Below are positions 1 to 64,000 of a stretch of DNA of 64,000 bases, piece after piece. Both the position numbers and the translations under genes were made by a program. Position 1 is the stretch's first letter. Every line of letters starts with the position of its first letter. The notes under the pieces are model-generated. The model was not told where the DNA came from. It saw only the letters and a program-made list of their open reading frames with translations, and did no database searches. The DNA is from Sphingobacteriia bacterium (GTDB lineage: Bacteria > Bacteroidota > Bacteroidia > NS11-12g > UBA955): NCBI GenBank assembly GCA_021151535.1, contig JAGKXC010000004.1, positions 25,513 to 89,512 of the forward strand. Reading direction: 5' to 3'.

Positions 1-364
1 GTCCTATCACTTGTGAAATTCCAGCCGTTGAATCCAACCATCTAACCTCCTGTAAATCAAATTGTAAATTCCCCATCGCCTCCTTCCCTGGATAACCCTT
101 CTTGTATCCATCCAATATTTGCTTCCAATTATTCTTCACACCCTTTTGGGTAATGAATCTTACATCTGCAGATTTTTCATATCCCTGCATAAAACCATCT
201 ATGTCGCCATTGCTCCAACATTTCACCTGACTATTCAATACCGTTCTAACTTGCGCCAAACTGTATGAATTCAAACTTTTAGGGGCCTTGCCACAAGATG
301 AAATCAAAACTACCGATAGCAGCATACCGGCCATCGCCCGAAAATTTAAAAATATTTGCTTCAT
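1..364 (-). CDS. Lipoprotein with SnoaL-like/DUF4440-type domain (partial; 3' end runs off the window; absent from the ORF track)
   Basis: My translation of the minus strand from the ATG at 364..362 gives MKQIFLNFRAMAGMLLSVVLISSCGKAPKS..., with lipobox LISSC. It continues ...VKCWSNGDIDGFMQGYEKSADVRFITQKG... and stays open to base 1. Confidence 0.5.
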   Translation of the reverse strand, partial: MKQIFLNFRAMAGMLLSVVLISSCGKAPKSLNSYSLAQVRTVLNSQVKCWSNGDIDGFMQGYEKSADVRFITQKGVKNNWKQILDGYKKGYPGKEAMGNLQFDLQEVRWLDSTAGISQVIG

Positions 365-375
365 TTTCTATCAAA

Positions 376-1059
376 TTAAGGTGTGTACAAAATGCCAACT
401 GCGAAATTGTTATGATATGTACCACGACCAAAGTATAAGTTATTACTGCCCGACCATGTAATCGATTTCAGGCTGTAAATGTACGATACTTGTAAATTTA
501 CATGATCCGAAAGCGGATAACGCGCCGCCAAATCCAACATATAATTCATTTTTCGCAAATCCTGATCAATGCTTGGCATATACATTTCTGTTTCCTTTGC
601 AGCAAATACCCTTGAAGATTTTATTCCGGCATATAGGGCGATAGGATTCTGCATCCCGCTAAAATTCCACTTCTTAGTTGCACCGAGATTCACATCAATT
701 GTATTGATACGAATATTGAACGGCGTAATGGTAGGATCGATATTGCTAGGCGCTCTTCTTGATCCACGTTCCGCAATTCCCATGCGCATCTCAATGGCAT
801 TCCATGAAGAATTCTTCAACTTATAACCCGTGTTAACACCAAGAAAGTAACCAAATTTATTGAATCCAGAGGCTTGGTCGCCATCAATCTGACAAAACAA
901 AACATCGGTTTGGGTATTGAAGTAAAATCTCCCATTGTTGGTATTTTCTTGTACTTTTTGAACACCCACATGGTTAATTTTGATTTCGGTTTGGGCAAAG
1001 GAATTGGAAATGAATAAGATTCCAAAAGGTAAAATTAAATTGCGCATAGAAAGCATCAT
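376..1059 (-). CDS. Outer-membrane beta-barrel protein (porin-family, small)
   Basis: Signal peptide ending FAQ. Alternating beta-strand pattern and an aromatic-rich C-terminus (AVGILYTP). Confidence 0.55.
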   Translation of the reverse strand: MMLSMRNLILPFGILFISNSFAQTEIKINHVGVQKVQENTNNGRFYFNTQTDVLFCQIDGDQASGFNKFGYFLGVNTGYKLKNSSWNAIEMRMGIAERGSRRAPSNIDPTITPFNIRINTIDVNLGATKKWNFSGMQNPIALYAGIKSSRVFAAKETEMYMPSIDQDLRKMNYMLDLAARYPLSDHVNLQVSYIYSLKSITWSGSNNLYFGRGTYHNNFAVGILYTP

Positions 1060-1092
1060 CGAGGCAATTTACAAGTTAATTTTGAATTTCTG

Positions 1093-2205
1093 ATGAACAG
1101 CCGGCAGTTTAACCATTTTGTAATTATCGGAGCTGGTATAGCTGGCACCACATTGGCACTGGAGCTATGGAAAAAAGGCTGTACCATTGACATAATTGAT
1201 GATGGATATGAATCGGCATCATCTAGGGTTGCGGCAGGCATTTTGAACCCCATTGTTCCAAAGGGAGTTACACTCACTTGGCACGCTACAGATCTATTTC
1301 CATCGGTTTTTGACTATTATAAAAATTGGATTAAAAATTGGGATGTTTCGGGCAAATCAAATCAGATTGTTGAATATCCATTTATTACCATTCACAAATC
1401 CTCCGACGAAAGCAGGCAATGGCAAAAACGCTATCAACATGCAGTGATGAAAGATTGGATTGAGGCAGCGGAAATGCCAAATTTCATGGAGGCTTGGATA
1501 AATGCGAATGCATCAGAAACTATTACAGGCGCAACCTTAAGCAAACATTGTGGCAGATTGGATGTTGCCGCTTTTATTTATTCGGCCAAGCAGTTTTTGA
1601 TCCAAAATGGTGTAAACTTCATTGAAAGAAAATTAGAATACAAAGAGCAAAGTGAAGATGAGTTATTGGATGATATTTTGATGAATTGTTCATCGCAAAA
1701 AGCCGTTGGAATCATATTTTGTGAAGGTATCAAAGCCATAAATAATCCCATATTTAAAGATTTATTTTTCGATCCAACGGGTGGAGACATATTGAAAGTA
1801 AAAATTCAAGGTTTATCAAAAGACACCATGTTTAAAAGAGGATTGTGGCTAGTACCAGTTGGAAATGATGAATGGTTGGCGGGAAGCAATTTTCACAAGG
1901 GAAGCTTAGAAGATAGACCAAACCAGGAGGATGCTGAATCGCTGATCGCCCAATTAAAACAATGGATTCCATTCCCAATTGAATTATTAGAACATAAGCG
2001 AGGTGTGCGACCAACGGTTCAAAATAGAAGACCCTATTTAGGCAAGAACAACATTCACGATAACTGTTTTATTTTCAATGGATTGGGAAGTAAAGGAAGC
2101 AGTTTATGCGCTTGGTTATCGCCAATGATGGCAGATTATGTTTGTGGGGTTGGTGAACTGATTGAAGACGTTGATATACAAAGATTTTATAATGAGAAAT
2201 CCTAA
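1093..2205 (+). CDS. FAD-dependent oxidoreductase (DAO-like)
   Basis: N-terminal Rossmann motif VIIGAGIAGTTLALEL. Length and layout fit the D-amino-acid/glycine-oxidase-type family. Confidence 0.7.
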   Translation: MNSRQFNHFVIIGAGIAGTTLALELWKKGCTIDIIDDGYESASSRVAAGILNPIVPKGVTLTWHATDLFPSVFDYYKNWIKNWDVSGKSNQIVEYPFITIHKSSDESRQWQKRYQHAVMKDWIEAAEMPNFMEAWINANASETITGATLSKHCGRLDVAAFIYSAKQFLIQNGVNFIERKLEYKEQSEDELLDDILMNCSSQKAVGIIFCEGIKAINNPIFKDLFFDPTGGDILKVKIQGLSKDTMFKRGLWLVPVGNDEWLAGSNFHKGSLEDRPNQEDAESLIAQLKQWIPFPIELLEHKRGVRPTVQNRRPYLGKNNIHDNCFIFNGLGSKGSSLCAWLSPMMADYVCGVGELIEDVDIQRFYNEKS

Positions 2206-2280
2206 AATAAGAATTGATACATGTGAAAAAAAGGATGAGGTGGAAGTTTCGGTGCGGCGAAAACCAAATGCAAGAGTTGT

Positions 2281-3231
2281 CTAAGCACCCATTTCCAAGA
2301 AGACGATAAAATCTTCCGGACTTGCGATGACTTTGCAGTTGGCAGGAAGTTTTAAATCTTTGCGCTTTACAACTTGGTTGCCCGTTAACAGCACAGTAGT
2401 TTTGGCAAAACTTCTAGATAACGTATTTACATAAACCTGAACTGGCATCGTTTGACTGGCATTGGTAATGGCGCAAAAGATTACATCAGGATTGTGCAGT
2501 TTGAAGATTTTATTTAAATCGTCAATTGGCGTTGAATTGCCTAAATATATAACTTTCTGACCTTTTTCTCTTAAAATATAAGAAGCAAATAGAAGACTTA
2601 ATTCATGGTTTTCACCATTGGGAAGGAATAAAAGAAACTTTTTCGCATCTGGCGCCAATTGAACATTCAATTGATCGATTGCAACGATGATGCGTTGCTT
2701 GATGAGGTTGGAAATAAAATGTTCATGAGCTACATGTATAGAACCACTCAACCAAAGAACGCCCACATGCTGTAAAAATGGGAATATAATGTGGGTGGTA
2801 GTTTCATGCATACCCAATTTAAGGATATTGATGGATAGAATTTTATTAAATTCCTTTTCATCAAAATCCAACATTGCCGATGCAAGCGCTTGAATTTGTT
2901 GTTGGTAAGTAGAATTACTTTCTGAGATCACCAAAGTTCGTCGCTGAACTTCTTCTCTCGTCATTTTAGCAATTCGAGAAATTTTGTAACCATTGGCATT
3001 TAGAATGGCGATATTCATCATGTATTTGAGGTCGTCTTCCTCATAATATCTGATATTCGTATCGGTTCTTTTTGGAACCAACATTCCATATCGTTGTTCC
3101 CAAATCCTTAAAGTATAGGCTTTAATGCCAGTAATATTCTCGATATCTTTGATAAAATACTTATCCCTAAAATCTTTTTTCGACTTTTTGGGATCTAGTT
3201 TGTTATTATCTTCAGACAATTGATTCAACAT
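2281..3231 (-). CDS. MerR-family transcriptional regulator with C-terminal cobalamin-binding domain (CarH/LitR-like)
   Basis: MerR HTH (ITGIKAYTLRIWEQRYGMLVPKRTDTNIRYY). Wx9EH motif (WLSGSIHVAHEH). ExHxx motif GENHELS aligns to CarH GERHEIG. Confidence 0.8.
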   Translation of the reverse strand: MLNQLSEDNNKLDPKKSKKDFRDKYFIKDIENITGIKAYTLRIWEQRYGMLVPKRTDTNIRYYEEDDLKYMMNIAILNANGYKISRIAKMTREEVQRRTLVISESNSTYQQQIQALASAMLDFDEKEFNKILSINILKLGMHETTTHIIFPFLQHVGVLWLSGSIHVAHEHFISNLIKQRIIVAIDQLNVQLAPDAKKFLLFLPNGENHELSLLFASYILREKGQKVIYLGNSTPIDDLNKIFKLHNPDVIFCAITNASQTMPVQVYVNTLSRSFAKTTVLLTGNQVVKRKDLKLPANCKVIASPEDFIVFLEMGA

Positions 3232-4219
3232 GGCTAAGGTATTCGTAATTTCTGGTTCTAGCGGTTTGATAGGATCTTACATTCATTCCCAACTTTTAAA
3301 GATGGGTATTGAAGTAAAAACCCTCAATCGTTTGGTAAGTAACAAACCAACAATGCAAAAAGATTTAAAAAATGAAAAAAAATCTTTTTGGGCAAATCCT
3401 GAAATTCTGGAAGGTGCAGATGCTGTAATCCATTTGGCTGGAGCGAATGTAGCCGAGCCATGGACAAAGGCTCATAAGAATAGAATTCTTCAATCACGGA
3501 TTGATGGTACAGAAGCATTGGTTAATGCTATCGCTGCTTGCATCCATCCTCCCAAAAAACTGATTTCTACGAGCGCCATTGGATACTACCCAGATCCTTG
3601 TTTTGAAATATTAACAGAAGAGAGCCATAGCTCCAACAGCTTCCTTTCTAATGTTTGCCAACAATGGGAAAAAGCTCTTTACTGCGCTCCGTTGCCATTA
3701 ACTGATATATCAGTGGTACGCGTTGGGCTAGTTTTGGCTACAGATTCAAAGATCATTACTGCATCTGCCATGAGTTATCTTCTAAGTGGAACTGTAAGTA
3801 TCGTTGGCTCTAAGAAAAATATGTGGAGTTGGATTCATATCCATGACTTATCGAATTTATTTATTTCATTGGCAAATGGCGATATAAATTTTGGCATTTA
3901 CAACGGTGTAGCGCCTGTACCTTTAGAACAAGGGAATTTTGGGTTAACCTTTGAAAGATTTCCCGTTATAGGGCAAACGATACCTAAACCAGTCAGGAGA
4001 TTGAAAAATATCGCCCGTAAAATCAATAAAATTTGGTTTGGGTTTAGGATTATTGTCCCGAGTTGGGGCATCAGATTGTTGTGGGGAGAGAGAGCTCAAA
4101 TAGCGTTAACCAATCAAAATGTTAGTGCACAAAAAACAATTCATTCGGGTTTTGTGTTTCAATACCCGAACATTGAGTTAGCCTTGGAGGCGCTTAGCAA
4201 AAACAATCCAAATGATTAA
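3230..4219 (+). CDS. TIGR01777-type NAD-dependent epimerase/dehydratase-family protein (SDR, DUF1731 C-terminus)
   Basis: N-terminal VFVISGSSGLIGSYI glycine-rich NAD motif. Atypical-SDR length. Confidence 0.7.
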   Translation: MAKVFVISGSSGLIGSYIHSQLLKMGIEVKTLNRLVSNKPTMQKDLKNEKKSFWANPEILEGADAVIHLAGANVAEPWTKAHKNRILQSRIDGTEALVNAIAACIHPPKKLISTSAIGYYPDPCFEILTEESHSSNSFLSNVCQQWEKALYCAPLPLTDISVVRVGLVLATDSKIITASAMSYLLSGTVSIVGSKKNMWSWIHIHDLSNLFISLANGDINFGIYNGVAPVPLEQGNFGLTFERFPVIGQTIPKPVRRLKNIARKINKIWFGFRIIVPSWGIRLLWGERAQIALTNQNVSAQKTIHSGFVFQYPNIELALEALSKNNPND

Positions 4220-5594
4220 GATCAACTATTTCTGGTTTCGCAGAGATTTACGATTAAACGACAATCACGGTTTATATGAGGCATTGAAAGCAGGACTTCC
4301 TGTTCGATGCGTTTTCATCTTTGACACCACCATTCTTGAAAAACTGCCGCCTAATGATTTAAGGGTACAATTTATTTTTATCGAGATTCAACGATTAAGA
4401 AATGAATTAAAAGGCCTTTCAACCGATTTTCACCCCTGTAACAGCGATTTGGAGATTTGGTATGGCAACCCATTAGAATTGTGGGAACAACGTATTCAAT
4501 TGGGCGATATAAACGCCATTTTTTGCAACAGAGATTACGAGCCCGCTGCCATTGTTAGAGATCAAAAGGTTCACAATTTAGCAATGTCGTTGGGTGTAAA
4601 CTTCCTCAATTTCAAAGACCAATGCATTTTTGAAGCAGCGGAAGTTACCAAAGACGATGGAAAACCGTACACTGTTTTCACACCTTACTCCAAAAAATGG
4701 CGATATGAACTACAGAAACAGTGTTTAATTGACAATCAGGGCAATTGGCACTATCAGCACAATTACCCCTCTGAAACGCTCTTAAACAAGCTTGAAAAGG
4801 CAGATTCCATTCATTCTCAGCATTCCAACTTCAATCAAAAAGACATTACCTTAGAAAAGCTGGGTTTTGAAACAGTGAATTTCATCTATCCGGCAAAAAC
4901 AGTTTCGCAAAGTTTAATTCAATCCTACAGTGAAAAGAGAGATTTTCCAGCCATTCAAGGCACCTCAAGATTGGGCATTCATTTTAGATTTGGAACTTTA
5001 TCTATTAGGGAAAAGCTGAGAAGAGCTTTATTGCTCAACCAAACCTTTGTAAATGAATTGATTTGGAGAGACTTTTATATGCAGATATTGTGGCATTTCC
5101 CCCATGTAGAAAAGAAAAGTTTCAAACCTGCATACGATTTAATCAATTGGCAAAACAACGAGGATGATTTCCAAAAATGGAAAGAGGGTAAAACGGGATA
5201 TCCCATTGTAGATGCAGGAATGCGTGAATTGAATCAAACCGGATTCATGCACAATCGCGTGCGAATGATTACTGCAAGTTTTCTCACTAAGCATCTTTTG
5301 ATTGATTGGCGATGGGGAGAAGCTTATTTTGCTGAGAAATTATTAGACTTTGAAATGGCAAGTAATAATGGCGGTTGGCAATGGGCCGCAGGATCTGGCG
5401 TAGACGCTGCCCCATACTTCCGAATATTCAACCCCACTGCGCAAATGGAAAAGTTCGACAAACAAGGTATTTACATAAAAAAGTGGGTTCCAGAATTGCT
5501 AAAAGGAACATATCCAAAGCCAATGATCGATCATACATTTGCACGCAATCGCTGCTTAGAAACCTATAATTTGGCGCTAAAAAAAGAGGGCTAA
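4212..5594 (+). CDS. phr: Deoxyribodipyrimidine photolyase / cryptochrome-family flavoprotein
   Basis: FWFRRDLRLNDNHGL N-terminus. C-terminal FAD-binding signature (DWRWGEAYFAEKLLDFEMASNNGGWQWAAGSG..APYFRIFNP). Confidence 0.85.
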   Translation: MIKINYFWFRRDLRLNDNHGLYEALKAGLPVRCVFIFDTTILEKLPPNDLRVQFIFIEIQRLRNELKGLSTDFHPCNSDLEIWYGNPLELWEQRIQLGDINAIFCNRDYEPAAIVRDQKVHNLAMSLGVNFLNFKDQCIFEAAEVTKDDGKPYTVFTPYSKKWRYELQKQCLIDNQGNWHYQHNYPSETLLNKLEKADSIHSQHSNFNQKDITLEKLGFETVNFIYPAKTVSQSLIQSYSEKRDFPAIQGTSRLGIHFRFGTLSIREKLRRALLLNQTFVNELIWRDFYMQILWHFPHVEKKSFKPAYDLINWQNNEDDFQKWKEGKTGYPIVDAGMRELNQTGFMHNRVRMITASFLTKHLLIDWRWGEAYFAEKLLDFEMASNNGGWQWAAGSGVDAAPYFRIFNPTAQMEKFDKQGIYIKKWVPELLKGTYPKPMIDHTFARNRCLETYNLALKKEG

Positions 5595-5649
5595 CTCCAT
5601 GCGAAATTAGCCCTTTCTTACTTCAAGTATTACTTTAAGCAAACTTAAA

Positions 5650-6748
5650 CTATCGCTTTAACTCGCCACCAGAAGCCATTAATAGATAACTCTTTATAAA
5701 TGGCCACAATTCGCCATCCATAACGTTTTGCACGTTGGATGTTTCTTCGCCAGTTCTTACATCTTTAATCAACTTGTATGGATGGAACACATAGTTTCTA
5801 ATTTGAGAACCCCATTCGATTTTCATCTTAGAATCTTCGATTTCCGCTCTTGCAGCATTGCGCTTTGCAACCTCCATTTCATACAACCTTGACTTCAACA
5901 TTTGCATCGCCCTTTCACGGTTTCCGTTTTGGGTTCTTTCTACCTGACAAACCACCACAATACCAGTTGGAATGTGGGTTAACTGAACCTTGGTTTCAAC
6001 CTTGTTCACGTTCTGCCCTCCAGCGCCACCGCTTCGAGAAGTATGCAATTCAATATCAGCCGGCTTCAGATCAATTTCAATGGTATCATCAACCAAAGGA
6101 TAAACGTAAATACTCACAAATGAGGTATGTCGTCTCGCATTAGAATCAAATGGAGAAATTCTCACCATACGGTGCACACCGTTTTCACCTTTCAGATAAC
6201 CGAATGCGAAATCGCCCCGAAATTCCAAGGACACGCTTTTCACTCCTGCCACATCACCGTCTTGCCTGTCTAATTCCGTTACTTGCATTTTGTTTTTCTC
6301 GCCCCACATGATGTACATACGCATCAACATTTCCGCCCAATCGCAACTTTCAGTTCCACCCGCTCCGGCATTGATTTCCAAAACACAACCCAAATGATCT
6401 TCTTCGTTTTGCAGCATGTTCTTGAACTCCAATTCTTCCACTTGATTCACAAGTTTCTCGTATTGTTCATGAACTTCTTCGGCAGTGGCTTCACCCATTT
6501 CTTGGAATTCAACCAACACATCTACATCGCCTAATGAATTTTCAATTACAGAGAATGCCTCAGTCCAAACTTTCTTTTCACGAATTTTGCGCATATGCGC
6601 TTCTGCTTTTTTAGGATCATCCCAGAAACCGGGATCTAAAGTTTGAGATTCTTCGTCGGCTATTTCAGCCAATTTTCTATCGATGTCAAAGATACCTCCT
6701 CAAAGCCTCAACACGGCCTCTTATATCCTTTAAATTATCGCTATTCAC
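5650..6748 (-). CDS. prfB: Peptide chain release factor 2, translated with a +1 programmed frameshift
   Basis: The track ORF 5650..6672 carries GGQ ([14 protein letters not shown]) and SPF (RISPFDS). Upstream frame-0 leader from GTG 6748 reads [20 protein letters not shown]-stop. It joins at CTT TGA C to [13 protein letters not shown]..., 365 aa in total. The GTG start is inferred. Confidence 0.9.
6685..6700 (-). promoter_or_regulatory. RF2 +1 frameshift site: internal SD-like AGGAGG, then TAT CTT TGA C
   Basis: The minus strand reads AGGAGGTATCTTTGAC. This matches the canonical autoregulatory prfB recoding signal (E. coli AGGGGGUAUCUUUGAC). Confidence 0.9.
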
Positions 6749-6810
6749 ACAGCAAAAATACGAAGAAATATGCCAAATCAAACAATAAGGAAATCCTAGT
6801 TTAGATATAA

Positions 6811-7650
6811 TTAAAGTTCAAAATCAGCTTCTGCAATAAATGGAAATCTATTTCGAAACAACTGCAATGGCTTTTTCTCTATTACCACATGTGCCATTCC
6901 TTCTTTTTCAAATGGCAGCAACCGATATTGCCCATCAAATCCCACCACTTGAGAATGCCCATTGTGAGAAATTCCATTTCCATCTTTACCCACCCGATTC
7001 ACTGCAACCACATAACTTTGGTTTTCAATGGCGCGCGCTTGAAGCAATGCATCCCATGCAGCAACCCTCGATTGAGGCCAGTTGGCTACTACCAACAAAA
7101 CATCAGGCCAATTTTCTACAAAGCTTTCTCTGTTGTTTTCTGGCGATAATTTCCTGGCTACTTCCATCATCGATTTCCTAATCCATCCAGGGAATCGAAG
7201 ATCAAAACACACCTGAGGAACTATCTGAAAACCGTAACAATCAAAACTAGCCATTTGATCACCTGCTGAATAATGTTCATGCTCATTTGCATACGAAAAC
7301 AGATGTCGTTTGTTGTAATCACAAACAATTTCTCCATCTCTAACAGCTAAGAATTTATTGTAAAATTCACCATCGCTTTTAAACGATAAAGAACCGCAAA
7401 TGGTTATTCCATCGCTTTTTTCCTTCATCCAATTTATTGTATCTCCATCATATCCTTCAGCAAATAATTCAGGCTGCATGGTAAAACCAGTTGCATACAT
7501 TTCTGGAAGCACAACAAGGGATGCTGGCGGTATTTGCTTAAGGTGCCATTCCAGGCGCATTCGATTGGCTTTTGGGTTCTCCCATGCCAAATCTGTTTGC
7601 ACCAAGAATACATCTAAAAATTCTTTTGATTGGGAATTGTTGTTATTCAA
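6811..7650 (-). CDS. Carbon-nitrogen hydrolase family protein (omega-amidase/YafV-like)
   Basis: Nitrilase-superfamily layout with LVVLPEMYATGF (catalytic Glu region). Lies 13 nt downstream of the aminotransferase. Confidence 0.75.
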   Translation of the reverse strand: MNNNNSQSKEFLDVFLVQTDLAWENPKANRMRLEWHLKQIPPASLVVLPEMYATGFTMQPELFAEGYDGDTINWMKEKSDGITICGSLSFKSDGEFYNKFLAVRDGEIVCDYNKRHLFSYANEHEHYSAGDQMASFDCYGFQIVPQVCFDLRFPGWIRKSMMEVARKLSPENNRESFVENWPDVLLVVANWPQSRVAAWDALLQARAIENQSYVVAVNRVGKDGNGISHNGHSQVVGFDGQYRLLPFEKEGMAHVVIEKKPLQLFRNRFPFIAEADFEL

Positions 7651-7663
7651 AATACCTTTCCTT

Positions 7664-8836
7664 TCATTTTAACGAGCAAATTATTTGGGCGGCTTTCTCC
7701 AAAGTTTGATCTTCTTTCGCAAAACAGAAACGCAAGAATTTACCAGGCAAAGTTGCTTTAGAGAAAGCGCTCATGGGAATAGTTGCCAAGCCTTTTTCAA
7801 TCGTAAGCCACTTGGCATAATCCAAATCGCTTAATTGAGTATAATCAGAAACCTCTGCCACCACAAAATAGCTACCTTCGCAAGGAAGCAACTTCAATCC
7901 TGCAGGAGCAATCAAACTTAAAAAACAATCTCTTTTTTGTTGCATCAACTGTGAAACAGACGCTTCATAGTTTGGATTTTTCTTCAAAAATTCATGCGCC
8001 GCCACTTGCATTGGGGTATTTGCTGCAAAAGCCATGAACTGATACACCTTTCGAATCTCTTGTGAAATATATGCAGGCGCTGTTACATAGCCCAATTTCC
8101 AGCCTGTGGCATGGAAGGTTTTTCCAAATGAGGAAATGGCAACGGCTTTTTGAGCCAATTGCTCATGCTGCAATACAGAAACGTGCGATTGTTGATCCAT
8201 TACCATATGTTCATATACTTCATCAGAAATTACACCCACATCGGAATCCTTTAATATGCTTGCCAAATCATCCCAATCCGATTGTTTCATGGTAAATCCC
8301 AATGGATTATGGGGCGTATTAATCACAATCCATTTGGTTTTGGAATTAATAACGGCTTTCACTTCATCCCAGGGCCAGGGCGATGCACTTCTATCAACAT
8401 TTTCTAAATCCATACTAATATTCACCCTTCTTACAACCCCGCCATTCAATTCAATTACAGGCGCATATGAATCATAACTCGGATCCAACACAATCACTTC
8501 ATCGCCTGGATGAACCAAAGCTGAAAATGTAGCATACAATCCAGCGGTGGCGCCGGGTACCAATGTAATCTCTGTTTCTGGATTCACCTCCACCCCTCGC
8601 CAATCCTTCATTCGCTGTGCTAACAAATCCCTCAACTCCATTAAACCCGGCATCGGAGCATATTGATTGCGCCCTGCAGAAATGGCTTGAAACACCTCTT
8701 CCTGTAAAGCCACCGGAGGATTAAACTCCGGAAAACCTTGCGACAAATTAATTGCCTTATGTGCTGCAGCCAAACCCGACATCACCGAAAAAATTGACGC
8801 CCCGTACTGCGGTAATTTTGATTCCAAAGATTTCAT
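7664..8836 (-). CDS. PLP-dependent class I/II aminotransferase (methionine/glutamine transaminase, YbdL-like)
   Basis: SSFGKTFHATGWKLGY PLP-lysine motif. NTPHNPLG motif. Confidence 0.85.
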   Translation of the reverse strand: MKSLESKLPQYGASIFSVMSGLAAAHKAINLSQGFPEFNPPVALQEEVFQAISAGRNQYAPMPGLMELRDLLAQRMKDWRGVEVNPETEITLVPGATAGLYATFSALVHPGDEVIVLDPSYDSYAPVIELNGGVVRRVNISMDLENVDRSASPWPWDEVKAVINSKTKWIVINTPHNPLGFTMKQSDWDDLASILKDSDVGVISDEVYEHMVMDQQSHVSVLQHEQLAQKAVAISSFGKTFHATGWKLGYVTAPAYISQEIRKVYQFMAFAANTPMQVAAHEFLKKNPNYEASVSQLMQQKRDCFLSLIAPAGLKLLPCEGSYFVVAEVSDYTQLSDLDYAKWLTIEKGLATIPMSAFSKATLPGKFLRFCFAKEDQTLEKAAQIICSLK

Positions 8837-8912
8837 ATGCTTCTACCTGATTTGCGAAGTTAGGCCTTAGTGGAAAAGGTTGAAAAGGTGTTGTATATTG
8901 CCGTTGAATTTT

Positions 8913-10097
8913 ATGACGATGTTCACATTTCTGAAACAGCACAAAATCTCTGTGCTTGTTACCGCAATCGGCTGTTCTGCTATTGTTTGGACCATTTCCT
9001 TGTACGCCGGTAGCCAATCTTCTGTGGAAAAAAACCAACACAAAAAATCTACCAACTCCGATACAACCTTCACTTTATTGTTTGGTGGCGATATGATGGG
9101 ACACCAACCCATGATCAACGCCGCATGGAACGATTCTACCCAAAAATACGAATACTTACCTTGGTTTCAATTCATTCAACCCATTGTAAATCAAGCCACT
9201 TGGTCGTGCGCCAATTTGGAAGTCACCCTTGCTGGCCCTCCCTATTCTGGTTATCCGCAGTTTTCATCGCCCGATGATTACGCCGCGGCCATACAACAAG
9301 CTGGATTCGACTTTTTGGTTACTGCCAACAACCATTCTCAAGACAGAGGAAAAGACGGCTTGGAACGCACTATTTCGGTGTTAGACAGTCTAAAAATACC
9401 GCATACTGGCACATTTATAGACACGGGTGCATTCAAACAATCCCACCCAGCAGTGGTGGAAGTTGCTGGTTGCAAAATTGCTATTCTCAATTACACTTAT
9501 GGAACCAACGGTTTGGTTGTAAAACATCCAAATATGGTGAATATGATTGATACGGCATGGATGGATAAAGAAATGAAAAAAGCCAAGCAATTGGGTGTAG
9601 ATTTAATCATTCCTGTAATGCATTGGGGAGTTGAATACATGACAACAGAAAATGCCGATCAGCGAAAAACGGCAGAATTCCTTGCTACCCGTGGCGCCAA
9701 TGCCATCATTGGCATGCATCCCCATGTGGTTCAGCCAATCAAATATGTTGCAGGCCCTAAGTCGGCTCAGGTTCCTGTAGCATTTAGTTTGGGCAATTTC
9801 GTTTCCAACCAAAGAGATATTAACCGCGATGGCGGCATCATGGTACAATTAACTTGCAAGAAAATAAAAGGCAAAGTAAGCGTACAAAAGGTAAGTTATA
9901 TTCCATTCTGGGTTTGGCGATTGCAAGAAACTAACGTTCAATACCACCTCAGAAAAGGTTATTATATTTTAACGGAAAAGCAAGTAAGCATGTTAACCGG
10001 CGAAGACAAAGACAAGGCTACCTTGTTCTTCAGCAATGTGAGAAAGATAGTAAACGGGCCAGACACCCATCGCCCGATTGAAGAAATAAAACCTTAA
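8913..10097 (+). CDS. CapA-family (PGA_cap metallophosphatase-like) membrane-anchored protein
   Basis: FGGDMMGH and ANNHSQDRG motifs with an N-terminal TM helix. I prefer the first ATG at 8913 to the track's TTG at 8880. Confidence 0.7.
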   Translation: MTMFTFLKQHKISVLVTAIGCSAIVWTISLYAGSQSSVEKNQHKKSTNSDTTFTLLFGGDMMGHQPMINAAWNDSTQKYEYLPWFQFIQPIVNQATWSCANLEVTLAGPPYSGYPQFSSPDDYAAAIQQAGFDFLVTANNHSQDRGKDGLERTISVLDSLKIPHTGTFIDTGAFKQSHPAVVEVAGCKIAILNYTYGTNGLVVKHPNMVNMIDTAWMDKEMKKAKQLGVDLIIPVMHWGVEYMTTENADQRKTAEFLATRGANAIIGMHPHVVQPIKYVAGPKSAQVPVAFSLGNFVSNQRDINRDGGIMVQLTCKKIKGKVSVQKVSYIPFWVWRLQETNVQYHLRKGYYILTEKQVSMLTGEDKDKATLFFSNVRKIVNGPDTHRPIEEIKP

Positions 10098-10759
10098 TAC
10101 TTCTCTTTAATTGCGGGGTTAGCATGCGAAATATATTTCGCTTTTTTCACTTCCACCGACTTCAATTTCTTGAGGCTTTCGTAAGGGCCTTCGGAGATAA
10201 ACATATTCAAAATCCACGCTGGAACTGCCCCTCCTGGATCCGTTTTCAAGAAATAAGTACAATTCACTTTGTTTTTGGCGATGGGGGTAATTTCCCAGCT
10301 TCCTGTATTGGTTCTCACCCTTACCAAACCTGCAACAATACCTTTTAACGATGGCTCGGCATGCGAATGCACGGTGGTGAAAAACGTTTTGGGATCTTGT
10401 GCAACTTTCACTTTAAGGCAAACATCGCGATTATCCAACGGCCACGGAGTTTTCACAATCTGATACATAGTAAATTCCGTGTTGGAGATCTTGGAAAGCG
10501 TTTGCGAATGCGAAGTTGAATAAATCCAATTTTTATAGTTCTCGTAATCGGTTAGAACACCAACGAGTGTGCTAATAGAACAATCGAGAGTAAGGGTAGC
10601 TTTGATTTCCTTGAATGGCGACCCTTCCGACATGCGGGTGTAAACCATGATTCCGTCGGCGGCTTTGGCTTGCGTCCATTGAGGCGTAACATTCGGCGTA
10701 AACGAATACCCGAACACGCACAAAATGGCAATTGCGAAGGTAGAAATGGAGGTTTTCAT
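10094..10759 (-). CDS. Secreted START/SRPBCC lipid-binding-domain protein
   Basis: Signal peptide, then DGIMVYTRMSEGSPFKEIKATLTLD...YENYKNWIY, typical of bacterial START-like domains. Confidence 0.55.
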   Translation of the reverse strand: MKTSISTFAIAILCVFGYSFTPNVTPQWTQAKAADGIMVYTRMSEGSPFKEIKATLTLDCSISTLVGVLTDYENYKNWIYSTSHSQTLSKISNTEFTMYQIVKTPWPLDNRDVCLKVKVAQDPKTFFTTVHSHAEPSLKGIVAGLVRVRTNTGSWEITPIAKNKVNCTYFLKTDPGGAVPAWILNMFISEGPYESLKKLKSVEVKKAKYISHANPAIKEKY

Positions 10760-10950
10760 AACTAAAATTGGGGTGATAGTGGGAAAACGAATTTTGGAGT
10801 TAGGATTAAATACATTTCGAATTTATGATTTCGGGCGATAAATTCAAAATTTAAAGCGGCTTAGTGATTGAAAATGAGGCTGTTTTCAAAAACAATGACA
10901 ATTTAATTCATTGGCGAAGGTTGAACAAAGGAAATTTCGTGCAATAATAT

Positions 10951-10958
10951 TATATTTG
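10951..10958 (+). promoter_or_regulatory. Candidate Bacteroidota -7 promoter element (TATATTTG = TAnnTTTG)
   Basis: Exact match to the TAnnTTTG consensus, 14 nt upstream of the tRNA 5' end. Confidence 0.45.
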
Positions 10959-10971
10959 CAATTCTAAAAAC

Positions 10972-11045
10972 GGGCCTATAGCTCAGTCGGTTAGAGCACC
11001 TGACTCATAATCAGGTGGTCCCTGGTTCGAGCCCAGGTGGGCCCA
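10972..11045 (+). tRNA. tRNA with CAT anticodon (elongator Met, or Ile2 if lysidine-modified)
   Basis: Manual cloverleaf. Acceptor GGGCCTA/TGGGCCC, anticodon stem CCTGA/TCAGG with loop CTCATAA (CAT at 11006..11008), T-arm CCTGG-TTCGAGC-CCAGG. No encoded CCA. Confidence 0.9.
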
Positions 11046-11050
11046 CTGAA

Positions 11051-11079
11051 AAGCCTCTCAGCAATGAGGGGCTTTTTTT
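11051..11079 (+). terminator. Rho-independent terminator after the tRNA
   Basis: AAGCCTCTCA-GCAA-TGAGGGGCTT hairpin (one G-U pair) followed by a T-run. Confidence 0.7.
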
Positions 11080-11134
11080 GTTGTGGCAACTCATTCAATT
11101 CATGCTATTTTTGTGGTAATTCAACCAAGTTCCC

Positions 11135-12445
11135 ATGAATCGCACGGCTAAAATATTATTCCTATTCTTTGGTTTAGTTTCATATTTCTCATATGACGTA
11201 AACGCTCAAATAAAGGCTATTACATTTAATATTCGGTATGATAACCCCGGAGATTCATTGAACAACTGGAAAAACCGAAAACTACCCCTCTCCGATTTCT
11301 TAAACAAGGAAGCTGCTGATTTCCTAGGACTTCAAGAGGTATTGCACCACCAATTGATGGATTTGGATTCTTTGCTTAACACCAAACAAAAAACCTATTC
11401 TTGGGTAGGTGTAGGACGTGATGATGGAAATGAAAGGGGTGAATACTCTCCCATTTTTTACAATGTTACAAAGTACCAACTTATCGGCTGGGAAACGCGC
11501 TGGCTGTCGGAAACACCATTCAACCCTTCCAAAAGTTGGGATGCCGCCTTGCCACGTATCGCCACTATCGCCAAATTTCAAGATATCCAATCAAAGAAAC
11601 AGTACGTTGTGATTAACACCCATTTCGACCATATGGGCACTGTTGCGCGACTAAATAGCGCAAAATTGATTGCTTCTTGGGTTGACACCTTGATGCAGAA
11701 CGATGAGAAAATTCTTTTATTGGGCGATTTTAATGCTAATTTGAAATCAGATCCCATTCAACAAATACTAAAAACAACAAAACTAAAAGTTGTAAATACC
11801 CGCTTCCAACCCAATACCAACGGCACTTTTAATGGATTTTCGGATAAACCAGGTCCTGAAATCGACTTTATTTTTTACAGCGATAATTTTACAATCACTT
11901 CCACCTATGTGGATCGCACAAAACGTGAAAATGGATTGTATTTATCTGACCACTTTCCTGTTATCGCCAATTTTCAAGAACAAACGCGGCAAAAAATTAA
12001 TGTTTCCCTTTGCACGCCAGCTTCATTTTTGGTGCAAAAATTTAGATCACAAGTTGAATTCAATGTTTCAAAAAGGCAAAGTATCGGCATCAATTACACG
12101 CACTTAAATGCCTTATGGATTACAAATACTGTAGGCCTTGAATACAGGATTTATTCATCGATTAGAACAAAATCAAAGTTTGGATTTTACGGAAATTTAA
12201 GCGCTGGTGGCGGAACAACGATAAGTAACAACAGAGGTAGTTTCAATGCTATTTCTGCTGGAATCGTGAATCAGTTTTACTTCGGTCAAAAACAATCTGT
12301 TTTTATTGATTTACAATTGGGTGGAAGAGCTGCTAAAATGTTTTCTGGCGATTTAGAAGCAAATGGTGGATTTGGTGGATTATTGTATGTGGCAGGTCCA
12401 CTCAGTGTATTAGACTTTCGGGTTAACTTAGGTATTCGTTTTTAA
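11135..12445 (+). CDS. Endonuclease/exonuclease/phosphatase (EEP) family protein with a C-terminal beta-barrel-like extension
   Basis: Signal peptide. EEP motifs (ITFNIRYD, LGLQEV, NTHFDH, LLGDFN, SDHFPV). About 150 extra C-terminal residues ending NLGIRF. Confidence 0.75.
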   Translation: MNRTAKILFLFFGLVSYFSYDVNAQIKAITFNIRYDNPGDSLNNWKNRKLPLSDFLNKEAADFLGLQEVLHHQLMDLDSLLNTKQKTYSWVGVGRDDGNERGEYSPIFYNVTKYQLIGWETRWLSETPFNPSKSWDAALPRIATIAKFQDIQSKKQYVVINTHFDHMGTVARLNSAKLIASWVDTLMQNDEKILLLGDFNANLKSDPIQQILKTTKLKVVNTRFQPNTNGTFNGFSDKPGPEIDFIFYSDNFTITSTYVDRTKRENGLYLSDHFPVIANFQEQTRQKINVSLCTPASFLVQKFRSQVEFNVSKRQSIGINYTHLNALWITNTVGLEYRIYSSIRTKSKFGFYGNLSAGGGTTISNNRGSFNAISAGIVNQFYFGQKQSVFIDLQLGGRAAKMFSGDLEANGGFGGLLYVAGPLSVLDFRVNLGIRF

Positions 12446-12455
12446 TCTTTTGAAG

Positions 12456-12824
12456 ATGCGCTTACCGCAAGAAATGATTGTGTTATATGACGGCGAATGT
12501 GTATTGTGCAATTTTTGGATTTCGAAGATCAAGAATAATCCAAATGCTTCATGTTTTCAAACGATTAGTTTGGAACAATGGAAGAAAAACAATGAGCAAA
12601 ACGCTTCAATTTATGGACTTGAATTACCCGATTCGGTAGTTTTGATTTACAACAATCAAATTTTCACTGAATCTGATGCGGTTTTGAAGATTGTGAGCAA
12701 TCTGGCTGGCCCCATGCGTTTATTGCTCATTGGCTATTTAATACCAAGGTTTATTCGCAACCTGATTTACCGATGGGTAGCAAAAAACCGTTATAGGTGG
12801 TTTGGAAGTAAGAATGCTTGTTGA
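12456..12824 (+). CDS. Thiol-disulfide oxidoreductase DCC-family protein (DUF393)
   Basis: LYDGECVLCNFW, the CxxC motif characteristic of the DCC family. ATG at 12456 preferred to TTG at 12450. Confidence 0.7.
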   Translation: MRLPQEMIVLYDGECVLCNFWISKIKNNPNASCFQTISLEQWKKNNEQNASIYGLELPDSVVLIYNNQIFTESDAVLKIVSNLAGPMRLLLIGYLIPRFIRNLIYRWVAKNRYRWFGSKNAC

Positions 12825-12834
12825 AAGGGAATAA

Positions 12835-12861
12835 AAAAGCCCTTCTAATGATGGGCTTTTT
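12835..12861. terminator. Bidirectional rho-independent terminator between convergent genes
   Basis: AAAAGCCC-(10 nt loop)-GGGCTTTT, with an A-run on one side and a T-run on the other. Confidence 0.65.
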
Positions 12862-12877
12862 ACTAAAATTATTTGAT

Positions 12878-13342
12878 TTACGCGCCTAATGCGGCATTAA
12901 TATTCTCAAAACTTGGTAACTCACCGGCATTCTCTAGAACCTCAGCATAAAGAATTTTTCCTTCTTCATCAATTACAAATGCAGCTCTTTTAGAAACTCC
13001 TTTCAAGCCCAAAATCCAATCTTCATAAATTGAACCATAGGCACGAGAAACCTCTTTGTTAAAATCAGAAAGCAAGGTAAAATTCAATTTTTGATCTTCT
13101 TTGAATTTAGCCAAGGTAAATGGCAAATCAACTGAAACTGCCAATACGGTTGCCGCTTCGTTTTCATACATGTGAATAGCATCTCTTACTGTACACAATT
13201 GGGTTGTACAAACGCCAGTAAATGCTGCTGGAAAGAAATGAAGAATCACTTTCTTTCCGCGAAAACTATTCAAAGAAACGGGTTTTGTTTCTGAGCTGAT
13301 CAATGTAAAATCAGGTGCAATATCTCCTACTTTAAGTGTCAT
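12878..13342 (-). CDS. Peroxiredoxin (AhpC/TSA family, BCP/PrxQ-like)
   Basis: FFPAAFTGVCTTQLC peroxidatic/resolving Cys motif. Start taken at MTLKVGDIAPDF. Confidence 0.8.
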   Translation of the reverse strand: MTLKVGDIAPDFTLISSETKPVSLNSFRGKKVILHFFPAAFTGVCTTQLCTVRDAIHMYENEAATVLAVSVDLPFTLAKFKEDQKLNFTLLSDFNKEVSRAYGSIYEDWILGLKGVSKRAAFVIDEEGKILYAEVLENAGELPSFENINAALGA

Positions 13343-13397
13343 AGATGCAAAATTAACAATCAATTTTCCATTTTGATTTTAATATTCCAAAAGAAAA

Positions 13398-13751
13398 TCA
13401 GCGTAAAATTTTCTCCATCTTACGGCCTTTGGCCAATTCATCAACCAATTTATCCAAATACCTAACCTTTTGGGTGAGTGGATTTTCTAAATCCTCTACC
13501 CTATATCCGCAAATAACACCCGTTATTAAATGGGCATTTGCAGGTAATATGGCCGATTCGAAGAATGTCGTAAAGCTTTCACCGGTACCCGCCCTACGAG
13601 CAATTTCTTCTTCTGAATATCCCGTAAGCCATTGAATTACTTGAATTAACTCCTGCTCAGTCCTACCCTTTTTCTCTACCTTATTCAAGTACAAAGGATA
13701 AACAGAACCAAATTTCATTCTGGCGATTTTTTCATCATGTGAATTTCCCAT
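13398..13751 (-). CDS. DUF2200-family protein
   Basis: ARMKFGSVYPLYLNKVEKKGRTEQEL... resembles the conserved DUF2200 N-terminus as I recall it. Function unknown. Confidence 0.5.
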   Translation of the reverse strand: MGNSHDEKIARMKFGSVYPLYLNKVEKKGRTEQELIQVIQWLTGYSEEEIARRAGTGESFTTFFESAILPANAHLITGVICGYRVEDLENPLTQKVRYLDKLVDELAKGRKMEKILR

Positions 13752-13881
13752 TTTTTACTTCAATTATCAACAAAACAACGATGGTTAGATTTCAAAAATA
13801 CGCTTTTAATATCGACAATTTCCCCGCAAATACAACACTTATGAATAATGCCCAATTCTCGAAACCCCTTTATTTTACCTT

Positions 13882-13889
13882 TAACTTTG
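13882..13889 (+). promoter_or_regulatory. Candidate -7 promoter element (TAACTTTG)
   Basis: Exact TAnnTTTG match, 16 nt upstream of the ATG at 13906. Confidence 0.35.
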
Positions 13890-13905
13890 AATCACACATA
13901 ACTAT

Positions 13906-15840
13906 ATGAAGTTTTCTACTTTCAATTCATTTAAACAACACACAATCAGTTTATTGCTTTTAATTTTCTGTATCGGAACACTATCTGCTCAAGAAGTTCC
14001 CGATATTTTATATTATAGATTCGACCAACCTGGTAAAAAAGTAATCAACTATGCAACCAACAAACCTACAGGAACAGATACTGCAACTATTATGGGTAAT
14101 ATAAGCATTGGCGATACAGGTATTTGCGGAAAAGCCTTAGTAGGATCAGGAAATTCAGCGAGTACGGATTACCTAAACACCAATTGGACAACAAAGCTAT
14201 CTGGGTCTTGGACCATCGCATTTTGGTGTAAAAAAATCACTTCATCATCAACCTTATTTTACATTTTTGGAGATCCAACCGCAAATAGTTTTAGATGCTT
14301 CACCAATGGTGTAGCCGGTGCTAACAATTGGATTTTAAGGGGAGCTATGAGCGATGTTTATTTAAATGGTGGTGCTACCAGTGCGCCCAATCACATTGCA
14401 TTTGTGTACAACGATTCCACTAAGGTTGTCTATGCCTATTTAAATGGCACATTGGTAAATTCAGTTAATCAAACGAACTCCCTTGCCCTGAATGGCTCAG
14501 GGCCCTTTAAAGTAATGGGATACGGCTCAAACGTTGGATCGCCAGCTGGCGGTTTGATTGACAATTTTATGGTTTTCTCAAAGGCCCTTTCAACAAAGCA
14601 AGTAGGCGAATTAACTAGCGGAAAAACACTTAGCAAAACGGACATCACAGCCTGTAATTCATTCCTTAGCGCTTCAAAAAAATACAAATACACCAAATCT
14701 GGAACCTACCTAGATACTATTGTAGGATTCCTCGGATGTGATAGTATCATCCAATACAACCTTACTATTTTACAAAGCACTTCAAACTCTATTACCGTTA
14801 CGGAATGCAATCAATACACTTCCCCATCAAAAAAGTACACTTGGTTAAAATCTGGAAACTATAGCGATACATTGATTAATTCACAAGGTTGTGATAGTAT
14901 TATTTCAATCAATTTAACAATCAATTATCCTACGTTTTCAAAGGTTGATATAAGTAGTTGTTCTCAATACATTAGCCCTACCCAAAAGTATTATTATTCA
15001 TCTGGCAACTACACAGATACACTTAAAAACTACTTGGGTTGTGATAGTTTTATTTACACCAACCTCACTATCCACCAAACTTCAGAAACTTATCTAACCG
15101 TTAAAGCGTGTGGTTCTTATATATCGCCAAGAAAAAATGAGATTACAACATCTGGCGATTACGTGGAAATATTGGAAAGCATCCATGGTTGTGATAGCGT
15201 TATCTATATAAAGCTGACAATTCTTCCAATTTCTGTATTCAAGTCCACTGTTGCGAGATGTAATTTTTACGTTTCTGCAACTGGAAAAACCTATACATCA
15301 AGCGGCAAGTATTTCGATACCCTAACAAATTTCCTCGGCTGTGATAGTATCATCGAAACTGAACTTACAATTGACACCATCGATTTATCTGTTAATTATT
15401 CAGATTATGTTTTAACCGCCAACCAAGCGAACGCTCGTTACCAATGGCTCGATTGCAACAAAAATTTCTCTATATTAAACAATGATACCAATCAAGTTTA
15501 TTCGCCTAGTGTTAATGGCAGCTACGCAGTTGAAGTTTCTAAAAATTCATGTCGCGACACATCCGATTGTATCGTCATTGAAGGAATGAACGCACGCAGT
15601 TTCAACAAACAAACGTTGAATATTTACCCAAATCCAAGTACTGGAATTTACAAATTAACTTCTGAAACCAACAATATTGGCAAAATATCAATCACTGACT
15701 TGCAAGGTAAAACGATCGCATCCTATGATATTAATGCAAAGAACTTTGATATAGATTTAACCAATTCTGCACCGGGAATTTATTTATTGAATATCGAACA
15801 ACCCAATAATCATATCACTATTAAAATGATTAAGCAGTAA
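13906..15840 (+). CDS. T9SS type-A C-terminal-domain secreted protein (LamG-like N-domain plus five Cys-containing repeats)
   Basis: Signal peptide. LamG/concanavalin-like region. Five repeats each ending GCDS[IFV]I..LTI. C-terminal LNIYPNPSTGIYKL...GIYLLNIEQ...IKMIKQ (Por_Secre_tail type). Confidence 0.8.
   Translation: MKFSTFNSFKQHTISLLLLIFCIGTLSAQEVPDILYYRFDQPGKKVINYATNKPTGTDTATIMGNISIGDTGICGKALVGSGNSASTDYLNTNWTTKLSGSWTIAFWCKKITSSSTLFYIFGDPTANSFRCFTNGVAGANNWILRGAMSDVYLNGGATSAPNHIAFVYNDSTKVVYAYLNGTLVNSVNQTNSLALNGSGPFKVMGYGSNVGSPAGGLIDNFMVFSKALSTKQVGELTSGKTLSKTDITACNSFLSASKKYKYTKSGTYLDTIVGFLGCDSIIQYNLTILQSTSNSITVTECNQYTSPSKKYTWLKSGNYSDTLINSQGCDSIISINLTINYPTFSKVDISSCSQYISPTQKYYYSSGNYTDTLKNYLGCDSFIYTNLTIHQTSETYLTVKACGSYISPRKNEITTSGDYVEILESIHGCDSVIYIKLTILPISVFKSTVARCNFYVSATGKTYTSSGKYFDTLTNFLGCDSIIETELTIDTIDLSVNYSDYVLTANQANARYQWLDCNKNFSILNNDTNQVYSPSVNGSYAVEVSKNSCRDTSDCIVIEGMNARSFNKQTLNIYPNPSTGIYKLTSETNNIGKISITDLQGKTIASYDINAKNFDIDLTNSAPGIYLLNIEQPNNHITIKMIKQ
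14641..15400 (+). repeat. Five tandem ~152-nt (~51-aa) coding repeats
   Basis: GG(A/T/C)TGTGATAG recurs near 14735, 14887, 15040, 15187 and 15339. Protein consensus C-x2-Y-x-S-x3-Y-x3-SG-x-Y-x-DT-x5-GCDS-x-I-x3-LTI. Confidence 0.8.
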
Positions 15841-15853
15841 TCAATTGAGTAAT

Positions 15854-15889
15854 AAAAAAAGGGCTGTAGAAATCTACAGCCCTTTTTTT
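15854..15889. terminator. Bidirectional rho-independent terminator
   Basis: AAAAAAA-GGGCTGTAG-AAAT-CTACAGCCC-TTTTTTT. Confidence 0.8.
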
Positions 15890-15905
15890 ATGGATTACAC
15901 TCAAA

Positions 15906-17493
15906 TTACTTGGTTGAATTTGCCATTAACAACGCTTTCAATTCTTCAATCTGTTTGATTTGAAGCGCATTTTGAGATTTAATCACATCAAGATCAGATT
16001 CATGGGCTTGAACCGCCAAGATTTCAATCGCCGTAAAAGATTGATAACTCAATGATTTTGTTTGAATTTCATCTGATGCCGTTAATACCATTTCTGGGAA
16101 TAGTAGCTCAACCTCTTGTGCAATAAATCCGTATTCTACCGTACGATTGGGTCTGATTTCAGCTTTCCATTCGTAAGAAACAGGTCGTAATTGGTAAAAC
16201 TTTTCTAAAACCTTTTTATCCAATGTGGTAATCGTATTTTTCAATCGGCGATCGGAACGTTGGGTCATTCCGTTATAATAAATACCCGCCACGCTTAAAT
16301 CCCAAATGGCCATACTACCGCCCCAACCTGTGGGCCAATCTGTTCTGATATTACCGCTTTCATCGGTAATTCTCACCCTATTTTGACCGTTAAATGCCAT
16401 CGCGATAATTCCGTTGGAAGTTCCACTAATGAAATTCCATTTTGAATTAATCTCGAAAAAATCGGTTGAATTGTTAATACCTACACTATAACCTCTAATG
16501 CCGTACAAATCAATAGACATATAGGGATTTCCACTTCCATTACCGGAAGTTCTTACAGACATAATTGAATGTGCTGCACTATTGCTGTTTGAGTTATTCA
16601 TCAACATAAATGTTGGAACATCATTAGACAATGGTGAATTCGAAGCACCATAGGTATTGGCATTTGAAACATGCAACCTTGCAGTTGGTGAAGAAACTCC
16701 GCCTACACCCACTTTTCCTCCTAACACAATTACACCAGTGCCAGATGGAGTAATACTCACATTTTGATTTGATCCACCAGCGGTATAGTTTAAAGCTGAA
16801 GTTCCTGTAATTGAACCCGTAGAAGTTCCTGTGCCACCGTTAGCCAAAGGAACGGTTGACAATGAAATGGTAGGCGTAGTGGATGCATTGGTTACGGATA
16901 AACCGGAGCCAACATTTATCGTAGACACTGTTCCGAAATTCCCGGTAGTTGGCGCCCATGATGTGCCATTGTATTTCAAATACTGACCGCTTGTTGCGCT
17001 CATTGAGTTCAATTTTGCTGCAGTTACTGCACCATCAGCAATTGGGTTGTTGCCACACCGCTGGTTGCCAAAGTAATGGTATTGGCAGAATTGCTCAATC
17101 CCGTAGAAAACGTATAAGTTGTACTGCTATTAAATTGGCTCCAACCAGAACCATTATACACATAACCATTAGAGGGAACAGTAGCAAAAACAGTATCACG
17201 ATTGGTAGGCGAAGCAAATGACCAAGAACTTCCGCTGTAGGTTGCAATTTGATCTTTGCTACCTACGCCCCAAGCAGCAGATTGAATATATCTACTTCCT
17301 GTTGAGGACTGCTTATTGCATTCTTATCACTGGCTGTCATTCTAGGTGGTAAGAACCCTTTCGAAGTACTGCTAATTTCTAATTTTGCTGACGAAGCTGG
17401 GTTTGTAGTACCGATACCAATTTGAGACCAAAGATTTTGGCTGCATAGAAGAGTAGCTGAAATAACGATTTGTTTAACAATCCTAATTGACAT
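15906..17493 (-). pseudogene. Tail-fibre-like surface protein with C-terminal intramolecular-chaperone (Peptidase S74-type) domain, interrupted by two frameshifts
   Basis: Three consecutive minus-strand frames read as one protein. Part 1 is the signal peptide plus IGIGTTNPASSAKLEISS..LPPRMT (17263..17493). Part 2 is GSRYIQSAAWGVG...TLATSGVATTQ. Part 3 is IADGAVTAAKLNSMSATSGQ... ending SDRRLKN...YGFIAQEVELLFPEMV (15906..17012). Confidence 0.7.
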
Positions 17494-17645
17494 GAGTTTG
17501 CTTGAAGGAATTAAACACAAAAATACCAACTATTGAGGATTTAAATACCTACGATAACCTCACAAATACCAATTTGTTATTAGATATAAAATTCACAGTT
17601 GAGGATTCCCTTTAAAAAATATCATATTTGCACAAAGTCAATTAA

Positions 17646-18176
17646 ATGAATCCCTTAAAATTCATATTCAAAACAATGCTGTTGTTTTCTGTATTCCAAG
17701 TTGCATCAGCGCAAAAGAAATCCCAAACAATCATTCTAAGTGACACTCTTTTTATCAAAGGAGCCATTAAAAACCCGAAATTTTATACGCTGAAAGATTT
17801 GGATACATTGAAGAGTTCCTCTATACCCAATCAATTGATATACAACCACAATGGGGAGATCAAAGATTCCCTAAAAGACATACGCGGAGTGAAATTGATT
17901 GATCTTTTAAAACCAATTCAGTTTGAATACCAAAAACCTAGGGAATTGAATGAATTCTTTTTTGTGCTCACTGCAACAGATGGTTATCGTGTTGTATTCA
18001 GTTGGAATGAAATTTACAACACTGAATTGGGGAACGCCTATTTTGTAATTACTGAATGTAATGGCGATAGAATTCAGCAAATGAAAAATAGAATATTATT
18101 CATTTCTACGCATGACATCAAGCCCAGTCGCAGGCATATTAAATCATTAAAAACGATAGAGGTTAAGCGGTTGTAA
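17646..18176 (+). CDS. Small secreted protein, possibly molybdopterin-oxidoreductase-fold-like; otherwise hypothetical
   Basis: Signal peptide ending ASAQ. Only weak resemblance (TLKDL...IRGVKLIDLL...TATDGYRVVFSWNEI) to small oxidoreductase molybdopterin-binding-domain proteins. Confidence 0.35.
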   Translation: MNPLKFIFKTMLLFSVFQVASAQKKSQTIILSDTLFIKGAIKNPKFYTLKDLDTLKSSSIPNQLIYNHNGEIKDSLKDIRGVKLIDLLKPIQFEYQKPRELNEFFFVLTATDGYRVVFSWNEIYNTELGNAYFVITECNGDRIQQMKNRILFISTHDIKPSRRHIKSLKTIEVKRL

Positions 18177-18184
18177 GGAATTGC

Positions 18185-20494
18185 TTATTTCTTGCAGCAA
18201 CTCTTAGCGCCAGTTTCACCTTTAAGGGGTTTGGGCGATAATTTCAGCTTCTCTGCAATCACATTTCCCTCAACCAATTTATAAGTTTGATTGATCGATA
18301 GCGATTGATACACTTGCTTTTTCTTAGGCATTCCACCCCACCAAACTTCCACTTCGGTGATTGTATTGGCCTTGCCTATTCCTATTTCCAATTGAAGTGA
18401 GTTTGCACCGAAAGATGCGCCAGAACTAACAGTATGATAAAAAACCTTGGCGCCATCTGGTCCATTTGTTTTCACCATCAAACGTGTGCCTTGTGCATCC
18501 TTGGCAACAGATTTTCCAAATAATTTTAATGTAATCCAATTATTTGCAGAGTTGGGGTTTACAAACAGTGCATTGTGAGCATTATCGCCTTCTACAGCAC
18601 CACCTAAGGTAGTGTAAATATCCTGATCGCCATCATTGTCTAAATCGCCAAAAGCAATTCCATGACCTTTCTGCAAGTGCCCAATTCCAGAAGTATTGGT
18701 AACCTCAGCAAATCGAGTTCCGTTTATATTCATAAATGCACGATTGGGTACCAAACTCGTGAATTCAAATGCGCCAGTACCAGCGTAGAAATCCAAATAA
18801 CCGTCATTGTCGAAATCGCCATAATTCAAACCCATTGCAAAAATCATTTTGTTAATATTGGCCTGCTTTGAAATGTCTTTAAACTTCTCATTGCCCAAAT
18901 TCAAGTATAGCTTGGTTGTTTCAACCGGCAATTTCTGTCCCAAATTTTCCATACAAACCAAACCAGCAACCTGGCTTAAATGATCCAATGGAAACGAGGT
19001 TACCAATAAATCTTGTAAGCCATCGTGATTGAAGTCAAAAATTGCAGCAGGAAAACTCATTACCGGCAATTCAATTCCAGCTTTAGCAGCAATATCCTCA
19101 AAACTCACCTTATCGTTTCCTTGTGCATCCTTACTTACACCTCTGTTCATAAACAGATGGTTTCTACCACGAATCGATGAAATAAACAAATCTTGCAAGC
19201 CATCGTTATTCATATCGGCAAAAAGCGCGGCTTTTGCATAACCGAAATTACCATCCACGCCCCAATCCTTCGCTACATCAACGAATTTCTCATTGCCATT
19301 ATTAATGTATAACTCACAAGGATATTGATTACTGGTATTATTTTCATTGGCGATAAACACATCCAAGTACCCATCATTGTTTACATCGCCCCATGTAGCT
19401 GTTTCCGTAGGTCTAAAATTCATCATTCCTGCAGAAATAGTGATATCTGAGAAAGTGCCATCGCCATTGTTCTTCAACAAGGAATTAGGCCACTCTCCGC
19501 CTTTATCCAACCAAGCACCGCGTAATACCAAAATGTCCATGTTACCATCGTTGTTAAAATCTGCTTGTTTGGCGTTTAATCCACCTTTCAAGCCTTTTAG
19601 CATCGAAGCATTGGTTTTGTCTACAAACCCACCATTCCCATCTGCAATAAACAAATGCATTTGATCATAAAGGCCATATGACGAACAGAAAATATCCTGC
19701 AACCCGTCATTGTTGAAATCTTCAATAATTGCCCCGCCCGACAAACCGTTTACATCCACATTCAAATCAGTAGCAACATTCCTAAATGGAGAGAAGTTTG
19801 CAACTTTTTCATCCAATTTATTGAAATCGATTAAGTATTCTTTTGGAACAGCATTGGGGTATTGACCCAATGTCATGTAGGCAATATTCAACAACCATCT
19901 TGATTGAAAATCCGAAGGGTATTGCTTAAGAATTTCTTGATAAATTTTGATGGCTTGGGTAGAACCTTCAGTGGCTTTATGGAAAGCTTCTTTTTGCAAA
20001 GGAACAATACATGAATAATTATTGTGATTAGCAACACAATTGTCATTTTCGCCTTGACGTAAATAAGCAACTGCAAGCAAGTCAAATACCTTTAAAAACT
20101 CTGGATCTTTTATTGCTGCAGCTCTTCCATTGGGATATTTACCCAACATTTCATTGAGCGTTTTTATACAACTTGCCGTATTCCCAGCATTCAACAATTC
20201 AAAACAGTACTTCCATTCCCACATAATAATTTCGGCGGGATTTTGCGACTTTGGAGGATCATTAAAAATCTTTGAAGCACGCTTTCCACTCAAGAAATAA
20301 TTCAAATCCGGATCTGCAGTTTCAGCCAAACTATCCAACAAATGAGCCATTTGTCTATTACCCTCAAACCGAGGATCCGTTTCAAACATGATTGAATCTG
20401 CTTCAGTAGAATTGGAATCAGTGTTTGAGGTTTTACTGCAACTGATGATTGACAATACAATACAGAAGAATGGGAGAAAAAAGTGACGTTTCAT
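18185..20494 (-). CDS. CRTAC1-family lipoprotein (TPR N-region, FG-GAP/VCBS repeats, ASPIC/UnbV C-domain)
   Basis: Lipobox LSIISCS. Seven or more FNNDG/VNNDG/LDNDGDQD repeats. C-terminal NNWITLKL.G..KDAQGTRL...GASFGANSL.LEIGIG (UnbV_ASPIC-like). Start at MKRHFF (20494). Confidence 0.8.
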   Translation of the reverse strand: MKRHFFLPFFCIVLSIISCSKTSNTDSNSTEADSIMFETDPRFEGNRQMAHLLDSLAETADPDLNYFLSGKRASKIFNDPPKSQNPAEIIMWEWKYCFELLNAGNTASCIKTLNEMLGKYPNGRAAAIKDPEFLKVFDLLAVAYLRQGENDNCVANHNNYSCIVPLQKEAFHKATEGSTQAIKIYQEILKQYPSDFQSRWLLNIAYMTLGQYPNAVPKEYLIDFNKLDEKVANFSPFRNVATDLNVDVNGLSGGAIIEDFNNDGLQDIFCSSYGLYDQMHLFIADGNGGFVDKTNASMLKGLKGGLNAKQADFNNDGNMDILVLRGAWLDKGGEWPNSLLKNNGDGTFSDITISAGMMNFRPTETATWGDVNNDGYLDVFIANENNTSNQYPCELYINNGNEKFVDVAKDWGVDGNFGYAKAALFADMNNDGLQDLFISSIRGRNHLFMNRGVSKDAQGNDKVSFEDIAAKAGIELPVMSFPAAIFDFNHDGLQDLLVTSFPLDHLSQVAGLVCMENLGQKLPVETTKLYLNLGNEKFKDISKQANINKMIFAMGLNYGDFDNDGYLDFYAGTGAFEFTSLVPNRAFMNINGTRFAEVTNTSGIGHLQKGHGIAFGDLDNDGDQDIYTTLGGAVEGDNAHNALFVNPNSANNWITLKLFGKSVAKDAQGTRLMVKTNGPDGAKVFYHTVSSGASFGANSLQLEIGIGKANTITEVEVWWGGMPKKKQVYQSLSINQTYKLVEGNVIAEKLKLSPKPLKGETGAKSCCKK

Positions 20495-20635
20495 GCAAAA
20501 CAAAATTAGCACTAAATTAATCAATTCCCATTTTTCATTAACGGATGTCTGTATTTATGACGAGAAAACTACCTTGATGAAACGATTTTTGCATTCAATA
20601 CAAAATCTATCGAATGAACTAAAAAAGTTGTTTGA

Positions 20636-21514
20636 TTAGTCTGCTTTCACTGAAACGGAAAATACGTGTTCTGGTTGATGCGGCTGTTGGATGATTTCAT
20701 GTACTTGCACTCCCCATTCTTTCAACCAATAATCAGGTAGATAGATCGCACACAGTGTATGTTGAACATGATAAACTTGATTCAATTGATTAATAGAAAG
20801 CCCTTCAAAAATTCCCGCCATTACTTCCAATCTTGCCTTTTCCGGAGAATGCGCATAATCGTGCCAAACAACAATGGTTTTGTCATGAACCAAATGAGAC
20901 ATCACACGAATAGTATCATTTTTTACCATTTCAAAATGGTGATCACCATCGATGAAAATTAAATCGTATTTTTTATTCAAGCCTGCAAAATCAAAGTTGG
21001 CAGTATTTCCATCTAAATGAAAAATTGGGGAATGCTTAAATGCAACAAACGCATCTTTTTTACTAGAAGGTTTGGAAAAGAAACCGTGTAAATCTATATA
21101 CTTTTTATCCCATCCCATTTCCTGCATTTGTTGTGCAGAAAGGTTCAACGTTGTTACGGATTCGGCTGTTTCAGCAACATTTACGGCACTTTCACCCCGC
21201 CATGTGCCAATTTCAAAATAATCACAATGAGGTATTTTTGATGCCAATGATTTCAACAGCATCAAATCAGTAGGTAAGGAACCGCCATCTAAAATTGCAT
21301 AGATATTTAATTCCCTGGAATCTTCACTAACTAATTCATGCCAACTTAAACTCCTCAAACCCAGTTGAGGCATAATAGGCAATTTGGCATCGTTCAATAT
21401 TTTTTTTATCCGATTTTCCCAAACAACGTCGTCCTCCAATACATGATTTAACAACCATGGATTTTTTACAATCGCTTTAAAGGCTTGGAAGAATTTGTTA
21501 ATCTTGGAGAACAT
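20636..21514 (-). CDS. Class I SAM-dependent methyltransferase (Methyltransf_24/CmcI-like)
   Basis: YFEIGTWRGESAVNVAE (motif I) and YDLIFIDGDHHFE. Confidence 0.65.
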   Translation of the reverse strand: MFSKINKFFQAFKAIVKNPWLLNHVLEDDVVWENRIKKILNDAKLPIMPQLGLRSLSWHELVSEDSRELNIYAILDGGSLPTDLMLLKSLASKIPHCDYFEIGTWRGESAVNVAETAESVTTLNLSAQQMQEMGWDKKYIDLHGFFSKPSSKKDAFVAFKHSPIFHLDGNTANFDFAGLNKKYDLIFIDGDHHFEMVKNDTIRVMSHLVHDKTIVVWHDYAHSPEKARLEVMAGIFEGLSINQLNQVYHVQHTLCAIYLPDYWLKEWGVQVHEIIQQPHQPEHVFSVSVKAD

Positions 21515-21525
21515 GGTTCCTTAAT

Positions 21526-22599
21526 CTATACTGATGTTGCCGTTAACGATAACAAAGATTTAATATGAAATGCCAGATATTTTGTAAATTGATCAATCAC
21601 AAATTTCTCTCTATTCTTATCCATGCCAACTGACAATAATGGGAAAATATATTGTTCTAAATCCCATTGTTTTCGGCCATGTTTACCAATGATTGTTTTC
21701 AATTCATCCGTAATTATACAAACCGTAGATTTACTAAACGGCAATTTATTCCCATGTTCATCATATTGCGCAACCAAGAGTAAATCTCCATTCACATTTG
21801 AAAATTTCAAATGGGCAATATCTGAAGGTGTTAAATCATTGCATAAAATGGAAAAAATCAGAAAATCTCTGGTTCTAATTTGATCTTCATTCTCAGGTCG
21901 AGCCGCCAAAATCTTCAAATAATCAGCTTGGGTAGCCCACCGATTAGATTTCTCTGAATTTGGTATTCTATACTTTCGTTTCCCAAATGGATATTGCTGA
22001 TCATCGATATCCTTTTGTTCCAATGCCAAATTGAAAACATCACGTAATGGTCGTAAATACCCGCCTATTTTAGCTGGAGAATAGCCCTTTACTTGCATAC
22101 AATATTGCTCAAACTGCATTAACCATTGCTCAGTTATCATCGTAAATGGAATGCGTTTGGTTTCAGTTCCAGTTTGATGATGCACAAATTGAATCATTTC
22201 TGTTAATGCATGGCGATAAACATTGGCTTTTTCTATTTTTTTTACCTCTTCTAATTGATTGATTCCGCTATGAAAATACGCGATTACATCAGGCGTTTGA
22301 TGCGTTTTATAAAAGAAGCGTTTCTCAAAAATTTCAAAATCAAATTGTGCCATTTCCGCTGCTATTTTCTTGGCAGTCCATTCCGTTAATTGCAAATTCA
22401 AACGCTGAGCATTCCAATAATCCCCAGGTTTGGCAAATTGAATTTGTTCAAATTCTTGCTCCGAAAATTCCATATCTATGGGATAGAGCTTTTGAACCCT
22501 AGGTTTTGAGGTATAAACCCGCAACTTCAAAGGAAATTTCCCATTCCTTTTGATTCTGCGTTTATCCAACACAACTTTGATAAAAACTTCTTGTTCCAT
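21526..22599 (-). mobile_element. Tyrosine-recombinase (Bacteroidota integrase) remnant, C-terminally truncated and lacking catalytic residues
   Basis: The Arm-type N-terminus (VFIKVVLDKRRIKRNGKFPLKLRVY) and SAM-like core-binding region are present. The expected TGLR(I/Y)SD box reads CNDLTPSD. The ORF stops before the HxxR...Y region, 12 nt from the next gene. Confidence 0.65.
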
Positions 22600-22977
22600 G
22601 TGATTGTTAAACTTTTTGGAGTTCGTTTCTTTAATGGGATTTCAAAATTAGGTGATTTGCATATAGCATACAAGGTTTTCCACACTTAATTAACATTTTT
22701 GTAAAAATCACCTTGCCTCAATCATCATTTAAACCTCTTCAATATTCATCTTAAATTTACTATTAAACTATTTAATTTAATTATCTATCGCAAAAATGCG
22801 ATGGATAATTTCGAGCCATTTCTTTGTTTGACGTTAAACGAAATATGCAAATTTCTTTTTTGTTTTTCTTTCCCGATTAACTGCATTTATTCATATGCAA
22901 ACAGAAATTACCTACCTAACAGCCATTTCTTCTTCCTTCAAATTGTATATTCGCCTACCCTTTTGGATTTTCCTAAC

Positions 22978-23793
22978 GTGAGTAATAGCATCGTCAAACC
23001 ATCACTCTCAGTTGTTGTAATTACTTACAACGAAGCGGTGAATATTGAACGCTGTATTCAATCGGTTCGCTCTATTGCAGATGAAATTGTTGTTGTTGAT
23101 AGTTACAGCTCAGACAATACAGTTGCCATCGCCCAATCATTAGGCGCTGTAGTTTATGAACATGCTTTTGAAGGTCATATCCAACAAAAGAATTGGGCCA
23201 TGCATCAAGCCAAATCGGAATGGATTTTAAGTTTGGATGGCGATGAGTGTTTGAGTAATTCTTTGATAAAGGAAATTGAAGAATGGAAAAACTCTTTTAA
23301 TCCTAGTAATATCGATACTCCTCATGCCTTTTGGGTAAAACGTTTGAATCATTTGGCAGGTAAACCCATCAAGGGTTGTGGCTGGTATCCGGATAAAAAA
23401 ATACGCCTTTGGGCGGCGGGCAGTGGACAGTGGACAGGCACAAATCCGCATGATCGTTTTGAATTATCTAATTCAACGGCTTTAATTGGGAGATTCAATG
23501 GCGATTTGTTACACTTCACTTACAATGATTTCAACCAAATAAAACAACAAGCTTTGAAATTTGGACGTATTGGTGCTCAAGCCATTCAATCCAAATTTTG
23601 GGGGGTTCTATTGTTAAAATCCCTAGCAAGTCCGCAAATCAAATTCTTAAAAAACTATTTCTTTAAACGCGGATTTTTATATGGTAAAGATGGTTGGGTA
23701 ATTTGCTATTGGCAATGGAGGGAAAGTTTATTGAAATATAGCTTGGGATTTTTGCTTTCTATCAAACGCTCTTTCGGTTTAACTCAATCATAA
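22978..23793 (+). CDS. Glycosyltransferase family 2 protein
   Basis: LSVVVITYNEAVNIERCI...VVVDSYSSDNT...LSLDGDE (DxD). The first 59 codons of the track ORF look non-coding, so I take the GTG at 22978 as the start. Confidence 0.75.
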   Translation: MSNSIVKPSLSVVVITYNEAVNIERCIQSVRSIADEIVVVDSYSSDNTVAIAQSLGAVVYEHAFEGHIQQKNWAMHQAKSEWILSLDGDECLSNSLIKEIEEWKNSFNPSNIDTPHAFWVKRLNHLAGKPIKGCGWYPDKKIRLWAAGSGQWTGTNPHDRFELSNSTALIGRFNGDLLHFTYNDFNQIKQQALKFGRIGAQAIQSKFWGVLLLKSLASPQIKFLKNYFFKRGFLYGKDGWVICYWQWRESLLKYSLGFLLSIKRSFGLTQS

Positions 23794-23816
23794 CCTCATT
23801 TTATTCTGGATTAACC

Positions 23817-24419
23817 ATGCCAAACTTATTAGCATTTACTTCTTTGGGCGGTGTTCAAGTCGGGGTTGATGAAGCTGGCAGAGGGTGTTTAGCGGGTCCT
23901 GTTGTTGCAGCTGCCGTTATCTTACCCCCTGATTTTTTTCATCCTGATTTAAACGATTCCAAACAATTATCCCGCAAAAAGCGCGATGCATTGCGCTTGG
24001 TGATTGAAAAAGATTCTTTGGCTTGGGCGATAGGTATCTGCACTCCCGAAGAAATTGATTCGCTCAACATTTTATGGGCTAGTGTGGCTGCCATGCACAA
24101 AGCCCTTGACGGAATTTCTATGCATTTTGATGCTATCGCCGTGGATGGAAATAAGTTTAAGCCGTACAAAGATATCCCCTACACTACTGAAGTTAAGGGC
24201 GATGGCCGGTTTCTACACATCGCTGCCGCAAGCATTTTGGCCAAAACCCATAGAGATGAAATCATGGAAAGTTTGGATTTGCAATTCCCAGGATATGGTT
24301 GGAAAGACAATGCCGGTTACCCTACCAGCGCCCACCGCAATGCGATTCGCGCATTGGGTATTACACCCCATCATCGCAAATCTTTCCGATTGCTTCCAGA
24401 ACAACTCTCTTTGTTCTAA
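23817..24419 (+). CDS. rnhB: Ribonuclease HII
   Basis: GVDEAGRGCLAGPVVAAAVIL and DSKQLS motifs. Confidence 0.9.
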   Translation: MPNLLAFTSLGGVQVGVDEAGRGCLAGPVVAAAVILPPDFFHPDLNDSKQLSRKKRDALRLVIEKDSLAWAIGICTPEEIDSLNILWASVAAMHKALDGISMHFDAIAVDGNKFKPYKDIPYTTEVKGDGRFLHIAAASILAKTHRDEIMESLDLQFPGYGWKDNAGYPTSAHRNAIRALGITPHHRKSFRLLPEQLSLF

Positions 24420-24531
24420 AATTCTTTCCACACACAATTGCTTTTTCTAGTATTTTGACTATATTGTTGTCAAAATATTGATAATTTATTTATCAAAAAT
24501 AATCTAAGTTACACATTTTCAAGGCAATTTT

Positions 24532-25752
24532 ATGGGATCAGAAGCAGTTATCACACACATGGATTTGGATTCATTTTTTGTAAGCGTTGAGCGTTTACAC
24601 AACCCCTCATTAAACAACAAACCCATTATTATTGGGGGAAATAGTGACCGCGGCGTGGTTGCCAGCTGCAGTTATGAAGCCAGGAAATTTGGCGTACATA
24701 GCGCCATGCCCATGAAACAAGCCAAGTTCTTATGTCCTGATGCCATTATTATTCGGGGCGATTCACATTCCTATAGTGAACATTCAAGAATGGTAACAGA
24801 AATCATCGCCGAAGAAGTTCCGCTATACGAGAAAAGCAGCATTGATGAATTTTACATCGACTTAACGGGCATGGAAAAGTTCTTTGGAACATGGAAATTG
24901 GCGATGCACATCAAATCACGCATTGAGAAAGAAACAGGATTGCCCATAAGCTTTGGTTTATCTAGCAATAAAACGGTAAGTAAAATTGCCACTGGCACAG
25001 CCAAACCACACGGACAGCGGCTAATTGATCCTGGCACGGAGAAACCCTTCCTAGCGCCTTTATCTGTAAAGAAAATCCCCGGCGTTGGCAATGAAACGTA
25101 TAAAACACTAAGAAACCTAGGCATACAATACATAAAAACCTTACAAGAGATGCCGATGGAACTCATGGAACGCACCTTACACAAACCTGGAATTGATTTA
25201 TGGAAAAAGGCCCAAGGGATAGACAACCGCAGGGTTGAGCCTTATCACGAGCGAAAAAGCATTGGCACAGAAAGAACATTTGAGCGCGACACCATTGATG
25301 TTGCCAAACTAACAACCTTGGTTAGCGCCATGGCCGAAAACCTCACTTACCACCTAAGAAAAGGCAATAAAGTATGCGCTTGCGTTACGGTGAAAGTACG
25401 ATACAGCGATTTCAACACCCATTCCTTACAAGCAAGAATCCCGTACACCAGTGCAGATCACCACATCATACCCAAAACGCTAGAATTGTTCGAGAAGTTA
25501 TACAACAGGCGATTATTGGTACGTTTAATTGGCGTGCGATTAAGCGATTTGGTGGGTGGCGGATTTCAAATGAACCTATTTGAAGACAGTGAAGAAATTG
25601 CCAATCTTTATCAAGCGATGGACAAAATACGAAATCGTTTTGGAGACCATGCCATTAAACGGGCAAATGGCATTGATGCAAAAAGTATTGGGCGGTACGA
25701 CAACCCCTTTGACGGCGGCCCTCCAATTCTATTGGCCAACAGACGATCTTAA
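24532..25752 (+). CDS. dinB: DNA polymerase IV (Y-family)
   Basis: HMDLDSFFVSVE, SIDEFYIDLTG, and little-finger region. Confidence 0.9.
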   Translation: MGSEAVITHMDLDSFFVSVERLHNPSLNNKPIIIGGNSDRGVVASCSYEARKFGVHSAMPMKQAKFLCPDAIIIRGDSHSYSEHSRMVTEIIAEEVPLYEKSSIDEFYIDLTGMEKFFGTWKLAMHIKSRIEKETGLPISFGLSSNKTVSKIATGTAKPHGQRLIDPGTEKPFLAPLSVKKIPGVGNETYKTLRNLGIQYIKTLQEMPMELMERTLHKPGIDLWKKAQGIDNRRVEPYHERKSIGTERTFERDTIDVAKLTTLVSAMAENLTYHLRKGNKVCACVTVKVRYSDFNTHSLQARIPYTSADHHIIPKTLELFEKLYNRRLLVRLIGVRLSDLVGGGFQMNLFEDSEEIANLYQAMDKIRNRFGDHAIKRANGIDAKSIGRYDNPFDGGPPILLANRRS

Positions 25753-25796
25753 TTTTGAGATACGAACACAACCTATAATCGCCTGAAATCAGCATG

Positions 25797-26438
25797 CTAT
25801 GAATCGTACCATTTAGAAAACAAATACACCAAACGGCGCAGTGTTAACCCATTGCGTTTTACCATATTACGTTGATGGGTTTTGATGGTATGCGGACTTC
25901 TACACAGTTTCTCAGCAATATCTTCAATTGTATGGCCTTGGGTATATAGTCTTAAAACTTCTTTCTCTTGATCGGTAAGCGATGGAGCGAAAGTGGCTTC
26001 ATCATTCTCAATGGCTTCTTGACTCTGAGCGATGGGATACTGGCTCATCACATCTTGCACATGGGAGCAATAATATTTTTTACCTGAGGAAACAGACTTC
26101 AAAGCAGCACCCAAAACAGAGGAATCGCACATTTTACATACGAAACCTTGAACGCCTAATTTGGTAGCTTCAGATACAAAAACAAAATCTGTATATCCAG
26201 AAAACACCAATACAGGAATATTTTTCTGCATACAAAGAGCAATAAAATCAAAAGATTTGCCTTCTTTCAGCCCAATATCTGCTGTTGCCAAATCAATATG
26301 CTTTTTATGCATAAACTGCTTGGCAGAATCTACATCAGCAAACCCATGCCATGTTGCGTCAGGAAAAATCGATTTCACTTTACTAGAAATCACCTCCCGC
26401 ATAACGGGATGATCTTCCAAAGAGACAATTAAACTCAT
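25797..26438 (-). CDS. LuxR/NarL-family response regulator
   Basis: REC domain with canonical ED, D (TADIGL), S and K positions. C-terminal LuxR HTH (LTDQEKEVLRLYTQGHTIEDIAEKLCRSPHTIKTHQRNM). Start ATG overlaps the kinase stop (ATGA). Confidence 0.85.
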   Translation of the reverse strand: MSLIVSLEDHPVMREVISSKVKSIFPDATWHGFADVDSAKQFMHKKHIDLATADIGLKEGKSFDFIALCMQKNIPVLVFSGYTDFVFVSEATKLGVQGFVCKMCDSSVLGAALKSVSSGKKYYCSHVQDVMSQYPIAQSQEAIENDEATFAPSLTDQEKEVLRLYTQGHTIEDIAEKLCRSPHTIKTHQRNMVKRNGLTLRRLVYLFSKWYDS

Positions 26439-27250
26439 CGATCCACCTCCAATAACAATTGCTCTTCCCAAACACCCGGATGCATCTCTATTTTTCGAAT
26501 TTCACCTTGTATCAATGCCAAGCGTTGTTTTAATGTATAGGTACCTCTACCCTTTAAATTATCCATCGGCAAATTAGACAAAGGAAATTGAGAGGATGAT
26601 GCCTGAGAGGAAACACTTACAACATGATAATGAATAGAAATCGAAAGATGCTGATTTAACAATTCCATGGAAACTGATAAATCATCTACCTGGTTGTGTT
26701 GAACAATATTGGCGATCAATTCTTGCATTATGCGGTAAACTTGTACTTCTTTTTCGGCTAAGGATATCTCATTAACTGTTGAATGAAAATTCACTTTCCG
26801 CTTAGAATCAGCCATCATAAGCACAAGATTCTCTATTGATTTAACCAAACCAAACGCTTCCAATTCTTTTGGGTAAATAGCTTGGGTGAGTTGGGCGATT
26901 TCTATTTGAAGATCTTGCAACTCTTTTTGAATATGAGAAGCTCTATTCACAATCTCAGATATTTCGCCGTAATTCAAGAGTTCTGTTATCCGCTCTTTGA
27001 TGGCAAAAAATCGCGCCCCAGATGCATCGTGTAAATCATGCGCTATGCGCTGTCGTTCATGTTCCAAATTCTCCATCGCTTGCAATTGAATTTCCTTTTT
27101 TATTCGATCGGATCTTAGCCAAACGATAACAATTGAAACTACCAATGCCACGCAAAAAATCAAAATAGGAATAAATGTATTTACATACACAGGAATTTCA
27201 GCCAAACGCTGAAAATGCAACTGAAACACAACGAAACCCAACCTAACCAT
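26435..27250 (-). CDS. Sensor histidine kinase (HisKA_3/NarX-DesK type), single TM
   Basis: H-box ERQRIAHDLHDASG. N-box ELIANIVQH. G-box GRGTYTLKQRLALIQGEI. One N-terminal TM helix. Confidence 0.8.
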   Translation of the reverse strand: MVRLGFVVFQLHFQRLAEIPVYVNTFIPILIFCVALVVSIVIVWLRSDRIKKEIQLQAMENLEHERQRIAHDLHDASGARFFAIKERITELLNYGEISEIVNRASHIQKELQDLQIEIAQLTQAIYPKELEAFGLVKSIENLVLMMADSKRKVNFHSTVNEISLAEKEVQVYRIMQELIANIVQHNQVDDLSVSMELLNQHLSISIHYHVVSVSSQASSSQFPLSNLPMDNLKGRGTYTLKQRLALIQGEIRKIEMHPGVWEEQLLLEVDR

Positions 27251-27261
27251 CGCCCTAAAAA

Positions 27262-27993
27262 TTACTTCACATCTTCATTAATTATTAAGTTTTTGGCAGC
27301 TCGCTGCGAAGACAAATGGCGCACAAAAATAGAAATAGCCATTTTAAGGTAATAAGAAAGAAACAATATACACAAAACTAAATGTGTGGTAGACATTAAC
27401 ACCACAAGCGACTCATGCTTCATCCAATCAGTATAGTGCACCAAATAGGAAATTGACATATCAAACATATCATCTAATATGATAAATACCAGGAACACAA
27501 AATCAACAATATTGAATTGATTACTTCTGGCCAATTTCACCAATTGAAAACTCAACAGCACGATGGCCAATTCGAAAAACACCAATGCCATGGAATATGA
27601 CATTTGCCAATTGAACCCATAAGCCAATGCCATCAAAACAATAAGAAGAGCTGGCAACAACCAAACTTTTCTAAAAAATTGAGGCACGAAAAGAAAAACG
27701 GCTAGTAGCAGTACCGAAAAATCATATCCAAAATTGGCAACCACATCGGCAATTTTCCTCGGACTGCCCATTTTGCATACCACAAATAAAATTCCTTCAA
27801 ATACAAACCACAATAAAAGCATTTGCTCCACCAATTGAACATATATGGATTTATGAATTTGATTATTGCGCATAAAAACCCATGCAACCAATGTAATAAT
27901 CATGGCAGACAGATAAATATCCATCACAAAATCATTAAAAGCTCTACTAGAAAGTTGTACAACAAGTGATTCCCACATAAACGATTTAAGCAA
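27262..27993 (-). CDS. Polytopic membrane protein (~7 TM), no recognisable domain, first gene of the kinase/regulator operon
   Basis: Seven hydrophobic segments. Stop lies 11 nt upstream of the kinase start, on the same strand. Confidence 0.55.
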   Translation of the reverse strand: MLKSFMWESLVVQLSSRAFNDFVMDIYLSAMIITLVAWVFMRNNQIHKSIYVQLVEQMLLLWFVFEGILFVVCKMGSPRKIADVVANFGYDFSVLLLAVFLFVPQFFRKVWLLPALLIVLMALAYGFNWQMSYSMALVFFELAIVLLSFQLVKLARSNQFNIVDFVFLVFIILDDMFDMSISYLVHYTDWMKHESLVVLMSTTHLVLCILFLSYYLKMAISIFVRHLSSQRAAKNLIINEDVK

Positions 27994-28196
27994 ACTTATC
28001 GAAATTAGACATATTTCACTTGGCTTTTTTAATCCCCCTTGAGAAAATCATAAAAATACCACTCTTAGTGGTATAAACCATCAGATAGATATTGTTGTTT
28101 TGCATAATTCACTTGTATTAAAATTATCAACAAAAAATAGTATTAGTTCTGTGAATGAAACATAATTTTCAGATATGCATTAAATTGCAAGAAATT

Positions 28197-29234
28197 ATGA
28201 AACGCTTATTGAGCATTGGTTTGTTTGTGGCATTTTTCGCCCTAGCTAACAGCGCCTTAGGTCAAACCCCACAACTGATTATCTGTAAAGGTAGCAGCAT
28301 TAATTATCAGGAGTTCAACGATCCCGGATCCCTGCCCTCAGTTGCTTGGGATTGGAAGTTTGCAGGCGGAACACCGGCAACATCCACTCTTAGACAGCCG
28401 GCAATTACCTATCCAGATACTGGATTGTTTTATACTGAATGTACTTCCACTTTTTCTGATGGTAGTAAAAAAACTCAGGGAATCTATGTTTTGGTTATTC
28501 AAAATACTTTTGACCCAATACCAATGAGAGACACAACAGTTTGTAATACTGCATTTTCCATCAATTTAAACGCAGCTAACAACTACCGTGAATATCATTA
28601 TTATTGGACGTCTTCGGATGTAAATCTATCCGGAATTGACACAACCAAAAGGACGCTTAACATTACAAAACCTGGTTCATATAGTGTAAAAGTTTATTCA
28701 AAATGCGGTTCATCCACCAAAACCATTACAGTAAAACAAGGTACTAAACCCGTTGTAGATTTGGGAATTGACAAGTTTGTATGTCGCAATGCAGCTGTTG
28801 TTTTGGATGCCGGCAACACAGTAGGCAATACCTATTTGTGGAATACAGGCGCTACATCGCCAACCATTACAGGTACCACAGCAGGTTTGTATTCGGTAAT
28901 CGTTACCTCTGCAGATGGTTGTAAAAGTTCAGACCAGGTGCAATTAATCGACTCTTGTCCGCCAATCGTTTATTTACCCAGTGCATTCACACCCAACGAC
29001 GCTCCTCCCAATGATATTTACAAACCTTATTTGGAAGGCTATGCTAAAATGTCCATGAAAATCTTCAACCGTTGGGGTCAATTGATGTTTGAAACCACTG
29101 ACATCAATGGAGGATGGGACGGAAACTACATGAACGCTCCAGCCCAAGAGGGTGTGTACATTTGTTTATTAGAACTTGTTGGCAACAACACTTTTAGAAA
29201 AGTATTAAAACAAAACTTCACTTTATTACGTTAA
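28197..29234 (+). CDS. T9SS type-B sorting-domain (gliding-motility-associated C-terminal domain) secreted protein with PKD-like domain
   Basis: Signal peptide MKRLLSIGLFVAFFALANSALGQ. C-terminus LPSAFTPN...YKP...MKIFNRWGQLMFET.D...GWDG...EGVY...FTLLR. Confidence 0.8.
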   Translation: MKRLLSIGLFVAFFALANSALGQTPQLIICKGSSINYQEFNDPGSLPSVAWDWKFAGGTPATSTLRQPAITYPDTGLFYTECTSTFSDGSKKTQGIYVLVIQNTFDPIPMRDTTVCNTAFSINLNAANNYREYHYYWTSSDVNLSGIDTTKRTLNITKPGSYSVKVYSKCGSSTKTITVKQGTKPVVDLGIDKFVCRNAAVVLDAGNTVGNTYLWNTGATSPTITGTTAGLYSVIVTSADGCKSSDQVQLIDSCPPIVYLPSAFTPNDAPPNDIYKPYLEGYAKMSMKIFNRWGQLMFETTDINGGWDGNYMNAPAQEGVYICLLELVGNNTFRKVLKQNFTLLR

Positions 29235-29267
29235 GTAGTTTAAAGTCAATAAAATCGCCTTATTATA

Positions 29268-31586
29268 ATGACCAAAAATCGCTCAACTTATTTCGGTACT
29301 GCCTTATTTTTCTTGGCGATGGTATCGACTAATCTTTTGGATGCACAAACCAAAAATGTTTTAAAAGCACGCAAGGCGTTTGCTGAGAAAAAATATGCTG
29401 CTGCACAAAAAATCTGCGCAAAAGGATTAGAAAAACAACGCGACGATTATGAGTTGTATTACATCAAATCGATTTGCGAATTTCAAATGAGTGAGATTTC
29501 AAAATACGCTAATGGAGATAACAATTGGGCGAAAGATGCAGTTAAAAGCGCGGTAAAAGCGAGAAAATTCGATGATAACAATATTTATTTCTCAACGTAT
29601 GCTGAGCAATTGAAGCCTATTGTTGCTTACAACAATCAACAAGCTTTGGCCAATTATGCGCAAAAGAAGTATGCACAAGCGGTTCAAATGTATCGAAACA
29701 GTTATGAATTAACTGGCGATACGGTTGCATTTGGAATGATGGGATACAGTTTATATCTCAAGGGCGATGAGATGGAAGCCATTAAAACCATGAGAATTGT
29801 GGCTGGATGGAACTATGCTGCCTTTGCAAAAAACGAAAAACCAAACACATACGTTAGAGAAGCTTTTGAGGTTTTAACTGATTACTACTACCAGAAAAAA
29901 CAGGGCGATAGCGCTATTTTGTATTGCGAAATGGGCTTGGAAGTTTTTCCAAAAAACTTACGATTATTGGGTTTTGAAAAGCAAATGCTGAGCACGGCGA
30001 TGGCCAAAACCAAAGAAAAAACAGGGTTAAGCACATTGTATAACAGTTTGTTAGAAAAAGGGTTAAGCTACTTCCCTTCTGATACTTTCTTTTTGCATCA
30101 GCAGAACGCTTACTATTTAAATAGAATCGCCCAAGCTTGCGATGAAGGAAGATTGAATGATGCTTATTTGTTTCATTTAGACTTTTATAACCGCAAACAA
30201 GAATTGATCGCCTTAAAATCTGTAAACAAAAGCGATCCATTTTTATTGAAGGATTCGATTGGATTTATGGCCAGAGGTTTAGAATATTATTTGGCAAGGA
30301 ATGAATCCAAGGCAACTCTATTTTACTTTTTCAAGTGGTTTGGGGCTTATTATCATATTGACAAAATTGATGAAAAAACAGTTGATGGCATGTTAAAAAT
30401 ACCACCCCAACAGCTGAGTAGAAGACTTGTATCAATGTTGGTGGAATATTCTATCGCTACCTATCCAAAAAACAAGAACTTCAGGCAATACAGATTAAAT
30501 ATTTTACAAGATTGGACAAAGAAGCCTGTTCCGTATTATGAATGGGAAAGGATTTTGAGATTCAGCGACAGTGTTGCTAAGGATTTTCCTAAGAATACAG
30601 CATTTAAATCAGAGCGATTAAAATTATATTTCAGAGGCATTGATAGTTGTAGCAAATTGAAACATTTTGATTTGGCTTGGAAATATTATTATCAACTTCA
30701 AGATTTAGCGATTGCACCAGCCTTAGATTTAAAAAATTGGCAAGAAAAATTGGCAAAGGCTGATTTTGAATATCGTTTTAAAGGAAGCAAAATATATTAT
30801 ACAACGATTGCGGGAAGTAAAACCAAAAAAATTGCTCAAACCGGTTGGACAGGTGGAAACACCAAACTATGTGAGCCAGGCAAATTACCAGATTCAACGT
30901 TGATAAAAATTACCAATCGCATAAACTATTTCCGTCAGAACAGTGGGGCATTAAATCCTTACATGTTGGATTTTGGCAAGGTTGCTGGAGCACAAGAGGC
31001 TGCCGTTTTGTTTTCTAACAAAGGAGTATTTACCCAAACACCAAAACCCGAAACACATCCATGTTATACAGATTTAGCAGCAACGGCCTGTGAATTGGGA
31101 ATGGCGGTTCAAGAATCGAATCCAGCGCAGAGTACCACAATATTGATGAGCGATAAAAAATCAGAAGTCTTTTTAACCCGCAGAATGTTAACCCATCCTG
31201 GTTTTGAAACTTTTGGTGTAGGTTCTGCGGAAAACAATTCATTTTTCTGGATTGCGGAACAACAAGCACCTATTTTAGATAGCAATTTCTGGAAAAAACA
31301 TGCTGTGACTTGGCCGGTTGCTGGCGCATCTCCAGCAATGTTGGTGTTTGATCAGTGGAGTTATAGTTCATTGATTGATTTGTCCAAAGCCACTGTTAAA
31401 ATGGTATCTACCAAATTGGGAGCCATAGAGGTTACCCAAAGATGGGTTGCTGGAAGTGCCGTTGGTTTGCCTACATTGGTTTGGGAATCGGTGGTAGAAC
31501 AAAAATGGGAACCGGGCGATAAAATCACGGTAACCATTGAAGTTGCCAAAATGAAACCCATACAATATCAGGTATTACTATTTTAG
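29268..31586 (+). CDS. Large secreted protein: TPR-like helical N-region plus CAP/SCP-like domain
   Basis: Signal peptide. Helical-repeat N-half. INYFRQNSGALNPYML..GAQEAAV... and ...RRMLTHPGFETFGVGSAENNSFFW resemble the CAP superfamily. Confidence 0.5.
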   Translation: MTKNRSTYFGTALFFLAMVSTNLLDAQTKNVLKARKAFAEKKYAAAQKICAKGLEKQRDDYELYYIKSICEFQMSEISKYANGDNNWAKDAVKSAVKARKFDDNNIYFSTYAEQLKPIVAYNNQQALANYAQKKYAQAVQMYRNSYELTGDTVAFGMMGYSLYLKGDEMEAIKTMRIVAGWNYAAFAKNEKPNTYVREAFEVLTDYYYQKKQGDSAILYCEMGLEVFPKNLRLLGFEKQMLSTAMAKTKEKTGLSTLYNSLLEKGLSYFPSDTFFLHQQNAYYLNRIAQACDEGRLNDAYLFHLDFYNRKQELIALKSVNKSDPFLLKDSIGFMARGLEYYLARNESKATLFYFFKWFGAYYHIDKIDEKTVDGMLKIPPQQLSRRLVSMLVEYSIATYPKNKNFRQYRLNILQDWTKKPVPYYEWERILRFSDSVAKDFPKNTAFKSERLKLYFRGIDSCSKLKHFDLAWKYYYQLQDLAIAPALDLKNWQEKLAKADFEYRFKGSKIYYTTIAGSKTKKIAQTGWTGGNTKLCEPGKLPDSTLIKITNRINYFRQNSGALNPYMLDFGKVAGAQEAAVLFSNKGVFTQTPKPETHPCYTDLAATACELGMAVQESNPAQSTTILMSDKKSEVFLTRRMLTHPGFETFGVGSAENNSFFWIAEQQAPILDSNFWKKHAVTWPVAGASPAMLVFDQWSYSSLIDLSKATVKMVSTKLGAIEVTQRWVAGSAVGLPTLVWESVVEQKWEPGDKITVTIEVAKMKPIQYQVLLF

Positions 31587-31686
31587 ATTTTTCGTTTTTT
31601 GGGCTAATTAACAACCATCATCTTTAAGACAATCAGACGTTTACGAAAAATAACACGAATCTATTGCTATTGAATAGAAAAAACGT

Positions 31687-31694
31687 TATTTTTG
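31687..31694 (+). promoter_or_regulatory. Candidate -7 promoter element (TATTTTTG)
   Basis: Exact TAnnTTTG match, 19 nt upstream of the tRNA-Leu 5' end. Confidence 0.45.
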
Positions 31695-31712
31695 CAGTCC
31701 TTTTTATCCTAT

Positions 31713-31794
31713 GCACGCGTGGCGTAATTGGTAGCCGCACCAGACTTAGGATCTGGCGCCGCGAGGCGTGGGGGTTCGAGTCCCTCCGCGTGCA
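31713..31794 (+). tRNA. tRNA-Leu (anticodon TAG)
   Basis: Manual fold. Acceptor GCACGCG/CGCGTGC, anticodon arm CCAGA-CTTAGGA-TCTGG, long variable arm CGCCGCGAGGCGT, T-arm GGGGG-TTCGAGT-CCCTC. Confidence 0.9.
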
Positions 31795-31861
31795 CTAAAT
31801 CTAACATCAACCCTGCAAAGGGTTGTGTTGTTTATAGAGTTTTACGTAAAAAACAATTCCC

Positions 31862-33244
31862 GTGAATATCGATTTTCAGAAACACGACGATTTAAATGCC
31901 ACAGTAGTTATTTCATTAGAAAAGAACGACTACCAAGAGGGTGTTGAAAAAGAATTAAAATCTCTTCAAAAAAGAGCTGCCATTAAAGGTTTTAGACCTG
32001 GAAAAACCCCAATGGGAATGATCCAAAAAATGTATGGCAAAAGCATCTTAGCCGATGAGATCCAAAGAATCGCAACTGATGCAATTAACCAATATATCAA
32101 TGATGAAAAGCTTGATATTTTGGGTTACCCTATCGCCAGTGAAAAGGTTGAAAGTGATTTGGACATTGACAATTCAGAAAATTTCAAATTCGCTTTTGAT
32201 TTGGGTTTAGCGCCTCAATTTGAATTGGCAGTTAGCAAAAAAGACACTTTGGAATTATTTGACATTGAGGTTTCTGACAAGGAAGTTACTGAAGATATCA
32301 ACTATTCTCGCAGAAGAAATGGCAAGTTGGAAGATGTTGAGAAATCTGAAGATGAAGATATCATTTATGCTACCGTAACTGAATTATCTGAAAGCGGAGA
32401 AGCTTTAGAAGGCGGTATCGCGGATAAAACAATCAGTTTTGTTCCTAATTTGGTGGAAAATGCGAAATTGAAGAAAGCCTTTATCGGTAAAAAAGTTGGC
32501 GATGTTGTAAAAGCAGATATCAAATTGTTGTTAAACAACAATGAAACAGTTATTTCAAGTTCTTTGGGCATTGCAAAAGAAGGTGTAAATGATTTGGGTG
32601 AGCAGTTCCAAGTTGAAATTAAAGAAATTAAGAGAAGAACTGATTCTGAATTAAACGAAGAATACTACAGACAATTGTTTGGCGATGATATCCCTGCATC
32701 TGAAGATGAATATCGCGAAAGAATCAAAAACAATTTGGTTCAGTATTATAAAAATGAGGCTGATCTTTGGTTGGATCACCAAATCGGACATATTTTATTA
32801 GAAAAACACCAAATCGTTTTGCCAGACAATTTCTTGAAACGTTGGTTGATCACTACCAAGGGTGAAGATTATAACTTCGATAATATTGAAGAAAAATATG
32901 CTGAGGAAAAAAGCGCGCTTCAAAGAAGATTGGTAATTGACAAAATTGCTGCAGAAAGCAAAATCGAAGCTACTGCAGAAGAGGTTCGCGAAGAAGCTAG
33001 AATTTATTTTGTAGGTTTATACAGACAATATGGTTTAACCATAGGTATGCAAGATCAATTCTTAGATGAAACTATCAATAAGCGTTTGGGTGATCGTGAG
33101 TTTATTATGCAAATGACAGACAGAGTAATCTATCGCAAGGCATATGATGCTATTAAAGAATTAGCAACCATCAAAACCAAAAAAATCAGCGTTGAAGATT
33201 ATTTCAAGCACATCAATGAGCACAAAGCTGCTCATGGTGAATAA
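31862..33244 (+). CDS. tig: Trigger factor
   Basis: The N-terminal ribosome-binding region contains GFRPGKTP. Length and acidic composition are typical. GTG start. Confidence 0.85.
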   Translation: MNIDFQKHDDLNATVVISLEKNDYQEGVEKELKSLQKRAAIKGFRPGKTPMGMIQKMYGKSILADEIQRIATDAINQYINDEKLDILGYPIASEKVESDLDIDNSENFKFAFDLGLAPQFELAVSKKDTLELFDIEVSDKEVTEDINYSRRRNGKLEDVEKSEDEDIIYATVTELSESGEALEGGIADKTISFVPNLVENAKLKKAFIGKKVGDVVKADIKLLLNNNETVISSSLGIAKEGVNDLGEQFQVEIKEIKRRTDSELNEEYYRQLFGDDIPASEDEYRERIKNNLVQYYKNEADLWLDHQIGHILLEKHQIVLPDNFLKRWLITTKGEDYNFDNIEEKYAEEKSALQRRLVIDKIAAESKIEATAEEVREEARIYFVGLYRQYGLTIGMQDQFLDETINKRLGDREFIMQMTDRVIYRKAYDAIKELATIKTKKISVEDYFKHINEHKAAHGE

Positions 33245-33280
33245 TCACTGAAAGAATTCGCAAATTCAACTATAATAAAA

Positions 33281-33313
33281 GAGACTTTCCCGATGGAAGG
33301 TCTCTTTTTTTTT
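33281..33313 (+). terminator. Rho-independent terminator after tig
   Basis: GAGACTTTCC-CGAT-GGAAGGTCTC followed by T9. Confidence 0.8.
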
Positions 33314-33346
33314 ATGAATGTATATGGGGGTAAGGCTCAACTTTTG

Positions 33347-33354
33347 TAGATTTG
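33347..33354 (+). promoter_or_regulatory. Candidate -7 promoter element (TAGATTTG) for clpP-clpX
   Basis: Exact TAnnTTTG match, 20 nt upstream of the clpP ATG and downstream of the tig terminator. Confidence 0.35.
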
Positions 33355-33374
33355 TTAATTAATATTTGAATATC

Positions 33375-34070
33375 ATGGATCACGGCAAAGAATTTAAAAA
33401 ATACGCAACCAAACATTTGGGAATTAATAGTTTAAGAGTAGACCAATATGAAAACATAGTTTCTCAACATGCAGGTGGAATCTATGGTTTAACGCCAAAC
33501 ATCATTGAAGAAAGACCGATGAACGCAAGTGTTATCGATATTTTTTCTCGATTGATGATGGATAGAATTATATTTATGGGTGTTCCAATTTACGACGATA
33601 TGGCCAATATCATTTTGGGTCAATTGTTGTTTTTGGAAAGTGCTAACCCCAATCGCGACATTCAAATTTATATCAATAGCCCAGGTGGAAGTGTGTACGC
33701 TGGTTTGGCTATCTACGACACTATGCAGTATATTAGCTCTGATGTTGCCACCATTTGTACAGGGATGGCAGCAAGTATGGGTGCCGTTTTGATGTGCGCT
33801 GGTGCAGCAGGAAAACGTACAGCTCTTCCCCACTCTAGAATTATGATTCACCAACCATTGGGTGGTGCTAATGGTCAGGCCTCCGATATTGAAATCACCT
33901 ACAAAGAAATCAGTAAGTTGAAAAAAGAATTGTACGATATCATTTCTTTCCACAGCGGACAACCATTTGAGAAAGTGGAAAAAGATAGTGATCGTGATTA
34001 TTGGATGATTGCTGATGAAGCAAAGGCCTATGGCATGATCGACGAAGTTTTGGGTAGAAGAAACAAATAA
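33375..34070 (+). CDS. clpP: ATP-dependent Clp protease proteolytic subunit
   Basis: GMAASMGA (catalytic Ser), IMIHQPLGG (His) and DRDYWM (Asp). Confidence 0.95.
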   Translation: MDHGKEFKKYATKHLGINSLRVDQYENIVSQHAGGIYGLTPNIIEERPMNASVIDIFSRLMMDRIIFMGVPIYDDMANIILGQLLFLESANPNRDIQIYINSPGGSVYAGLAIYDTMQYISSDVATICTGMAASMGAVLMCAGAAGKRTALPHSRIMIHQPLGGANGQASDIEITYKEISKLKKELYDIISFHSGQPFEKVEKDSDRDYWMIADEAKAYGMIDEVLGRRNK

Positions 34071-34082
34071 TAATTATTAAAG

Positions 34083-35378
34083 ATGAAGAACAAGGAGCAG
34101 ATTTGTTCCTTTTGCGGTCGTAAAAAAACTGAATCTATGATGCTTATCACAGGTTTAGACGGCCATATATGCGAAAGTTGTGTAGATCAAGCACATAAAA
34201 TTGTTGAAAAGGAAATGGGCTTTTCCAACTCCGCAAGCAAGAAAGGAAGTGTTTCTGGCGATACAGGAATGGCAACCAACAAGGCGGGAAAAGGAAATAA
34301 AATAGCTGATTCTGCAAAAACGCCTACACCCAAGGAAATCAAATCACATTTAGACGAATATGTGATTGGTCAGGATTATGCAAAAAAAGTATTAAGCGTA
34401 GCAGTTTATAATCACTACAAAAGGCTTAATGATGGCAAATCAAGTAAAAACGAAGGCGTTGAAATAGAAAAAAGCAACATACTTTTAATTGGTGAAACGG
34501 GAACAGGTAAAACGTTGTTGGCTAAAACATTGGCCAAAATCATGGATGTTCCTTTTTGTATCGCAGATGCAACTGTTTTAACAGAAGCTGGTTACGTAGG
34601 AGAAGATGTTGAAAGCATTATTTCAAGATTATTACAAGTAGCTAATTACGATCCTGAAAAAGCGCAACGTGGTATCATTTACTTGGATGAAATTGATAAA
34701 ATTGCAAGGAAAAGTGATAATCCATCCATCACCAGAGATGTTAGTGGCGAAGGCGTTCAACAAGGATTATTGAAATTATTAGAAGGAACTATTGCAAATG
34801 TAGCTCCAGAAGGTGGACGTAAACACCCAGATCAGAAGTACATTAAAGTTGATACAAGTCAGATTTTGTTTATTTGTGGTGGTGCATTTGATGGCATTAA
34901 AGAAGTAATAGGTAGACGAATCCAAAATAACGCAGTTGGCTTTAAACGTTCAGATAGCAAAGAATTAAATGAACAGAATTTGCTATCTTATATTTCGCCA
35001 CAGGATTTAAAGAAATTCGGACTTATTCCTGAATTAATCGGGCGATTACCTGTGTTAGCTGCATTGGAACCATTGGACAAACCAGCTTTAAGGTTAATTT
35101 TAACAGAGCCCAAAAACGCTTTGGTAAAACAATATGAACATCTATTTGATTTAGACGAAGTTGCCTTGGAGTTTGACGCTGATGCCATCGAGTTTATTGT
35201 AGATATTGCATTTGAGAACAAATTGGGAGCAAGAGGATTACGCGGAATTTGCGAAACGATTTTGCAAGACTTTATGTTTGAAATACCCAGTGATAAAACA
35301 AGAAATAAACTAGTGATTTCAAGAGAAATGGCTGAATCGAAATGGCAACATTGGGATCAACAAAAGTTTACAGCTTAA
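34083..35378 (+). CDS. clpX: ATP-dependent Clp protease ATP-binding subunit ClpX
   Basis: N-terminal zinc finger CSFCGR...CESC. Walker A GETGTGKT. Walker [10 protein letters not shown]. Confidence 0.95.
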
Positions 35379-35428
35379 TCAATAATTAATTTTTTAATTC
35401 CATATTTTGGGTAAATTGCACCCTTTGT

Positions 35429-36757
35429 ATGGAAAAAAACAATAAAAAGATTTTAAATGCTTGGGCCATGTATGATTGGGCCAATAGTGTTTATCCGTTG
35501 GTAATTTCATCGGCGATTTTCCCTGTTTATTATACCGCAGTAACAACCCAAACGGATGCGGCTGGTAAAATTATAAACGATAATGTAATGGTTTGGGGTA
35601 TGCAATTCAAAAATACAGTTATTTCTAACTATGTATTAGCATTCTCTTTCCTAGTCATTTGTCTAACCAGTCCTTTATTAAGTGGGATCGCCGATACACG
35701 CGGTAATAAAAAAAGATTTTTACAATTCTTTTGTTATTTAGGTGCTATGGCTTGCGCCAGTTTATATTTCCTTAGTAAAGACCCAAACAGTTTACCATGG
35801 GGACTTTTATCTATCTTTTTCGCCAGTTTGGGATTTTGGAGTAGTGTAGTATTTTACAATAGTTACTTACCCGATATTGCCGATAATGAAACAATGGATA
35901 AAGTAAGTGCGAAAGGTTATTCTATGGGATACATGGGAAGTAGTTTAATGCTTATCCTTTGTTTGGTATTTATTCAAGCCCTTTCAGAACCGCTTCAATT
36001 AACAAAGGGCGAAGCTACAAGACTTTGTTTTGTAGGAGTTGCCATTTGGTGGATGGGATTTGCTCAGATTTTCTTTCGTAAAGTGAAAGAGGAAAAAAAA
36101 TCAAATTCAGGAGAATCTATTTTTAAAGGTTTCCATGAATTAAAAAAAGTTTGGCAACAAGTGAAAGTAAACAGAAGCATAAAAGTTTATCTAACATCAT
36201 TTTGGTTTTATTCTATGGGTGTTCAAACTGTAATGTTAGTAGCGGCCTATTTCGGAGCAAAATTCTTAAATATGAAAGCGGAAACACTATTACCTGTTAT
36301 ATTAACTATTCAGTTTGTTGGAATATTGGGCAGTATTTTCTTCTCTTGGATTTCGAAAAAATATGGCAACAAATTGTCGTTGAGTATCACCCTTATTGTT
36401 TGGGTACTAATATGTATTGGTGCTTGGTTCGACGCTGAATACAAATCAATAGAAGGATTTTTTGTTTTGGCATTTTTTGTAGGTGCAGTAATGGGAGGTA
36501 TTCAAAGTATGAGTAGAAGCACTTATTCTAAATTGATTCCCGAAGGCACTACAGACACAGCGTCTTTCTTTAGTTTTTATGATATCACTGAAAAATTTGC
36601 AATGGTAATTGGCTTATTCATTTTTGCCTATGTTGAACAGCATTCGCCAGTAAAAGGGATGCAAAATTCAGTTCTTGCTTTAATCGTATTTTTTATTATT
36701 GGATTCTTTACACTATTGAGATTGAAAGATCCCAAATTGCTGCCTAAAAAAGATTAA
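35429..36757 (+). CDS. MFS transporter (UMF1/Atg22-like family)
   Basis: WAMYDWANSVY N-terminal signature and about 12 TM segments. Confidence 0.75.
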   Translation: MEKNNKKILNAWAMYDWANSVYPLVISSAIFPVYYTAVTTQTDAAGKIINDNVMVWGMQFKNTVISNYVLAFSFLVICLTSPLLSGIADTRGNKKRFLQFFCYLGAMACASLYFLSKDPNSLPWGLLSIFFASLGFWSSVVFYNSYLPDIADNETMDKVSAKGYSMGYMGSSLMLILCLVFIQALSEPLQLTKGEATRLCFVGVAIWWMGFAQIFFRKVKEEKKSNSGESIFKGFHELKKVWQQVKVNRSIKVYLTSFWFYSMGVQTVMLVAAYFGAKFLNMKAETLLPVILTIQFVGILGSIFFSWISKKYGNKLSLSITLIVWVLICIGAWFDAEYKSIEGFFVLAFFVGAVMGGIQSMSRSTYSKLIPEGTTDTASFFSFYDITEKFAMVIGLFIFAYVEQHSPVKGMQNSVLALIVFFIIGFFTLLRLKDPKLLPKKD

Positions 36758-36780
36758 ATAGTTTTTTCAATTTTACTTTT

Positions 36781-36820
36781 AAAACAAAAAAGGTTACCAA
36801 ATGGTAACCTTTTTTGTTTT
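36781..36820. terminator. Bidirectional terminator, perfect 18-bp inverted repeat
   Basis: AAAACAAAAAAGGTTACC-AAAT-GGTAACCTTTTTTGTTTT. Confidence 0.8.
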
Positions 36821-36838
36821 AAATACTTCAATTATTTG

Positions 36839-39800
36839 TTATCTCAACAATGTAACTGTACCCCTAAACTCTAATTTCTTCATATCCTTAGAGTAAAGTT
36901 GAATGTAATAAGTATAAACTCCTTCTTGACAGATTGCACCATTGGCCTTGCCATCCCATCCAGTATTTAAATCAGAAGTTTCATATAATTTTTCACCCCA
37001 GCGGTTAAAAATTATCATACTACCCTTTTCAAAGTTTTGGGCAGTGGGTTTAAAGCTGTTATTAATCGCTGGACCAACTTCATCTGGAGTAAATACGTTT
37101 GGAATGTAGATAATAATATCTGGACCTATTTTCACCCATTTAGATATAGTATCAGAACAACCATGGTTACTCGTTACTAATAAACTGATTTTGTAAGATG
37201 CGGTATCTTTACCGTATGCATATTTAGGATCTCGCAATGTAGATGTATCAGAACCAGTTCCATCACCAAAATTCCAATTATATTTTAAAATAGGATTAAA
37301 TGGATTTTGCTCAATGGTAGTTTGATTGATAATTCTAAATCTCGGAAGTGCAACTGTTGTGTAATAAGCAGGATCAGTAGAGAAATATGCCTTTGGTATT
37401 GGATAAGCTTCTACATTGTTTACCCCATAAACCTTGGTTTCACAACTACCAGAACTGTTTACTGCTTTTAACATCATGCTATATTTGCCCTGAGTGCTGT
37501 AGATAATTCCAGTTGGGTTTTGTAAATTAGATGTATCCCCATTCCCAAAATCCCAGAAATACTTCACTTGTGATGCAGGTAACCCAGACTTGTCGTTAGC
37601 TGTCCAATTCGTTGTTAAAGGAATACATCCGGCAGCAGTAGGTAATGGATCTAAGACCGGATACAAATGTAAAAGAATGGTAATTGAATCTTTAGCTGGC
37701 GGACAAACATCATTTGTAATTGGTTGTGTAACTACCCTTAATACTACTTTTTGATTGATTGCATCTTGAGTACCATTGTCAAAATTTATATTTTCATTAT
37801 ATGGGTTATCTATGATACCATCAACAGAAGGATCTTTAGTCCAAAGAACCTTATTATTTACATATTTAGTTGTGCTTTGGATGGCAAATGGTGTTCCTAT
37901 ACAAGCTGACGCAGGTTTAGGCGTTGTAATTTGCAATTCAGGTTTATTCCTAACAAATACCTGATAGGTTTCAGTATCTGTACATCCGTTATTATCTGTT
38001 AATACGAATCTAAATCCATGCGGTCCTTCAACATTGTTGGTTGTACCTGGTAACCATTTACCTGAATATTATCGTACAATTCCATGGTATCCCAGTTTAC
38101 ACATACAGGGTTTGGAGAAATTACTTTAATTGTTGGTTCTGGTACAATCTTTACTTTTACGGTATCACATGTTCTGCAACCAGTGATTTGGTCTTCTACG
38201 CACAATCCAAACTTATAATCGCCTTGGTAAAAATCATCCGCTGGAGTTCCAAATTTGAATCTCCAATCTGGGGTTCCCATTGGGTTATTGTTCACCAAAA
38301 TTGCTGTTGGATCAATTCCACCTGGAGATTGTAATACAGTCCAATCTAACTTGATACCAATCTTTACCTTGGGTTTCGCTGTTACTTGGTCCATACTGAT
38401 TTCTCCCAAATCCTGACAGAAAGAAGAGTCTCTCAAGTCTACCATTGGGTTACCATTGATTCTTTGGATTACACTATCAATATTAATACAACCGTTGGTG
38501 TCTTTATACCAGCCATATATCTTTGCTTGGAAACTATTACCATTCTGCAAAGATGCATTTTGCAAGGCGGTGGTTTTGAAACGATGACGTGTTGTTGTTA
38601 CTGAATCAACCATATTAAACACACTTCCTGATGGAGCTGGGCTCACGGTTGATGGTTTTGAGTAAACGTTGTTAGGAGTTTTATTTTCAAAGCCCCAAAT
38701 TCTTACACCTGACTCTTTACCTCTGTTAAAGAAGCTATTTAATTCAATATCTCCATAAACATAACACTGTGATTTCAATGGTTTGGGATCCCACTTCACA
38801 AATGGCAAAGCATTTACACGAAGAACCATGGTGTCTCGGTCTTCACAGGTTACACCCCCTTGTGTTACTTTCGTATATAAATCATAGCTAAAGAACTGAG
38901 GTGCGCCGCCAGGAGCATTGGTATTGGTGGGCTTCACCGTGTAGGTAGCCGCCGAACCCAGTGTTTGATTCTTGGTAATATCCGTCCACTGATAAATGCC
39001 TGTTAATGTAGAAGGTCTGTGGGTAGCTGTTATGGTTGTAGATTTTTGATTACAAATTGCCAAATCCTTTCCTGCTAAACTTACCACTGTGTCATTCACA
39101 AACAATTCAACGGTATCCTTCTTCTTACATTGCCATTTCCGCTCCATTACCTCAACGATATACTTACCTTTCACATTCACTGTAATGGTTCGGGTAGTAT
39201 CGCCATTACTCCATTTGTATTTTACCGAATCTGCATTCTGCGCATCAAACGTAAAAGTTTGATAAGTACAAATTCTCTGATCCGGACCTAAACCAACAAC
39301 TGGCAGCGGTTTCACATAAATTGTTAATGTATCATAGAAAGCACAACCATCGCCATCTTTTACACGAACACGGATGGTAGAGTCCAATAGTAACTGAATG
39401 GCGCTTTACCATGTAGCACATTGGCATAAAGCGACATCAAAGTACCTTTACAAGCAAAAGTATCTTTTGAAGCCAAGGTAACTGTTGGCGGATCGGGGAT
39501 AATAACTGTGTCTCTATAAATTGTTGGACAGTTATCAGAGTTGTTTACAGTATGAACAATGATGTACTTACCACCTTTATAGAAGGTCATGGTATCGGTT
39601 TTTTTGGCACTGTAAAAAATTTCATTACTACCTAAACTATCTCTTACACTCCATCTAAATGAGGGAACTCCCTTAAATGTGGCTGAAACTGAAGCTGCCA
39701 TGGCGAATTTACCACATTTCAAAATGGTATATTTACGTTGGCTAAATGCTCTTGGATTAACCTTTACTTTAAAACCACGAATTGCGATAGAAGGTTTTGG

Positions 39801-41063
39801 ACAATGGTTATCCGAAACCCTTACAGAGAAAGAGTAAGCAACATCTGAAGCCATACCAATTCCCGGGGTCCATTCAAAATCGGCATAAGCTAATCGTTTT
39901 TGGTTCCAGGATGATTTTGCCGCTACAGTAAACTTAGCCCCTGGAATACCTTTATTCCAAGTAATAGTTGTTGTATCAGGGATAGTTTGGTAAGGAGTAA
40001 AAGTTTCGTCATCAGATTCAACTTTAAACTTCAAGGTTTCTCCCTCACAAACTTTATATGAATAAGGACCTAAAACCGTTGGAGCTTTATTGTATCCGCA
40101 ATCGTCTTTAACAATCAACTGCATATCCCGTCGGGTTTTACCTATCATAATCCATTTTTTACTTGCACTATCCTGACGCCATTCTGTGATCTGGATTACG
40201 GCAATACCCACCTCATCACATTTGGTTGGAGTAAAGATGATATCTCCATTACTGGTATCAAAATACAAACCACGAGGAGGGTTAGTTTTGGTATTTGGAC
40301 TACACTTAATCGAGGTAGGAGGAATACAATAAGGCGTCATGAAATAACGCTTATCAAAGGGTGATGAATAAGAAACTGAAGTATTGGGTATATTGCTTAT
40401 ACCTGACTCAAGTGAATATGAAAATGAATCATAATCTACAGTATCAATCGCACCATTATTAAAATAATAGGCCTGATTACAACACAAATAACCCAATGGT
40501 TCGTTTGCTAACTGTGGTGAAGAGTTACATTTATTGGTTGTCTTTTTGATATTACAGATGTTGATCATACAAGTACTGTAAAAGTCGTTACCCGCAGGAC
40601 CTGTAGTAATAGCACCGTTTCTACAGCACTGACCAATGTAAAATGTTACTTCACAACAGTTACTTTTATTTACAAAGTTGTTTAGTGGAGATTGTCCAAA
40701 ATCAACAGTTACTTCGTAAGTATGTTCTTCTACTCCTTCTCCAGTACTTCCTGTGTTTTGAGGCGTACAAGGTGAAGATGCGGTTGAACAACGAGGGGTT
40801 ACGTCCCTGATATTGGTTCTGGAAATTGACATGGAATAATTACCACAACCATTTCCACCATTGGTTCCACCAAAAACACCAAAAGTTGGTGAGTTAAAGG
40901 AGATACCTCTACAATCTCGATAGATCTTTGCTGTAATCTTGTACTTACCATTGCCTAAACACTTGTAAGACATATCCGCACCCATCATGTGAGATGCTGA
41001 AAGCTTTGAAAATGTGAGCATTGACAGAAACAAGATTGTCAATAACTGTAGTTTTTTCTTCAT
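36839..41063 (-). pseudogene. Giant (~1400 aa) T9SS type-B sorting-domain adhesin-like protein, split into three ORFs by two frameshifts
   Basis: ORF 39360..41063 has the signal peptide and the SHMMGADMSYKC...YRDC N-domain typical of gliding-motility CTD proteins. ORF 36839..37936 ends in the type-B CTD (IPNVFTPD..FKP..IIFNRWGEKLYET.D...GWDG...EGVY...VTLLR). My frame tracing shows open, protein-like continuation across both junctions. Confidence 0.75.
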
Positions 41064-41093
41064 ACTTTTAGGTTTGTTTGTTGTTTTGACACC

Positions 41094-41106
41094 TATATAT
41101 ATATAT
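41094..41106. repeat. (TA)6 dinucleotide microsatellite in the upstream region of the giant adhesin gene
   Basis: TATATATATATAT lies 31-43 nt upstream of the start codon at 41063. Confidence 0.9.
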
Positions 41107-41261
41107 GTGTTGCCTCCAAAAATAAACTTTTTTCATTAAAACTCCCGAATTACTAAAAAAAATGAAGCTTCTATGGCAGAACTAATCGCATATTCATTCA
41201 ATTTTATCAAAAAAATCTTAACCTTCCATTTCAATTCAATACATTGATGTATTTTTACAAC

Positions 41262-42548
41262 ATGAATACGAAGTACATCAACCCTAGTAAGGATTTATTC
41301 ATCAAGAATCGCCAGAAATTCACAAGTAAAATGACACCTGGCAGTATTGCATTATTTCATTGCAATGATGAAGTTCCTAGAAATGGTGATGCTTACTTCA
41401 GTTTCAGGCAGCAATCAGATATTTACTATTTAACCGGTATTGATCAAGAAGATACCATTTTGGTTTTATTCCCAGATGCACCCAACCCAATGTATCGCGA
41501 AATGTTATTCATTAAAGAGACAAGCGAACAAATTGCCATTTGGGATGGGGCTCGTTTAACACCCAATCAAGCGTATGATGTTTCAGGTATTTCTCAGGTT
41601 TTTTGGTACCATGATTTTTGGCGAACCATACACGCGGCGATTTTGTTAGCAGAAACAATTTATGTAAATCTTAATGAAAATGATAGATTTACAGACAAAG
41701 TTTCTTATGCGGGTATTAGGTTTGCGAAAGAAATCATTAACAAATATCCCGCTCATCAAATCAAACGATCTGCACCCATTTTAGCAGATCTAAGGATGAG
41801 AAAAGAACCAGAAGAAATAACTCAATTAAAAGAAGCTATTTCTATAACAAAAAAAGGATTTGATCGATTACTATCTTTCATTAAACCTGGTGTAATGGAA
41901 TATGAAGTTGAAGCTGAATTAATTCACGAATTCATTAGAAATAGAAGTAAAGGTTTCGCATTCGACCCAATCATTGCAGGTGGCAAGAATGCATGCGTTC
42001 TTCATTACATCGAAAACAACAAAGTATTAAATGACGGCGACTTGGTTTTATTAGACTTTGGAGCAGAATATGGAAATTACAACGGTGATTTATCGAGAAC
42101 ATTGCCCGTAAATGGCAAATTCACTCAACGCCAGAAAGAAGTTTACAATGCCGTATTGAGTGTTCAACGATACGCCAAAACCCTGTTAAAACCAGGAATT
42201 AGCATCCCCAATTACCATGATGAAGTTTGCAAATTCATGTCTGAAGAATTAATCAAATTGGGTTTAATAACAACAGCTGAATTAAAATCCAATCCAAAGG
42301 CATTTTTAAAATATTACATGCACGGTACATCACATCATTTGGGCTTGGATGTACATGATGTTATGCATCGTTGGGGCAATCTTGATTTAAACAATGTTGT
42401 TACAGTAGAGCCTGGAATCTATATCCCTGAAGAGGGCATCGGAATTAGAATTGAAAACGATGTGGTAATTAGAGATAACGGTGTTGAAGATTTAATGGAA
42501 GATTACTTAATTGAAGTTGAAGAAATAGAACAGGCGATGAATAAATAA
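41262..42548 (+). CDS. pepP: Xaa-Pro aminopeptidase (M24B)
   Basis: Creatinase-like N-domain. Metal ligands in LLDFGAEYGNYNGDLSRT, HGTSHHLGLDVHD and VEPGIY...GIRIEND. Confidence 0.85.
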   Translation: MNTKYINPSKDLFIKNRQKFTSKMTPGSIALFHCNDEVPRNGDAYFSFRQQSDIYYLTGIDQEDTILVLFPDAPNPMYREMLFIKETSEQIAIWDGARLTPNQAYDVSGISQVFWYHDFWRTIHAAILLAETIYVNLNENDRFTDKVSYAGIRFAKEIINKYPAHQIKRSAPILADLRMRKEPEEITQLKEAISITKKGFDRLLSFIKPGVMEYEVEAELIHEFIRNRSKGFAFDPIIAGGKNACVLHYIENNKVLNDGDLVLLDFGAEYGNYNGDLSRTLPVNGKFTQRQKEVYNAVLSVQRYAKTLLKPGISIPNYHDEVCKFMSEELIKLGLITTAELKSNPKAFLKYYMHGTSHHLGLDVHDVMHRWGNLDLNNVVTVEPGIYIPEEGIGIRIENDVVIRDNGVEDLMEDYLIEVEEIEQAMNK

Positions 42549-42554
42549 TTGATT

Positions 42555-43223
42555 TTATTGCCAACCCAATTTCCCTTTAAGTGGAACAAATTTACAATCG
42601 TTAAAAACCTCTGTTTTAGATTGATTTTCAGCCACTTTAGTAATTCTTAACATCTTTTGATCTTCCCTGTTTTCTCCAACGGGAATAATCAACCTACCTC
42701 CTACTTTCAATTGCTGAATTAGTGTTTCAGGGACACTTGGAGCTCCAGCCGTAACAATAATTACTTCATATGGAGCAAAATTGGGCAAACCCAAAGATCC
42801 ATCGCCATGAAATAATGAAATATTGTATTCAATTAATTGAAATAAATGAGATGTTTGCTGTAGAATTGGTAAAATATATTCAACACTAAAAACTCGAGCA
42901 CCTAATTTGTGCAATACAGCTGCCTGATAGCCACTTCCCGTGCCAATTTCCAATACTCTATCACCTGCACTAACACCAGAAAGTTGCGTTTGGTAAGCAA
43001 CAGTAAATGGTTGCGAGATAGTCTGACCATGATCAATTGGAAAAGCGGCATCACGGTAAACAAATTGATCAAAGTCTCTTGGAAAAAACCATTGCCTAGG
43101 AATTTCATTCATCGCAGAAAGCACTAATTCCGAGGTAATTCCTTTTTTTCTTAATTCTTCAATCAGTCTTTTTCTTTGACCTTGTTGAACCAAAGTGTCT
43201 ACTAAATCTATCTTTCGAATCAT
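42555..43223 (-). CDS. pcm: Protein-L-isoaspartate O-methyltransferase
   Basis: GQTISQPF and VLEIGTGSGYQAAVL motifs. Start at MIRKIDL. Confidence 0.9.
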   Translation of the reverse strand: MIRKIDLVDTLVQQGQRKRLIEELRKKGITSELVLSAMNEIPRQWFFPRDFDQFVYRDAAFPIDHGQTISQPFTVAYQTQLSGVSAGDRVLEIGTGSGYQAAVLHKLGARVFSVEYILPILQQTSHLFQLIEYNISLFHGDGSLGLPNFAPYEVIIVTAGAPSVPETLIQQLKVGGRLIIPVGENREDQKMLRITKVAENQSKTEVFNDCKFVPLKGKLGWQ

Positions 43224-43291
43224 GTGTTTACAAACAAAATAATATGCAAGGGTAAGTTTTACCAATTTTGCATCGACTACAAAAGTAAGAC

Positions 43292-44266
43292 ATGCAGAAG
43301 TCGATTGTCATAGGTTCAAAAAGAAAATCGGAAATTTTCGAGCACTTGCTAATTTCATTTCCCGATATGCAGTTGGTTGGATATATTGATCCTGACGACG
43401 CGCATAATTTTTCAATGCTCGGAGAATTTATCATGGCACTTGATTTTGGGAAAAAAGCAGATGTGTTCTTCATAGACAGAAGTGTAAATAATTTACCCTA
43501 TAATTTTATTGCCAATTTGGTAAAATTGGGAAAACATTTATTTTTCGATGGCTATGTAAATTGGGAATCCGGAAGTTGGTCTGAAATCGCCAAATATGCT
43601 TCAGAATCTGGTTCAATTATTCATTTCGGTCATACGCTATACAACAAACCCCTATTTACTTCTGCCATCCACTTGGTTAAGAGACCCAGATTGATAAAAA
43701 TTGAAAAATATTGTTTGGCTCCTAAATCTGGAGAGTTTTCTATGTGGTTATTCAATCACCTATTCCAAGAAATAGATTTGGTTCTTAGGGTCATGAATAA
43801 TCCAATCCGCAGTATTCATGCCAGACCCATGTTTTTATTTGGTACGCAAACAGATTTGCTTAATATTCAAATTGAATTCGCTAATGATGCTGTAGCCGTA
43901 GTAAATTTAGGCAGGGCGATTGAACCTAACACACACAATTTTCAAATTTATCAGCAAGATAAATTGTTTTCAATTGATTTTCAGCAGAATCAACTTTTCG
44001 AATTTAGGGCGGCTAATAATCTTCAGCAATTAACCTTGGCAGAAGAATTGGATTTAGAATCACCTGATGACTCATTGCATTCAAATTTAGTAAAAATTGA
44101 AAGAACAATTATGTTATTTGATGTTTGGAAAATGGAATTGAGAAACTTCATTGAAAACATTGAAAAGAACCTAACGCCAATGAGTCATATCGACCATGTT
44201 CAAAATACTGCCGAAGTTTGCGAACAAATAATTGAGAAAATACAGCGTAAATACCAAGAAGTTTAA
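43292..44266 (+). CDS. Hypothetical protein, possibly a degenerate Gfo/Idh/MocA-like fold without the GxGxxG motif
   Basis: Only a loose architectural resemblance. The N-terminus IVIGSKRKSE sits where the dinucleotide loop would be. Confidence 0.3.
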   Translation: MQKSIVIGSKRKSEIFEHLLISFPDMQLVGYIDPDDAHNFSMLGEFIMALDFGKKADVFFIDRSVNNLPYNFIANLVKLGKHLFFDGYVNWESGSWSEIAKYASESGSIIHFGHTLYNKPLFTSAIHLVKRPRLIKIEKYCLAPKSGEFSMWLFNHLFQEIDLVLRVMNNPIRSIHARPMFLFGTQTDLLNIQIEFANDAVAVVNLGRAIEPNTHNFQIYQQDKLFSIDFQQNQLFEFRAANNLQQLTLAEELDLESPDDSLHSNLVKIERTIMLFDVWKMELRNFIENIEKNLTPMSHIDHVQNTAEVCEQIIEKIQRKYQEV

Positions 44267-44290
44267 CAAGTTATTGGTTATTTTCGCAAT

Positions 44291-45193
44291 GTGAGGCAAT
44301 TAACCAACAACTATTTTTACCTTATAGTTACATCTACTATCATCGGATTATTGGGTTGTAAATCCTCTTCTACCGATGTACCTGCCTACTTAGATATTGA
44401 TAGTGTTAGTGTTGTATCGCATTCTGGCCAAGGTAATAATATCCATCAAATCACTGCTGTTCAAATTTACGCCAACGCTGAGTATTTGGGATTATTTGAA
44501 CTTCCATGTAAAGTACCTGTATTAAAATCAGGTGCTATTAAAATTGAATGTTATCCTTACGTAAAACTGAATGGGAAGAACAATCAATGGGCTCCCTATC
44601 GTATTTTAAAAACTTCCGATACAATCCTTAATTTCAACCCACAAAAACACAGTTCTTATAACCCAACTTTCAAATTTAGAACTGAAACCTATTTCCGGTT
44701 AGAAGAAGATTTTTCTGATGGTAATTCTAAATTGATTCCAATACCTAAACTTACATTAGGCGATACCATGGGTGTGGAAGAACGTCCGTTTGATTTATCC
44801 GATAGATTTAAATCAGCCAACAATAAAGTATTTGTTGCAAAATTTGAGAATACGGATACAGCAAAATATATGGACATTGCCACATTTGATTCTTATTTTG
44901 GAATTCCTGTAGATGGCAGAAGTATTCAATTAGAATATGATATTAATTGTGACTTACCTGTTCAATTGTCATTGGTAAGGACAATAAATGGTGTTCCTGA
45001 ATTGGTGCCATTTCTTTATATGAACGCTACAGGAAAAAAATGGAAAAGATTCTATGTGGATATTTCGCCCGAAATTGCAGGATTTGACCCAGGTCTTTCC
45101 ATTCAACTTGTCTTTAGTATCAACAAACCATCTGGTTTTATCAACAACAGGGAAATATTAATTGATAATCTGCGTTTGAGTTACCTGAATTAA
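44291..45193 (+). CDS. Hypothetical lipoprotein
   Basis: GTG start and lipobox LLGCKSS. No recognisable domain. Its stop abuts the next gene's ATG. Confidence 0.5.
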   Translation: MRQLTNNYFYLIVTSTIIGLLGCKSSSTDVPAYLDIDSVSVVSHSGQGNNIHQITAVQIYANAEYLGLFELPCKVPVLKSGAIKIECYPYVKLNGKNNQWAPYRILKTSDTILNFNPQKHSSYNPTFKFRTETYFRLEEDFSDGNSKLIPIPKLTLGDTMGVEERPFDLSDRFKSANNKVFVAKFENTDTAKYMDIATFDSYFGIPVDGRSIQLEYDINCDLPVQLSLVRTINGVPELVPFLYMNATGKKWKRFYVDISPEIAGFDPGLSIQLVFSINKPSGFINNREILIDNLRLSYLN

Positions 45194-46612
45194 ATGAATA
45201 AATTTCGTCAAAGGGCACTACACCTAGCAGCAGACTGGATCGCAGCAACAATAAGTTGGTTGGGACTATTCTTTTTTAGAAAGAATTTTATTGAAGCTTC
45301 TAAACATGGTTATGAAATCCCGGTAAATCAAGACAATAACTTATATTTGGGTCTGTTATTAATTCCCATATTTTGGATTTGTTTGTATGCCATAACAGGC
45401 TATTATAAATATATATTCAGAAGATCCAGATTAAAGGAATTTCAATTTACTTTTAATCAATCTATAATTGGTGTAACATTTTTATTTTTCACCTTAATTA
45501 TTGATGATAGCATTTCGAGTTATAGAGATTATTATCTTTCGGTGGGTGTATTATTTGGATTCCATTTCTCAAGTACCTTACTATTTCGCCTAATTGTTGC
45601 CACCCAAACGATCCATAAGATAAAAAATCGTGTTTGGGGATATCCAACAGTAATCGTTGGATGTGGCCCTAAAGCACTTGAACTTTATCAAGAACTAAAA
45701 AATCAAAAGAAATCAGAGGGCTTTTTCATTGTGGGATTTGTGCAAATTGAAGAGAATTGTTTAACTGAATTTCAGAACCAATTACCTCTTCTGGGTTCTT
45801 GGAAAGATTTACCTCAACTAATTGCTAAATATAAAATAGAAGATATCATATTATGTTCGGAGCACTCGGAAAACCCAATTATTACCCAAGTAATTGATAG
45901 TGTTCAAAATGAAGATATTCATTTGAAAATTATTCCAGATCAATTTAGCTTGGTTTATGGAATGGTGAAAATGAATAATATTTTAGGAACTATGTTGGTT
46001 GAAGTTGATTTTGAAGTTATGCCAGTTTGGCAAAAGATTGTAAAACGTGGGATCGACATTATGGTTTCTCTCATAGCATTGATTTTACTACTGCCAGTTT
46101 TTGCCATAATCGCAATAGCCATTAAAATTGATAGTAATGGACCAATAATTTTCCATCAAGAAAGAATTGGTTTAAAAGGAAAACCATTTCAAATATTGAA
46201 GTTCAGGAGCATGAAAATGGATGCCGAAGCAACCGGCACACCAAAATTAAGTCATGACCAAGACGATCGAAGAACCAAAATTGGTATCCTACTTCGAAGA
46301 ACTCGCTTAGACGAATTACCTCAGTTTTTTAATGTATTAATTGGACAAATGAGTCTGGTTGGACCTCGTCCAGAACGTCAATTCTTTATCAATCAAATTG
46401 TTGCCTCTGCCCCACTCTATAAAAGATTGCATAGAATTAAACCCGGAATTACATCTTGGGGTCAAATCAAATACGGATATGCAACCAATGTAAATGAAAT
46501 GATAGACAGAATGAAATACGATATTTTGTACTTAGAGAATATGTCGTTAGGCCTTGACTTCAAAATCATGCTGTATACTGCCTTGATTATGATCCAGGGA
46601 AGAGGAAAGTGA
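45194..46612 (+). CDS. Polyprenyl-phosphate glycosyl-1-phosphate transferase (WbaP/EpsB-type bacterial sugar transferase)
   Basis: Four to five N-terminal TM helices and a central Rossmann-like region. C-terminal DELPQFFNVLIGQMSLVGPRPE and KPGITSWGQI motifs. Confidence 0.85.
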   Translation: MNKFRQRALHLAADWIAATISWLGLFFFRKNFIEASKHGYEIPVNQDNNLYLGLLLIPIFWICLYAITGYYKYIFRRSRLKEFQFTFNQSIIGVTFLFFTLIIDDSISSYRDYYLSVGVLFGFHFSSTLLFRLIVATQTIHKIKNRVWGYPTVIVGCGPKALELYQELKNQKKSEGFFIVGFVQIEENCLTEFQNQLPLLGSWKDLPQLIAKYKIEDIILCSEHSENPIITQVIDSVQNEDIHLKIIPDQFSLVYGMVKMNNILGTMLVEVDFEVMPVWQKIVKRGIDIMVSLIALILLLPVFAIIAIAIKIDSNGPIIFHQERIGLKGKPFQILKFRSMKMDAEATGTPKLSHDQDDRRTKIGILLRRTRLDELPQFFNVLIGQMSLVGPRPERQFFINQIVASAPLYKRLHRIKPGITSWGQIKYGYATNVNEMIDRMKYDILYLENMSLGLDFKIMLYTALIMIQGRGK

Positions 46613-46681
46613 ACTTTTCTTCGACTAAATTGTTTCTAAACAGTTTAGTGTGGTTATGTTTTATTGTAATTTTACCTCGTT

Positions 46682-47644
46682 ATGAGCGTTTCTCCTATGT
46701 CTGCCATTTGGCGATTAGTTAGTATTGAAAAAAAGAACATTCATTACTTGTATACCTATGCAATTATTGCGGGTTTAATGAGTTTAACAATTCCATTGGG
46801 AATTCAAGCATTAATTGGTGCAGTAATGGTTGGAAAGTTAAGCAGTAGTTGGTTTATTTTAGTTACAGGAATAACATTATTAGCCGCAGTTGCAGGATTA
46901 ACCAGGTTGGCCCAACTTTCCATTTTGGATGCAATTCAACGAAAATTATTCGTGCGATTTTCCCTGCATTTTGCCAAGAAATTATTTGCAAAAAGCAAAC
47001 ACGATCAAGGATCGATGAATGCCATGTTGAAATCTTCTCGTTTTCTAGATATCGTTACATTGCAAAAGAGTTTTTCCAAATTGATATTGGATTTCACTAG
47101 TAAAGCTTTACAAATTGTTGCAGGATTAGCGCTTTTAGCCGTATATCATTCTTCATTTATTATTCTGGCGATTGTTATCGCAATCATTATTTATATTGGT
47201 TTTAAACTTACTTGGACGAAAGGTTTTGAAACTGCCCGACAAGAAAGTAATTACAAATTCTCCACGGCCGATACCATTCAATCAATCGTTTCTAATAATG
47301 AAATTCAAACTGAGGATGACCTAATCAATGTTTTAGAGCCTCATTTAGATGGTTATGTAGGCAATAGAAATGCGCATTTCGCCATATTAAAAAAACAAGC
47401 ACTCTTTGCTATTATCACAAAAATCATTCTTACAGCAGCCATGTTAATTATTGGCAGTAATTTATTGATTGAACAGCAAATATCTCTAGGTCAATTTCTT
47501 GCTGCTGAAATCTTAATAATCACGCTTTTAGATGCAGTTGAAAAACTAATATTAACCGTTGAATACATCTATGATTGTGGAATTGCCATTGAGAAATTAC
47601 AGATTTTTTCTAATTCAAAATCTCTAAAAGAATTGGAGGCTTAA
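46682..47644 (+). CDS. ABC-exporter-type transmembrane domain protein with no nucleotide-binding domain
   Basis: Six TM helices arranged as in type-I ABC exporter membrane domains (HlyB/bacteriocin exporter-like). Ends ...IEKLQIFSNSKSLKELEA at the position of the TMD-NBD linker. Confidence 0.6.
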   Translation: MSVSPMSAIWRLVSIEKKNIHYLYTYAIIAGLMSLTIPLGIQALIGAVMVGKLSSSWFILVTGITLLAAVAGLTRLAQLSILDAIQRKLFVRFSLHFAKKLFAKSKHDQGSMNAMLKSSRFLDIVTLQKSFSKLILDFTSKALQIVAGLALLAVYHSSFIILAIVIAIIIYIGFKLTWTKGFETARQESNYKFSTADTIQSIVSNNEIQTEDDLINVLEPHLDGYVGNRNAHFAILKKQALFAIITKIILTAAMLIIGSNLLIEQQISLGQFLAAEILIITLLDAVEKLILTVEYIYDCGIAIEKLQIFSNSKSLKELEA

Positions 47645-47645
47645 C

Positions 47646-48965
47646 ATGAATCAAGAATTACTAACAAAAAAAGAGAATTTCTGGTTAAAAAACAGTGATT
47701 GGGTTGGCCGAAAAGTTAGAACTAGAATTATTTTAGCCTGTTTTCTTCTTGCGATATTTCTGTTTTTGCCGTGGACACAGAATATCCAAACAACAGGAAT
47801 TGCTACTACACTCTTACCAAGTGAACAACCGCAGGAAATTCAAACTGTAATAGCGGGCCGAATTACGAGATGGAACATAAAAGATGGTGATTTCGTTAAA
47901 AAGGGTGATACTATTTGCGTATTGGATGAAGTGAAAAGTGAATACTTAAATCCAGATTTACTATCACAAACAGACATTCAGATACAAGCCAAAGAACAAT
48001 CTGTATTGAGTTATAATTCTAAAATCTCTGCCATAAACGACCAGATAAAGCAATTGGAGTCTGTAAGAGATTTAAGTTTCAAAAAAACGGTTAATAAAAT
48101 TGAACAAGAACAACTGAAATTAAATGCAGAAATCGCTGAATTAACTGCTGCGTCCAAAAATGCAGAAATCGCCAAAAAACAATTCGAAAGGGATAGTATT
48201 TTAGGGCTAGAAAAACTAAGAAGTTCAATTGAAGTAGAAAACAGAAGATTAAAATGGCAAGAAGCCATAGCCAAACTATATTCTGCAGAGGCAAAAGTAA
48301 AAATTGCTAAAGCGAGCTTGGAAAATGCCAAAATTGAATTACAAAATATTCGCTCTGAATATGGTGAGAAACTTTCAAAAACTGAAAGCGAAAGATATTC
48401 AGCTATTTCAGCTCAATTAGAAACAGAGGCCGAAGTGAGTAAATTAAGAAACTCATATTCTAATTACGCAATTCGAGCAGGTTTTTACTTCATTCTCGCT
48501 CCCCAATCAGGAATAATTTCCAAAACATTAGTAAAAGGCATTGGCGAGACAGTGAAAGAAGGAGATGCAATTTGTACCATCGTTCCAGATGGTGCTTCTA
48601 TGGCTGTGGCTATGAATGTAAAGCCTGTTGACTTGCCATTATTCTCGAAAAATTTGCATGTGCAATTTGTTTTTGATGGTTGGCCAACAATAGTTTTCTC
48701 CGGTTGGCCACAAACCAGTTATGGTACATTCCCTGGAGAGATCTATGCAATAGATAACAATATCAACGAAAAAGGAGAATATCGCGTTTTGGTTAGACCC
48801 GCTAAAGGAGAAAAACCATGGCCCGATCAATTAAAGGTTGGTGTTGGTGCAAGAGGTTATGTATTGTTAAAAACAGTACCTGTGTGGTATGAAATTTGGC
48901 GGCAATTAAATGGTTTTCCACCTGATTTTTACAAGTTCGCTAACACAGAAAAAAAGAAAAAATAA
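47646..48965 (+). CDS. HlyD-family membrane fusion (periplasmic adaptor) protein
   Basis: N-terminal TM anchor, lipoyl-like hairpin (GRITRWNIKDGDFVKKGDTICVLD), long coiled-coil and a beta-barrel C-domain. Confidence 0.8.
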   Translation: MNQELLTKKENFWLKNSDWVGRKVRTRIILACFLLAIFLFLPWTQNIQTTGIATTLLPSEQPQEIQTVIAGRITRWNIKDGDFVKKGDTICVLDEVKSEYLNPDLLSQTDIQIQAKEQSVLSYNSKISAINDQIKQLESVRDLSFKKTVNKIEQEQLKLNAEIAELTAASKNAEIAKKQFERDSILGLEKLRSSIEVENRRLKWQEAIAKLYSAEAKVKIAKASLENAKIELQNIRSEYGEKLSKTESERYSAISAQLETEAEVSKLRNSYSNYAIRAGFYFILAPQSGIISKTLVKGIGETVKEGDAICTIVPDGASMAVAMNVKPVDLPLFSKNLHVQFVFDGWPTIVFSGWPQTSYGTFPGEIYAIDNNINEKGEYRVLVRPAKGEKPWPDQLKVGVGARGYVLLKTVPVWYEIWRQLNGFPPDFYKFANTEKKKK

Positions 48966-48972
48966 ATCGACC

Positions 48973-50427
48973 ATGCGATTATTTCAAAAAATCTGCCTTT
49001 TCACTGTTTTAGCAATTTCATTGCCATTGGGAGCTATGGGAAGATCTTCTACCAAACATACCCTTGTGGATCATGATTCCGCATTAATTGAGTATTCATT
49101 ATTCGATTTTATTAATCAAATAATAAAATACCATCCATTAATAAAATCTGCTGGTTTAGAACAAGATATTGGGCGAATAAGTATTTTAAAAGCAAGGGGT
49201 AATTTCGACCCTCAAATTCAATTTAATCAGTTGCAAAAATCCTATAATGGTACTCAATACTTTAACCTTCAAAATTTACAAATCAACAATTCAACACGAG
49301 TAGGTGCAAAATTTATTGGAGGAACTGAATATGCAACAGGAAACTATGTGGATCCGATGAATTATGTGGGTACAAATGGATTAAATTATATTGGAGCAGA
49401 ATTACCACTATTACGTGATTTGATGATTGATAAAAAACGAGCAGATCTTCAAAAATCTCGTATTTATGCTCAAACTTCGATAGCAGAAAGAATAATTCTT
49501 GAAAATCAAATTATTTATTCTGCCATTGATTTATATACTGATTGGTTGTTGAATTATGAAAGTGCAAAATGTGTTTCTGAAATTGTTGCCAATGCAGAAA
49601 AACGCAAAAATGCTCTATTAATGCTCTACAATCATGGTGCTGCAACCTCAATTGATACACTTGAAACGCATGTTCAACTCAATCAATACAAAGCAAAATT
49701 GACTGAATTAAACTGGAAGATAAAGAAATCCCAAATTTTATTAAATTCATTTCTCTGGATAGACAATTTCTATCCTGTGGAATTGGACACCATGGTAATA
49801 CCCACTTTCAATAATTTGGATATTATTGATTCGTTGGTTATCAACTGGAAAAGAGAAACCAATTGGCAGTATCAAGATGAATTTCATACATTTCGCACAC
49901 CTCCAAGTTTGGTATATTACCAAAATAAAGTTTTAATTAATGAAATTCAGAAAAAACTAACCCAAAACAATCTCCTACCTGAGTTAAGTATCAAATATCA
50001 ATACTTACAACCATTGAATGAAATGAATTTCAACAAATTCAATTTCAACAACAATAAATTTGGTATTCAATTTAGCGCTCCATTAATTAGATCTTCCATT
50101 GCCGATTATAAAATCGCCCAATTCCAAAAACAACAAAGTGAACTGGAATTCTTAAGCAAACGCAGGGAGTTAATTCAAAAATCAAATGCGTATTTCCAGG
50201 AAATAGAAATTGCAAAAAAACTACAAAAACAATGGTATTCCATTGCTTCAGAAACCCAATTATTATATCAAATGGAGATGAAAAGATTGGAAGCTGGCGA
50301 TGTCAATTTCTTCATAATTAATACCCGTGAAACCCGTGCTTTGGATCAAAAATTGAAGTCAATAGAGGCACAAATTGTAACCTACAAAAGATCCAACGAC
50401 TTATTATCTCTTTTGGGCTATAATTGA
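48973..50427 (+). CDS. TolC-family outer-membrane efflux protein
   Basis: Signal peptide MRLFQKICLFTVLAISLPLGAMG. Two-repeat helical/beta layout typical of OEP proteins. Confidence 0.7.
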   Translation: MRLFQKICLFTVLAISLPLGAMGRSSTKHTLVDHDSALIEYSLFDFINQIIKYHPLIKSAGLEQDIGRISILKARGNFDPQIQFNQLQKSYNGTQYFNLQNLQINNSTRVGAKFIGGTEYATGNYVDPMNYVGTNGLNYIGAELPLLRDLMIDKKRADLQKSRIYAQTSIAERIILENQIIYSAIDLYTDWLLNYESAKCVSEIVANAEKRKNALLMLYNHGAATSIDTLETHVQLNQYKAKLTELNWKIKKSQILLNSFLWIDNFYPVELDTMVIPTFNNLDIIDSLVINWKRETNWQYQDEFHTFRTPPSLVYYQNKVLINEIQKKLTQNNLLPELSIKYQYLQPLNEMNFNKFNFNNNKFGIQFSAPLIRSSIADYKIAQFQKQQSELEFLSKRRELIQKSNAYFQEIEIAKKLQKQWYSIASETQLLYQMEMKRLEAGDVNFFIINTRETRALDQKLKSIEAQIVTYKRSNDLLSLLGYN

Positions 50428-50456
50428 TATTGAAACTCTTAGCTGAAAGTTGCTAA

Positions 50457-52496
<2,040 letters not shown>

Positions 52497-52517
52497 TTTC
52501 TAGGACTTAAACACATA

Positions 52518-53810
52518 TTATTGATAACGAATGGCCCTGATTGGGGCCATTTTTTTTATCCATTGGATCGGTAACAATCCAGATACCATCGCCAGGATCA
52601 ATAAACCCAAATCAATCAATATTACGGCATACCATGAAATTTGTAATTCAACCGTTTTCAGGAAATAAATTGATTGATTTAATTCAATTATTTTAAATTG
52701 ATTTTGAACAAAAACTAAACCCAAGCCCAAAATGTCACCCAAAAGTATTCCCCACAGTAATATGAAACTGCCTTGCCATAAGAATACCTTCTGAATAGAT
52801 ATAATCTTTCCACCCATCGCTTGCAGTAAACCGATCACAGAAATTTTTTCAAAAATCAAAATCAACAAAATTGTTATTACTGCAATTACGGCCACCACAG
52901 CCATCAAAATGATAATAATCCAAACATTGGTATTTAAAATGGATAACCAGTCGTATATCTGGCGATGATATTGACTTGAAGTATTCAAACGCAAATAACC
53001 TGCGGGAATAACAGATTGTGCTAATTCCTTTCCAACTTCTAAGGTTTGACTGGGATCTGTCCAAATTTCAATTTTAGTATATTTCGTTCCAGTTGGTAAA
53101 AATGGAGCGATGAGATCGTTAGCAACATACACAGAATTTTCGTCTACAAAATCAATCCCTGTTTCAAATATCCCTTTAATTTGCAATCGTTTAGGGCGTG
53201 GTTTAGCACCATAATTTTCATCAGATTCAAAAAACACCAATGTAAGCCACTCTCCTATTTTAACCTTTAATTTCTCTGCCTGTAATCGAGAAATATAAAT
53301 CCATTTTCCGGTTTTTTTAATACCCGCATTAGACGAATCTGTTACAATTTCAGAAATTGAATCTTGAGTATTTTCGGCTGCTATTTCAACCATAAAATCC
53401 TTAAAAGATCTTAAAAACTCCTCACTATTCATTCCATTGGCAACTACCCCATCTAACTCATTTTCTGATTTCATAATACAAGCCTTGGAATTTATCATTT
53501 GAACAGCCGTTACTCCTTTAATACTGCTCAAAACTTCATCCAAATTTTTACCAGTTGGCAAATGATTCGAAAATGGCCTAGGTTCAGCACTTTCCGTATT
53601 TCCGGCATCGTCAATAATAAAATCCCCATGCAACTTCACAACCTTGGATTTTATTCCATTTTGGAATCCTTTTACCGACGAAACGGTAATAATCATTACA
53701 GAAACACTCAGCGCAACGGCGGAAATCGCCAAAATCATCATATTTTTGGAAAAAGATTGACTTCCTGCCCGGAGCAATCGAAATGCCATTAACCTTTCCC
53801 AACGATTCAT
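52518..53810 (-). CDS. FtsX/LolE-family ABC transporter permease
   Basis: N-terminal TM, MacB-like periplasmic domain and a C-terminal FtsX-type three-TM bundle. The track's N-terminal extension overlaps the divergent gene. Start taken at MNRWERLMAFRLL (or M at 53786). Confidence 0.7.
   Translation of the reverse strand: MNRWERLMAFRLLRAGSQSFSKNMMILAISAVALSVSVMIITVSSVKGFQNGIKSKVVKLHGDFIIDDAGNTESAEPRPFSNHLPTGKNLDEVLSSIKGVTAVQMINSKACIMKSENELDGVVANGMNSEEFLRSFKDFMVEIAAENTQDSISEIVTDSSNAGIKKTGKWIYISRLQAEKLKVKIGEWLTLVFFESDENYGAKPRPKRLQIKGIFETGIDFVDENSVYVANDLIAPFLPTGTKYTKIEIWTDPSQTLEVGKELAQSVIPAGYLRLNTSSQYHRQIYDWLSILNTNVWIIIILMAVVAVIAVITILLILIFEKISVIGLLQAMGGKIISIQKVFLWQGSFILLWGILLGDILGLGLVFVQNQFKIIELNQSIYFLKTVELQISWYAVILIDLGLLILAMVSGLLPIQWIKKMAPIRAIRYQ
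52531..52558 (+). terminator. Rho-independent terminator after gyrB (lies inside the 3' end of the convergent permease gene)
   Basis: ATGGCCC-(6 nt loop)-GGGCCAT followed by T8. Confidence 0.6.
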
Positions 53811-55164
53811 GAAGTTCAAATTTACTATTCCCATTGCATTAAATACAGCATACCAAAGAATATTCTTTCTGCCGTTCCTAAATAGAAGTGTATTGCTTTT
53901 CGGAGCGGTTACCATTTTATTATCAATAATGGGATTATTCCAAATACAAAACACATTTAACAATCCAGCTCCTACAAATAGTCCAATTCCCCTTGCCAAT
54001 TCAGCTAATTCTAAGACTTTTAATGTAGGCGCTGAAAGATTTTCTGAATATCTATGGCGATTAAAGAATAAACGTGTAATGATTGTTGCCAATCAAACTT
54101 CTATGGTTGGCAATCAACATTTAGTAGACACCTTATTAACCCTAGGCATTAAGATTGTTGGGGTATTTGCTCCTGAACATGGGTTTCGGGGCGATGCGGC
54201 CAATGGTGAACATATTCAAAATCAAACTGATACCAAAACAGGGCTACCCATTTATTCTTTATATGGTAAAAATTATAAACCCAGTAAAGAACAACTAGCA
54301 CAAACCGATATCATAATTTTTGACATTCAAGATGTTGGAGCAAGGTTTTACACCTATTTAAGCACCTTACATTTTGTTATGCAAGCTTGTGCGGAACATA
54401 AAAAGCAAATAATTGTTCTAGATAGACCCAATCCCAACGGATATTTCATAGATGGTCCTATGTTAGAACCTGAAAATGTTTCTATGGTTGGCATTCACCC
54501 AATCCCATTGATTCATGGTATGACATTGGGAGAAATGGCTTATATGATCATAGGTGAAAAATGGTTAAACATCATGTTGCCCATTAAATCCAAAGAAAAG
54601 GTTGCACCCATTCAGATTGACTATTCAGGGATAAACCTGGTAGTTGTACCATGTGCTAATTGGATTAGAGAAAATGGATATAATCTACCTATTCCCCCAT
54701 CGCCAAATTTACCAAACCAAAACGCTATTTTGCTTTACCCTACTTTGGGCCTTCTGGAAGGAACGGTAATGAGTATGGGCAGAGGAACAAATCATCCCTT
54801 TGAATGTTTTGGTGCACCGTGGCTAAAACAAGGGAATTACCAATTTACACCAGAAAACATACCAGGAAAGGCTATAAATCCGCCTTATTTGGGGAAAATC
54901 TGTAGAGGTGTTCTTCTTGAAGATTTCGGTACTGGTTATTTGCGCAGTTATAAACAACTTTATGTTGAATGGTTAATAATGTTAAAGAAGGAATGTCCCG
55001 ATAGTATAACATTTTTTAATCCATTCTTTACAAAATTGGCAGGTACTAAAAAATTCCAAAAGATGATTGAACAAGGAAAATCTGCACAAGAGATTAGAAG
55101 TTCGTGGCTACCAGAAATTTCAGCTTTTGAAGCAAAGCGTAAGAAATACTTACTTTATCCTTAA
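53809..55164 (+). CDS. DUF1343-family protein (exo-beta-N-acetylmuramidase NamZ-like)
   Basis: VMIVANQTSMVG...GVFAPEHGFRGD...IIFDIQDVGARFYTY...LDRPNP are hallmark DUF1343 motifs. The exact start is uncertain. Confidence 0.75.
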   Translation: MKFKFTIPIALNTAYQRIFFLPFLNRSVLLFGAVTILLSIMGLFQIQNTFNNPAPTNSPIPLANSANSKTFNVGAERFSEYLWRLKNKRVMIVANQTSMVGNQHLVDTLLTLGIKIVGVFAPEHGFRGDAANGEHIQNQTDTKTGLPIYSLYGKNYKPSKEQLAQTDIIIFDIQDVGARFYTYLSTLHFVMQACAEHKKQIIVLDRPNPNGYFIDGPMLEPENVSMVGIHPIPLIHGMTLGEMAYMIIGEKWLNIMLPIKSKEKVAPIQIDYSGINLVVVPCANWIRENGYNLPIPPSPNLPNQNAILLYPTLGLLEGTVMSMGRGTNHPFECFGAPWLKQGNYQFTPENIPGKAINPPYLGKICRGVLLEDFGTGYLRSYKQLYVEWLIMLKKECPDSITFFNPFFTKLAGTKKFQKMIEQGKSAQEIRSSWLPEISAFEAKRKKYLLYP

Positions 55165-55170
55165 AGGGGG

Positions 55171-55224
55171 TGTATCATAAAAAAAGGCCACCTATTCATA
55201 GATGGCCTTTTTTTATGATACACA
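55171..55224. terminator. Bidirectional terminator, perfect 21-bp inverted repeat
   Basis: GTGTATCATAAAAAAAGGCCA-(12 nt)-TGGCCTTTTTTTATGATACAC, between convergent genes. Confidence 0.8.
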
Positions 55225-55229
55225 AATAC

Positions 55230-56567
55230 TTATTTGATTTCGAAGGTATTCATGAAAGCGGTAGTAAAATTACCTGCTTTGAAATCTTCATTATCCATCA
55301 ATTGTAAATGCAAAGGTATGGTTGTTTTTACACCTTCTACAATAAATTCACCTAAAGCACGCTTCATCTTAACTATCGCTTCTTCACGGGTTTGCGCAGA
55401 AACAATCAATTTAGCGATCATAGAATCATAGAACGGCGGAATTGAATAACCAGCATAGATATGGGTATCTACGCGCACTCCATGTCCACCAGGGCGATTC
55501 AACGAAGTAATCTTACCTGGACTTGGACGGAAATTGGCATAAATATCTTCTGCATTAATTCTACATTCGATGGCATGTTTGGTTGGTTCATAGTCTTTAC
55601 CCGAAATAGGTTGACCGGCAGCGATTAGAATCTGCTCTTTAACCAAATCATAGTTAATTACTTCTTCTGTAACTGGATGTTCTACCTGAATACGGGTATT
55701 CATCTCCATGAAATAGAAATTTCTATGTTTATCAACCAAGAACTCTACAGTTCCAACACCTTCATAATTGATAATTTGTGCTGCGGCTTTAGCTGCTGCA
55801 CCCATTTTTGCTCTTAATTCAGGCGTCATAAATGGCGAAGGTGTTTCTTCCAATAACTTTTGGTGACGACGTTGAATGCTACAATCGCGCTCAGACAAAT
55901 GGCAAACTTTACCATATTGGTCTCCAGCGATCTGAATTTCAATATGACGTGGTTCTTCAATGTATTTTTCCATGTAAAGACCATCGTTACCAAAAGCAGC
56001 TCCTGCTTCTTGTTTGGCGCTATTCCATGCGTTTTCAACTTCATCTTCTTTCCAGATGATACGCATACCTCTACCACCACCACCAGCAGTTGCCTTAATG
56101 ATTACAGGATAACCACATTCAGCGGCAACAGTTTTGGCTTGTTCAATACTATCCAATAATCCATCAGAACCAGGAATGGTTGGCACTCCTGCTTTTTTCA
56201 TGGTATCTTTAGCATTGCTCTTATCGCCCATAGAATCAATTTGTTCAGGTGTTGCACCAATAAACTTAATTCCATGATCGCGACATAAAGCGCTAAACTT
56301 GCTATTCTCACTTAAGAATCCGTATCCGGGATGTATCGCATCTGCATTTGTAACTTCTGCAGCAGCCAACAATCTAGACATATTAAGGTAACTGTCTTTA
56401 CTTTGTGGCGGTCCGATACAAACCGCTTCATCGGCGAAACGTACATGCAAACTATCCTTATCTGCAGTTGAATAAACAGCTACAGTTTTCACACCCATTT
56501 CTTTACAGGTGCGGATAATACGCAATGCAATCTCACCGCGGTTAGCGATTAGAATCTTTTTAAACAT
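55230..56567 (-). CDS. accC: Acetyl-CoA carboxylase biotin carboxylase subunit
   Basis: [28 protein letters not shown]-grasp motifs, and [14 protein letters not shown]. Confidence 0.95.
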
Positions 56568-56576
56568 AAGTTAAAA

Positions 56577-57059
56577 TTAAGCTGGTTCTACCAAGAAAAG
56601 AGGTTGATCGTATTCAACAGGAGTTGCATTATCAACCAATACTTTTACAATTTTACCAGAAATTTCGCTTTCAATTTCATTAAACAACTTCATTGCCTCA
56701 ATGATACAAACTACTTTACCTGGTTTCACATCATCACCTACATTCACAAATGCAGGAGAATCAGGATTAGGAGTTCTGTAGAATGTTCCAACCATTGGCG
56801 ATTTGATGGTAATCAAATTGTCTGCCTTTGCAGGTGCAGCAGATACGGCTTCTGGAGCCGCAGTTGCAGCCGCAGCTACTGGAGCTGGAGCAGCAATGGC
56901 CATGGGTTGAGGAGCAACAGCAGTTGTGATTTGTGCAGTTGTAATTTGTGCTGGGTTTTTCTTGATTGCAATTTTGAAATCTTTTTGACTGATTTCAACC
57001 TCATCTACGCCACTAGTAGAAACGAATTTGATGAGAGCTTGTATCTCTTTTAAGTCCAT
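56577..57059 (-). CDS. accB: Biotin carboxyl carrier protein
   Basis: Ala/Pro-rich linker and the biotinylation motif [12 protein letters not shown]. Confidence 0.9.
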
Positions 57060-57204
57060 AAAAGAATTTAATTAGGAAGGCAAAGAAAATGAAAAAATGC
57101 CAAAAAACGACGAAAAACCTCTCGATTTTGGGTTTTTTATGCTTAAAAATGGCAAAAATTCATCAAAATCTGTGTTTTTAGGAATTTACCCCATTAAGTT
57201 ATCC

Positions 57205-57855
57205 TTAAAATCTAAATTGAATACCTGCTTGAACTAATGCTTTAGCCATACCAAATTCTGCATAAAATCCAAATTTATCTGAAAAATGATTAGAATTTAC
57301 TCCAAAGGTCAAATCTGCCCCAGGTGTTGTAAACGTAATAAAAGGGATATCCAAGTTTAAATCCGCTAATGTTTTTAATGGATTTGAAACCGAAGCATCT
57401 ACAGAATTAAAACGTAATCCAAGTCCAATCCCCATATACGGATCCCATTTTGAACTGGGAGAAAAATGAAAATTGTACCGCAGGTTCACTGATTGAGTGC
57501 GATACTTAAATGCTACTTCCGTGGGGACATAACGTTGTAAATCATTATTAAAAACTGAATCAATTGTAAGTACTGCATTTACATCAACACCTGCTTGAGC
57601 GTAATTAAGACCCAATCCGGATCTTCTGCCTAATCTCTTTTCTACTTTCAGAAAAACATTGTTCTTCTTATCTAAATCGTAATTTGAATAGTATTGTTTA
57701 CTTAGATTCAAGATCCAATACATCGAATTCATTGTACCTAAACCTGCGTTAATCTGCCATTGGGGAATTTCAACATCCGAAGATTGATTAATTTGAGCAG
57801 ATACGCTTCCATTAAATAGCAGTATGAAAGCCGCAATAGATACAATTCTTTTCAT
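57205..57855 (-). CDS. Small outer-membrane beta-barrel protein
   Basis: Signal peptide ending VSAQ. Alternating strands. C-terminal GIQFRF. Confidence 0.55.
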   Translation of the reverse strand: MKRIVSIAAFILLFNGSVSAQINQSSDVEIPQWQINAGLGTMNSMYWILNLSKQYYSNYDLDKKNNVFLKVEKRLGRRSGLGLNYAQAGVDVNAVLTIDSVFNNDLQRYVPTEVAFKYRTQSVNLRYNFHFSPSSKWDPYMGIGLGLRFNSVDASVSNPLKTLADLNLDIPFITFTTPGADLTFGVNSNHFSDKFGFYAEFGMAKALVQAGIQFRF

Positions 57856-57877
57856 TGATTAAGTATTTAATGCAAGA

Positions 57878-59422
57878 TTACAATGGAATGTTTCCGTGTT
57901 TCTTACGTGGATTTGATTTCACTTTGTTTTGCAATAATTCAAAGGCAGAAATCAATCGCTCGCGTGTTTCTTCTGGGAAAATCACTTCATCCACAAATCC
58001 TCTAGCTGCTGCCCGATACGGATTGGCAAACAAATCGCTGTATTCCTTTTCCTTTTCTTTCCATGCTTGTTCTCTATTGGTTGCCGAATCGATATCTTTT
58101 TTAAAGATAATTTCCGCAGCTCCCTTCGCCCCCATTACCGCAATTTCAGCAGTAGGCCAGGCAAAATTCATATCTGCGCCAATATGCTTGGAATTCATTA
58201 CATCATAGGCTCCACCGTATGCTTTTCTTGTTATTACCGTAATCCTCGGAACAGTTGCCTCACTAAATGCATAAAGCAATTTCGCTCCGTTTGTAATAAT
58301 CGCATTCCATTCTTGATCGGTACCTGGTAAAAATCCTGGAACATCTTCAAACACCAATAAAGGAATATTAAAAGCATCACAGAACCTTACAAATCGTGCA
58401 CCTTTTTGACTGCTATGAACATCCAAAACTCCGGCTAAAAACGCAGGTTGATTGGCGACAATACCAATTGATCTTCCAGCTAATCGTGCAAACCCAACAA
58501 CTATATTTTCTGCAAAATTCTTGTGTACCTCAAAAAATGATTGATCATCAACAACATGATTAATTACATCTTTAATATCATAGGGCTGATTTGGGTTTTC
58601 CGGAACAATATTCATTAAACCTGGACGTGATTCGTTACCGCCATGATATGGCAAAGATGGTGCTCGTTCCTCACAGTTTTGGGGAACATAGCCCATCAAT
58701 TGACGGATAGATTGAATACAAGCTACTTCATTGGGCGATGTGAAATGAGCAACACCGCTTTTTGAACCATGCACCGAAGCACCACCTAATTGTTCAGATG
58801 ATACATCTTCATTTGTAACCGTTTTTACTACATTTGGGCCTGTTACAAACATGTAACTGGTATTTTCAACCATATAAATAAAATCCGTTAACGCCGGAGA
58901 ATATACAGCACCACCGGCACAAGGGCCCATAATTGCAGAAATTTGTGGCACTACACCACTTGATTGAACATTCTTATAGAAAATATCCGCGTATCCACCC
59001 AATGATACTACCCCTTCTTGAATTCTTGCTCCTCCAGAATCATTTAGGCCGATTACCGGTGCACCATTCTGAACAGCTAAGTCCATTACCTTACAAATTT
59101 TCTCAGCATGTGTTTCACTCAATGAACCACCAAATACTGTAAAATCCTGTGAAAAAACATAAACAAATCTTCCATTGATTTTGCCGTATCCTGTTACAAC
59201 TCCATCACCTAGAATTTGTTGTTTTTCCATTCCAAAATCATTAGAACGATGTGTTACAAAAGCATCAATCTCATGAAATGTACCTTCATCCAATAACAAA
59301 GAAATTCTTTCACGTGCAGTGAGTTTACCTTTTTTATGTTGTGCTTCTACTCGCGCAGCACCGCCACCTAACAAAGATTCTTCTCTTTTTTGTTGCAATA
59401 GATCTCTTCTGTTTTCCATCAA
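57878..59422 (-). CDS. Acyl-CoA carboxylase carboxyltransferase subunit (propionyl-CoA carboxylase beta / methylmalonyl-CoA carboxyltransferase-like)
   Basis: [29 protein letters not shown] and [16 protein letters not shown] motifs. Confidence 0.9.
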
Positions 59423-59485
59423 CGCAAAAATAACAATAATCCTTGTGTTTCAGGGAATATTCCGTTGTGAATTTAAGGAAATAAA

Positions 59486-59511
59486 AAAAGGCCCGATTAC
59501 ACGGGCCTTTT
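59486..59511 (-). terminator. Rho-independent terminator after porV
   Basis: GGCCCG-ATTACA-CGGGCC, with a T7 run on the minus strand. Confidence 0.7.
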
Positions 59512-59532
59512 CGATTTTTATCAATTAAAATT

Positions 59533-60762
59533 CTATTTATCTGAAGAAAATGCGCCTATGTCAAACAACAATGAAAAACGCATTTGATTTTGCAAAGGAT
59601 GACGACTTGCAAAAGGTATCAAATATGCAGCATCAATAGTTAATGTTTGGTATTTAATACCAAATCCAACTGTTGCATATTGTCTACCACCTTTTTGTTT
59701 TGCTTCATAAAATACACCCGCCCTTCCAACAAATTGATCATTATAGGTGTACTCTACTCCTCCACCCATCATTATTTCATTCAATTCCTCTTTAACACCA
59801 CCAGGAGCATCATAAAAAGATTGAACCATTCCTTGCACAACACCTACGTTGGGATCCATTCCTGCTAACAATACCTTTTCTCCATTGGCTGAAATTGAAT
59901 CACCTCCATTAAACTTTTGCAAGTAATAAGGTCTTGTTGGCACCAACAACTTGTTGATATCAGCATAAACACTAATTTTATTGTATTCATCAATTTCAGT
60001 TGAGTAACCTACCCCTAACTTTAAATTTGTTGGTAAGAAATCCATTTTTTCTTTGGACGAATAGGTCATTTTAGAACCTACATTCTGAATATTTAAACCA
60101 ACCTTTAACTTATCATACTTTGGACCATTCTTAATTTCAGTTTTATAGGTAAAATTCACATCACCAGCTCCACCAATGGCTGCTTTATAATCGATTCCAC
60201 CAATGGCTCTATTTCCAGTAAGATTTGAATAAATAAAACGTAAATCAACTCCCCACGAGAAATTTTTATTCAACTTGATTGCACAACCTCCATCAAATGC
60301 GAACTCGTTTGGATTAAAATTACCTGTAGCATTGCCATCTACATCCGTAAACTGAATATTACCCAAAGAAAAATATCTAAATGATCCACCTACAGCAATA
60401 TTGTCGCCCAACTTACCATAACCACTCAAATAACTAAAACCCACATCATCAACCAATTGTCTCAACCATGGCGCATAAGAAAGTGAAAAACCACTTTTCT
60501 TGTTTGCAAAAACCAGATTAGACATATTCCAAGAAACGCTATTAGCATCAGGGCTGAACAACGCAACACCTGCATCGCCCATTGCCGCAGATCTACTGTC
60601 TGGAGTAATCGTTAAAAAGGGAACCATGGTAGTGATTGCATTTACCTCACCAGCCAATTTACCCGTTAAATCTTTCATACTTACTACTTGATTTTGGGCT
60701 TTAGCTGAATTAGCGGTAAATAAAATCGCCATTCCTAAAGAGAAATAAACTTTTATTTTCAT
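59533..60762 (-). CDS. porV: T9SS outer-membrane shuttle/channel protein PorV (LptO)
   Basis: Signal peptide. Conserved ITPDSRSAAMGDAGVA motif. FadL-like barrel length. Immediately downstream of porU. Confidence 0.85.
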   Translation of the reverse strand: MKIKVYFSLGMAILFTANSAKAQNQVVSMKDLTGKLAGEVNAITTMVPFLTITPDSRSAAMGDAGVALFSPDANSVSWNMSNLVFANKKSGFSLSYAPWLRQLVDDVGFSYLSGYGKLGDNIAVGGSFRYFSLGNIQFTDVDGNATGNFNPNEFAFDGGCAIKLNKNFSWGVDLRFIYSNLTGNRAIGGIDYKAAIGGAGDVNFTYKTEIKNGPKYDKLKVGLNIQNVGSKMTYSSKEKMDFLPTNLKLGVGYSTEIDEYNKISVYADINKLLVPTRPYYLQKFNGGDSISANGEKVLLAGMDPNVGVVQGMVQSFYDAPGGVKEELNEIMMGGGVEYTYNDQFVGRAGVFYEAKQKGGRQYATVGFGIKYQTLTIDAAYLIPFASRHPLQNQMRFSLLFDIGAFSSDK

Positions 60763-60851
60763 GTTCACAATGGGCAAAAATAAACCTTTGATAGAATGCA
60801 TCCTAATGAAAAATTACAAGAGTGTAGAAATTAAACGCAAAAATCGCAAAA

Positions 60852-63800
60852 TCATTGTGTGCAAATGATTTTACCAGCGCATTTTGATGTTAACCCATCC
60901 AATGTTCTAGCAGAAATTTGATATAGGTAAATGCCTGGAGTTAAATTATGAGAAATTGAAACCTCTCCACCTGATTCTACCTCATTTCTTAAATCAATTT
61001 GAATCTTACTCACAGCAAATGCCGCTTCAATATATTTACTTCCTTTCACAACAATATTGCCAGCCACATCGCTAATCTGCCAATCCAAATTTAAATCTTC
61101 TCCTGGCAATGTTTGCTCAATCCACAGTTTTGTATTTTGTTGAAACGGATTTGGGCTAGCACCATGATTTTCAATCTTAAAGCTTCGAGCAGGAACCACA
61201 ATTCCAAATGTTGAACCATCGCCATAATTATTGTAAATATCCCATACTTTGCATGTAAATGTGTGTTTTCCTGGCGATAAATTGTTCAGTGGTACGCGTA
61301 GAATTCCACTTCTAAATGAATTTACATCGTATTGAAAATATTGATTCACAATCATGGTTATTTCTGCCTCAGTATTTTCATCAATGATTAAAACCATATC
61401 TCTTCCAATCCCAGCACCGGTGGCATTAATTCCATTTTCATCATAAATACGAGCAACAAAATCTACATTTTTTGCCACTGATCCACCAGCTCTAAAGGTA
61501 GTATCATGCAAAAATGCGCGTACTTCCGGACCGATCGTATCCGCTTTATTTAATTTTTCACTTCCGCCAAGTAAGAAATTATAAGCACCCGATGCATCAG
61601 TTTCCCCATTGTGTGCGTAAAACATCGCCCTGGCCTCACCCACATTATAACTAATATCTTTGGGGATTGAAAAAACCAATGTCCAATCGCCATTTACAAC
61701 TGAAATCTGCCCATTATACAAAATGGTAGACAAATCCTTGAATTCCACCGTTGAGCCATTTCCATCATTACCCAATGTGTACTGGCTTTTGGGTTTATCA
61801 AAAATTTTGGCCCAAAGCGTGCCATTAAAATTAACAAATTTCCCTTTTAATCGCTCATCGATATGCCCCTTCATGGTTACCACTGAAAAGGCCTTTAATG
61901 TGTCTGCAAAAAATTGAGCATCTTTGGCTTGCACCGAATCAACTTTAATAAAATGATTAGGAAATGCCAACTTCATACTCGCATCGCCCAATAATGCGAA
62001 TTTTTTATCATCGTCTGTCTTATCCGGGCGATTTTTCAACTTCTGAAAAACATCACCAACCGTTGGCACCGACTCATTAGGCGCAGGAAAACCGTATTTC
62101 GTCCAAAAAGATCGATTGATCAATGAATTTGAACTCACATATACCAATCGAGTTGTAGTTAATGATGCAATAGCGCCGCCGTTTGGATTCAAGACCGCCA
62201 ATTCTCCGGCACTTTGAAATTTGGGATCATCGTATTTGGTAAACTCACAAGTAGCAGTAAAAAGCACAGGCATTGTGTAAGGATTGGACCAAGACTTAAT
62301 GGTTGGAATATCTAAAAAAGCTTCCTGTCCCCAGCCTCTTTCGCCACCGTGACCTTGATAATTAATAAACAAAGAACCCTCGTTAAAAGTACGATTAATT
62401 GCCGCTGTAACATCGGGATAACGTTCACTATTTCCATTCATTACTTGCTTATACGCATCGGCATAAATTTTATTCACCTTAATGGCGGGATTGTTCTTGT
62501 ATAGATAATCTGCATATTCTTCACTTTGATAAATGAATTCTGTTTCATAAATCTTATCTACATCGTCACTAGTAAATGTAACTTGAGAACGCCAAGGACC
62601 AAACGATTTTGGACTATCATAGCGCTTCAACTTTTCAACAAATGCATTGGCATCTTCCAATGTTCTAGCGGGAATTCTACCAACTGCCACGCCCAATTTA
62701 TTCTTTTGGGTAATTTCAGGATCGCCCTGCCCTGCATCTAAATATCCGATATACTCATCCAAGCAGAAGATTGCCGCAGGACTTTGTCCATAAGATTGAT
62801 ACATTGGAACATAATTGGTATTAGATGGAGTGCGATCGAGCATATCATGAGAAGCCGCGCCAATAATCGTTACATACTTCAATTCATTGCCGTTTGCAAT
62901 GCTACTTTGCTTTGCCCATCGAATAAAATTGCGGATGGCCATAACATCTTGTTGACCCGCCGAGAATGCGTTATAAATTTCTACGGGCGATACGATGGCA
63001 ACTTTCAACTGATCATGCGCAGTTCTATGTTCCTTTAATTTTGCAGCTGCCTCTATAAAATCTGGATGACTAATAATAATCAATTGTGCATTTCCGGCTA
63101 ACTCAATATTGGATGAAGCTTTAATATTGCCGTCAAAATTTGGTAGGAACGCATCATTGGGATGAAATGCAATGATGGTGTTGCTTGATATTGAGTCAAT
63201 TGCAGTAGCTAACAAATCACTTCCTACTTTTTCTGCAAACAAACCGCAGGGTTGATAAACATTTCCAACAGACCAAATAAATGGAGTTTGCGAACCACTT
63301 AACTGAAATTTAAATTCTACAATATCCAGCGAATTCCCCCAATTCCAATTGCGATAAACAATTTGTTTACCTTGGTAGGTTAGCCCCTTTTCAGCAAACC
63401 ACTCAAAAAAATCTAAGTAGGCAGCTGATTTAGTATTCGGGCGATTTAATTGCAATTTGCATTGAATCATACCCGATAAATTGTTCAGCTTGTAAATCTT
63501 TGAAACGTAATTGTATTTATCATAAGATCCAATTGGAATCGGATTAACGGTATAGCGATAATTTACACCATTTACCGTTGTAATTAAACTACCTGAATCT
63601 TCCTCTAATGCCCAGGCCGTATTAACGCGCAATATAGCCGAATCTACATCCAGTGGAATGGCTATTTGAAATGTGCGATTGGTGGTTTCATTGCCTAGTT
63701 TTTCACCTAGCCAAACCCTTCCCATATCATTGAGATTCACAATATCAGAATCGTGAAATCCGCCTATGTAACCTGAACTTCGTTTTTCTTGAACATTAAA

Positions 63801-64000
63801 AGTTGGCTTGATGGCATTTGTAATGCGTTTTCCTGCAACTAAAGTTTCACCTATTATATAGGTAGAATTTTTGGCATATGGATTTGAATAATGTGTTATA
63901 GTGTTGAATGTATTCTCCATATCCTTAGCGGCGGTGGCATAAAACAAAATATAATCGCCCGAATTCCATTGATTATCCGATCCTTTTTCAACCCAAATAC
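60852..64000 (-). CDS. porU: T9SS C-terminal signal peptidase PorU (C25-like), partial; 5' end beyond the window
   Basis: Gingipain-like catalytic region (INYQGHGGERGW, FTATCEF). The reading frame stays open upstream of the track's TTG at 63947 to base 64000 (..VEKGSDNQWNSGDYILFYATAA). Confidence 0.8.
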   Translation of the reverse strand, partial: IWVEKGSDNQWNSGDYILFYATAAKDMENTFNTITHYSNPYAKNSTYIIGETLVAGKRITNAIKPTFNVQEKRSSGYIGGFHDSDIVNLNDMGRVWLGEKLGNETTNRTFQIAIPLDVDSAILRVNTAWALEEDSGSLITTVNGVNYRYTVNPIPIGSYDKYNYVSKIYKLNNLSGMIQCKLQLNRPNTKSAAYLDFFEWFAEKGLTYQGKQIVYRNWNWGNSLDIVEFKFQLSGSQTPFIWSVGNVYQPCGLFAEKVGSDLLATAIDSISSNTIIAFHPNDAFLPNFDGNIKASSNIELAGNAQLIIISHPDFIEAAAKLKEHRTAHDQLKVAIVSPVEIYNAFSAGQQDVMAIRNFIRWAKQSSIANGNELKYVTIIGAASHDMLDRTPSNTNYVPMYQSYGQSPAAIFCLDEYIGYLDAGQGDPEITQKNKLGVAVGRIPARTLEDANAFVEKLKRYDSPKSFGPWRSQVTFTSDDVDKIYETEFIYQSEEYADYLYKNNPAIKVNKIYADAYKQVMNGNSERYPDVTAAINRTFNEGSLFINYQGHGGERGWGQEAFLDIPTIKSWSNPYTMPVLFTATCEFTKYDDPKFQSAGELAVLNPNGGAIASLTTTRLVYVSSNSLINRSFWTKYGFPAPNESVPTVGDVFQKLKNRPDKTDDDKKFALLGDASMKLAFPNHFIKVDSVQAKDAQFFADTLKAFSVVTMKGHIDERLKGKFVNFNGTLWAKIFDKPKSQYTLGNDGNGSTVEFKDLSTILYNGQISVVNGDWTLVFSIPKDISYNVGEARAMFYAHNGETDASGAYNFLLGGSEKLNKADTIGPEVRAFLHDTTFRAGGSVAKNVDFVARIYDENGINATGAGIGRDMVLIIDENTEAEITMIVNQYFQYDVNSFRSGILRVPLNNLSPGKHTFTCKVWDIYNNYGDGSTFGIVVPARSFKIENHGASPNPFQQNTKLWIEQTLPGEDLNLDWQISDVAGNIVVKGSKYIEAAFAVSKIQIDLRNEVESGGEVSISHNLTPGIYLYQISARTLDGLTSKCAGKIICTQ

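What the first reader, a model, noticed from the sequence alone, without database searches (positions are those of the whole stretch)
43292..50427. Tripartite exporter whose ABC component has no ATPase domain, fused in an operon with a WbaP-type sugar transferase
Six co-directional genes are separated by only 24, 0, 69, 1 and 7 nt.
- The 320-aa product of 46682..47644 has the six-helix layout of a type-I ABC exporter membrane domain.
- That product ends (…IEKLQIFSNSKSLKELEA) exactly where the Walker-A nucleotide-binding domain normally begins.
- A HlyD-family adaptor starts 1 nt after its stop, and a TolC-family barrel follows.
- I found no ABC NBD (Walker A plus LSGGQ) in any frame of the cluster or elsewhere in the 64 kb.
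- Upstream in the same transcriptional unit are a polyprenyl-phosphate sugar transferase, an unannotatable lipoprotein, and a protein resembling a cofactor-less Gfo/Idh/MocA fold.

A T1SS-like envelope-spanning assembly without its motor, coupled to a glycan-initiating enzyme, is not an architecture I know to be described. It could be a glycolipid or polysaccharide export route energised differently, or in trans.
Basis: partly seen in the sequence, partly recalled or inferred. Interest (0 to 1): 0.72.

Follow-up and report, generated by a model that had tools for sequence, protein, structure and literature searches.

The report
ABC-derived efflux pump without its ATPase
A conserved three-part envelope-spanning export machine in freshwater Bacteroidota keeps the membrane half of an ABC transporter but has lost the ATP motor, so it probably runs without ATP.

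Summary
The product of 46682-47644 is a six-helix ABC-exporter membrane domain that stops at the linker to the ATPase domain (NBD). A HlyD adaptor starts 1 nt later, then a TolC protein. No NBD is encoded anywhere in the 64 kb.

It is not a recent truncation.
- 44 species representatives carry the same NBD-less gene in the same locus.
- They form one clade.
- dN/dS is 0.014-0.067.

Sister species have a full-length gene in the same slot, but its NBD is degenerate:
- Walker A Lys is Arg.
- LSGGQ is absent.
- The catalytic Glu and the H-loop His are lost.

In the wider family (about 1,100 clusters), none of 141 full-length representatives keeps a complete catalytic motif set. The NBD was lost independently at least four times, including forms where the membrane domain is fused to HlyD. 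The NBD-docking loop has decayed in NBD-less lineages. A Glu in TM6 is near-invariant.

Best reading: an ATP-independent, probably proton-coupled, tripartite efflux module. This parallels SbmA, but is new for HlyD/TolC systems.

The link to the sugar transferase is not supported as functional. It is lineage-specific synteny. The ancestral module had its own TetR gene, and most relatives have a promoter box upstream of it.

The parts
43292..44266 (+). g1: 324-aa divergent Gfo/Idh/MocA-like protein without the GxGxxG dinucleotide motif. It is a neighbour, probably not part of the export module.
   Evidence: It has no Pfam or NCBIfam hit of its own. A profile of 28 orthologues hits PDB 7bvj 'Oxidoreductase, NAD-binding' at E = 2e-9 over residues 69-238. 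A few orthologues give weak GFO_IDH_MocA(_C3) hits.
44291..45193 (+). g2: 300-aa predicted lipoprotein of unknown family (lipobox LLGC). It is a neighbour.
   Evidence: The ORF and translation are. It matches no Pfam or NCBIfam family. It is conserved in the syntenic lineage only.
45194..46612 (+). g3: large polyprenyl-phosphate glycosyl-1-phosphate transferase. It belongs to the generic EPS_sugtrans class and is not specifically WbaP.
   Evidence: PF02397 Bac_transf E = 7.5e-63. TIGR03025 scores 394.7 bits against a cut-off of 295.6. WbaP TIGR03022 scores 236.5 bits against a cut-off of 403.
46613..46681 (+). 69-nt gap upstream of the membrane-domain gene. It holds 'TAAATTG' (46626-46632) where relatives have the -7 box TAnnTTTG. 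It also holds the inverted repeat ACTAAA/TTTAGT (46624-46629 / 46644-46649).
   Evidence: Sequence read. About 40 of 48 NBD-less loci have an exact TAnnTTTG 11-18 nt (45 nt in one subclade) after the transferase stop codon. The sigma-70 and terminator scans were uninformative.
46682..47644 (+). g4: 320-aa NBD-less type-IV ABC-exporter membrane domain. It is the inner-membrane component of the module.
   Evidence: Supported. dN/dS is 0.014-0.067 in unsaturated orthologue pairs. All NBD-less sequences of this lineage form one clade.
47270..47353 (+). Codons for residues ~197-224, the ICL2 / coupling-helix-2 region. It is decayed relative to the full-length sister clade.
   Evidence: The motif 'WltEIAqNrvtFnLk' is conserved in full-length relatives. 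In the NBD-less clade it is replaced by an 8-residue deletion and unconserved sequence. A 6-residue deletion lies at the same place in the fusion clade. Relative entropy is 1.80 against 1.24 and 1.30.
47507..47509 (+). Codon of Glu276 in TM6 (motif LGQFLAAEI). It is a near-invariant carboxylate in the hydrophobic stretch of TM6 and a candidate proton-coupling site.
   Evidence: Invariant in 26 NBD-less orthologues. Present in 137 of 141 full-length family representatives. It aligns with Asn in ComA. The membrane depth and functional role are inferred.
47646..48965 (+). g5: 439-aa HlyD-family periplasmic adaptor. It has an N-terminal TM helix followed by the motif LPWTQN.
   Evidence: Biotin_lipoyl_2 and HlyD_3 hits. 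TIGR01843 type_I_hlyD scores 82.5 bits, below its cut-off. The same adaptor is fused to the membrane domain in L085-L088 and in P0269-P0363.
48973..50427 (+). g6: TolC-family outer-membrane factor, 484 aa from the ATG at 48973.
   Evidence: PF02321 OEP E = 1.6e-24 with two repeats. It follows HlyD in every related locus.

Best explanation
**What it is.** Genes 46682-50427 encode a functional tripartite envelope-spanning efflux module. Its inner-membrane component is a homo-oligomeric ABC-exporter membrane domain that works with no nucleotide-binding domain.

**Shown.**
- The ancestor was a TetR-regulated ABC-HlyD-TolC pump whose NBD had already lost the residues needed for ATP hydrolysis.
- In the window's lineage TetR was lost, and then the whole NBD was deleted once.
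- The remaining membrane-domain, HlyD and TolC genes have since been kept under strong purifying selection across at least 44 species.

**Inferred.**
- The membrane domain still alternates access.
- It hands a small hydrophobic or amphipathic substrate to the HlyD/TolC duct.
- It is driven by the proton-motive force, most likely through the near-invariant Glu276 in TM6. This would be analogous to SbmA/SLiPT, which derive from ABC transporters that lost their NBDs.

**Neighbours.** The upstream genes for the sugar transferase, the lipoprotein and the Gfo-like protein are syntenic neighbours. They are probably not part of the machine.
For: **Fold and boundaries.**

**No NBD nearby.**
- None in the window.
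- None within 10 kb on either side of any NBD-less locus.

**Same syntenic slot holds three states**:
- TetR plus a full-length gene.
- A full-length gene without TetR.
- The membrane domain only.

**Single ancient loss.** NBD-less sequences form one clade in the membrane-domain tree and in an independent gyrB + transferase tree.

**Purifying selection.**
- dN/dS is 0.014, 0.046, 0.067 and 0.034, similar to HlyD and the transferase.
- 57 columns are invariant among orthologues that are about 50% identical.
- Within the clade, gyrB identity goes down to 81% while the membrane domain keeps a median of 52%.

**Degenerate NBDs.**
- In the sister clade: GxGRT, 'VPNNI', 'LIDDIW', and H-loop His replaced by Asn.
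- PF00005 scores only 20-57 bits.
- Family census of 141 representatives: Walker A in 70, SGG signature in 3-7, Walker B DE in 16-28, all motifs together in 0.

**Recurrent NBD loss.**
- P0152/L090 and P0216/L091 are membrane-domain-only genes followed by overlapping downstream genes: a HlyD-like adaptor and a TolC in L090; an ORF cut by the contig end and not annotated in L091.
- There are two groups of membrane domain-HlyD fusions.
- Each NBD-less group is closer to full-length sequences than to the other NBD-less groups.

**Other support.**
- Coupling-helix-2 has decayed in the two NBD-less lineages examined (the window's clade and the L085-L088 fusion clade).
- The TM6 Glu is conserved.
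- Precedent for ABC-to-secondary-transporter conversion: PMC13316013.
Against: - There is no experimental data. Energisation by protons rests on one conserved carboxylate and on analogy.
- Whole genomes could not be scanned, so an orphan ATPase elsewhere cannot be excluded.
- Half of the family keeps an intact Walker A. Nucleotide binding, though not hydrolysis, may therefore still matter in full-length members.
- The substrate is unknown.
- The window and its closest relative lack the exact -7 box. Read-through from the transferase gene remains possible there.
Confidence: 0.6

Rival explanations
1. The pump is still ATP-driven. A separately encoded NBD elsewhere in the genome docks on the membrane domain in trans (a split ABC exporter).
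For: - Split membrane-domain and NBD architectures exist in other ABC classes (general knowledge).
- Whole genomes of the NBD-less species could not be scanned.
- ICL1 and the cytoplasmic helix extensions ('FLDIVTLQKS', 'EKLILTVExxYD') remain conserved.
Against: - No NBD-like ORF lies within 10 kb on either side in about 45 NBD-less loci or anywhere in the 64-kb window.
- The fused NBD of the sister clade was already catalytically degenerate. It lacks signature, catalytic Glu and H-loop His, so no composite site could be active with any partner.
- The coupling-helix-2 region is deleted or unconserved in the NBD-less clade and also in the independent fusion clade.
- In fusion proteins the C-terminus of TM6 runs through about 40 residues straight into the HlyD TM helix.
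Confidence: 0.12
2. The membrane domain no longer transports. It is a passive anchor, assembly platform or facilitated-diffusion gate for a HlyD-TolC exit duct, or has a non-transport envelope role, with no energy coupling at all.
For: - The ATPase motifs are lost and no alternative motor is evident.
- The 1:1 fusion to HlyD suggests a structural partnership.
- Outward diffusion of a cytoplasmically produced compound needs no energy (inference).
Against: - Conservation is strongest in the membrane-embedded and cavity-forming helices. TM1, TM3 and TM6 have relative entropy 0.53-0.68, with motifs PLGIQ, YHP and LGQFLAxEI. That is more than an anchor would need.
- The TetR control seen in basal forms is typical of inducible efflux pumps (family knowledge).
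- A conserved buried Glu is more typical of coupling than of scaffolding (inference).
Confidence: 0.15
3. One reading: the six genes form one operon, and the NBD-less conduit exports the glycolipid or polysaccharide initiated by the adjacent sugar transferase.
For: - The six genes are co-directional with short gaps.
- The arrangement g1-g2-g3-module is conserved in all 56 GTDB-representative loci of the lineage in which the transferase gene is visible.
- No convincing terminator lies between g3 and g4.
- The window lacks an exact -7 box in the gap.
Against: - The entire region, including housekeeping genes, is syntenic, so linkage is uninformative.
- A TetR gene separates the two blocks in basal members.
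- The module occurs without any transferase in all other lineages examined.
- A promoter box is conserved upstream of g4 in about 40 of 48 loci.
- Und-P-linked glycans are normally flipped by Wzx or ABC (Wzm/Wzt, PglK) systems, and no polymerase or flippase set is present here (family knowledge).
Confidence: 0.1
4. The NBD-less gene is a decaying remnant (pseudogene-like) of an ABC pump.
For: TetR and the NBD were lost, and the Pfam score is below threshold.
Against: - The reading frame is intact in 44 species representatives.
- dN/dS is at most 0.07.
- 57 columns are invariant.
- HlyD and TolC are retained intact.
- The same architecture arose independently several times.
Confidence: 0.02

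Closest known systems
Type 1 secretion / PCAT-type ABC exporters with HlyD and TolC (HlyB-HlyD-TolC, PrtD, ComA, PCAT1)
   Same: - Homologous six-helix type-IV membrane domain. These are the best sequence and structure matches.
- Same gene order of ABC, HlyD-family adaptor and TolC.
- The 1:1 membrane domain:HlyD ratio implied by the fusions fits the HlyB/HlyD complex (PDB 8dck appears among the fold hits; the stoichiometry is from my own knowledge).
   Different: - No NBD, and no C39 or C39-like domain.
- Relatives that keep an NBD lack LSGGQ, the catalytic Glu and the H-loop His.
- All scores are far below the curated family cut-offs, for example 90 bits against 510.
- No RTX or double-glycine substrate gene is nearby.
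- TetR control suggests small-molecule efflux.
SbmA/BacA (SLiPT family), proton-driven transporters with an ABC type-IV-like membrane domain
   Same: Both are ABC-derived membrane domains that lost the NBD and the coupling helix or helices. Conserved glutamates are proposed or shown to couple to protons (PMC13316013). This is the same evolutionary route.
   Different: - The origin is independent: PCAT/T1SS-like here, YddA-like for SbmA.
- Six helices here, not eight (no TM0).
- One conserved TM6 Glu here rather than a glutamate ladder.
- This module is partnered with HlyD and TolC, so it is presumably an exporter. SLiPTs are stand-alone importers.
- The window protein matches no Pfam family other than a sub-threshold ABC_membrane hit, so no SbmA_BacA model is matched.
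PMF-driven tripartite pumps with HlyD-type adaptors (EmrAB-TolC of the MFS; AaeAB and MdtNOP of the PET/FUSC family; RND pumps)
   Same: [quoted passage not shown]
   Different: The inner-membrane component here is not homologous to MFS, RND or PET proteins. It is an ABC-exporter membrane domain.
ABC proteins with degenerate nucleotide sites (TmrAB, TM287/288, CFTR, SUR)
   Same: They show loss of catalytic residues in an NBD while the protein stays functional.
   Different: Those proteins keep one consensus ATP site. Here both halves of each composite site are degenerate in a presumed homodimer, and the domain is finally deleted.

Membership tests
ABC transporter, type-IV (type-I exporter) half-transporter | Six-helix ABC_membrane domain with long cytoplasmic helix extensions | tested here: met
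   The AF2 model has six long helices and matches PCAT1, TmrAB, HlyB and PrtD at TM-score 0.7-0.84. NCBIfam and ComA alignments cover the whole membrane domain. PF00664 itself scores 20 bits, below its gathering score of 28.
ABC transporter, type-IV (type-I exporter) half-transporter | Nucleotide-binding domain with Walker A, signature LSGGQ, Walker B-Glu and H-loop, either fused or encoded alongside | tested here: not met
   The protein ends 15 residues after TM6's cytoplasmic helix. There is no NBD in any frame of the 64 kb, and none within 10 kb on either side of the orthologous loci.
Type 1 secretion system (HlyB/HlyD/TolC type) | HlyD-family membrane-fusion protein and TolC-family outer-membrane factor encoded with the ABC component | tested here: met
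   HlyD_3 and Biotin_lipoyl_2 hits, and OEP at 87 bits. TIGR01843 (82 bits against 209) and TIGR01844 (29 against 225) are below their cut-offs.
Type 1 secretion system (HlyB/HlyD/TolC type) | ATP-hydrolysing ABC component that passes T1SS permease/ATPase models | tested here: not met
   TIGR01842 scores 12 bits for the window protein. Even the full-length relatives score 90-194 bits against cut-offs of 510-725.
Type 1 secretion system (HlyB/HlyD/TolC type) | Cognate secreted substrate (RTX or C-terminal signal, or double-glycine leader peptide) nearby | not tested
   No obvious candidate lies among the annotated neighbours, but no dedicated search was made.
Peptidase-containing ABC transporters (PCAT) | N-terminal C39 peptidase domain | tested here: not met
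   The window protein starts about 15 residues before TM1 and has no Peptidase_C39 hit.
SbmA-like peptide transporters (SLiPT) | ABC-like membrane domain without an NBD | tested here: met
SbmA-like peptide transporters (SLiPT) | Eight TM helices including the TM0 pair; SbmA_BacA sequence family | tested here: not met
   The model has six helices. The nearest sequence relatives are PCAT/T1SS-type proteins, not SbmA/YddA.
SbmA-like peptide transporters (SLiPT) | Loss of coupling helices and a glutamate ladder for proton coupling | tested here: inconclusive
   ICL2 has decayed or is deleted, while ICL1 is variable in both clades. One near-invariant TM6 Glu exists, plus conserved cytoplasmic-extension acidic residues (E188, E287, E294, D298). 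There are no functional data.
WbaP-type polyprenyl-phosphate galactose-phosphate transferase (for g3) | Bac_transf catalytic domain with N-terminal TM and CoA_binding_3 region | tested here: met
   PF02397 E = 7.5e-63 and PF13727 E = 4e-8. TIGR03025 is above its cut-off.
WbaP-type polyprenyl-phosphate galactose-phosphate transferase (for g3) | Passes the WbaP subfamily model | tested here: not met
   TIGR03022 scores 236.5 bits against a cut-off of 403. WcaJ TIGR03023 scores 335.7 against 410.8. g3 is therefore a generic EPS-type transferase with unknown sugar specificity.

The most novel reading that the evidence does not exclude
A large Bacteroidota family of PCAT/T1SS-derived inner-membrane proteins has abandoned ATP hydrolysis altogether. 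The family holds about 1,100 clusters at 50% identity. Extant members span the whole path, from a degenerate NBD, to an NBD deleted at least four times, to a membrane domain fused to its HlyD adaptor. Together with HlyD and TolC they form a previously unrecognised class of tripartite efflux pump that is ATP-independent and probably proton-coupled. This would be a second, independent conversion of an ABC exporter into a secondary transporter, after SbmA/SLiPT.
Probability: 0.45. Interest if true: 0.85.

Novelty: new variant of a known kind. Interest (0 to 1): 0.78.

Why it matters
- **A new pump class.** Tripartite pumps are currently classed by their inner-membrane motor: ABC, RND, MFS or PET. 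An ABC-fold component with no ATPase would add a class.
- **A natural series of intermediates.** The family shows how a primary transporter becomes ATP-independent. The stages sit in one syntenic locus: catalytically dead NBD, then NBD deleted, then coupling helix decayed, then fusion to the adaptor.
- **Direct tests become possible.** One can ask what the type-IV membrane domain can do on its own, and how HlyD/TolC ducts are gated without ATP.
- **Annotation.** The genes are common in abundant freshwater Bacteroidota. They are currently labelled as 'ABC transporter ATP-binding protein' or 'bacteriocin exporter', which is misleading.

Tried and rejected
- **Sigma-70 and terminator scan of 43000-50700.** It found 34 promoter-like sites against 36 expected, and 6 terminator-like sites against 4 expected. 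It is uninformative for Bacteroidota.
- **Rfam scan of the window.** It found only two tRNAs and no regulatory RNA near the cluster.
- **tblastn for NBD remnants.** Six canonical and degenerate NBD queries found nothing. The best hit was a ClpX-like P-loop at E = 0.046.
- **Literature searches.** Searches for NBD-less ABC components with HlyD/TolC found only the SbmA/SLiPT precedent and general reviews.
- **Structure prediction of g1.** A profile-against-PDB search replaced it.
- **Possible shared lipoprotein neighbour.** I compared the 290-aa neighbour of the L087 fusion with g2. There was no similarity.
- **Short family representatives P0197, P0257 and P0267.** I treated them as fragments or frameshifted calls, not as evidence of NBD loss.
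- **'Recent truncation' and 'pseudogene' readings.** I considered both and rejected them on phylogeny and dN/dS.
- **C-terminal tail of the basal NBD-less subclade.** 'LDIWTL' resembles the full-length tail ('DITWQ', 'NIIWK'), which hints at an internal in-frame deletion. I could not show this is more than chance.

Full report
**1. The observation**

The six co-directional ORFs are present as described, with gaps of 24, 0, 69, 1 and 7 nt.

| Gene | Coordinates | Result |
|---|---|---|
| g3 | 45194-46612 | Large polyprenyl-phosphate glycosyl-phosphate transferase. Bac_transf E = 7.5e-63. TIGR03025 394.7 bits (cut-off 295.6). Below the WbaP cut-off. |
| g5 | 47646-48965 | HlyD-family adaptor |
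| g6 | 48973-50427 | TolC-family protein |
| g4 | 46682-47644 | 320-aa ABC-exporter membrane domain (see below) |

- g4 scores only 20 bits on Pfam ABC_membrane, below the gathering score.
- NCBIfam bacteriocin/T1SS ABC models align along its whole length, to model positions ~148-456 of ~700. That is the membrane domain alone.
- An AlphaFold2 model built on 26 orthologues (pLDDT 76) has six long helices.
- Its best PDB matches are the membrane domains of TAP, PCAT1, TmrAB, MsbA, PrtD and HlyB, at TM-score 0.7-0.84.
- A profile of the orthologues aligns to ComA residues 160-461.
- Against full-length relatives, the window protein stops 15 residues after the conserved 'GIAxEKL' helix that normally leads into the NBD.
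- A six-frame motif scan found no LSGGQ anywhere in the 64 kb. The only Walker A motifs in long ORFs are two unrelated ones; a third lies in a 46-aa stop-to-stop span.
- tblastn with six canonical and degenerate NBDs found nothing.

**2. Not a recent truncation**

A protein search found about 70 clusters of 315-339-aa NBD-less homologues at 43-93% identity. It also found 544-560-aa full-length relatives at 45-52% identity.

Contig look-ups show that both kinds sit in the same syntenic slot:

M24 peptidase / PCMT / g1 / g2 / g3 / [TetR] / ABC / HlyD / TolC / gyrB / FtsX / NamZ

A scan of GTDB species representatives returned 80 loci, nearly all uncultured Bacteroidota MAGs; those whose isolate names point to a habitat are mostly freshwater (lakes and rivers). 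Within the syntenic lineage there are three states:

| State | Loci |
|---|---|
| TetR + full-length ABC gene | 6 |
| Full-length ABC gene, no TetR | 10 |
| Membrane domain only, no TetR | 44 |

- No NBD-like ORF lies within 10 kb on either side of any NBD-less locus.
- All NBD-less sequences form one clade, sister to the full-length syntenic clade, in an NJ tree of the membrane domain.
- An independent gyrB + transferase tree gives the same split of genomes.
- One deletion followed by a radiation is the parsimonious history. Within the clade gyrB identity falls to 81%.

dN/dS of the NBD-less gene, for pairs where dS is not saturated, is 0.014, 0.046, 0.067 and 0.034. This is similar to HlyD and the transferase in the same pairs. 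For the window against its 90%-identical relative, dS is saturated and dN is 0.072. Fifty-seven alignment columns are invariant among orthologues that share about 50% identity. The gene is therefore functional.

**3. The ATPase was already dead before it was deleted**

In the full-length sister clade the NBD reads as follows:

| Motif | Canonical | Sister clade |
|---|---|---|
| Walker A | GxxGxGK[ST] | G-x-P-G-T-G-R-T (Lys to Arg) |
| Signature | LSGGQ | 'VPNNI' |
| Walker B | hhhhDE | 'LIDDIW' (catalytic Glu lost) |
| H-loop | His | Asn |

- More distant relatives vary. Walker A is intact in some and gone in Crocinitomicaceae-type sequences. All lack the signature and the H-loop His.
- Their PF00005 scores are only 20-57 bits.
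- None reaches any curated NCBIfam cut-off.
- An exhaustive profile search found 2,101 family representatives at 50% clustering. Of these, 1,105 have E <= 1e-30.

Among the 141 full-length sequences in the best 150:

| Feature | Count of 141 |
|---|---|
| Canonical Walker A | 70 |
| SGG signature | 3-7 |
| Walker B Asp-Glu | 16-28 |
| All motifs together | 0 |

Both halves of each composite ATP site are degenerate. No active site could therefore form, even with a canonical partner (inference).

In contrast, the membrane-domain motifs are near-invariant:
- PLGIQ in TM1.
- YHP at the TM3/TM4 turn.
- (L/I)GQF(V/L)AxEI in TM6. Its Glu is present in 137 of 141.

**4. NBD loss is recurrent, and the membrane domain is physically tied to HlyD**

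- L085-L088 encode 763-797-aa proteins. In them the membrane domain runs through a ~40-residue linker straight into the HlyD TM helix and the same 'LPWTQN' motif as the window's HlyD. A TolC gene follows.
- A search with one such fusion found dozens of full-coverage clusters from 100% down to 36% identity.
- The fusions fall into two groups that are only 27-29% identical in the membrane domain.
- One fusion group has a divergent TetR gene (L092).
- P0152 (L090) is a separate membrane-domain-only gene, overlapped by a downstream HlyD-like adaptor gene and followed by a TolC gene, in a different genomic context.
- P0216 (L091) is another membrane-domain-only gene, overlapped by a downstream ORF that is cut by the contig end and not annotated; I take it to be the adaptor gene.
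- Each NBD-less group is closer to some full-length sequence than to the other NBD-less groups.

This gives at least four independent losses.

**5. Against an ATPase supplied in trans**

- The ICL2 / coupling-helix-2 segment is conserved in both full-length groups ('WltEIAqNrvtFnLk...').
- In the window's clade it carries an 8-residue deletion and no conserved residues.
- The fusion clade has a 6-residue deletion at the same place.
- Relative entropy of this region is 1.80, against 1.24 and 1.30 in the full-length groups.
- SLiPT transporters also lost their coupling helices together with their NBDs (PMC13316013).

**6. Mechanism**

Shown:
- The module of membrane domain, HlyD and TolC is conserved and selected, and has no ATPase.
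- It descends from a TetR-controlled pump of the PCAT/T1SS lineage.

Inferred:
- It still exports a small hydrophobic or amphipathic compound into the HlyD/TolC duct.
- It is energised by the proton-motive force.
- Glu276 in TM6 (codon 47507-47509) is the candidate coupling residue. ComA has Asn at this position.

A purely passive or scaffold role, and an orphan ATPase, remain possible. A relic is excluded.

**7. The sugar-transferase link**

- Adjacency to g1-g3 is conserved only where the whole neighbourhood, including gyrB, is syntenic.
- Basal members have a TetR gene between g3 and the ABC gene, overlapping the latter.
- All other lineages lack the transferase.
- In about 40 of 48 NBD-less loci an exact Bacteroidota -7 box (TAnnTTTG) sits 11-18 nt (45 nt in one subclade) after the g3 stop codon.
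- The window and its nearest relative have 'TAAATTG' there, inside a conserved ACTAAA/TTTAGT inverted repeat.
- Co-transcription in this particular genome is undecided. A functional coupling is not supported.
- g1 is a divergent Gfo/Idh/MocA-type protein. Its profile hits PDB 7bvj at E = 2e-9.

**8. Comparison and novelty**

- By homology, the closest systems are T1SS/PCAT exporters.
- By evolutionary route, the closest is SbmA/SLiPT.
- By proposed function, the closest are the PMF-driven EmrAB, AaeAB and RND pumps.
- The window protein fails the defining NBD criterion for ABC transporters and T1SS.
- It fails the eight-helix and sequence-family criteria for SLiPT.
- I found no paper describing an NBD-less ABC membrane domain working with HlyD/TolC.

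I rate it a new variant of a known kind, with high interest.

Noticed in passing
window 36839-41063 (-): A large surface-protein gene is split over three reading frames in the window. In relatives it is one gene (product 1,567 aa in L003) with PKD and CHU_C (T9SS-type) domains. Breaks lie near 39381-39384 and 38041-38047, and two internal segments are missing. This may reflect frameshifts, pseudogenisation or an assembly error.
   Followed up: partly
window 46624-46649: The inverted-repeat arms ACTAAA / TTTAGT are conserved between the window and its 90%-identical relative L001, although the spacer differs. The repeat lies where other relatives carry the -7 box. It could be an operator or a weak hairpin.
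   Followed up: no
L085-L088; P0269-P0363; L092: Natural fusions of the NBD-less membrane domain to the HlyD adaptor (742-793 aa) are widespread. They fall into two divergent groups, one with a divergently transcribed TetR gene. Some sources annotate them only as 'multidrug resistance efflux pump' or 'membrane fusion protein'.
   Followed up: yes
L079, L080, L081; P0126, P0129 and other 690-757-aa family members: Many family members carry a 130-185-residue N-terminal extension before TM1. It gives no Peptidase_C39 Pfam hit and may be a degenerate C39-like domain.
   Followed up: no
window 43292-44266 (+): The orthologue profile of g1 matches the NAD-binding oxidoreductase PDB 7bvj at E = 2e-9 over residues 69-238. 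The N-terminus (IVIGSKRKS) lacks the GxGxxG dinucleotide-binding motif, and this lack is conserved across 28 orthologues.
   Followed up: partly
window 52518-54092 (-): The FtsX/LolE-like permease ORF is listed as 524 aa from the first TTG, but orthologues are 371-392 aa. The real start is probably downstream. Its partner ATPase is not in the window.
   Followed up: no
L008, L047, L052 (P0069-type, 339 aa): The basal NBD-less subclade ends in '...LDIWTL'. This resembles the extreme C-terminus of full-length relatives ('...DITWQ', '...NIIWK'). It hints that the NBD was removed by an internal in-frame deletion that kept the last codons overlapping the HlyD start.
   Followed up: no
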